Source: a virus
Lineage: Duplodnaviria > Heunggongvirae > Uroviricota > Caudoviricetes
DNA length: 10,818 nucleotides
Virus record (IMG/VR): IMGVR_UViG_3300029816_000030
Reading direction: 5' to 3' (one strand)
In this document: piece by piece, positions 1 through 10,818 of the stretch
How the letters are laid out: each line of letters begins with the position of its first letter
Position numbering within the stretch: the first letter of the stretch is position 1
The notes under the pieces: model-generated
Seen by the model: the letters and a program-made list of their open reading frames with translations, nothing else
What the model was told of the DNA's origin: nothing
Databases searched by the model: none
Program-made: the position numbers and the translations under genes

Positions 1-55
1 CTCTCCGGTTACCGGAACCGAGGGATTTTCCAGAGGCTCACTGCGAAACAGAGCA

Positions 56-196
56 TCAAGAAGCATGTTTTCTCCTCATGGACACCACCAGTGCATAAAG
101 CAGCAACAAACAGCCAGACAGCATCAGAGACGCTGGCAGACCTGCATACAGATAAACGCCAGCAGTGAGCAGACCGAAACCGATCAGCCCGGTCAT
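56..196 (-). CDS. small hydrophobic ORF (46 aa), possible membrane peptide just downstream of terL
   Basis: Hand translation of minus strand: ATG at 196-194, TGA at 58-56, MTGLIGFGLLTAGVYLYAGLPASLMLSGCLLLLYALVVSMRRKHAS. Below the ORF-track size cutoff; begins 17 nt after the terL stop; no clear Shine-Dalgarno. Confidence 0.25.
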   Translation of the reverse strand: MTGLIGFGLLTAGVYLYAGLPASLMLSGCLLLLYALVVSMRRKHAS

Positions 197-213
197 ATCA
201 GTAATAAGCTGTT

Positions 214-1971
214 TCACAGAATTAACAGGTCCTCATCAGGATCAAGCGTGGACAGAAAGTCATTCACGCCCCCGCCATTTACCAGAAAGCGGCTCATGGC
301 TGTAAAAAGCGCAACAGGGCCGTCGATTTTGGCTTCCGGCGTGGATTTATTCGGGAAGATGTTGTCGTTTTTGTCCGGTTTTACAGTAACGTTAGACATC
401 ATCCAGTTCATGACCGGATGATTGCTGTGATGGAAACGCCCGGCATAAACCAGTGATTCCGTTTCCTTCATGGCCTCTGACAGATTGCGGACCGTCTGCG
501 GAACCTCCACCAGCGGTATCCCTTCTTCAGCCAGTGCCAGACTGAACTGCATTGCGCTCCACGGGTCAAATCCCAGTTCCCTGAGGTTTTCACCGCCAAT
601 CCATTCCAGTAAGTCACTTTTTATCTGAGCATGATCGATAACATCACCATCCGTCAGGATGAGCTTATCCATCTCCGCCCACTTCCGGTAAAGTTCTGCC
701 TGCTGCCGCGAGCATCGTTCCAGCCGTCCTTCCGGAAGCCAGAATTTAAAATCAGCATGAACATGTCCGTTATCGGTTCGCCAGAGTTTTGCCGCCGCAC
801 AGATATCAATCTTATGAGCAAGGTCGACGCCGACCCACATGGGATATGTTTTCAGCTCATGTTGTGGAGCAATGTATTCGCACTTCTCCCACTTAATCAT
901 ATCCATCCAGGCAGATTCGGCAGTGACCCACACATTCATGTGTTTGGTAAAAAAATTCACCCGCGCAGAGACCTGCTCCTTCGCTTTTTTCGCCAGACGA
1001 CGCAGATCATCCCAGCGTTTACAGATGCCCAGGCCAGGATTCGCTTTCTGCCAGACCGTTTCATCAAACGGATCATCTCCCTCATCGAGCGTGTAAATGA
1101 TCGCAAAGTAAGAGTCGTCTTTTACAGCGCCCTCCACGTCGCTGTTATAGCCTCGCAATACCTTGATGGCGTAATCACGCTGCTCGTAACAAATCCCTTC
1201 CTTGTTAAAGCCAGCCGTGGTGATACCAAATAACAGGGACTGCAGACGGGCACCGGTTGCCGTTTCCAGAACGTCCCACACGTCGCGGGTTTTATGTGCA
1301 TGCAGCTCATCAATAATGGCGCAGTGGATGTTCAGACCGTCCAGGTTGTTTGCATCCGAGGAAAGCGGTTCAAATTTTGATGCGCTCTGCTCCTGGTAAA
1401 TCGCCAGCTTGTTGAAATCAAACAACCGCCCGAGTGTCGACCGGGCTTTTCTGACCATATTTTTGGCGTCTTCAAACACGATTCTGGCCTGGTCACGCGT
1501 GGTTGCGGCTGAATACACCTCAGCTCCGCCTTCACTATCTGCCCCCGTCATATACAGGCCGATACCCGATGACAGGGTTGATTTTGCGTTTTTACGGGCG
1601 ACTTCGTTGTACGCCGTCCGGAACCGGCGCACCATCACCGGACGTCCGCTGCCATCGCTGCGCATGACAACTTCCCCGGTTTCTTCATTGACCAGCGGAA
1701 TGACAAAACCAAAAATATTAATGAGGATAAATACATGCCAGTCCATCAACTCAATGGGCTGGCCTGCCAGTGCCCCTTTTACATGAGGCACAAATTTGTA
1801 GAAATTCAGGATGTGCTGCGCACGGGGTTCACTGAAATAAATCCCCCGCTTTTCGCCGTACTTCAGATCATCAAGAAAACGCTGGCAGGCCAGGCGGACA
1901 AATTCGCCAGCAACAATTTCTCCTGCAACAACACGTTCGGCGTAGCGGATCCCGTCAGCCACTTTTGCCAT
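214..1971 (-). CDS. phage terminase large subunit (HK97-like, ATPase plus nuclease)
   Basis: 585-aa ORF with ATG start and a GAGAG Shine-Dalgarno; deviant Walker A-like ARKNAKST followed by GAEVY, as in HK97-family TerL; start ATG overlaps the upstream terS stop (ATGA); sits downstream of HNH and TerS. Confidence 0.9.
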   Translation of the reverse strand: MAKVADGIRYAERVVAGEIVAGEFVRLACQRFLDDLKYGEKRGIYFSEPRAQHILNFYKFVPHVKGALAGQPIELMDWHVFILINIFGFVIPLVNEETGEVVMRSDGSGRPVMVRRFRTAYNEVARKNAKSTLSSGIGLYMTGADSEGGAEVYSAATTRDQARIVFEDAKNMVRKARSTLGRLFDFNKLAIYQEQSASKFEPLSSDANNLDGLNIHCAIIDELHAHKTRDVWDVLETATGARLQSLLFGITTAGFNKEGICYEQRDYAIKVLRGYNSDVEGAVKDDSYFAIIYTLDEGDDPFDETVWQKANPGLGICKRWDDLRRLAKKAKEQVSARVNFFTKHMNVWVTAESAWMDMIKWEKCEYIAPQHELKTYPMWVGVDLAHKIDICAAAKLWRTDNGHVHADFKFWLPEGRLERCSRQQAELYRKWAEMDKLILTDGDVIDHAQIKSDLLEWIGGENLRELGFDPWSAMQFSLALAEEGIPLVEVPQTVRNLSEAMKETESLVYAGRFHHSNHPVMNWMMSNVTVKPDKNDNIFPNKSTPEAKIDGPVALFTAMSRFLVNGGGVNDFLSTLDPDEDLLIL

Positions 1972-2453
1972 CAGTCTCTCGCTTTTAAAAGCTCTGCCAG
2001 CGGATCAACATTATCCGGTCCGGCGGTATTTACTTTTGCCCGGCTTGCCGGTGACATACCAAATTCTGCAAGCATCGCCCGGATCCGCTTCCAGGCATCC
2101 GCTTTCATCGCAGCAGCCGGGTGTGCCTTAATCAGCACATCACCGTTCTGCGTTTCCGAGCGGTAGGTGTACCCCTCAACATCGAGTGTTTCGCAGTGAT
2201 GCCGGTATTCGGTATAGGCTTCCACCAGTAGCTCAAGCGCACGCGCATCAAGCTGAGAAATGATCCCTTCCGCATTCAGCTCTTCCGCCATTCGCCTGAA
2301 CCAGTACTTCCCCTGCGCCCCTAAATGTTGCGGAATTTTAGGGAGACCTTTTTCATCCTTTTTAGCGGTTTTTTTGAGGTCTTTAACTGGCCGCTTTGAG
2401 GGGTTGCCTCGTATCAAATGCAGGCGTGGCGGGGTTTTCGGGGGTCCAGACAT
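1971..2453 (-). CDS. phage terminase small subunit (P27-family-like)
   Basis: 160-aa ORF with ATG start, basic N-terminus (PKTPPRLHLIRGNPSKRP), translationally coupled to terL through an ATGA overlap; position between HNH and TerL. Confidence 0.75.
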   Translation of the reverse strand: MSGPPKTPPRLHLIRGNPSKRPVKDLKKTAKKDEKGLPKIPQHLGAQGKYWFRRMAEELNAEGIISQLDARALELLVEAYTEYRHHCETLDVEGYTYRSETQNGDVLIKAHPAAAMKADAWKRIRAMLAEFGMSPASRAKVNTAGPDNVDPLAELLKARD

Positions 2454-2600
2454 AATCGGTTTTACCTATCAATCATTTAATCACATTCCAAAAAAAAGTT
2501 TTCGAACCTGCGGCGATGCGAGGAAAGGTCAGGCGGCGGTACTGAGCAGCCAGGGTTGCAGAGATTTGACCCGCCCCTCCCCTACAGATGGGAACTGTTA

Positions 2601-2951
2601 TCAATTGATGCGTTCGCGCGCTGTTTTTGCTTTATGACAGGGCCAGCACAGACTCTGCAGGTTACTGTCTGCATCCGTGCCACCATGAGCTTTCGGAATG
2701 ATGTGGTCCACAGTTCTGGCTTCAACGGCTCTCCCATTGCGCAGGCAGTTCTGACACAGATGATTATCACGCTTCAGTATGCGCGCACGTATGGCATCCC
2801 ATTTCGAGCCATAGCCACGCTGGTGGCGGCTCAGTCCGCGTTGATGCTGTACCCATCCTTCGCCACGATGTTTATCGCAGTAACCAGAACTGTCTGTGGT
2901 TGTACCTGCACATCCACGCTTACGGCAGGCGCGTGGGATTCGTGATGGCAT
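2601..2951 (-). CDS. HNH homing-type endonuclease (terminase-associated, HK97 gp74-like)
   Basis: 116-aa ORF, ATG start with GGGGGTGAG Shine-Dalgarno; HNH motif CQNCLRNG...VDHIIPKAHGG...NLQSLCWPCH (CxxC, DH, N, CxxCH); located just upstream of terS/terL. Confidence 0.85.
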   Translation of the reverse strand: MPSRIPRACRKRGCAGTTTDSSGYCDKHRGEGWVQHQRGLSRHQRGYGSKWDAIRARILKRDNHLCQNCLRNGRAVEARTVDHIIPKAHGGTDADSNLQSLCWPCHKAKTARERIN

Positions 2952-2958
2952 AAATATC

Positions 2959-3159
2959 TCACCCCCTGTTCAGTTGAATGACGGGCTGATTCTCGATATG
3001 TTCTGCTGTCAGTCTGAAAGTCACAGTGACTGTTGGTGGCTCGCCTCCGCGTGACTCTGTCCTGGCGGAAAGCTGCCCTTCCAGTAACTCACCATCAACT
3101 GCAATCCCATACCCTGCGAAATGTTTACCACGATACAGTTTAGCGACCTGAAACTTCAT
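2959..3159 (-). CDS. hypothetical phage protein (66 aa)
   Basis: ATG start preceded by AGGAAG Shine-Dalgarno at good spacing; stop is 7 nt before the HNH start, so packed into the late operon; no family recognised. Confidence 0.5.
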   Translation of the reverse strand: MKFQVAKLYRGKHFAGYGIAVDGELLEGQLSARTESRGGEPPTVTVTFRLTAEHIENQPVIQLNRG

Positions 3160-3403
3160 AACTCTTCCTTTTAGACATGTTAGACGTGAACCTGTCGCAC
3201 GGCAGAGTCGCCGAAAGTTTACGGTTTACCCAAGCTCACAGCTGAAAGCCTTTCTTAGATGTGCACATGCGATATGCTTTGAATGAATTATTAAAAACTT
3301 TACTCTTTTTCAAAATTTCGTATCCTGGCTCGTTAATGTTAAAGAATTAAACGTAAGAAAGTAGTATGTTGAATCGCTTATATCAAAATACATAGGACTC
3401 AAA

Positions 3404-3889
3404 ATGCCAGAACTCGTTGATCCAACAGACTCATTAATTAGTTTTCAATACGCCTTTTCTAATGGTCTGATTAAGCCTTCACCATGCATAGTTCACCCAA
3501 ATATGAAGGTGCTTTTGGATGATGCAGAGGGTACACCACGGTTTACTTATGCATTCTTTGAAGGAGAAAATGTTAAAGGTGTTGCTATATATGTCCCTGC
3601 AGAGTTTGTTGAAGGTAAACCATGCTTTGGCGTTGGCTATGCAGTAGCCGATGAATATAAAGCGCAAGGCATCGGTACTCAACTTCTCATCGCCAGCATT
3701 GAAGAAATGCAATACGGATTTAGAAATTCCTTCAATGAATTCTATGTAGAGGCTATTGTCGGGGTTGGTAATCAAGCCTCCAACAAATTAGCTGCAAAAG
3801 TTTTATCTGATACTCCTGAGCCAGGGACAGATTCTTACTCAGGAAAACCTATCAATCAGTACATGAAACTTTTCAAAACCACAAAATAA
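3404..3889 (+). CDS. GNAT-fold N-acetyltransferase-like protein (moron, plus strand)
   Basis: 161-aa ORF, ATG start with AGGA Shine-Dalgarno 6 nt upstream; GNAT motif-A-like GVGYAVADEYKAQGIGTQLL and motif-B-like NQASNKLAAKV; AT-rich relative to flanks; opposite strand to all neighbours; followed by a hairpin terminator. Confidence 0.5.
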   Translation: MPELVDPTDSLISFQYAFSNGLIKPSPCIVHPNMKVLLDDAEGTPRFTYAFFEGENVKGVAIYVPAEFVEGKPCFGVGYAVADEYKAQGIGTQLLIASIEEMQYGFRNSFNEFYVEAIVGVGNQASNKLAAKVLSDTPEPGTDSYSGKPINQYMKLFKTTK

Positions 3890-3899
3890 CTACCATTCT

Positions 3900-3921
3900 G
3901 GCGCAGATTTTTGCGCCTTTT
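3900..3921 (+). terminator. rho-independent terminator of the GNAT moron
   Basis: GGCGCA-gatttt-TGCGCC hairpin (6-bp stem) followed by TTTT, starting 11 nt after the moron stop codon; no T-run on the other strand, so it is unidirectional. Confidence 0.5.
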
Positions 3922-4067
3922 CAGGTTTGCAGTTCACCTGCCACGCTTTGTTATGCACCTGAATGTCCCGCTTCGTCTGTTGCATTATCATAAGTAATAG
4001 CGTAGGTTGACACCTTGGCTCTCTTTCGCCACCGGCGAATCTTTAGCGGATTATCCTTGGCCGTTTT

Positions 4068-4535
4068 TTATCTGAGACATTGCTCACGAATGTATAGCTG
4101 TGCCCCTTCCAGTTGCTTCTGCATCGTCATCAACCGTTCTCTGAGGGTGAAATAATCCCGTTCAGCGGTGTCTGCCAGTCGGGGGCTGGTTGCATTATCC
4201 ACGCTGGTGGGTCCGGTGGCTTCACGCACGGCTGCGGAGCAACTGGCATTGACCCGCAGGCGCTTACGACCAGCGGCAACATCAGCGCGCAGAGTTTCAT
4301 TTTCAGCTTTCGCATTGGCTAATTCTCTCGAGTACTTTGCATCGAGCGCAGCAACATCACGCTGACGCTGTTGCATGTCAGCGATGGTGGCAGTCGCCTG
4401 CTTCAGCTCACTGACTTTTTTATCACGCTGTTCTTTGTAGGCGATGGCGTTATCACGGTAATGATTGACCGCCCACGACAGGCAGACGATGGTGCAGATA
4501 ACCAGAGTATAAATAATCGCTGCGACTCTGCTCAC
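4068..4535 (-). CDS. Rz: spanin inner-membrane subunit Rz (i-spanin)
   Basis: Strong similarity to lambda Rz ([31 protein letters not shown]..., C-terminal [13 protein letters not shown]). Probable GTG start at 4535-4533 overlapping the endolysin TGA stop (GTGA); the ORF-track start at 4550 is TTG and adds MGDRS. Confidence 0.85.
4130..4315 (-). CDS. Rz1: spanin outer-membrane lipoprotein Rz1 (o-spanin), embedded in Rz in the +1 frame
   Basis: 61-aa ORF, ATG start, lipobox LVVSAC and proline-rich [30 protein letters not shown], near-identical in pattern to lambda Rz1; fully nested within Rz. Confidence 0.8.
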
Positions 4536-5065
4536 TGATCTATCCCCCAACAGGCTAATGCGCTTTCCTGGTCACGACGAATAACCTGTCCATAGCAGTT
4601 ATTTGAACGTATGCGGCAATCGCGCCCACCATCTTTTATCCACCAGCGAATCGCCTCGCATGCGCCCTTACGATCACCGGCATTCAACCGCTTATAAAAC
4701 GTCGACGGGAAACACTTACCGGGGCCAATGTTATAGGGACAGAATGACGCTATACCCGCTTTCTGTGGTTCGGTCAGTGGTACTTTAATATTGCGCTCCA
4801 CCCATGCCAGCGCCTTATCACGTTCAATAGCGTTAACCTGGTCGCATTTTTCCTTCGACAGCTTCATTCCCGGTATGACGGGCTTACCATCCACCATTGT
4901 GGCACCACGACAGATGGTCCATATACCGGAACCATCGCGGTATGCCGTAGTGTGGTTACCCTCTTTTTCATCCAGAAACTGGTCAAGTATTTGAGGAGCA
5001 GACGCGCCTGCAGCAATCAGCGCCAGAACAGCAGCTGACAGGCCGTATTTGATTTTTGCGCTCAT
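4532..5065 (-). CDS. R: phage endolysin (T4-type lysozyme) with N-terminal SAR or signal sequence
   Basis: 177 aa, ATG start; catalytic triad spacing E-x8-D-x5-T in [16 protein letters not shown]; N-terminus [22 protein letters not shown] is Gly/Ala-rich with a possible AxA cleavage site. Confidence 0.9.
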
Positions 5066-5120
5066 GGATATTTATCAGGATGCTACCAATGAAAGATACT
5101 GGAAAGCCAACTGCAAAAAG

Positions 5121-5435
5121 CTAACAACCTGTAATCGAGTTATCAGAACTGTTAATTTTTATGGTATACCGCGCCTCTGAACAGGGGCGCGTTTCTGGCA
5201 ACAGCTCGTCCCCTTCACATAACCCGGCAGCAACATCCAGGAAGACCTGTCTGATGCTCCTTCTGGCTGCTGCCTCATAAAACTCCAGCGCGGCACCTTC
5301 AACACGGTCCAGCGAGATGTCCAAGCCAAAAATTTCACCGTCAAAGCGTTTTTTGTCCCGTAACGCTAAAGTTACCGTAACTTTATTCTCAAAATTGCGG
5401 ATCCCTTTCACAATCAGTTCATAGTTTTGAGTCAT
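5121..5435 (-). CDS. YdfR-like (DUF1327-like) small protein between holin and endolysin
   Basis: 104-aa ORF, ATG with GGGGAGAG Shine-Dalgarno, starting 4 nt after the holin stop; same position as ydfR in the Qin lysis cassette as I recall it. Function unknown. Confidence 0.55.
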   Translation of the reverse strand: MTQNYELIVKGIRNFENKVTVTLALRDKKRFDGEIFGLDISLDRVEGAALEFYEAAARRSIRQVFLDVAAGLCEGDELLPETRPCSEARYTIKINSSDNSITGC

Positions 5436-5439
5436 TGAA

Positions 5440-5655
5440 TTACTCTCCCCGTGCAGCCTTACGCTTGTCTTCTCTGATTTTGAAGTACAGATTTGTCAGA
5501 TAAGTCAGGAAGCCCAGAACCAGACTCCCCAGTACACCAATCGCAGCCCACTGTGACGGACTGACCTGATCAAGCCACTGTAAAAACCAGTAGCCAGCAC
5601 TGCCTGCGGAGGTGCCGTAGGCAATGCCCGTTGAAATTTTGTCCATGGATTTCAT
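5440..5655 (-). CDS. S: class II holin/pinholin of phage 21 S type with dual-start motif
   Basis: 71 aa, [63 protein letters not shown]...; Met1-Lys2-Ser3-Met4 dual start as in the S21 antiholin/holin pair; strong GGAGGTGA Shine-Dalgarno. Confidence 0.9.
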
Positions 5656-5815
5656 AGCCTCACCTCCGCAAATAACGGATGGCGTAGTTTTACACTGAGA
5701 AATGAAAGGGATTTGAAAAGAAAAAACCGCAAAAGCGGGCGAAACGATATATACAGAAAGGAAAGCACTCTATCCAACAAACCACCCACAGTTAATCGGA
5801 ATAAAAGCAGAGTGC

Positions 5816-5888
5816 TTATGAATGATCGCCTGCCCGAAGGTTAGTATTTCTGCACAGCAATTTTGCAAAAAAAGGCGATCATTCATAA
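5816..5888. repeat. 15-bp perfect inverted repeat (TTATGAATGATCGCC / GGCGATCATTCATAA) with 43-nt spacer
   Basis: Arms at 5816-5830 and 5874-5888 are exact reverse complements; lies in the non-coding interval between the tRNA cluster and the holin gene. Confidence 0.6.
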
Positions 5889-5895
5889 CTTAAAC

Positions 5896-5942
5896 GTCTT
5901 TCAGTCACTCCGGGATTTCCCCATCATCGCAGACTGAAAGAC
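5896..5942 (-). terminator. stem-loop (11-bp inverted repeat) immediately 3' of tRNA-Gly; putative terminator or processing hairpin
   Basis: GTCTTTCAGTC (5896-5906) and GACTGAAAGAC (5932-5942) are exact reverse complements with a 25-nt loop; on the minus strand it starts 6 nt after the tRNA CCA end and is followed by GTTTAAGTTAT. Confidence 0.35.
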
Positions 5943-5948
5943 TCTAAC

Positions 5949-6023
<75 letters not shown>

Positions 6024-6139
6024 ATCCTGGAACTCGGCTACCTGATTTTCATTCTGCACTGAATATCGAGAGAAGCTCTCTTTATTCGAGCCGGTAAGCG
6101 AACTTATCGTCTCGGGCTACGCCATCGCGTGGCCGAAAT

Positions 6140-6224
<85 letters not shown>

Positions 6225-6232
6225 GGACTTGA

Positions 6233-6308
<76 letters not shown>

Positions 6309-6310
6309 AC

Positions 6311-6387
6311 TGGACCGCCACCGGGGACTCGAACCTCGCACACTCAACTTAAAGGGTTGACGCTCTTTCCTGATGAGCTAGTGGCGG
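6311..6387 (-). tRNA. atypical tRNA or tRNA-like gene (anticodon loop CCUUUAA, predicted anticodon UUU/Lys, with C33 and C1-G72)
   Basis: 77 nt, CCGCCACTAGCTCATCAGGAAAGAGCGTCAACCCTTTAAGTTGAGTGTGCGAGGTTCGAGTCCCCGGTGGCGGTCCA; perfect 7-bp acceptor stem, D stem GCTC/GAGC, anticodon stem TCAAC/GTTGA, T loop TTCGAGT, one A-C mismatch in the T stem, encoded CCA. Position 33 is C rather than the near-invariant U. Confidence 0.5.
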
Positions 6388-6388
6388 C

Positions 6389-6464
6389 TGGTGGCCCTTG
6401 CTGGATTTGAACCAGCGACCTGGCGATTATGAGTCGCTCGCTCTCACCACTGAGCTAAAGGGCC
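6389..6464 (-). tRNA. tRNA with CAU anticodon, ileX/ileZ-like (probable tRNA-Ile2 reading AUA after lysidine modification; elongator Met not excluded)
   Basis: 76 nt, GGCCCTTTAGCTCAGTGGTGAGAGCGAGCGACTCATAATCGCCAGGTCGCTGGTTCAAATCCAGCAAGGGCCACCA; anticodon arm core GCGACUCAUAAUCGC and acceptor C4-G69/C5-G68 match E. coli ileX as I recall it. Confidence 0.85.
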
Positions 6465-6473
6465 GGGCGCAGG

Positions 6474-6502
6474 ATAATAACGTTACGAAATCAATGTTGC
6501 AA
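6474..6502 (-). promoter_or_regulatory. sigma70-type promoter driving the tRNA cluster
   Basis: Minus strand reads TTGCAA (-35, 6502-6497), 17-bp spacer, TATTAT (-10, 6479-6474), then GC-rich discriminator CCTGCGCCC directly abutting the first tRNA 5' end at 6464. Confidence 0.5.
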
Positions 6503-6565
6503 GCATTCAAAAATCACCCTTATCTCCTCCACCAGCGCATTCACCATGTCTATCCGAGATAAGTG

Positions 6566-6593
6566 GCACAAAAAACCCGCTTGTGGGCGGGTT
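6566..6593 (-). terminator. rho-independent terminator (tR'-like) downstream of the late promoter; hairpin with A-run and T-run flanks, possibly bidirectional
   Basis: AACCCGC-ttgtgg-GCGGGTT hairpin at 6574-6593; on the minus strand it is followed by TTTTTTGTG and on the plus strand by TTTGTTTGCTTTT. Confidence 0.6.
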
Positions 6594-6646
6594 TTGTTTG
6601 CTTTTGCCATCACGTACAAAATCGGCAAAATATCAGATTTGCATGA

Positions 6647-6675
6647 AATATATGCCTTTCAATCTACTTTTGCAA
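6647..6675 (-). promoter_or_regulatory. late promoter pR'-like, with a downstream -10-like pause element (putative Q-loading region)
   Basis: Minus strand: -35 TTGCAA (6675-6670, inside the 3' end of the Q-like gene), 17-bp spacer, -10 TATATT (6652-6647); then TGATATTTT (6635-6627), an extended -10-like element in the initial transcribed region; terminator about 50-70 nt downstream. Confidence 0.45.
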
Positions 6676-7348
6676 CACTTTGCTTTGAAAATGCCGCCTT
6701 TTGTTTTGAACGTGTTCTCATTACAAACAATAAAGCCTCACTATCCAGTCGGTGAAAAATGTGTTTCATTGCAACCCAGTGACGAGTAAATGTTTTGGAC
6801 CAGTTTTTAGTTGTCACTCCCGCCAGTAATGCCAGCTCCTGGTATTCATAACCTTCCCCACCAAAAAGTTCTGCTTTTACTGCCTGCGCCGCCAGCCAGA
6901 TTAATTTTTTCAGGCGTTCCTGCGTTTTCCCTGCAATTTTTTTGGTACCGGATTGAGTATTAAATTCATTCCACGCCCACTGTGTTATCGCGATCTGATA
7001 TTCCCAACAAATACTCCCGCTGTAACACCACAACAACCAGGCTTTATGATGTTCTTCAAGAGACAGAACAGCCCGCCGCCACGATGATGTCGAAAACTCA
7101 ACCGGACTGACGAGAGGAATTGACGTCCCCTTCGCCAGCGATTGCTTTCCCGGGATTGGTGGATTATCCCGCGTTATCATTTTTCCAGTCACTTCATCGC
7201 GGTACCGGATTTTTTTACGCCTGTAACGCCCTGTATCAAACATGGCATTCTCCTGCCAGGCCTCAAGCTGCCCTTTTGTTGATCCACTCAAATCGGCGGT
7301 GGCAATCATGAGTTGCTCACGAACAAACTGTAAATACTGGTTATTCAT
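6659..7348 (-). CDS. putative late-gene antiterminator Q (QuuQ-like)
   Basis: 229-aa ORF, ATG overlapping the rusA stop (ATGA); immediately upstream of a pR'-like promoter, short terminated transcript and the lysis genes. Assignment is mainly positional; the sequence was not confirmed by search. Confidence 0.5.
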   Translation of the reverse strand: MNNQYLQFVREQLMIATADLSGSTKGQLEAWQENAMFDTGRYRRKKIRYRDEVTGKMITRDNPPIPGKQSLAKGTSIPLVSPVEFSTSSWRRAVLSLEEHHKAWLLWCYSGSICWEYQIAITQWAWNEFNTQSGTKKIAGKTQERLKKLIWLAAQAVKAELFGGEGYEYQELALLAGVTTKNWSKTFTRHWVAMKHIFHRLDSEALLFVMRTRSKQKAAFSKQSVAKVD

Positions 7349-7704
7349 GCGTACTCCAGTTCTGTGATTTTTATCCCCAACCGCCCACCAGGAACAAGCT
7401 GACCGCGCACAATATTAATTTCATCAAACTGCTCGTCGTCTATGAGCAGCCCCGCATGCGTCAGTGCATCCAGTGGTGCCTTCAGGATATTGTCCAGGTC
7501 ACGACGGCGCTTATCCGGTGGCTCTGCAATAATTTTTATTGCCAGCCTTCCGGACAGGTTTAATTTCAGTTGCTGCTGGCGAACAATAAGCGCCACATCA
7601 CGGCGATAACGCTCACCGACTTTTGATACAAAATATGTGCTGCCACGACGCCGCCAGTAGGTGTTCACCGTTGGCGGGTAAGGCAAAACAAACTCTATAC
7701 GCAT
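7345..7704 (-). CDS. rusA: RusA-family Holliday junction resolvase
   Basis: 119 aa, ATG with AGAGG Shine-Dalgarno; conserved PDKRRRDLDNILKAPLDALTHAGLLIDDEQ matches the RusA catalytic region (E. coli RusA has PDRRRRDLDN). Confidence 0.85.
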   Translation of the reverse strand: MRIEFVLPYPPTVNTYWRRRGSTYFVSKVGERYRRDVALIVRQQQLKLNLSGRLAIKIIAEPPDKRRRDLDNILKAPLDALTHAGLLIDDEQFDEINIVRGQLVPGGRLGIKITELEYA

Positions 7705-7716
7705 CAGTAACCTCTT

Positions 7717-8766
7717 TTACCCGAGCACGCCGGTTGCAAAGGCGTGATCAAGAAAACGAAAAATTAAATCAATCTGGGAACCATGCTTTTCTTCGAACGC
7801 CAGCGGATCCGCATGAAGCTCGTTGTGATGCTCCCGACACAGCGGTAGCGTGAAAATATCGTGGGCCTTTGTTCCCATCCCTCCCTGACCGTGACCAATC
7901 AGGTGATGGGGATCGTCGGCTGGCTGACCACAACACGCACACGGCTGTGTCTTCACCCAGCTCGTATATTTCTCATTTACCCAACGGCGACGTTTAGGTC
8001 GCCTCATGAAAGATTCCGGAGACTCCGGATCAACGGTAATGCTGACCACCGCCTTTTCCTGTGCTGGGTTCTGTGGCTGGTGGGTGTGAAGCAACGGCGC
8101 AAGATTTTTTGTGCGCTGCTTCAGTATGCTGGTGGCGGTCTGCTCTCCCGGTACGATGTCGCTTTCGCGGTACAAGGAGCGGATTTTTTCCGCACGCAAC
8201 CCCAGTGAACGACGTAATACAGCTTCCGGTAGCGCGTCCGCCACCTGATTGCGGACCGCCCACCAGGATAATTCAGCCAGAGATAATTCACGCTCCTGCG
8301 TACCGCTTATTGCGTGACCGATGACGTCAATCATCCATGCTGACAGGTTTTGATGAGCAAGTTGCTCGAGTGATTCGGATGTCTGGTCACGCAGCTGGTT
8401 GTCGCAGTGCCAGCACAACACCATTGCGCCGGTACCATAACGGTGAATGACGGTTTCACTGTGGTGATAATCACCGTGTGGCCACTGGCAGGATTTAACA
8501 TGGCGCAGTAACCAGTCAGACAATGCGCCAGCGCCACCAGCAGCACGAATCACACGCTCATTGCTGAAAAACCGCAGTAATGATTTATCCTCCGCCAGCG
8601 GCTGGCGAACGGCAGGGACGATGCCGGACGGCAGACCACGCATGCTTTTCGGTTCCGGCTCCACCAGCACTCGAGGGTTATGGAATACCTGCATGGATTC
8701 ACGGCCTGGTTTAAGGACCACCAGCCCAAGTTCCGGTACCGGAACAGGTCGAAGTAATACCCGCAC
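7717..8766 (-). CDS. DUF968-like protein (YdfU-like) with C-terminal HNH-like zinc-finger motif
   Basis: 349-aa ORF from a GTG start at 8766 with GGAGG 4 nt upstream (first in-frame ATG is codon 25); C-terminus CACCGQPADDPHHLIGHGQGG...LPLCREHHNELH resembles an HNH nuclease; same position as ydfU in Qin as I recall. Confidence 0.6.
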   Translation of the reverse strand: MRVLLRPVPVPELGLVVLKPGRESMQVFHNPRVLVEPEPKSMRGLPSGIVPAVRQPLAEDKSLLRFFSNERVIRAAGGAGALSDWLLRHVKSCQWPHGDYHHSETVIHRYGTGAMVLCWHCDNQLRDQTSESLEQLAHQNLSAWMIDVIGHAISGTQERELSLAELSWWAVRNQVADALPEAVLRRSLGLRAEKIRSLYRESDIVPGEQTATSILKQRTKNLAPLLHTHQPQNPAQEKAVVSITVDPESPESFMRRPKRRRWVNEKYTSWVKTQPCACCGQPADDPHHLIGHGQGGMGTKAHDIFTLPLCREHHNELHADPLAFEEKHGSQIDLIFRFLDHAFATGVLG

Positions 8767-8767
8767 G

Positions 8768-9046
8768 TTACCTCCAGATGCGTTGCTGGAATGTGCGGGA
8801 CGGACGCGGTGGGCGCTCGGAGTACGGCAGCCTGACGTAGATTATCCAGTGACGATAATCGAGGCTGAGGGCTTTCTTAACCTCGTATCCACGCCTGCGG
8901 TAACACTGAATTATCCATTCAGCCTGCTCTTCAGTGCATGGAGGATGCTGGAACCAGTCTGATTTGAATGCGTGAAAACGCCGTCCGCACCTGCTGGCAA
9001 AGACGGCAGAATCATTAGAATTGTGTAATTTGGTATCGTGCGCCAT
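8768..9046 (-). CDS. hypothetical small protein (92 aa from first ATG)
   Basis: ORF track gives 135 aa from GTG at 9175, but a strong terminator hairpin (9117-9145) lies inside that extension, so the internal ATG at 9046-9044 (MAHDTKLHNSN...) is more plausible; weak Shine-Dalgarno; Cys/His-rich (CGRRFH, PPCTEE, QCY). Confidence 0.4.
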   Translation of the reverse strand: MAHDTKLHNSNDSAVFASRCGRRFHAFKSDWFQHPPCTEEQAEWIIQCYRRRGYEVKKALSLDYRHWIIYVRLPYSERPPRPSRTFQQRIWR

Positions 9047-9116
9047 CGGTTGTCTCTGCTGGCGCAGCAGGTGCCAGTTGTTCAGGCTGGCGTGCGAATT
9101 GTAAACCAGAATGCCA

Positions 9117-9145
9117 GGAAAAAACAAAACCCGCCGAAGCGGGTT
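9117..9145 (-). terminator. rho-independent terminator downstream of hok
   Basis: On the minus strand: AACCCGC-ttcg-GCGGGTT followed by TTGTTTTTTCC; GC-rich 7-bp stem with tetraloop; located about 70 nt after the hok stop. Confidence 0.65.
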
Positions 9146-9213
9146 AAGTGCGGGTGCGTTGAGGATGCCTGACACATCAGAGGTGGCGAGGGATTTCTCC
9201 CCCGCCTGGTCTC

Positions 9214-9369
9214 TTACTCCTCAGGTTCGTAAGCTGTGAAGACAGCGACCTCCGTCTGGCCGGTTCGGATTCGTACCTCGCAGAGGTCTTTCCTCGTTAC
9301 CAGTGCCGTCACTATGACGGTTAAACAGATGACGATCAGGGCGATTAACATCGCCTTTTGCTGCTTCAT
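9214..9369 (-). CDS. hokD: Hok/Gef-family type I toxin (HokD/RelF-like, 51 aa)
   Basis: MKQQKAMLIALIVICLTVIVTALVTRKDLCEVRIRTGQTEVAVFTAYEPEE matches HokD/RelF as I recall it; ATG at 9369 preceded by AAGGAG Shine-Dalgarno; the ORF track's 70-aa version (to 9426) is an in-frame upstream extension. Confidence 0.8.
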   Translation of the reverse strand: MKQQKAMLIALIVICLTVIVTALVTRKDLCEVRIRTGQTEVAVFTAYEPEE

Positions 9370-9545
9370 AGCCTGCTTCTCCTTGCCTTTCGGCACGTAA
9401 GAGGCTAACCTACATGTGTTCAGCATGGATTGAGCCTCAGATTAATGTTAAGCGTCTTGCAGGACGCGTAATGTTAACTGGGGCTTTTCTCTATCTGCCT
9501 TTTGGTGTTCATGCCTGAGGCAGATAGCCTCAAGCACCCGCAGCA

Positions 9546-9574
9546 ATTCTACTTAACTCACGTCACCTCGCCAA
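9546..9574 (-). promoter_or_regulatory. candidate sigma70 promoter for the hok transcript
   Basis: Minus strand: TTGGCG (-35, 9574-9569), 17-bp spacer, TAGAAT (-10, 9551-9546); would give a leader of about 170 nt before hok and a transcript of about 400 nt ending at the 9117-9145 terminator. Confidence 0.35.
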
Positions 9575-9606
9575 TATGAAATCAATCAGAAAGGTGATCC
9601 ATAAAA

Positions 9607-10293
9607 TCACTCCTTCTCTTCTTTTCCGTAGTGGAGTTGGCCAATTTTGATAAGAGGGCGCCCCTGAGATTTGCGGTGTAGATTGGTATCGCGCAGAGAA
9701 TACACACAGCCACAATATTCCTGCTGATAGAATTTTTCGCGCTTGCTGATTTCAATCATACGGGACGAGCCGCCCTGCTTGCGCCAGTTATAATCCCAGT
9801 ACACCATACCCGGATAATGCGCAACAGCTCGCCGCCCACACTCGTTAACCTGCTGCATATTTTTCCAGCGTGAAATGCCCAGTGAACTGCTGATCACACT
9901 GAAACCATTTTCAGCAGCGTACAACGCTGTCCGCTCAAAACGCATGTCAAAACACATGGTACAACGGATCCCCCTCTCAGGCTCCCATTCCATTCCTTTG
10001 GCACGTTCAAACCAGTTGTCGGTGTCGTAATCAGCATCGATAAACGGCACGCCGTGTTGTTCAGCAAAGCGAATATTTTCATCCTTACGAATTAAATACT
10101 CTTTCTGAGGATGAATGTTCGGGTTGTAGAAAAAGATGGTGTAGTCGATTCCCGAGGCCTGAAGCGCCTCCATCACTTCACCGGAACATGGAGCACAGCA
10201 AGAGTGCAGTAGTAGTTTGTTTGCCCCGTTTGGGAGCTCCAATTTAGGCCGTTTGAAATCAGCAATAGTCATAAATATTTTTATTGGGGTCAT
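9607..10293 (-). CDS. QueH-like (DUF208) putative epoxyqueuosine reductase
   Basis: 228-aa ORF, ATG start (alternative ATG at codon 8); N-terminal [11 protein letters not shown] and C-terminal EYCGCVYS cysteine motifs as I recall for DUF208/QueH; no clear Shine-Dalgarno; flanked by 153-bp and 180-bp non-coding gaps. Confidence 0.5.
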
Positions 10294-10446
10294 GAAAATA
10301 GCACAGAGTGTAGCATCAGAGCAGGGCTATCGGGAATATATGTCTAAATCTGGTAATATCTGGTTTTGACGCAAAGCGGACAACCACGCTGGCTCTACCC
10401 TGCGCCATGAAAATGTCAATTCACATCTGAACTAATGCTCTTTAAT

Positions 10447-10746
10447 CTAGTAACGTCTAAAATACCTAACATTTCCTTGATAAAATGCCAGTACACGCTG
10501 CATAGCTTCGCTCTTCCGGCACTCGCGACAGATTATATTCAGGCGCCTGTCGTAGCGGCGTATTTCGCCGTCTGGTAACGACCAGATAAGGTCCGGATCA
10601 ACCGCAGATGGTTTATTCAGCTTTGCCCTTGAGAGCTTTTTACGGGCATTTTGCCAGTCCTTACGCGCCTGTTCAGACGGGAATAACCCGTAACCAGAGT
10701 TGTATACATCGCCACTGGCAACCAGCTCTCTGGCCAGAACACTCAT
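10447..10746 (-). CDS. hypothetical phage protein (99 aa), basic
   Basis: ATG start; its ATG overlaps the stop of an upstream ORF (TGATG); Arg/Lys-rich (ARKKLSRAKLNK, RRYDRRL, CRECRK); no family recognised. Confidence 0.5.
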   Translation of the reverse strand: MSVLARELVASGDVYNSGYGLFPSEQARKDWQNARKKLSRAKLNKPSAVDPDLIWSLPDGEIRRYDRRLNIICRECRKSEAMQRVLAFYQGNVRYFRRY

Positions 10747-10818
10747 CAGATATCTTGTTGCCCCAGTTTTAGCTTCCAGTTGTCGTAACGTCTCGCGCCC
10801 ACTCTGGCGTACGAGTTC
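10746..10818 (-). CDS. 3' end of an upstream phage ORF running off the window (C-terminal 23 codons)
   Basis: Open frame from the window edge, ...NSYARVGARRYDNWKLKLGQQDI, stop TGA at 10748-10746 overlapping the next gene's ATG; identity unknown. Confidence 0.3.
   Translation of the reverse strand, partial: NSYARVGARRYDNWKLKLGQQDI

Follow-up and report, generated by a model that had tools for sequence, protein, structure and literature searches.

A GNAT-family gene in the bor slot of a lambdoid Escherichia coli prophage is best explained as an autonomous moron with a possible role in defence

Introduction

The slot between Rz and the terminase genes is a classic site of lysogenic-conversion genes. 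In phage lambda it holds bor, which follows Rz/Rz1 immediately and on the other strand, encodes an outer-membrane lipoprotein and is established as being expressed in lysogens. The GNAT/RHH toxins TacT, AtaT, KacT and ItaT have the same fold as the protein described here and a similar size. AcrVA5 and AcrVA5Bsp, GNAT-fold anti-CRISPR proteins that acetylate Cas12a, are small solitary GNATs of mobile elements with no conserved partner (PMC10799925). In the literature we found a single GNAT reported to act as a phage-defence cassette, namely Brc113, a solitary GNAT-domain integron cassette that gives phage resistance when expressed (bioRxiv 10.1101/2024.07.02.601719).

Here we analyse the window, a stretch of 10,818 nucleotides from a caudoviral record (IMGVR_UViG_3300029816_000030), which covers the late and lysis genes of a lambdoid E. 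coli prophage. The packaging module is HK97-like, and the region reads on the minus strand. The single plus-strand gene among these late genes encodes a 161-aa protein whose basic identity is already in RefSeq, where WP_001114684.1 is annotated "GNAT family N-acetyltransferase" in a nearly identical prophage of E. coli C8. Our literature search returned no paper mentioning WP_001114684, and the literature on GNAT-based defence systems and leading-region acetyltransferases contained nothing on the clade to which the protein belongs.

The locus resembles lambda bor in its slot, in its antisense orientation and in being small and self-contained. The two genes have no homology, and Bor is an outer-membrane lipoprotein whereas the window product is predicted to be a cytoplasmic enzyme. 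The window gene shares with AcrVA5 the character of a small, partnerless GNAT on a mobile element. However, AcrVA5, at about 92 aa, is much shorter than 161 aa, and its target Cas12a is absent from E. coli; AcrVA5 was also not among the top PDB structure matches listed for the window protein. Brc113, too, consists of one GNAT gene carried by a mobile element, but it is an integron cassette rather than a prophage moron. It possesses the canonical motif B of GNATs, which is absent from the window's family, and BLASTP finds no alignment between the window protein and the fragment of Brc113 given in that paper's supplement, so that the two appear unrelated in sequence.

Results

The GNAT gene lies in a discrete insert of the late region

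The late and lysis genes of the window are arranged as follows, in minus-strand order.

6659-7348, minus strand, Q antiterminator
5949-6464, five tRNA genes
5440-5655, minus strand, holin
between holin and endolysin, DUF1327 gene
4532-5065, minus strand, endolysin
4068-4550, minus strand, Rz spanin (PF03245, 1.9e-49), the final lysis gene before the slot on the late transcript
4130-4315, minus strand, Rz1, embedded in Rz (PF06085, 1.4e-18)
about 3160-3927, plus strand, moron cassette made up of a conserved 5' block, an AT-rich upstream region, the GNAT open reading frame and a hairpin
2959-3159, minus strand, 66-aa late-strand open reading frame directly left of the cassette (phrog_10235, 2.6e-28)
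2601-2951, minus strand, HNH endonuclease of the HK97-like packaging module (PF01844, 1.9e-16)
1971-2453, minus strand, P27-family TerS (PF05119, 4.9e-25; annotation of the nearly identical E. coli C8 prophage)
214-1971, minus strand, TerL (annotation of the same C8 prophage)

The sequence-only reading had described a single 161-aa plus-strand gene running against the late operon, and this arrangement holds: the open reading frame occupies 3404-3889 and every flanking gene is on the minus strand. It had also proposed that this GNAT-like gene is an AT-rich moron inserted between Rz/Rz1 and the packaging genes. When E. coli prophages without the gene were compared to the window by megablast, they aligned only to about 3144 and then again from 3928. 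This places the limits of the insertion at about 3145-3160 on the left and at 3928 on the right, and together with the flanking gene matches bears out the proposed insertion. The 66-aa open reading frame to the left of the cassette was also found in genomes that lack the GNAT gene. The suggested comparison of base composition agreed as well, with a GC content of 0.36-0.41 over 3151-3900 versus 0.50-0.55 in the flanks, and of 0.40 for the GNAT gene versus about 0.50 in its surroundings. The insert thus combines the deviant composition, the discrete limits and the absence from otherwise homologous phages that mark a moron. At an identity of at least 99%, the cassette is present in 63 of the 5426 complete E. 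coli genomes (1.2%), and in every case the copy is chromosomal.

The slot itself was compared among related phages. In phages vB_EcoS-813R8 and 640R1, whose TerL-TerS-HNH module is 97-98% identical to that of the window, bor sits between HNH and Rz and points the same way as the GNAT gene, and in another E. coli prophage a YfbU-family gene with a small open reading frame occupies the slot. Since sister phages hold bor and another prophage holds YfbU at this place, the Rz-to-HNH slot is a cargo-exchange hot spot, and the earlier statement that the gene sits where lambda carries bor is literally correct. The cassette at about 3160-3927 is best explained as an autonomous moron that is swapped with bor, as its allelic alternative, between Rz and HNH/terminase.

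The cassette carries conserved candidate signals of its own

Within the cassette, we located the following features.

3170-3285, plus strand, conserved non-coding block that accompanies the gene
3339-3367, plus strand, candidate sigma-70 promoter, TTAAAG (3339-3344), a spacer of 17 bp and TAGTAT (3362-3367), matching 7/12 consensus positions
3394-3397, plus strand, Shine-Dalgarno sequence AGGA, visible in the sequence itself, 6 nt ahead of the ATG
3404-3889, plus strand, gene for a GNAT-fold N-acetyltransferase of 161 aa with an ATG start (WP_001114684.1)
3901-3922, plus strand, terminator-like hairpin, GGCGCA-loop-TGCGCC (3901-3918) followed by TTTT (3919-3922)

The block at 3170-3285 is kept across prophages of E. 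coli, Dryocola, Enterobacter and Leclercia despite differing adjacent genes, and its left end overlaps the Shine-Dalgarno region of the minus-strand 66-aa open reading frame. A riboswitch or structured leader was considered and set aside, with no Rfam match and a folding z-score of about 0 on both strands. Covariation gave no support either, the RNAalifold covariation term being positive and the changes not compensatory. A small upstream peptide was likewise rejected, as the 22-codon open reading frame at 3177 is not kept in relatives. There is no plus-strand open reading frame of at least 40 aa in 3160-3403 or directly downstream of the gene, in line with the earlier remark that no antitoxin-like frame is visible upstream.

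The Shine-Dalgarno sequence that had been attributed to the gene is present, and relatives have a purine-rich AGGA or GAGGA at the equivalent place. The proposed promoter fared less well. The hexamers TTAAAG and TAGTAT are found where they had been placed, but a promoter scan made no plus-strand call in 3000-4200, its total count being 2 versus a shuffle expectation of 2.2. A looser scan gave at least three equally weak candidates, none reaching 9/12, whose positions recur in relatives and whose -10 hexamers end at -33/-36, -64 and -87 relative to the ATG; consensus matching did not single out one of them. When 13 diverged upstream regions were aligned, the blocks TCAAAG and GTAT proved to be conserved, as did their spacing. 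A 7/12 match is no better than chance, and the one point in favour of the named promoter is this conservation of position in the 13 relatives. As judged from the sequence, TTAAAG-17-TAGTAT is thus a plausible promoter and not an established one.

Downstream of the gene, the claim of a unidirectional hairpin terminator held in part. The hairpin is real, with a folding energy of -18.2 kcal/mol for the 81-nt stretch (z -1.8), and a GC-rich hairpin lies no more than about 40 nt 3' of the stop codon in 16/16 relatives, at about 10 nt after the stop in the 11 close ones. It is kept even in clades in which its sequence differs. However, with four T residues it falls short of the terminator rule, which asks for at least five. 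The T-run is on the plus strand only; because the opposite strand has none behind the stem, the hairpin would act on the plus strand alone and late transcription would not be halted.

The product belongs to a distinct clade of the GNAT superfamily

The protein matches PF00583 with 27.4 bits versus a gathering cut-off of 20.7 (E 4.4e-6, residues 37-132), and an AlphaFold2 model built from 37 homologues (pLDDT 91.9, pTM 0.87) has the mixed alpha/beta GNAT fold. Motif A, the pyrophosphate-binding loop that follows strand beta4 (superfamily pattern Q/R-x-x-G-x-G/A or R/K-x-x-G-x-G/A), is intact as K86-A-Q-G89-I-G91 (R-K-Q-G-V-A in relatives), and G89 is present in 55/55 aligned sequences. The acetyl-CoA-binding-like motifs noticed in the sequence-only reading are therefore genuine, and the HMM and structure searches that it had called for found a GNAT fold; with the model, we regard this predicted fold as certain. 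The 55-sequence alignment, which spans Gamma- and Alphaproteobacteria, Acidobacteriota and others, has ten invariant positions, namely P7, D39, R46, Y79, A80, G89, E116, A117, N123 and S126. In the profile alignment, the counterpart of E116 (strand beta5) in the Sulfolobus N-terminal acetyltransferase is E127, a residue with a part in catalysis there. By the conserved motif and the modelled fold, the protein is likely an active enzyme.

In other respects the protein departs from the GNAT superfamily (PF00583, CL0257). The N-terminal arm of the model is atypical, with one helix (7-19) followed by four strands instead of the usual beta1-alpha1-alpha2. Helix alpha4 of the canonical GNAT motif usually carries a general-acid Tyr; the corresponding position is Ala130 in the window protein. 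Identity to solved GNATs is just 10-19%, and Foldseek TM-scores reach only about 0.5, both against solved structures and against viral models. The structure search yielded a flat plateau that includes phosphinothricin acetyltransferases, SpeG, AAC(6') and MccE. The best PDB profile match was the Sulfolobus N-terminal acetyltransferase Ard1 (E 6e-4), over beta4-alpha3-beta5 only. The likeness to RimI/RimJ/RimL and NAT enzymes is limited to this partial match, and none of their NCBIfam equivalogs is matched.

The earlier reader had been unable to name a subfamily, and our searches agree. Placement by phmmer and by profile against PDB, NCBIfam, PHROGs and PADLOC failed throughout: NCBIfam, AMR acetyltransferase families included, gave only a meaningless 11.6-bit partial match, PHROGs a weak and generic "acetyltransferase", and no family of PADLOC-DB v2.0.0 matched the window protein at E<=1. 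The protein thus belongs to a distinct, uncharacterised GNAT clade. It is acidic, with a pI of 4.8 and a net charge of -6. Charge was dropped as a hint of nucleic-acid binding, the pI ranging from 4.5 to 9.7 across the family.

The family is broad and under purifying selection

A word-indexed search found 39 clusters of homologues, which come from Enterobacteriaceae, Yersinia and Pseudomonas/Stutzerimonas and measure 158-168 aa except for four outliers (95, 114 and 182 aa). An exhaustive profile search extended the family to 593 clusters at 50% identity with E<=1e-3, of which 197 remained at E<=1e-30; nearly all of the 593 are solitary proteins of 155-170 aa. Pairwise dN/dS among the enterobacterial copies is 0.05-0.17. 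The open reading frame at 3404-3889 is hence more than a chance frame and is a real gene under purifying selection.

Relatives occupy prophages, plasmids and loci next to defence genes

In prophages of Enterobacter, Leclercia, Dryocola and E. coli, the gene has the lysis cassette on one side and HNH/terminase on the other. The adjoining lysis modules vary, being Rz-type in some and Glyco_hydro_19 with two holins in others, and so does the next late gene. In Yersinia prophages, the gene is found between TerS and TerL. At some 38 loci, in prophages of at least three backbones, it runs antisense to the adjacent genes and has a GC content of 0.40-0.45 versus 0.48-0.55. A tblastn search of 50,697 deposited genomes of phage isolates, all virulent ones included, found no copy.

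Copies were also found in 34 plasmid records, 17 of them conjugative and most from Pseudomonas. They often lie within long one-directional arrays of small hypothetical open reading frames downstream of a recombinase. Plasmid p382 of P. aeruginosa has Pycsar 3 kb from the GNAT gene, and near the family member on an Agrobacterium plasmid lie a TIR gene, a second GNAT and an ATPase-peptidase pair. At about 60 loci the gene stands alone, and no neighbour family is common to 25 diverse loci.

The chromosomal and MAG loci examined carry members at 34-42% identity. Upon scanning the immediate neighbours of these distant members with PADLOC, we found PycC (1.6e-94) with PycTIR (5e-108), PDC-S19 (5e-137), PDC-S21 (2e-119), PDC-M68B, ApeA/PDC-S58 (5e-34), a PD-T4-6-like kinase (3e-36) and a QueC-like protein, several of these matches being to candidate (PDC) families and not to validated systems. 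A scan of 117 neighbours added Drt3a and Drt3b of DRT3 (1e-120 and 1e-195) and PD-Lambda-3_B (1e-75); the neighbours in both scans were hand-picked and have no matched background, so that the link to defence is one of guilt by neighbourhood. PADLOC models are matched only by neighbours of distant homologues and not by the window protein. At one locus, genes for an AcrVA2-like protein, a RecA-dependent nuclease and an NAD-salvage set border the homologue.

One protein of 1098 aa (P0097) joins Mrr_cat and nSTAND1 to a C-terminal domain of the GNAT clade (profile E 2.6e-43). It is encoded beside a SIR2_2 gene, on one contig only.

Discussion

The cassette is a self-contained unit, and our account of what it does proceeds by steps of decreasing firmness. 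We suggest that the gene is transcribed in the lysogen from its own weak, AT-rich promoter, as bor is, and that its product is an acetyl-CoA-dependent N-acetyltransferase, catalytically competent to judge by its motif and model, which would acetylate an amine on a macromolecular target. This target is more likely a protein, since the closest of the remote similarities point rather to protein N-alpha-acetyltransferases. The clade as a whole may work in conflicts between hosts and mobile elements, a role for which the argument is circumstantial: its members are tied to mobile elements and to defence loci across phyla, and one has been incorporated into a STAND NTPase.

We tentatively favour the reading in which an autonomous moron in the bor slot encodes a competent GNAT, the clade acts in such conflicts and the prophage copy preferably serves the defence of the lysogen. 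In the preferred version, this copy would guard the lysogen against superinfecting phages, either as a single-gene defence or as an exclusion function. Four observations argue for defence, namely the bor-type antisense placement, the absence of copies from sequenced phage isolates, the defence-gene neighbours and the STAND fusion. A role in defence or counter-defence had been among the options of the sequence-only reading, and the genomic contexts lend it circumstantial support, but the window protein itself has no PADLOC match. A wider claim would make the clade a new acetylation-based, single-gene immune module that prophages, plasmids and defence islands have carried across several phyla, that guards cells against incoming phages by acetylating a phage or host protein and that was recruited at least once into a Mrr-STAND-SIR2 system; on present sequence evidence we hold this to be doubtful.

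The same contexts can be read in the opposite direction. As a counter-defence factor, the enzyme would be expressed from its own promoter upon DNA entry and would inactivate a host immune protein by acetylation, as AcrVA5 does to Cas12a. AcrVA5-type GNATs are an established precedent for this (PMC10799925). The carriers are prophages and plasmids, half of the latter conjugative, and the plasmid arrays of co-directional small frames behind a recombinase resemble establishment or leading regions. The homologue flanked by the AcrVA2-like gene adds a further likeness to the anti-CRISPR setting, and the cassette would lie about 1 kb from the cos end expected from the HK97-like gene order. However, a gene of this kind would have to be reconciled with the empty tblastn search of phage isolates and with the many chromosomal members that adjoin defence genes in phyla without visible phage context. 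The fusion to a STAND NTPase is a host-side architecture, antisense placement of the bor type is typical of lysogen-expressed genes, and no aca-like regulator is adjacent. We consider counter-defence unlikely on this balance; defence is slightly favoured over it.

A solitary GNAT on a mobile element is often a resistance determinant, and the enzyme might instead acetylate a toxic amine to the benefit of the lysogen and with no bearing on phages. The substrates envisaged are an antibiotic, an antimetabolite of the phosphinothricin/methionine-sulfoximine type, a processed peptide-nucleotide or a polyamine. Such a role would agree with the lack of a conserved protein partner and with a structural plateau that takes in small-molecule acetyltransferases. 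But the plateau stays at TM-scores of just about 0.5 to every solved enzyme, and the AMR acetyltransferase families of NCBIfam are not matched. For an antibiotic-modifying enzyme, which the sequence-only reading had also listed, there is no match to a curated model of the known families (AAC(6'), AAC(3), Eis, PAT/BAR and streptothricin acetyltransferases), and the structural likeness to such enzymes is no greater than to other GNATs. The family shows no link with integrons or resistance islands; it is defence genes that recur beside it. A STAND fusion would be hard to account for. Detoxification or resistance is in our judgement rather improbable.

That the gene is hitch-hiking or decaying cargo with no role in the prophage would suit its rarity among complete E. 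coli genomes and a promoter that could not be demonstrated. It is nevertheless very improbable, for the frame is intact and under strong purifying selection, the Shine-Dalgarno sequence, hairpin and upstream blocks are conserved, and the same cassette is maintained on several phage backbones. Least credible is a toxin of the TacT/AtaT/KacT type that would acetylate aminoacyl-tRNA and so stabilise the prophage or abort infection: size and fold are compatible, but with no antitoxin frame on either side, no neighbour conserved across the 25 loci, stable single-gene carriage in 63 genomes, an acidic product (a charge not conserved in the family) and toxins not its closest structural neighbours, the gene is a solitary enzyme without a dedicated partner, which excludes a GNAT/RHH pair and largely refutes the toxin option raised earlier.

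In the defence reading as in the counter-defence one, protein acetylation by a stand-alone GNAT would join the chemistries of phage-bacterium conflict, in which it is so far represented by AcrVA5 and one unrelated integron cassette. Were the enzyme an ordinary detoxifying one, the exchange of the GNAT cassette with bor would still be a documented case of cargo swapping at a defined hot spot in prophages. The system is compact, a single 161-aa gene, and its family broad (about 600 clusters), with G89 and E116 as the obvious positions for catalytically dead variants. One member of the family (P0138) carries an added SEC-C motif.

Sequences flanking the GNAT gene

To the left of the GNAT gene, which occupies 3404-3889 on the plus strand, we found two features:
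3170-3285, plus strand: non-coding block of about 115 nt
2959-3159, minus (late) strand: 66-aa ORF, phrog_10235 (unknown function), between the GNAT cassette and the HNH gene

The GNAT gene is accompanied by the non-coding block on different prophage backbones, and prophages that lack the gene also lack the block. Within the block we observed an imperfect inverted repeat, GTGAGCCTG...CAGGCTCAC, as well as a GCGC...GCGC hairpin; the block yielded no Rfam match, no folding signal and no covariation. The 66-aa ORF is found in genomes without the GNAT gene too, and in Enterobacter and Leclercia prophages its position is held by unrelated genes encoding 265-aa and 210-aa products.

Neighbourhoods of GNAT-family homologues

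Outside the window, homologues of the GNAT gene were found at the following loci:
L067 295-4740, metagenomic contig: SIR2_2 gene followed by the gene for a 1098-aa fusion protein
L023 2173-3828, Hyphomicrobiaceae MAG: Pycsar system, PycC with PycTIR
L068 680-3231, Pseudomonas aeruginosa plasmid p382: Pycsar system, PycC with PycTIR
L069 4908-6480, Agrobacterium conjugative plasmid: divergent GNAT gene pair
L015 1-12486: locus of a homologue 41% identical

The 1098-aa protein, seen on a single metagenomic contig, ends at its C-terminus in a GNAT domain of the same family as the GNAT in the window; its other parts are an Mrr-like nuclease, an nSTAND1 NTPase and helical repeats. Together with the adjacent SIR2_2 gene this is a defence-type architecture, in which the GNAT domain occupies the usual sensor position. 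In two unrelated replicons, the Hyphomicrobiaceae MAG and plasmid p382, the GNAT gene lies 1-4 kb from a complete Pycsar system, a proximity that could reflect either chance or a recurring link. On the Agrobacterium plasmid, the family member is divergently paired with a second GNAT-family gene (320-aa product); genes for TIR-domain and DUF6088 proteins lie nearby, as does an AAA-ATPase/S8-peptidase pair. On one side of the L015 homologue are an AcrVA2-like gene and one for a RecA-dependent nuclease; on the other are a CYTH gene and what looks like a complete set of genes for NAD salvage and synthesis (NAD synthase, NAPRTase, isochorismatase, NMNAT-like and NUDIX). This neighbourhood resembles a counter-defence island.

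Other genes of the prophage

Elsewhere in the window, three further features were identified on the minus strand:
5949-6464: five tRNA genes, between Q and the holin gene
9607-10293: QueH epoxyqueuosine reductase (PF02677, 1e-65)
9214-9426: Hok/Gef-family type I toxin ORF (PF01848, 3e-23)

The tRNA set comprises Gly-TCC, Tyr-GTA, Thr-TGT, Lys-TTT and one tRNA with anticodon CAT, whose counterpart in the sister prophage carries the annotation Ile. Since tRNA-Tyr(GTA) is a queuosine-modified tRNA and QueH is encoded in the same prophage, the phage may tune Q-modification of its own tRNA. The Hok/Gef ORF lies on the early-region side of the prophage, and hokD is annotated at its position in the identical E. 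coli C8 prophage.

Follow-up and report, generated by a model that had tools for sequence, protein, structure and literature searches.

Introduction

Does a prophage gene whose anticodon reads as lysine serve as a lysine tRNA? This question is raised by a 77-nt gene with anticodon UUU on the minus strand of a 10,818-nt stretch of viral DNA (IMG/VR record IMGVR_UViG_3300029816_000030), which is called the window throughout. Several hundred RefSeq and DDBJ records label this gene tRNA-Lys by its anticodon alone. A first-pass annotation of the window left three options for it: a degenerate pseudo-tRNA, a tRNA with unusual decoding, or a tRNA-like regulatory RNA. The choice between them matters in a wider context. 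The defence systems PARIS and P2-OLD attack tRNA-Lys(UUU) and tRNA-Thr(UGU) and exclude lambdoid phages, and at this locus UUU stands on a foreign tRNA body beside a tRNA-Thr(UGU).

The tRNA cluster in the prophage late region

On its minus strand the window reads as the late region of a lambdoid prophage (E. coli). Its genes are, in order, QueH gene, hok/sok, DUF968 gene, rusA, Q, five tRNAs, holin, lysozyme, Rz1, HNH endonuclease and terminase genes, so that the five-tRNA cluster sits between the Q antiterminator and the lysis genes. The features around the cluster are as follows.

6659–7348, minus strand: late-gene antiterminator Q, directly upstream of the tRNA cluster (Pfam Phage_antiter_Q, 2.4e-92; homologous prophage annotation)
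6572–6595, no strand assigned: G+C-rich hairpin between Q and the tRNAs (consensus match only)
6474–6502, minus strand: match to a sigma-70-like promoter, TTGCAA-17-TATTAT, whose end lies about 10 nt before the first tRNA (consensus match only)
6389–6464, minus strand: tRNA(CAU), tRNA-Ile2/ileZ-type, upstream of the gene studied here (ARAGORN, Rfam)
6311–6387, minus strand: candidate argN-family tRNA gene, 77 nt, the gene studied here (ARAGORN, Rfam, sequence, homology alignment)
6233–6308, minus strand: tRNA-Thr(UGU), same sequence as chromosomal thrU (ARAGORN, Rfam, sequence comparison)
6140–6224, minus strand: tRNA-Tyr(GUA), same sequence as chromosomal tyrU (ARAGORN, sequence comparison)
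5949–6023, minus strand: tRNA-Gly(UCC), same sequence as chromosomal glyT (ARAGORN, sequence comparison)
5440–5655, minus strand: class II holin, first lysis gene downstream of the tRNAs (homologous prophage annotation)

The scan listed the hairpin at 6572–6595 on the plus strand; on the minus strand it is followed by six T, and it could be a terminator that is overridden by Q. The promoter scan found 3 sites against 1.5 expected, and the cluster tRNAs might be expressed in the lysogen besides being part of the late transcript. The CAU tRNA at 6389–6464 was called Met by ARAGORN, is annotated by PGAP as tRNA-Ile in related prophages, and has a homologue named ileZ in Stx-phage records. We label it a lysidine-type tRNA-Ile2 (ileZ); in the open reading frames of the window the frequency of ATA codons is 10.9 per 1000.

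The Thr-Tyr-(116-nt spacer)-Gly block at 5949–6308 on the minus strand matches the thrU-tyrU-glyT operon of E. coli K-12 at 100% identity, including the spacer. The prophage has therefore captured part of a host tRNA operon. In most related prophages tyrU and the spacer are precisely deleted, and the full tRNA layout of the window recurs in just 2–3 metagenome contigs. Downstream of the Thr tRNA, two IMG/VR loci (L035 and L129) retain tyrU only as its 5' half. Both are cut at the same base inside the anticodon loop, and the unrelated DNA that follows differs between them, which looks like a recombination or insertion breakpoint within the tRNA. In 8–9 IMG/VR loci the Gly tRNA, the fourth in the cluster, carries the compensatory changes C6U and G66A, by which the acceptor pair is kept. 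This suggests that the captured glyT copy is still structurally constrained, unlike the gene at 6311–6387.

Two other loci of the prophage were recorded. The gene at 9607–10293 (minus strand) encodes the epoxyqueuosine reductase QueH (Pfam PF02677, E = 1.1e-65), which modifies the wobble base of tRNAs with GUN anticodons, and the tRNA cluster of the same prophage includes tRNA-Tyr(GUA). The sok antitoxin RNA of a hok/sok type I toxin-antitoxin system is present in full at 9364–9539 (minus strand; Rfam RF01794, 120.5 bits), and hokD is annotated at the sok position in a homologous prophage.

Sequence and fold of the gene

ARAGORN, one of the scoring tools named in the first-pass annotation, called tRNA-Lys(ttt) of 77 nt at 6311–6387 on the minus strand. 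The Rfam tRNA model RF00005 scored the gene at 44.4 bits (E = 5.9e-7; gathering threshold, 29), the lowest score among the five tRNAs of the cluster, all of which pass the model. The acceptor stem, CCGCCAC/GUGGCGG, pairs at 7/7 positions beginning with C1-G72 and is followed by U73 and an encoded CCA. The D arm is GCUC/GAGC with G18, G19 and A20, the anticodon stem is UCAAC/GUUGA including C31-G39, and the T loop is UUCGAGU. The anticodon loop C32 C33 U34 U35 U36 A37 A38 (CCUUUAA) corresponds to window positions 6355–6349, with C33 at base 6354 and U35 at base 6352. Thus position 33, where the U of the U-turn is nearly universal, is occupied by C. A different register of the anticodon stem that would supply U33 was sought and rejected, because no consistent pairing resulted.

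These data bear out most of what had been described at first pass, namely a 77-nt cloverleaf-type gene with loop CCUUUAA, C33, anticodon UUU, C1-G72, an encoded CCA and a perfect 7-bp acceptor stem, packed 1–2 nt from its neighbours. The spacers are 1 nt to the upstream tRNA (6389–6464) and 2 nt to the downstream tRNA (6233–6308). This packing had been taken to argue that the gene is transcribed and processed; it does suggest co-transcription and processing, but it does not demonstrate decoding. The T arm, which had been called normal, is not entirely so. The T stem is not fully paired, as cmscan flagged an A51·C63 mismatch. For the bare RNA the minimum free energy fold (−25.0 kcal/mol, z = −1.46) is not the cloverleaf (−22.3 kcal/mol), a failing that is shared by many genuine tRNAs; the mismatch puts the cloverleaf 2.7 kcal/mol above the minimum.

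Descent from the argN family of tRNA-Arg

The gene is 80–90% identical to the tRNA-Arg genes found in the same slot, which are argN of Stx phages and its relatives with anticodon UCU. All relatives at this level of identity are tRNA-Arg genes, and no similarity pointing to descent from a tRNA-Lys was found. The exact 77-nt sequence is annotated as tRNA-Lys in many E. coli prophages, and relatives at 96–97% identity are often without annotation. In the alignment C1-G72, U73 and A20 are common to the whole argN family, and A20 is invariant there. The loop is CUUCUAA in the nearest tRNA-Arg(UCU) relatives and CUUCGAA in argN, so that CCUUUAA differs from the former by just U33C and C35U. The Arg relatives score 43–56 bits with Rfam, and argN of O157, which is annotated as tRNA-Arg, has the same T-stem mismatch and scores 43.0 bits. 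The low Rfam score and the C1-G72 pair were considered as marks of an abnormal gene and rejected as such, since both are traits of the family. The C1-G72 pair had been singled out as a peculiarity of this gene but is present in every argN-family homologue.

By homology, then, the gene is a tRNA-Arg of the argN type and not a lysine tRNA. Because its body is that of an argN-type tRNA-Arg, the label 'Lys' rests on the anticodon alone. The prediction of anticodon UUU was correct. A literature search on the ileZ/argN/argO cluster returned nothing relevant.

The anticodon loop across genomes and in a sister lineage

The conservation of C33 in homologues was examined in 5426 complete E. coli genomes, IMG/VR and a metagenome collection. 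C33 was present in 82/82 pattern-selected copies and in 37/37 metagenome copies. None of the three collections contained a copy in which the gene's backbone bears the ancestral loop or just one of the two changes; the positive control for this search in the metagenome collection found 37 contigs. C33 and U35 are therefore fixed throughout the lineage, and C33 is not a private mutation of this copy. The first-pass annotation had stated that ordinary homologues together with a non-conserved mutation would speak against an atypical tRNA. The homologues are indeed ordinary tRNA-Arg genes, but the two loop changes are conserved in the whole lineage. In a collection with one genome per species, the gene occurred only in E. 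coli and Shigella flexneri genomes.

About 20 genomes (for example E. coli 95-3322 and the IMG/VR locus L161) represent a rare sister lineage with an argN-family tRNA(UUU) whose loop is CUUUUAU. This tRNA resembles the gene in the window in its 91% identity, UUU anticodon, D loop, C31-G39, U73, position after tRNA-Ile2 and annotation as tRNA-Lys. Differences are the canonical U33, a T stem without mismatches, U4-A69 as a compensated pair, U38 in place of A38 and, in some copies, an 8-nt loop. Since U35 is common to both lineages, the change from UCU to UUU most likely came first and U33C second. The 8-nt anticodon loop, CUUUUUAU, is found in the sister copies of E. coli PG20180057, M18 and A39 (L264, L265 and L266) and is probably the result of homopolymer slippage. 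ARAGORN reads it as a four-base anticodon UUUU, and 2/3 of these copies are still annotated as tRNA-Lys.

UUU has a second, independent origin in the cluster. In four IMG/VR loci (L057, L085, L109 and L113) the third tRNA is thrU-like, with UGU changed to UUU plus A26G on a body with A73; the four are identical over the stretch compared and may represent one event. The argN-derived gene in these loci carries U8C.

Damaged alleles and wrecked copies

At least 95% identity to the gene was found in about 750 records from the 5426 complete E. coli genomes. Among the E. coli records 279 are intact, 165 carry C4U/U8C/C11U and 222 carry a one-base deletion in the D stem together with C70U. Further lesions that damage the core (U8C or the D-stem deletion) are thus present in over half of the E. 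coli copies. PGAP annotation was absent from every inspected copy of both damaged types, and at E ≤ 0.01 the Rfam tRNA model missed the decayed variants sampled from each type. Copies in IMG/VR and metagenomes have further lesions, which include A9G, G24A, G72A, a second T-stem mismatch and deletion of the anticodon arm. The metagenome sample had the same allele spectrum as the genomes, plus G72A and the second T-stem mismatch. A few variant copies have G73. In the IMG/VR loci, all substitutions seen in the acceptor and T-arm stems preserve pairing as a wobble or repair a pair.

No other single allele is as common as the intact sequence. Prophages whose flanks are mosaic carry it with 100% identity, and it occurs in phages that have been induced and are viable, among them vB_EcoM-606R7. 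No phage 21 record was found among the matches listed for the gene.

We surveyed the slot in about 100 IMG/VR loci anchored on the end of tRNA-Ile2. A clean argN occupies it in only about half of them. About 27 of the loci hold an argN relic of 80 nt whose anticodon arm and T loop are scrambled and for which ARAGORN makes no call. In this relic (for example in L166, L160 and L204) the arm and loop have given way to unrelated sequence (…GAGCAGACGACACGAUAACAGGGUUGUUGG…GGGGGCGGGUCCCC…), while the CCA and the two acceptor strands survive. Three loci (L173, L197 and L240) have argN/argO chimeras, three copies of the UUU gene are without the anticodon arm and one has G24A. The slot after ileZ in lambdoid prophages holds argN copies at every stage of decay.

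Rate of divergence

The raw diversity of the gene is 2–7 times that of its neighbours, but the adjoining host-derived Thr and Gly copies are polymorphic as well, and weak constraint is not unique to this gene. The raw comparison was therefore set aside as evidence of decay in favour of a flank-controlled one, in which haplotype pairs with a homologous upstream non-coding flank were compared at the same loci. In this sample, which rests on a few old haplotypes and few independent events and required an intact anticodon arm, divergence was 0.025 for the non-coding flank, 0.001 for tRNA-Ile2 and 0.016 for the gene, or about 0.022 over the 55 positions that were not fixed by the search pattern. 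The only tightly conserved tRNA of the cluster is tRNA-Ile2, which is identical in 62/66 loci. The gene diverges about 15–20 times faster than tRNA-Ile2 and about as fast as the flanking non-coding DNA; it drifts at roughly the non-coding rate. A nearly neutral rate and structure-breaking lesions are the marks of a tRNA pseudogene, and the gene has both, within a pattern-conditioned sample of few independent events.

Predicted charging and decoding

In E. coli ArgRS the main determinants are A20 and C35, of which A20 is the strongest, and U/G36 also contributes (PMC9976931). The gene keeps A20 and U36, but C35 is lost to U35, which predicts a poor ArgRS substrate. LysRS requires U34-U36 and A73, and any other base at position 73 lowers its activity (PMC9976931). 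In addition, a change from A31-U39 to C31-G39 lowers the kcat/Km of lysylation about 100-fold (PMC1483225). The gene has the UUU anticodon but U73 instead of A73, and it has C31-G39. It is thus predicted to be a poor substrate of LysRS too, because of U73 and C31-G39. C33 by itself is not decisive, because yeast tRNA-Leu(GAG) has a natural C33 at minimal functional cost (PMC13492127). The motif 36-UAA-38, which is needed for t6A37 (PMC13276492), is kept.

Discussion

Our analysis indicates that the gene at 6311–6387 is probably a decaying, decoding-impaired relic of the phage argN tRNA-Arg family that is annotated as tRNA-Lys only by its anticodon, and that it probably does not serve as a lysine tRNA. 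Of the three options left at first pass, the degenerate pseudo-tRNA is favoured by the Arg homologues, the loss of U33 and C35, the additional lesions and the rate of divergence. An ancestral argN-family gene after ileZ and downstream of Q would have changed its anticodon from UCU to UUU by C35U, and the universal U33 would then have become C in the lineage of this gene. With the acceptor/T-arm half intact, the RNA is probably still co-transcribed with the adjoining tRNAs and released by RNase P and 3' trimming. As a decoder it would be an identity orphan, with C35 lost, U73 and C31-G39 against LysRS, a weak T stem and no U33. It is thus probably a dispensable, decaying pseudo-tRNA that rides with a successful prophage module. 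Points against this reading are the prevalence and uniformity of the intact allele, its occurrence in viable phages, the stem substitutions that keep pairing, the polymorphism of the Thr and Gly copies, the tolerance of C33 in yeast tRNA-Leu(GAG), and the T-stem mismatch and similar Rfam score of O157 argN.

A different explanation is suggested by the tRNA-targeting defences. The prime targets of PARIS AriB are tRNA-Lys(UUU) and tRNA-Thr(UGU). P2-OLD has tRNA-Thr(UGU) as its primary target and also cleaves tRNA-Lys(UUU). Phage tRNAs with these Lys(UUU) and Thr(UGU) anticodons rescue infection, and lambdoid phage 21 has a protective tRNA-Thr(UGU) (PMC12409363, PMC12445682, PMC11464382). PrrC cleaves 3' of U33 (PMC2610378). 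The gene might therefore be a functional stand-in that reads AAA/AAG on a tRNA-Arg body when PARIS AriB, P2-OLD or PrrC destroys host tRNA-Lys(UUU). It could be weakly charged with Lys via U34-U36, or with Arg via A20, the latter giving a conservative Lys-to-Arg substitution. We consider this unlikely, although several observations are in keeping with it. The gene adjoins tRNA-Thr(UGU). Judged from sequence only, it is without the AriB site U36-A-A-U39-C40|A41, having G39-U40-U41 instead, and a change of U39 abolishes cleavage (PMC12409363); it is also without the paired CNG motifs that P2-OLD requires, having C28-A-A and U40-U-G (PMC12445682). It has C33 where the PrrC target has U33, the sensitivity of PrrC to base 33 being an assumption. 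UUU arose again in the cluster, on the thrU body at four loci, and the sister lineage combines UUU with the canonical U33, a perfect T stem and the compensated U4-A69 pair. The retained 36-UAA-38 motif and the tolerance of C33 in yeast tRNA-Leu(GAG) are also compatible with function. These points are suggestive but circumstantial.

Other results argue against such a replacement. Lysylation is predicted to be poor because of U73 and C31-G39, and arginylation because C35 is missing (PMC9976931, PMC1483225). Copies with U8C or the D-stem deletion persist and form the majority in E. coli genomes, and the gene diverges at about the rate of non-coding DNA. The sister lineage slips to an 8-nt loop and is without A38. 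The Thr tRNA in the window has the host thrU sequence and is therefore not a resistant variant, and the four Thr-to-UUU loci may go back to a single event. If the gene were nevertheless a stand-in, it would represent a new route to replacement tRNAs, in which the anticodon of a non-target tRNA is shifted, and lambdoid phages would keep translating AAA/AAG under defence. That the gene is an anti-defence tRNA whose anticodon arm and C33 hide it from AriB, P2-OLD and PrrC, possibly inserting Arg for Lys via A20, seems to us quite improbable. In one IMG/VR locus (L089) the Thr(UGU) allele carries G42C/U43C, which destroys the CNG motif at 40–42 and shortens the anticodon stem. Loss of a CNG motif and a shortened anticodon stem are features of phage tRNA-Thr that have been reported for resistance to P2-OLD (PMC12445682).

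Persistence of the acceptor/T-arm half could also mean that the gene is a non-decoding, tRNA-shaped processing signal, which releases tRNA-Ile2 and tRNA-Thr from the polycistronic transcript. The acceptor/T-arm half would guide RNase P to a cut 1 nt downstream of the tRNA-Ile2 CCA, and 3' maturation to a point 2 nt short of tRNA-Thr. The spacers of just 1–2 nt would suit such a role. Nearly all wrecked derivatives in the slot, including the scrambled and arm-deleted ones, keep the acceptor strands and the CCA; damage clusters in the D arm and the anticodon region, and changes in the acceptor and T stems keep pairing. However, internal deletions would spare the ends even in the absence of selection. 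Some loci are without the element, or have argN/argO chimeras with acceptor strands that cannot pair, and G72A in metagenomes breaks the first pair. Moreover, tRNA 3' ends can be made in other ways in E. coli, for example by RNase E and exonucleases. We therefore doubt that the gene is kept as a processing signal. A recoding tRNA, in which C33 shifts the U-turn so that U35-U36-A37 reads UAA as an ochre suppressor, or in which A-rich codons are frameshifted, is hardly credible and was rejected: we found nothing in its favour beyond the unusual loop and the 8-nt sister loop read as a four-base anticodon, a shifted register in a 7-nt loop has no precedent that we are aware of, the late genes look ordinary with no sign of in-frame stops that need read-through, and the same evidence of decay applies.

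The closest known systems are argN of Stx lambdoid phages (ileZ-argN-argO downstream of Q) and its UCU relatives, which share with the gene the slot after tRNA-Ile2 (CAU), C1-G72, U73, A20 and length, and in the case of the UCU relatives the anticodon stem. The gene differs from this family in lacking the universal U33 and the ArgRS determinant C35. Downstream of it lies the captured host thrU-(tyrU)-glyT, whereas argO lies downstream of Stx argN. The pseudo-tRNA genes pawZ and ptwF in E. coli K-12 prophages, which we take to be tRNA-derived relics in prophage DNA like the gene described here, are presumably fragments at integration sites, whereas this gene is a full-length cloverleaf within a tRNA operon.

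Like tRNA-Lys(UUU) of T5, which acts against PARIS AriB, and tRNA-Thr(UGU) of phage 21 and other phages, which acts against P2-OLD, the gene is phage-encoded and has a targeted anticodon. It also resembles nuclease-resistant phage tRNAs in that bases of its anticodon arm are changed at published recognition sites (PMC12409363, PMC12445682). In contrast to it, the T5 and phage 21 tRNAs are bona fide Lys and Thr tRNAs with demonstrated rescue and a canonical U33; the gene has an Arg body, predicted poor charging and a population signature of decay. C33 in an otherwise cloverleaf tRNA is shared with eukaryotic initiator tRNA-Met and yeast tRNA-Leu(GAG) (PMC5041475, PMC13492127). Those eukaryotic tRNAs are conserved, expressed and functional, whereas the gene at 6311–6387 belongs to a bacterial prophage and has further damaged alleles.

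Follow-up and report, generated by a model that had tools for sequence, protein, structure and literature searches.

A probable phage 82-type late-gene switch at the 3' end of the Q gene of a common Escherichia coli prophage, with a leader RNA related to IsrJ

What does the short minus-strand stretch of about 110 bases (6566-6675) do that begins in the last codons of a Q-like antiterminator gene and runs on into the DNA beyond it? It belongs to a sequence of 10,818 nucleotides from a virus of the class Caudoviricetes (IMG/VR record IMGVR_UViG_3300029816_000030), the whole of which is called the window here. The initial annotation had proposed a compact late-control module with a promoter, a sigma70-dependent pause element and a terminator. 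Late-gene regulatory cassettes of this kind are defined by a Q gene, the promoter PR', a sigma70-dependent pause element (SDPE), a terminator and the late genes (bioRxiv 10.1101/651190; PMC9388147). At the level of sequence the window holds the full set: a Q gene, a promoter, a pause element, a terminator, and lysis and packaging genes on the same strand. The Q family can be named, the elements are conserved across relatives together with their spacing, and the predicted leader RNA is homologous to isrJ. We consider it highly probable that the stretch controls the late genes of a phage 82-type lambdoid E. coli prophage, as its PR', qut and tR' cassette. The module is an ordinary late switch, a further example of a well-known kind, and leaves the textbook picture unchanged.

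The gene upstream of the module had been assigned to Q from the sequence alone, and this is borne out. The open reading frame (7348-6659) matches Pfam family PF06323 with E = 2.4e-92 and 309 bits against a cut-off of 25, over residues 4-220 of 229. Its product is 76% identical to phage 82 Q, a protein of equal length, and 73% identical to phage 434 Q. PF06323 is named the Q82 family and is one of three unrelated families of Q proteins; of these it alone lacks a solved structure, and it may or may not use the 'nozzle' mechanism (PMC9388147). A search of solved structures with the window Q protein gave no relevant match. The gene order on the minus strand is QueH, hok/sok, a DUF968/YdfU protein, RusA, Q, the module, five tRNA genes, an S21-type holin, DUF1327, lysozyme, Rz, HNH, TerS and TerL.

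The DNA of the module is 100% identical to that of two records named as phage isolates, vB_EcoM-606R7 and vB_EcoS-689R5, and 98.8% identical to that of the 'PPompW' prophages of strains that carry Stx2a phages. Among 5426 complete E. coli genomes, 1258 (~23%) carry the module, O157:H7 and O145:H28 strains included; these genomes come from varied sources.

The minus-strand end of the Q reading frame is ...GTT GCA AAA GTA GAT TGA. Its stop codon occupies 6661-6659 and the -10 hexamer begins 6 nt beyond it (Table 1). The promoter had been placed with its -35 hexamer in the last Q codons and its -10 just after the stop, and this location stands; the description 'near-consensus' is slightly generous, as 9 of the 12 consensus positions are matched in a consensus scan. 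Transcription probably starts within 6640-6643, a placement with a precision of about 3 nt: the spacing from the -10 hexamer gives A6640, which is taken as +1, and the full-length alignments to the Rfam isrJ and isrK models begin at 6643 and 6642 respectively. The predicted pause position shifts with it. Neither the hexamers nor the extended -10 pattern is unusual in number: six promoter-like sites were found by the promoter scan in 2.4 kb (2.8 +/- 1.9 expected), and TGNTATNNT occurs three times in the window against 4.3 expected. The case for the module therefore rests on its context and on a conserved, fixed arrangement. The Q binding element (QBE) of the phage 82 PR' sits between the -35 and the -10 (PMC4914094), and by analogy that of the window would be expected in the spacer. 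A search of this spacer for a QBE gave no repeat or motif that could be so assigned with confidence; the spacer differs between groups of relatives and partly encodes the C-terminus of Q.

Table 1. Features of the module and its surroundings in the window (positions of the whole window; +1 is A6640)
Feature	Position	Strand	Basis
Q antiterminator gene, 229 aa, Q82 family	6659..7348	-	Pfam PF06323; identity to phage 82 Q
PR' -35 hexamer TTGCAA, within the last Q codons GTT GCA AAA	6675-6670	-	Promoter scan; conservation
17-nt spacer (last two Q codons and stop); expected place of the QBE by analogy with phage 82	6653..6669	-	Inference
PR' -10 hexamer TATATT	6652-6647	-	Promoter scan; conservation
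Probable transcription start; A6640, 7th base past the -10 hexamer, taken as +1	6640..6643	-	Spacing rule; isrJ and isrK model alignments
SDPE, extended -10-like TGATATTTT, +6 to +14	6635-6627	-	Coordinates confirmed; conservation
Predicted pause position, +24/+25	6616..6617	-	Lambda offset; phage 82 pause
Leader inverted repeat, U11-C17 with G33-A39, short inner stem	6602..6630	-	MFE fold
tR' intrinsic terminator, A4-CCCGC, loop CCACAA, GCGGG-U6	6595-6570	-	Fold; conservation
Predicted terminated leader RNA, about 70 nt, IsrJ-like, analogous to lambda 6S RNA	6570..6640	-	isrJ match; fold
Separate promoter-like site TTGCAA-17-TATTAT, directly upstream of the tRNAs, outside PR'	6502-6474	-	Promoter scan
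Five tRNA genes, Met(CAT), Lys, Thr, Tyr, Gly; first genes past tR'	5949..6464	-	ARAGORN, Rfam
Lysis cassette: S21-type holin, DUF1327, lysozyme, Rz	4068..5655	-	Pfam PF04971, PF07041, PF00959, PF03245
HNH, TerS, TerL	2951-214	-	Follow the lysis cassette

The extended -10-like sequence that had been noted in the initial transcribed region is present, at fixed spacing and with the bases contacted by sigma conserved. Sigma70 recognises the pattern TGnTAnnnT through its region 3.0 (TG) and its region 2 (hexamer positions 2 and 6). In lambda, polymerase pauses 10-11 nt downstream of the -10-like hexamer; with the corresponding hexamer of the window at +9 to +14, this offset leads to the pause predicted in Table 1. 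That position would agree with the native sigma70-dependent RNA polymerase pause at +25 published for the phage 82 PR' (PMC4914094).

A strong hairpin terminator had likewise been called downstream of the promoter, and it is there. From 6595 to 6570 the minus strand reads AAAACCCGC-CCACAA-GCGGGUUUUUU, and the RNA would form a hairpin of 9 bp, AAAACCCGC-CCACAA-GCGGGUUUU(UU), followed by U6 and ending at ~+70. It folds at -13 kcal/mol with z = -3.5, a value reached by none of 200 shuffled sequences. The terminator scan called this hairpin on the plus strand only; the miss on the minus strand is an artefact of the scan, in which the U-run was taken into the A/U extension of the stem so that the tail rule failed. 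The tR' hairpin is a symmetric (bidirectional) terminator. For the 72-nt transcript as a whole the folding energy is -20.9 kcal/mol (z = -2.9). The inverted repeat that precedes the terminator is weak in the window (z = -1.46, 20 of 200 shuffles as good). Some relatives form it strongly (z about -3.3 to -3.5), most loci with a leader of the GTCG...CGAC type described below only weakly (z -0.3 to -1.2, with L010 reaching -2.3), and the short form of the module lacks it. Covariation among relatives that share the leader type of the window is modest: 20 of 500 shuffles were as good and the double changes all come from one sequence. A leader hairpin as an established part of the mechanism was for these reasons rejected, and it is left out of the scheme proposed below.

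A comparison across relatives shows which of these elements are maintained. In all, 277 loci were gathered and the region past the Q stop was extracted from 267 sequences, the window counted, anchored on the module. The arrangement TTGCAA-17-hexamer-11-TGnTAnnnT is present without gaps at 255 of the 267 loci, so that the SDPE lies exactly 11 nt past the -10 hexamer in each of them. Among 122 unique sequences all six bases of the -35 are conserved near-maximally while the neighbouring coding columns vary. Within the -10 hexamer positions 2, 4 and 6 are the most conserved; positions 2 and 6 are those that sigma70 reads most specifically. In the pause element near-maximal conservation extends to T+6, G+7, A+8, T+9, A+10, T+11 and T+14, with +12 and +13 free, and beyond +15 the leader is largely unconserved across the family. 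In 145 of 152 unique sequences a canonical terminator begins within the interval from +25 to +90, and in close relatives its loop and U-tract vary while the stem is preserved.

The same holds at greater distances. The Q proteins of E. coli phage LLS, Aeromonas phage pAEv1818 and Citrobacter phage phiNP are 29-36% identical to that of the window, and all three keep TTGCAA-17-(G/C)ATATT-11-TGATA(C/A/T)nTT and a terminator. Two of these three distant members, LLS and phiNP, have the module in non-coding DNA, 31 nt past the Q stop. The conservation of the -35 is therefore not a coding artefact, since TTGCAA is also found outside the Q coding sequence. Invariant sigma70-contact bases at fixed spacing are the signature of a DNA element rather than of an RNA seed or a coding constraint. 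In two loci, L004 (E. coli ECMA0423) and L005 (Shigella flexneri), three lesions occur together: Q is truncated, 1 nt is missing between the -10 and the start, and the terminator stem is mutated. These are decayed copies of the module.

The family includes a short form and several long forms. In the short form, represented by 434, phiES15, LLS, pAEv1818 and phiNP, the terminator stem starts at about +28. Long forms carry an inverted repeat at about +10 to +39 and a later terminator, which in the window begins at +46. Their leaders are of three unrelated types: GCC...GGC, to which the window belongs; GTCG...CGAC, which corresponds to Rfam isrJ; and ATGCUGCC...GGCGGCAU, found in Klebsiella phages.

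Since the phage 82 record (X92588) goes no further than the Q stop, the downstream sequence was taken from phage 434 as a proxy; the Q proteins of the two phages are 89% identical. The phage 82 record ends within the Q gene with the same TTGCAAAACTGGATTAA and holds ATTGCAAAACTGGATTAA; phage 434 continues past the end of Q with AAGCCATATACTTCATGCAAATTTGGTATGTTGTAAAAAATGTATAAACCCGCTGCCGAGTGGGTTTTTTTT. Like the window, both phages have a Q82-family Q of the same length with the -35 TTGCAA in its last codons. The likeness to 434 extends to the 17-nt spacer, a -10 of the form TATAnT, TGnTATnTT 11 nt past the -10, and then an intrinsic terminator. The late region of 434 can be seen as a near-copy of that of phage 82. 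The window differs from it in 4 of the 17 positions of the spacer, the putative QBE, and in an added inverted repeat, about 18-20 nt long, that separates pause and terminator.

The phage 434 record also raises a different reading of the -35. TTGCAA is palindromic, and could form part of a plus-strand, CII-activated antisense promoter (similar to paQ) that damps Q, instead of or beside PR'. The plus strand at 6670-6683, TTGCAACACTTTGC, does fit the CII consensus TTGC-N6-TTGC, and the homologous site is annotated in phage 434 as a CII site and as the -35 of paQ. That annotation is based on the consensus only, no convincing plus-strand -10 lies downstream, and the window is without a cII gene. 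Moreover, the second TTGC is not kept in Klebsiella and Enterobacter loci, in which TTGCAA itself is. We regard this reading as unlikely. In the E. coli members a CII site may nonetheless overlap the promoter.

A search of Rfam at gathering thresholds found nothing at the site of the module. In a permissive search two small RNA models match over their full length: isrJ (RF01393) at 6571-6643, with 24.5 bits against a gathering score of 37 and E = 0.005, and isrK at 6570-6642, with 22.7 bits against a gathering score of 50. Because the isrJ score lies below the gathering score, the window RNA is to be seen as a diverged relative of isrJ and not as a formal member. The isrJ consensus starts with uguAaauCUGAUAuC, which corresponds to the start region plus the pause element. 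The window and the Salmonella Gifsy-1 IsrJ have in common the promoter TTGCAA-17-TATATT and the first 15 nt (UGUAAAUCUGAUAUC against UGCAAAUCUGAUAUU), as well as the layout of two hairpins, the length, and the position relative to the 3' end of a Q82-type Q; they differ in the leader hairpin and the linker, whose sequences in the window are unrelated to those of the GTCG...CGAC type. Relatives with the GTCG...CGAC leader score 38-100 bits for isrJ, and at five other loci an above-threshold isrJ lies exactly 16 nt past the Q stop, the same offset as in the window.

The isrJ of the Salmonella prophage Gifsy-1 scores 100 bits and is preceded by ...GTGATTGCAAAACTGGATTAAAACGGCTATATTTTATGTAAATCTGATATC. 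This upstream DNA is the remnant 3' end of a Q82-type Q followed by the same promoter with TATATT. The Gifsy-1 antQ is 68% identical to the window Q over residues 1-218. Between antQ and the promoter Gifsy-1 has a block, isrK-orf45-anrP, which also matches Rfam C4 and a1b1. The Gifsy-1 isrJ gene is thus the same module, and we infer from these similarities that IsrJ would be the leader RNA of a late promoter of the Q82 type. In the IsrJ literature cited here IsrJ is not called a late-promoter leader. It was reported as a transcript of about 74 nt whose 5' end was located by primer extension and whose 3' end is rho-independent (PMC2330248). It has a transcription start of its own (PMC4825925) and was highly transcribed in 17 of 17 conditions tested in a lysogen (PMC7067206). 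A constitutive PR' that ends at tR' would be expected to behave in this way. The short 6S-like transcript predicted for the window thus receives indirect in vivo support through its homologue, with a length of about 74 nt, a mapped 5' end and an active promoter (PMC2330248).

These relationships also suggest the converse reading, in which the unit is primarily a stand-alone small RNA gene (IsrJ-like, Hfq-binding and trans-acting) and late control is located elsewhere. In addition to the full-length matches to isrJ and isrK, the leader contains a pair of hairpins, an A-rich linker (AAAAGCAAACAAAA) and a U-tail; a virulence phenotype has been reported for IsrJ in Salmonella (PMC2330248); and StxS of Stx1 and Stx2a phages provides a precedent, as an Hfq-dependent regulatory RNA made from a terminated PR' leader (PMC7547250). 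The constitutive PR' transcript ended at tR' in lysogeny is a feature that StxS would share with the module; it differs in belonging to another Q family, in its sequence and in being processed from a 258-nt leader (PMC7547250). The pattern of conservation is that of a pause element acting as DNA and not of an RNA seed: the invariant bases are the sigma70 contacts of an extended -10 at a fixed distance from the promoter, the leader past +15 is unconserved and exists in three unrelated types besides the short form, and the module comes with a Q82-family gene in every case, the late genes following it. A primary small RNA gene is thus very unlikely here. It is possible, if rather doubtful, that the leader of about 70 nt is in addition a constitutive trans-acting small RNA of the IsrJ type. 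On that equally tentative reading the variable part of the leader, with its inverted repeat, A-rich linker and U-tail, would be shaped as an RNA, and its first 14 nt would be fixed by the DNA pause element. Such a role would be added to late-gene control and would not substitute for it.

Two further candidates for comparison were set aside. The Qin prophage of K-12 was considered as a homologue with transcription start data; its Q (YdfT) is unrelated, and a lambda-like AACGAT element is found in the leader. HnrS, a 66-nt multicopy prophage small RNA of EHEC which was compared by its description only, is probably different from the window RNA, since it was reported almost only from EHEC and EPEC whereas the module occurs in a varied set of genomes. 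The HnrS paper never mentions antitermination.

A sequence of the form TGnTAnnnT can also work as a promoter without a -35 element. TGATATTTT could then itself be an extended -10 promoter that drives a second, shorter transcript from near +21, with no pause element involved. The 5' end of IsrJ and the starts of the Rfam models lie upstream of the element, at UGUAAAUCUGAUAU (PMC2330248), the phage 82 PR' has its pause at +25 (PMC4914094), and a constant distance of 11 nt from the -10 hexamer is expected of a pause element and not of an independent promoter; together these make a second promoter highly improbable. It is scarcely credible that the hexamers and TGATATTTT match by chance and that the hairpin simply terminates the Q (early right) operon: such sites do occur in the window at chance frequency, and the hairpin lies directly 3' of the Q gene and is called a terminator on both strands, but chance is excluded by the conservation of bases and spacing at 255 of 267 loci, the module being kept next to Q proteins 29-36% identical and as non-coding DNA in LLS and phiNP, and the start of a homologous transcript has been mapped in IsrJ (PMC2330248).

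Taken as a late switch, the module can be set beside those of other lambdoid phages. Lambda (PR', 6S RNA and tR') and phage 21 (PR') follow the same logic, with a constitutive promoter after the Q gene, then a sigma70-dependent pause element, and a terminator ahead of the late genes (bioRxiv 10.1101/651190; PMC9388147). The Q proteins of these phages are unrelated to that of the window, belonging to PF03589 and PF06530 and not to PF06323. The whole unit of the window fits in about 110 bp. In lambda the pause is at +16/17 and the terminated RNA is 194 nt long. The end of the lambda terminated RNA has been given as +193 (PMC4914094).

We propose the following scheme, in which pausing, Q loading and readthrough are taken from the biochemistry of phages 82, 21 and lambda. 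RNA polymerase with sigma70 would start constitutively at about 6640 from TTGCAA-17-TATATT. Sigma70 region 2/3 would then re-bind the non-template strand of TGATATTTT (+6 to +14), and the complex would pause at about +24/+25. Without Q, polymerase would escape and stop at the hairpin and U6 (about +70), and the IsrJ-related leader RNA of about 70 nt would be freed. Once made, the Q82-family protein would bind the DNA of the promoter spacer and engage the paused complex with the help of NusA. Q would then ride with polymerase, which would pass tR' and later terminators and so transcribe the tRNAs, the lysis cassette and the packaging genes.

The lysis cassette is the presumed target of this Q-dependent readthrough. 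The tRNA genes had been named as targets as well, and in this respect the initial annotation needs correction: they are probably not strictly Q-dependent, since they have their own conserved promoter-like site, TTGCAA-17-TATTAT, at 6502-6474. In Stx2 phages the DNA across the start of ileZ (tRNA-Ile) shares 91% identity with this stretch, and an equivalent, TTGCAG-17-TATTAT, is found in two related loci (L006 and L016). Between the tRNAs and the holin, at about 5741-5716, there is a small terminator-like hairpin with a U-run. If functional, it would keep the lysis genes dependent on polymerase modified by Q.

The analysis confirms the assignment of Q and delimits the late switch of a prophage type that is very common in E. 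coli. The arrangement TTGCAA-17-nAnAnT-11-TGnTAnnnT followed by a terminator is a clean, family-wide signature of Q82-type late promoters and could be used for annotation. For those who work on Q82, a family with no solved structure that may or may not use the nozzle, the natural panel of PR' variants with short and long leaders may be useful. The link with IsrJ joins the small RNA literature to the classical biochemistry of antitermination and, if true, the virulence-associated small RNA IsrJ would have to be seen as a late-promoter leader of the Q82 type.

The DNA that directly follows the tR′ terminator varies among phages (comparison loci L011, L099 and L104 and other relatives): tRNAs, the Rfam families STnc100 or isrI, a kinase/phosphatase pair, or the lysis genes directly can occupy this position. 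One leader type is also found with differing Q 3′ ends among these relatives. Taken together, the variable cargo on one side and the differing Q ends on the other make the conserved −35 to +14 segment, numbered from the inferred PR′ start, look like a mosaic recombination joint.

Salmonella prophage Gifsy-1 carries a further block at this boundary (Table). In addition to isrK, the block matches the Rfam C4 antisense RNA family and its a1/b1 targets. Judged from these matches and from its location, it looks like a c4-ant immunity module of the P1/P7 type inserted in the Q 3′ end. A lambda-like arrangement is also present in the E. coli K-12 Qin prophage, where promoter-like hexamers, AACGATGGGC and a terminator occur together. 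The cassette logic is the same as that of the window but the Q family is different, ydfT being unrelated to the window Q.

Features of the window and of the comparison loci (window positions unless a locus is named)
Feature	Position	Strand	Details
isrK-orf45-anrP block	L098 (Gifsy-1, NC_010392.1), locus 1898-2821		Separates antQ from the late promoter of Q82 type (isrJ)
Lambda-like arrangement	L106 (E. coli K-12 Qin prophage), locus about 6380-6490	minus	Downstream of Q gene ydfT
CII-consensus match	6670-6683	plus	TTGCAACACTTTGC; TTGC-N6-TTGC (lambda CII site); antisense to Q 3′ end
Promoter-like site	6474-6502	minus	TTGCAA-17-TATTAT; directly upstream of tRNA-Met(CAT)
Two long hairpins	5815-5950	minus	Stems GTCTTTCAGTC...GACTGAAAGAC and ATGAATGATCGCC...GGCGATCATTCAT; flanked by tRNA-Gly and holin gene
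Terminator-like element	5716-5741	minus	Small; CCGC-UUUU-GCGG, then U6CU4
Epoxyqueuosine reductase QueH homologue	9607-10293	minus	PF02677
hok/sok toxin-antitoxin pair	9214-9539	minus	PF01848; Rfam RF01794
GNAT acetyltransferase	3404-3889	plus	Oppositely oriented; between lysis and terminase genes

The Q 3′ end of the window includes a match to the CII consensus, and the homologous site in the phage 434 record is annotated as a CII site together with the paQ −35. The hexamer TTGCAA is identical to its own reverse complement.

The promoter-like site preceding the first tRNA lies in a stretch with 91% identity to Stx2-phage DNA that overlaps the ileZ (tRNA-Ile) start. These two observations suggest a putative promoter belonging to the tRNA cluster itself, and the CAT-anticodon tRNA may be a tRNA-Ile of the ileZ type. 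Beyond the tRNAs, the pair of hairpins folds at −52.7 kcal/mol (z = −6.0), a stability reached by none of 200 shuffles, and has no match among Rfam families at gathering score; a processing site, a small RNA and a mobile repeat are all possible roles. The terminator-like element precedes the holin start by about 60 nt; it has a fold z of only −1.7 and could act as a second barrier that holds the lysis genes to Q dependence.

Follow-up and report, generated by a model that had tools for sequence, protein, structure and literature searches.

The hok/mok/sok (parB) locus of plasmid R1 is plasmid-borne, and post-segregational killing has been demonstrated for it. In the model developed for this locus, the full-length mRNA is closed by pairing between its tac and fbi elements, and the mok SD is paired to an upstream box called ucb (PMC9841398). 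The same model includes a metastable tac hairpin in the nascent transcript, slow trimming of the mRNA from its 3' end, refolding to an open form, Sok binding and cleavage by RNase III (PMC9841398).

A prophage-borne system, hokW-sokW of Sp5, has also been characterized experimentally. HokW is toxic and is neutralized by sokW expressed from its own promoter, and toxicity returns when the -10 element of sokW is mutated (Takada et al. 2021, PMC8621323). The antitoxin activity of sokW has a partial need for RNase III and Hfq (PMC8621323). After Sp5 is exposed to mitomycin C, sokW RNA is lost and HokW builds up, dependent on RecA, in the inner membrane (PMC8621323). Removal of hokW-sokW halves phage release, and HokW speeds both lysis and release (PMC8621323).

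Here we describe a locus of this type in a 10,818-nt viral sequence (IMGVR_UViG_3300029816_000030), which we refer to as the window. We consider it highly probable that positions 9574-9118 on the minus strand harbour a type I toxin-antitoxin cassette (hok/mok/sok, of the hokD/hokW type) that is intact. This kind of cassette is already known as the hokW/sokW type of lambdoid E. coli prophages, and it holds no novelty. A first-pass annotation, made from the sequence alone, had implied otherwise, but the locus type was annotated in 1999 (933W) and was tested experimentally in 2021 (PMC8621323). Prophage hok/sok cassettes are of current interest with regard to lysis timing, prophage maintenance and phage defence, and the locus presented herein adds no new principle to these subjects.

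The hok transcription unit and its leader

Sequence identity, family membership, predicted folds and covariation are the properties that we established directly for this cassette. The features of its hok transcription unit are as follows.

9574-9546, minus strand: promoter of the hok mRNA (-35 element TTGGCG at 9574-9569, 17-nt spacer, -10 element TAGAAT at 9551-9546)
9539-9120, minus strand: predicted full-length hok mRNA of about 420 nt, from homology and spacing
9438-9435, minus strand: mok SD, GAGG, 8 nt upstream of the mok ATG
9426-9424, minus strand: mok AUG, inside the Sok target region
9426-9214, minus strand: mok frame of 70 codons, in frame with hok and ending at the same stop, from the ORF call
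9382-9379, minus strand: hok SD, GGAG, read upstream of hok
9369-9214, minus strand: hok toxin gene encoding 51 amino acids, from Pfam PF01848 and the K-12 hokD alignment
9145-9118, minus strand: intrinsic terminator of the hok mRNA, AACCCGCTTCGGCGGGTT plus a T-run, from the consensus scan (hairpin at 9145-9128)

The Hok protein matches the complete HOK_GEF profile of Pfam (PF01848, positions 1-42 of 42) with 82.9 bits, where the cut-off is 22. It is identical to K-12 HokD at 51 of 51 residues, and the alignment shows no differences in the coding region. The mok ATG at 9426 adds 19 codons upstream of hok to give 70 amino acids in all. These codons had been noticed in the first-pass annotation as an in-frame upstream ORF overlapping the hok start; they are identical to the leader of the annotated MokW protein of 933W, and an in-frame arrangement of the same kind has been annotated for K-12 mokC.

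A candidate promoter and a terminator had likewise been proposed, and a consensus scan found both, returning one promoter-like and one terminator-like site on the minus strand. The -10 element aligns with TAGAAT, TATAAT and TATGAT of 933W hokW, K-12 hokC and R1-type hok, respectively. We set the mRNA start at 9539 by homology, given that the match to RF01794 begins there, and by its location 7 nt after the -10 element; the mRNA end is that of the terminator. The leader extends for 170 nt from this predicted start to the hok AUG, compared with an earlier estimate of about 180 nt.

In Rfam, the leader matches RF01794 with 120.5 bits (gathering score 59) across the full model (positions 1-157 of 157) at window 9539-9364 on the minus strand. 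The corresponding scores are 118.3 bits for K-12 hokC, 113.5 for 933W hokW, 109.7 for K-12 hokB and 87.2 for the hok locus of an R1-type plasmid, and therefore the window leader is as good a member of this family as are the reference loci.

The name of this Rfam family ('sok antitoxin, CssrC') calls for some care. Its match lies on the hok-sense strand and runs from the mRNA start to the hok AUG (window 9364-9539, minus strand). In the K-12 sokC reference sequence, the match is at 602-754 on the minus strand, whereas sokC is annotated at 653-711 on the plus strand. RF01794 describes the hok 5' leader and not the opposite-strand Sok RNA of roughly 60-70 nt, and because of this, automatic 'sok' calls are misleading in both strand and coordinates. 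It is mainly for annotation that our finding matters. In RefSeq/PGAP genomes carrying the exact sequence (window 9370-9545), only the hokD CDS is annotated, with no mok or Sok. Given that the label reads 'hokD' only, a reader who relies on K-12 could wrongly call the toxin unregulated.

The predicted Sok antisense RNA

On the basis of the identity of the cassette, the toxin is predicted to be kept in check by its own antisense RNA, for which we propose the following features.

9418-9488, plus strand: predicted Sok antitoxin RNA of 71 nt, from homology to sokW
9488-9418, minus strand: Sok target region of the hok mRNA (mRNA positions 52-122), which contains the mok SD and AUG
9383-9411, plus strand: putative Sok promoter (-35 element TTGCCT at 9383-9388, 17-nt spacer, -10 element TAACCT at 9406-9411), read from the sequence
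9452-9468, unstranded: clade-specific insert of 17 nt at the tip of the Sok hairpin (GCGUC/GACGC), without counterpart in the Rfam consensus

The plus-strand sequence at 9418-9488 is identical to the annotated sokW of 933W at 70 of 71 positions, with the one difference residing in a loop, and the target region is the perfect complement of the predicted RNA. It had been suggested beforehand that the plus strand may encode a Sok-like RNA around 9380-9480, and both the sokW match and the putative promoter at 9383-9411 speak for it. The predicted RNA begins with an unpaired 5' tail of 14 nt, continues in a long hairpin (9432-9486) and finishes in a U-tail (UUUU), although the 3' end may fall at 9493 if the annotation of K-12 sokC is taken as the guide. 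Its predicted folding energy is -30 to -31.6 kcal/mol, with a z-score of about -5. The hairpin reaches -31.6 kcal/mol on the plus strand versus -19.2 kcal/mol on the complementary strand, which folds more weakly because two G·U pairs of Sok become C/A mismatches there.

The R1-type locus carries TTGCGC-17-TATCCT at the same position as the proposed Sok promoter, and this position is also upstream of the annotated start of K-12 sokC. The -10 element agrees with the consensus at three of six positions. The consensus scan of the window picked up neither the Sok promoter nor the Sok terminator, owing to this poor -10 element and to the bulged hairpin, and both were placed by homology.

A 9-nt direct repeat reported in the first-pass annotation, TAATGTTAA, is indeed present at 9443-9451 and 9469-9477, on either side of GCGTC..GACGC (9452-9467). 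The window contains three copies of this sequence where 0.04 would be expected, and none of 200 shuffles reached three. The repeat corresponds to the two arms of the Sok hairpin, wherein UUAAUGUUA pairs with UAAUGUUAA through two G·U pairs. The 17-nt insert is common to 933W, Rac442, pHYM1 and Pantoea At-9b, and is not found in hokB, hokC, hokE or R1. Within this insert, the Pantoea At-9b plasmid locus exhibits a compensatory change from G-C to A-U. The extension may define a specificity or stability class of Sok that keeps the 2 to 10 hok/sok copies of a genome from acting on one another.

Folding of the hok mRNA

The checks suggested with the first-pass annotation included alignment of the locus to R1 and chromosomal hok loci and folding of the predicted mRNA. 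The alignment allowed us to map the equivalents of tac, fbi and mok, and the structural elements listed below are those revealed by the alignment and by minimum free energy (MFE) predictions.

9539-9528, minus strand: tac element, GGGUGCUUGAGG, at the mRNA 5' end (MFE partner 9152-9164)
9164-9152, minus strand: fbi element, CCUCAACGCACCC, in the 3' UTR (MFE partner tac)
9537-9511, minus strand: 5' metastable (tac) hairpin of 11 bp, GUGCUUGAGGC-UAUCU-GCCUCAGGCAU, from the MFE fold of the first 50 nt
9527-9518 with 9500-9491, minus strand: 10-bp stem of the closed form, CUAUCUGCCU/AGGCAGAUAG, from the MFE fold
9488-9481, minus strand: candidate ucb (anti-SD) box, AAAGCCCC, from analogy to R1 (PMC9841398) and pairing with the mok SD

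The 420-nt mRNA has an MFE of -175.9 kcal/mol (z = -8.67 relative to shuffles), and in this fold tac and fbi form 12 bp with one bulge. The exact complementarity between these regions is 9 nt (9149-9157 with 9534-9542), and their pairing is conserved across homologues, with hokB and R1 showing compensatory changes. The sequence at 9491-9499, CTATCTGCC, is the exact reverse complement of GGCAGATAG at 9519-9527. This is the 9-bp stem that had been noticed previously, and it has 10 bp in the MFE fold. A GAGGC hairpin said to compete with it also exists (plus-strand GAGGC at 9517-9521 and GCCTC at 9527-9531), but it is not the shorter of the two as had been described, given that it comprises 11 bp and is predicted to reach -19.9 kcal/mol in the first 50 nt of the nascent RNA. 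As modelled here, these competing stems are the known conformational switch of hok mRNAs, in which the metastable tac hairpin is exchanged for the closed-form stem. Together with the RF01794 match, the mok frame and the tac/fbi pairing, they substantiate the view that the locus has a regulatory architecture like that of hok/sok loci.

In the closed form, the mok SD (GAGG) is paired with AGCC of the AAAGCCCC box (mRNA positions 55-58 with 104-107 of the MFE fold). It is this pairing, along with the analogy to R1, from which we tentatively assign the box its role as ucb. The complementarity between tac and ucb amounts to 7 bp with one bulge. When the mRNA is cut back to 9166, the 5' tac hairpin re-forms in the MFE fold, and by constrained folding the cost of the open tac/ucb conformer falls from +21.3 to +6.9 kcal/mol. 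The MFE fold of this truncated mRNA keeps the local tac hairpin and the pairing of the mok SD with ucb, and does not adopt the open form. Because it stays closed, the activation step is not reproduced by thermodynamic prediction alone, and the predictions only partly support refolding after 3' truncation.

Two additional complementarities were observed. The mok start region (9414-9426) is 77% complementary over 13 nt to 9165-9177, just upstream of fbi, and these segments pair in the MFE folds of the full-length and truncated mRNAs alike. They would represent a second long-range contact that hides the mok AUG. A segment of the hok 3' UTR (9180-9191) exhibits 8-9 nt of complementarity, in two registers, to the -35 region (9561-9573). 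This contact could be relevant only for transcripts that read through from queH, and it may be due to chance.

Covariation was assessed with an alignment of nine loci: the window, 933W, Rac442, pHYM1, Pantoea At-9b, K-12 hokC, hokB and hokE, and R1-type hok. Standard base pairs occupy 87.5% of the cells, compared with 37-42% when the partners are slid by one to three columns. Nine pairs are changed on both sides, and none of 500 shuffles reached the observed covariation score. The tac/fbi helix (helix 1) is paired in 90.5% of cells across homologues and has two pairs changed on both sides; the R1 cells of this helix count as unpaired because MAFFT misaligned the R1 fbi, although a GGCGCUU/AAGCGCC pairing is visible by eye. 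For the 10-bp stem (helix 2), three pairs are changed on both sides, with A-U to U-A and C-G to U-A replacements across homologues. Given that the sample is small and in part closely related, the covariation backs the Rfam match and does not stand alone.

Genomic context and distribution

Within a lambdoid prophage, the cassette occupies the early-right (nin) region, with queH on one side and a DUF968 gene on the other, and is oriented in the same direction as Q. The exact 651-nt sequence is present in many extraintestinal pathogenic strains, including IHE3034 and UPEC 26-1, where the order of genes in the lambdoid prophage is QueH, hokD, a hypothetical gene, DUF968, RusA, Q, tRNAs and lysis genes. 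A search of phage records found the cassette in 110 of them. Of 5426 complete E. coli genomes, 4257 contain the 160-nt leader at a coverage of at least 80%; the median number of places is 2 and the maximum is 10.

Several observations on the neighbouring sequences can be added. The gene for a QueH epoxyqueuosine reductase (9607-10293, minus strand; Pfam 221.5 bits) ends about 32 nt before the hok -35 element. The consensus scan found no terminator-like site in the interval between queH and the hok promoter, and read-through from queH into the cassette is therefore plausible. Five tRNA genes (Met/CAT, Lys, Thr, Tyr and Gly) lie between Q and the lysis genes at 5949-6464 on the minus strand; the Met/CAT tRNA is annotated as Ile in IHE3034. 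The IHE3034 prophage is otherwise similar but has four tRNAs, and the stretch of the window that lacks a match there (6025-6232) contains the tRNA-Tyr gene (6140-6224). Since the prophage carries both queH and the tRNA cluster, genes for tRNA modification and for tRNAs are carried along together. A small ORF (8768-9046, minus strand) follows immediately after the hok terminator; in IHE3034 it is annotated as a hypothetical protein of 92 amino acids, and Pfam gave no match for it. If read at its longest (8768-9175, 135 amino acids from a GTG), this ORF would overlap the terminator and fbi.

One phage record, that of Actinobacillus phage vB_Apl-pPE4 (PP818812.1), carries the cassette at 98.2% identity over 94% of the query. 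This closeness is unexpected for a phage with a Pasteurellaceae host, and host misassignment, contamination or recent transfer are possible explanations.

Proposed mechanism and biological role

The window shows each sequence element of the R1 model. By analogy to the work on R1 and Sp5, we infer how the cassette is expressed and processed, that its RNAs are cleaved by RNase III, that its two reading frames are translationally coupled, and what its role may be. A constitutive promoter would produce the hok mRNA of about 420 nt, and in the nascent transcript the 5' tac element would be locked in its local hairpin. In the finished transcript, tac would pair with fbi and the mok SD would pair with the upstream box, and because of this proposed pairing the stable full-length mRNA would be neither translated nor bound by Sok. 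Slow 3' trimming would take off fbi, after which the 5' end would refold and the ribosome site of mok would open. Translation of mok, which is in frame with hok, would then allow translation of hok. The 71-nt Sok RNA, encoded on the opposite strand at 9418-9488, would cover the mok SD and AUG, thus blocking translation and marking the duplex for RNase III. Once the supply of Sok stops, the pool of stable mRNA would yield Hok, and damage to the inner membrane would follow.

The closest relative with direct evidence of function is Sp5 hokW-sokW, and by analogy the window cassette probably contributes to lysis and phage release. The cassette could instead, or in addition, serve prophage maintenance and phage exclusion. 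Plasmid hok/sok gives post-segregational killing and has been implicated in phage defence (PMC8621323, introduction), and it could be argued that the main role of a locus regulated in this manner is prophage addiction or abortive-infection defence rather than an aid to lysis. However, no enrichment of hok genes near defence systems was found (bioRxiv 10.1101/2025.08.07.668861). In earlier tests, chromosomal hok loci failed to bring about post-segregational killing (summarised in bioRxiv 10.1101/2025.08.07.668861), and this makes an addiction role uncertain. Moreover, the sole direct test of a close relative indicates a function in lysis and phage release (PMC8621323). We therefore regard a main role in addiction or defence as somewhat unlikely.

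We judge it very improbable that the cassette, although intact in sequence, is an inert passenger, as might result from a lasting lock on hok translation or a lasting excess of Sok. This explanation would fit the reports that chromosomal hokA, hokB and hokC gave neither post-segregational killing nor rifampicin activation (summarised in bioRxiv 10.1101/2025.08.07.668861) and that deletion of hokW-sokW has no growth phenotype absent induction (PMC8621323), as well as the closed MFE fold predicted for the truncated mRNA. It does not fit with the intactness of all regulatory elements, with the compensatory changes that maintain the helices, or with a leader that is carried by 4257 of 5426 genomes, often in multiple copies. 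Furthermore, the 95.7%-identical hokW-sokW locus frees HokW on induction, and phage yield goes up about two-fold (PMC8621323).

The placement of the cassette suggests one more idea. On induction, antiterminated early transcripts could read through the cassette and collide with convergent Sok transcription, and this read-through could give 5'-extended hok RNAs in which tac is no longer at a free 5' end. If true, read-through would provide a built-in switch that couples toxin release to prophage induction. This induction-coupled switch, and the linked idea of a specificity or stability class marked by the 17-nt Sok extension, are in our estimation distinctly unlikely.

The relBE-linked hokD gene of E. 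coli K-12

In the cryptic prophage Qin of K-12, hokD (relF) is part of relB-relE-hokD, with relE directly upstream. This copy is 98.9% identical to the window over 9120-9383 only, a region that spans the hok SD, hok, fbi and the terminator. Absent from the K-12 copy are the hok promoter, tac and ucb, along with the mok start, the Sok target and the Sok gene. The two sequences part at 9383/9384, at the edge of the Sok -35 element. A DUF968 gene comes after hok in both, and K-12 ydfU is 84.6% identical over window 7717-9063.

A tblastn search of the window with K-12 RelB and RelE produced chance matches only (E values of at least 0.6), the best of which is elsewhere in the window. This result and the RF01794 match bear out the first-pass reading that the HokD-like gene is preceded by a leader and not by relBE, and the relE remnant that had been named as a sign of a decayed operon was not found. 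Because the similarity to K-12 stops sharply at 9383, and because a full-length hok/sok leader lies upstream of this point in the window, we conclude that the leader was lost in K-12. Of the 5426 complete E. coli genomes, 1201 have the K-12 relE-hokD junction, in single copy and with at least 99% identity, which is what a single event would be expected to produce. The common form is the intact cassette and K-12 relBE-hokD is a derived, truncated form; it is the relBE-linked K-12 copy, not the window cassette, that is rearranged. A decayed relB-relE-hokD operon in the window, with a relE remnant upstream of a hok gene expressed by read-through only and devoid of antisense control, would explain the hok coding region shared with K-12 Qin, but the leader match, the K-12 alignment, the tblastn result and a junction that reflects change in the reverse direction refute this idea and leave it with almost no probability. 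Likewise, the alternative that an unrepressed membrane toxin resides in this region does not apply, given the matches to Sok, mok and the hok leader.

A RelE/ParE-RelB pair is present in the immunity region of the IHE3034 prophage (extract positions 5948-6426), on the opposite strand and about 4 kb from hok. We considered this pair as a source of the K-12 arrangement and rejected it, as it gave no tblastn match to K-12 RelBE at E values of 1e-3 or lower.

Comparison with known hok/sok systems

Elements of the R1 locus occur in the same order as in the window, namely promoter, tac, metastable hairpin, stem, ucb, mok SD, Sok promoter, hok and fbi. The two loci are also alike in their CUuUCUGCC/GGCAGAaAG stem, ucb AGCCCC, mok SD GAGG and Sok promoter TTGCnn-17-TAnCCT. 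In contrast, R1 Hok is only about 44% identical to HokW (PMC8621323), the R1 leader has a longer insert in the first stem-loop, and the sequence of the Sok hairpin differs from that of the window.

The K-12 hokC/mokC/sokC (gef) locus has the same architecture and a closely similar leader, in which GGGTGCTTGAGGCT is identical. Its sokC RNA starts with the same GTTCAGCAT as the predicted Sok RNA of the window and overlaps the mok start by 9 nt, but is 59 nt in length and is without the 17-nt hairpin extension. The 3' UTR of hokC is cut by IS186, and fbi is missing for this reason.

The corresponding loci of 933W (AF125520) and VT2-Sakai/Sp5 (AP000422) are 95.7% identical to the window at the nucleotide level from mRNA +1 to fbi. 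For 933W, mokW, hokW and a 'sokW antisense RNA' have been annotated since 1999. Its hokW locus has the same 17-nt Sok extension, tac, fbi and -10 element (TAGAAT) as the window. The window Hok is identical to HokW at 47 of 51 residues, with four differences at the C-terminus (TAYEPEE versus VDYESEK). The hok terminator of the window is also found in K-12 Qin and Rac442, whereas 933W is without this terminal hairpin. The two cassettes differ as well in their location, given that the 933W cassette is in a leftward-transcribed block at the far right end, and the window cassette, which shares the orientation of Q, is found in the nin region with queH and DUF968 on its two sides.

Follow-up and report, generated by a model that had tools for sequence, protein, structure and literature searches.

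Queuosine (Q) synthesis in E. coli ends with the reduction of epoxyqueuosine (oQ) to Q, and the enzyme responsible for this step, QueG, depends on cobalamin and Fe-S and is not homologous to QueH. According to its title, the work of Frey et al. (1988) demonstrates for E. coli and Salmonella that oQ is reduced to Q in a cobamide-dependent manner, and PMC11841063 counts QueG as one of the cobamide-dependent enzymes of E. coli. QueH is, according to PMC5372724, a non-orthologous replacement for QueG, both enzymes catalysing the conversion of oQ to Q on the same tRNAs. The QueH family (PF02677, COG1636), with the Thermotoga maritima structures 7LC5, 7LC7 and 9DEU, shares six cysteines, other invariant residues and the predicted fold with the protein analysed here, and a typical QueH differs from it in that the latter is carried on a lambdoid prophage whose host already has QueG. 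Zallot et al. (2017) reportedly used duf208 genes of other bacteria to restore the oQ to Q step in a queG mutant of E. coli, and Acinetobacter baylyi is reported in the same work to carry both QueG and QueH naturally. By these reports, both QueH activity in the E. coli cytoplasm and the coexistence of the two enzymes have precedent. The coexisting, functionally redundant reductases reported for A. baylyi ADP1 resemble the situation in queH-positive E. coli, with the difference that the second reductase gene of ADP1 is chromosomal whereas queH of E. coli is delivered by a prophage and is found in only ~18% of strains. A third point of reference is the relBE cargo (‘moron’) slot of the Qin prophage, which lies at the same position with respect to hokD, DUF968 and Q as the slot described below and is likewise of variable presence in similar prophages; the cargo of the Qin slot is a toxin-antitoxin pair, whereas that of the present slot is a tRNA-modification enzyme with no terminator of its own found. 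The DNA considered here is a stretch of 10,818 nt of viral origin (IMGVR_UViG_3300029816_000030), which as a whole is referred to as the window. In our assessment its queH gene probably encodes a functional, cobalamin-independent QueH that is accessory cargo of a lambdoid (Rac/Qin-like) prophage.

Family assignment and start codon of the prophage gene

The original prediction had assigned the gene to DUF208/QueH from its cysteine motifs. A search against Pfam gave a significant match over the full length of the QueH profile PF02677 (positions 1-174 of 175) with 221.5 bits (cut-off 23.5, E 1e-65), while an NCBIfam profile search with the window protein returned no hit at E <= 0.01. The closest solved relative found by phmmer was T. 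maritima QueH (E 8e-22), and the entries for this protein (7LC5, 7LC7, 9DEU, 9DCO and 9D86; E ~1e-21) were the only sequence relatives of the window protein in the PDB. In an alignment of 14 sequences comprising the window protein, T. maritima QueH, six chromosomal and six distant homologs (33-86% identity), all 23 invariant columns were present in the window protein; these include the cysteines C32, C33, C111, C114, C194 and C196 and the further residues H30, N57, N59, P62, E65, Y66, R69, R110 and Q191. The cysteines of the presumed metal site are conserved alongside the family match. C9 of T. maritima QueH (variant C9S in PDB entry 9D86) aligns with window C32 and its Asp13 (variant D13N in 9DCO) with window Cys36, and these two variants show which positions the depositors of the T. 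maritima structures thought important. Because at least 90% of the sequences in the alignment have Cys in the Asp13/Cys36 column and T. maritima alone has Asp, CCAPCS is the family norm and T. maritima the outlier. T. maritima QueH also has ~25 fewer C-terminal residues, and the extra tail of the window protein is common to other gammaproteobacterial copies.

An AlphaFold model of the window protein, built on 24 sequences and of moderate confidence (mean pLDDT 70, pTM 0.72), was compared with the PDB by Foldseek. The top five matches were all T. maritima QueH (E 6e-9 to 3e-8, target-normalised TM 0.76-0.79), and the next tier consisted of the sulfurtransferases TtuA and LarE at E 8e-5 or weaker and with lower TM-scores. 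The protein further showed 80-86% identity to QueH-named proteins of Erwinia, Providencia, Proteus, Photorhabdus and others. Together, the Pfam score, the conserved residues and the predicted fold bear out the family assignment, and the window protein is a genuine QueH in every family feature that can be checked computationally.

ORF calling recovered the expected 228-aa reading frame at 9607-10293 on the minus strand, with HSCCAPCS (residues 30-37), RCTMC (110-114) and YCGC (193-196). The ATG at 10293 is not conserved among related copies and would add seven non-conserved residues; the ATG at 10272 (Met8) is kept in 6/6 aligned copies and is the start used in RefSeq WP_000150294.1 (221 aa). 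Judged from the aligned copies, the real start of queH is probably at 10272 rather than at 10293. As had been noted for this gene, no Shine-Dalgarno sequence could be read before either ATG. The G+C content of queH is 48.3% against 49.8% for the window, and this comparison does not point to a foreign origin. The coordinates of queH and of the features discussed below are collected in Table 1.

Table 1. Positions of queH and associated features in the window
Feature	Coordinates	Strand	Description
queH CDS from conserved start	9607..10272	-	221 aa; stop codon 9607-9609; from ORF, PF02677 and RefSeq start
TGCTACACT, candidate extended -10 element	10307..10315	-	~34 nt upstream of ATG 10272, first base 43 nt upstream
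Shared queH cassette (~740 bp)	9600..10343	-	blastn homology extent; ORF plus ~50-70 nt upstream, almost nothing downstream
hok/sok regulatory RNA region	9364..9539	-	Rfam RF01794 sok, 120.5 bits (gathering score 59)
tRNA-Tyr(GUA) (6140-6224) with both spacers	6024..6232	-	exact copy of host thrU-tyrU-glyT segment

Cargo slot, cassette boundaries and candidate promoter

The genes of the window are ordered DUF977 (Ren-like), queH, hok/sok, an ORF of unknown function, DUF968, rusA, antiterminator Q and a tRNA array, followed beyond the array by holin, DUF1327, lysozyme, Rz, HNH and terminase genes, and these neighbours are typical of a Rac/Qin-like lambdoid prophage. The corresponding order in Qin of K-12 is relB-relE-hokD-rem-ydfU(DUF968)-ydfT(Q); with the window reading queH-hokD-orf-DUF968-rusA-Q, queH does occupy the relBE slot of Qin, as the original prediction had it. 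Since only 9 of 54 DUF968-anchored viral loci that span this slot carry QueH, the gene is variable cargo, and this variable presence together with the relBE position upholds the earlier reading of queH as inserted cargo. The non-coding gaps by which queH had been said to be flanked were found in length (174 nt upstream and 180 nt downstream), but the downstream one is not empty: the hok/sok region occupies most of it, as a neighbour of queH and not as part of it. The Hok/Gef ORF at 9214-9426 matches Pfam PF01848; together with a longer overlapping reading frame and the strong Rfam sok match it makes up a complete type I toxin-antitoxin locus, hok/sok, at 9214-9539 on the minus strand, immediately downstream of queH. 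A PADLOC search for defence systems with QueH, the GNAT protein described next and a 135-aa ORF returned no match.

The window holds a further segment (3160-4067) of low G+C content (37-42%), in which a GNAT acetyltransferase ORF (3404-3889, plus strand) lies on the opposite strand, as an insertion that separates the lysis genes from the HNH/terminase genes. This segment looks like a second piece of cargo. It was found at 80% coverage or more in 63 complete genomes and with some match in 271, and RefSeq names the product a GNAT family N-acetyltransferase; the protein had no PHROG match, and the gene is absent from the related prophages of contig L252 and of strain IHE3034.

The boundaries of the queH cassette were drawn from blastn comparisons with the copies of a Shigella prophage, Enterobacter and Scandinavium, in which homology had its upper limit at 10343, 10337 or 10322 and its lower limit at ~9600. 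Since the copies of Enterobacter and Scandinavium are homologous to the window DNA only between 10337 or 10322 and ~9600, the mobile unit is the ORF with ~50-65 nt of upstream DNA. Outside Escherichia and Shigella the closest proteins are those of Enterobacter, Scandinavium and Kluyvera (86-91%) and of Erwinia (85%), and queH of Erwinia amylovora has ordinary chromosomal neighbours. Among the relatives compared, the DUF977-QueH-Hok arrangement is common to the loci of E. albertii and Shigella flexneri only. In the nearest relative outside Escherichia, that of Enterobacter hormaechei (91%; L171 5181-5885), queH directly follows a 234-aa fragment of the phage integrase family, with metabolic and regulatory genes making up its other surroundings, and it may be mobile there too. 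In many Erwiniaceae (L183-L187, L189, L191, L197, L199-L203, L207, L212 and L232) a chromosomal queH lies ~1-6 kb upstream of tRNA-Asn(GUU). Although this is a queuosine-substrate tRNA, the proximity is probably conserved synteny without functional meaning.

Upstream of the conserved start, the candidate extended -10 element TGCTACACT is kept in 6/6 aligned copies despite divergence of the surrounding upstream DNA. Of 79 genome loci, 23 have the pattern TGnTAnnnT at -50 to -30 of the start, compared with 1.1% of random windows; at the same position, Erwinia, Serratia and Sodalis have -10-like boxes of other sequence than TGCTACACT. The element was recognised through comparative alignment only; a simple -35/-10 scan reported neither TGCTACACT nor any above-chance promoter upstream on the queH strand, and a terminator scan near queH found none. 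Because the scans gave no promoter and no terminator, the argument for autonomous expression of queH is the conservation of the -10-like motif. By this argument the cassette has probably retained the core of its native promoter, and transcription in the lysogen would then be plausible.

Distribution of queH and possible roles of a second reductase

The original prediction had named the B12-dependent QueG as the enzyme E. coli itself uses, and queG (K-12 b4166) was indeed found in all 5,426 complete E. coli genomes and is a core gene of the species. The 687-bp queH was found in 995 of the same genomes (~18%), in 985 of them at 80% coverage or more, and its location in complete genomes was almost always chromosomal. 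With queG in every genome, the prophage copy of queH always duplicates a function of its host in E. coli. Among the RefSeq matches listed, every row bears the name ‘epoxyqueuosine reductase QueH’. Phage resources label the same family otherwise: PHROG 3217, the phage family that holds QueH, is given as ‘unknown function’, and a protein 95% identical in the cultured temperate phage HannyBb as ‘hypothetical protein’. The PHROG 3217 profile starts at QueH residue 34 and omits the first cysteines of the CCAPC motif, from which it follows that many phage records may annotate queH from a downstream start, a possible cause of the ‘unknown function’ label. The earlier suggestion that such a gene had not been described for lambdoid prophages is therefore right in one part only: RefSeq already names the gene QueH, whereas literature searches for prophage-borne QueH turned up no discussion of such a copy in the portions of the sources available. 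As the identity of the gene is already in RefSeq, we count the finding as known, and to the mechanism of the enzyme the present analysis adds nothing.

In the following scheme, the mechanism is drawn from what is known of the family, and enzymatic activity, expression in lysogens and benefit are predicted. Located between the replication-region DUF977 gene and hokD, with DUF968, rusA and Q following, queH would encode an iron-sulfur enzyme that reduces oQ to Q at position 34 of the host Asp, Asn, His and Tyr tRNAs without B12. E. coli cannot make B12 de novo, and since QueG requires it, the prophage enzyme would free the last step of Q synthesis from external cobalamin; it would be redundant with QueG when cobalamin is available and the sole route from oQ to Q when it is absent. 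The ~740-bp cassette would derive from a queH of Enterobacterales and would have carried a -10 promoter core of its own along with it, which makes self-transcription in the lysogen plausible, and read-through of the early-right operon in lytic growth may provide an additional route of transcription.

A stronger form of this scheme would make queH a genuine gene of lysogenic conversion, with a promoter of its own that is active in uninduced lysogens. About one in five E. coli strains would then have B12-independent Q, and in niches poor in B12 their fitness, or the way they decode Asp, Asn, His and Tyr codons, would be altered. Many of the strains with exact queH matches are uropathogenic and meningitis isolates, and the niches in question would be, for example, the urine and blood in which such strains live. 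We regard this stronger form as possible but doubtful.

Alternatively, queH may be an auxiliary gene that benefits the phage, expressed only from the early-right operon in lytic growth so that Q-modified tRNAs serve the synthesis of late proteins, and silent in the lysogen. The gene does lie between the replication genes and Q, on the strand and at the position of delayed-early (nin-like) genes, with no terminator found between it and its neighbours, and QueH is present in the cultured temperate phage HannyBb. Yet the promoter-like -10 element is conserved, moved with the cassette and is common to chromosomal copies, and a useful re-modification of the tRNA pool within one lytic cycle seems improbable; lytic use is, moreover, compatible with expression in the lysogen, and the two can coexist. 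Strictly lytic use is on these grounds unlikely.

It might also be held that queH is a hitch-hiking passenger that has no function in E. coli and is kept by a successful prophage backbone. We know of no fitness difference or other phenotype that separates oQ from Q, and queG makes the gene redundant in every case. In PMC11841063, deletion of queG left the assayed growth phenotype unchanged. Against this, dN/dS among the prophage queH alleles was 0.035-0.057 at a dS of 0.16-0.30, that is, among alleles diverged at 16-30% of synonymous sites, and all the alleles compared were intact; QueH within prophages is under strong purifying selection. In addition, the late regions and tRNA arrays that accompany queH vary, implying that the gene has been retained repeatedly through mosaic recombination. 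A functionless passenger is very improbable in the light of these data, and an accessory but functional QueH remains the preferred reading.

The neighbouring tRNA array and the meaning of the locus

ARAGORN called five tRNA genes at 5949-6464 on the minus strand: Gly-UCC, Tyr-GUA, Thr-UGU, Lys-UUU and a CAU-anticodon tRNA. The tRNA-Tyr(GUA) was confirmed at ~3.4 kb from queH, the distance originally given. The segment that contains it is 100% identical to a locus present in 5,426/5,426 complete E. coli genomes, the thrU-tyrU-glyT-thrT-tufB operon, and it is flanked in the prophage by tRNA-Thr and tRNA-Gly genes that are identical to thrU and glyT and form arms of ~77 nt. The tRNA-Tyr of the window is a copy of host tyrU and not a phage-specific tRNA and, being an exact copy with the host spacers, it adds nothing that the host lacks. 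Given the 100% identity of its Thr and Gly genes with thrU and glyT, the prophage array is derived from host thrU-tyrU-glyT. The CAU-anticodon tRNA (6389-6464, minus strand) was called tRNA-Met by ARAGORN, whereas RefSeq labels the identical gene of IHE3034 tRNA-Ile; the latter label implies a lysidine-modified Ile2-type tRNA, like the ileZ-like genes of lambdoid phages. Close to the array, the small RNAs isrK and isrJ of Salmonella prophages have weak Rfam matches at 6566-6650 on the minus strand, which at 22-25 bits stay under the gathering scores. These matches overlap the antiterminator Q gene (6659-7348) at its end as well as a short stretch immediately upstream, and they may be due to chance.

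The original prediction had joined queH and this tRNA into a coherent module for the tuning of translation, in which the prophage would supply a substrate tRNA together with the enzyme that matures it. The two genes do share the window, 3.4 kb apart on one strand, and tRNA-Tyr(GUA) is an established queuosine substrate. The encoded protein is 100% identical across the 80 QueH-anchored viral loci, and removal of duplicates (four contigs) gave 82 unique QueH-positive contigs. Among these, the 44 that reach the downstream tRNA array contain no Tyr, His, Asn or Asp (GUN-anticodon) tRNA, their arrays being of the CAU-Arg-Arg or CAU-Lys-Thr-Gly types, and array type was independent of the presence of QueH (odds ratio 1.24, Fisher p 0.80). 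This survey of the co-occurrence of DUF208 genes with tRNA-Tyr in prophages yielded no instance among these 44 contigs. In the complete E. coli genomes, 995 of which carry queH, there was no place (0/5,426) that covers 80% or more of the window tRNA region; the best places, split into two pieces, cover 79% of it, and their annotation lists tRNA-Ile, Lys, Thr and Gly and no Tyr. The prophage of IHE3034 has a queH region 100% identical to that of the window, yet its array is Gly-Thr-Lys-Ile with no tRNA-Tyr. Conversely, the 515-kb contig L252, which like L253 has the full Met-Lys-Thr-Tyr-Gly array in a prophage ~97% identical to that of the window, spans the queH slot and lacks QueH. With the Tyr segment being moreover an exact copy of host tyrU, spacers included, a co-adapted module is extremely unlikely.

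Three states of the array were distinguished, with L001 9695-10004 and L160 2358-2799 among the arrays compared. The Thr-Tyr-Gly state is rare (the window and L251-L253); a common state has Thr-Gly without tyrU and both spacers; and in the third state, that of L249 and L250, Thr is followed by only the first ~35 nt of tyrU. In the latter two contigs, which come from one isolate genome, the remnant (L249 ~2145-2190, L250 ~3240-3285) breaks at the anticodon loop after GCAGACTG, and the sequences beyond this shared breakpoint differ between the two. The tRNA gene may therefore contain a recombination hotspot or a breakpoint of the integration type.

As no complete genome shows the Tyr segment, it was considered whether the segment is an assembly artefact in which the two identical repeats of ~77 nt were mis-resolved. 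This was largely rejected: the diagnostic Lys-Thr-Tyr junction was found in three independent metagenome contigs and in two viral contigs, the 515-kb contig is ~97% and not 100% identical to the window, and a tyrU remnant is present in two viral contigs. The array with Tyr, then, exists but is rare; it stems from the host, and its distribution is independent of that of queH. Either it represents the ancestral state of the host-captured array, or it arose later by gene conversion from the chromosome.

Finally, a role of QueH on phage DNA within a 7-deazaguanine modification pathway can safely be dismissed, for although phages use enzymes of the queuosine pathway on DNA (PMC6884629 and PMC10516641), neither the window nor the annotated IHE3034 prophage has the partner genes DpdA/Tgt-like, QueC, QueD or QueE, and the protein shares 80-86% identity with QueH of the housekeeping, chromosomal kind. 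No epoxyqueuosine-type base in DNA is, to our knowledge, known.

For the annotation of phages, PHROG 3217 and the HannyBb protein could receive the QueH name, and the tRNA-Tyr near queH is not to be taken for phage adaptation. For E. coli, the meaning of the locus depends on the activity of the prophage enzyme in lysogens. If it is active there, ~18% of E. coli strains would finish Q without B12 while the others would stall at oQ; this would be a phage-delivered, strain-level difference in tRNA modification and a natural system for comparing oQ and Q physiology.
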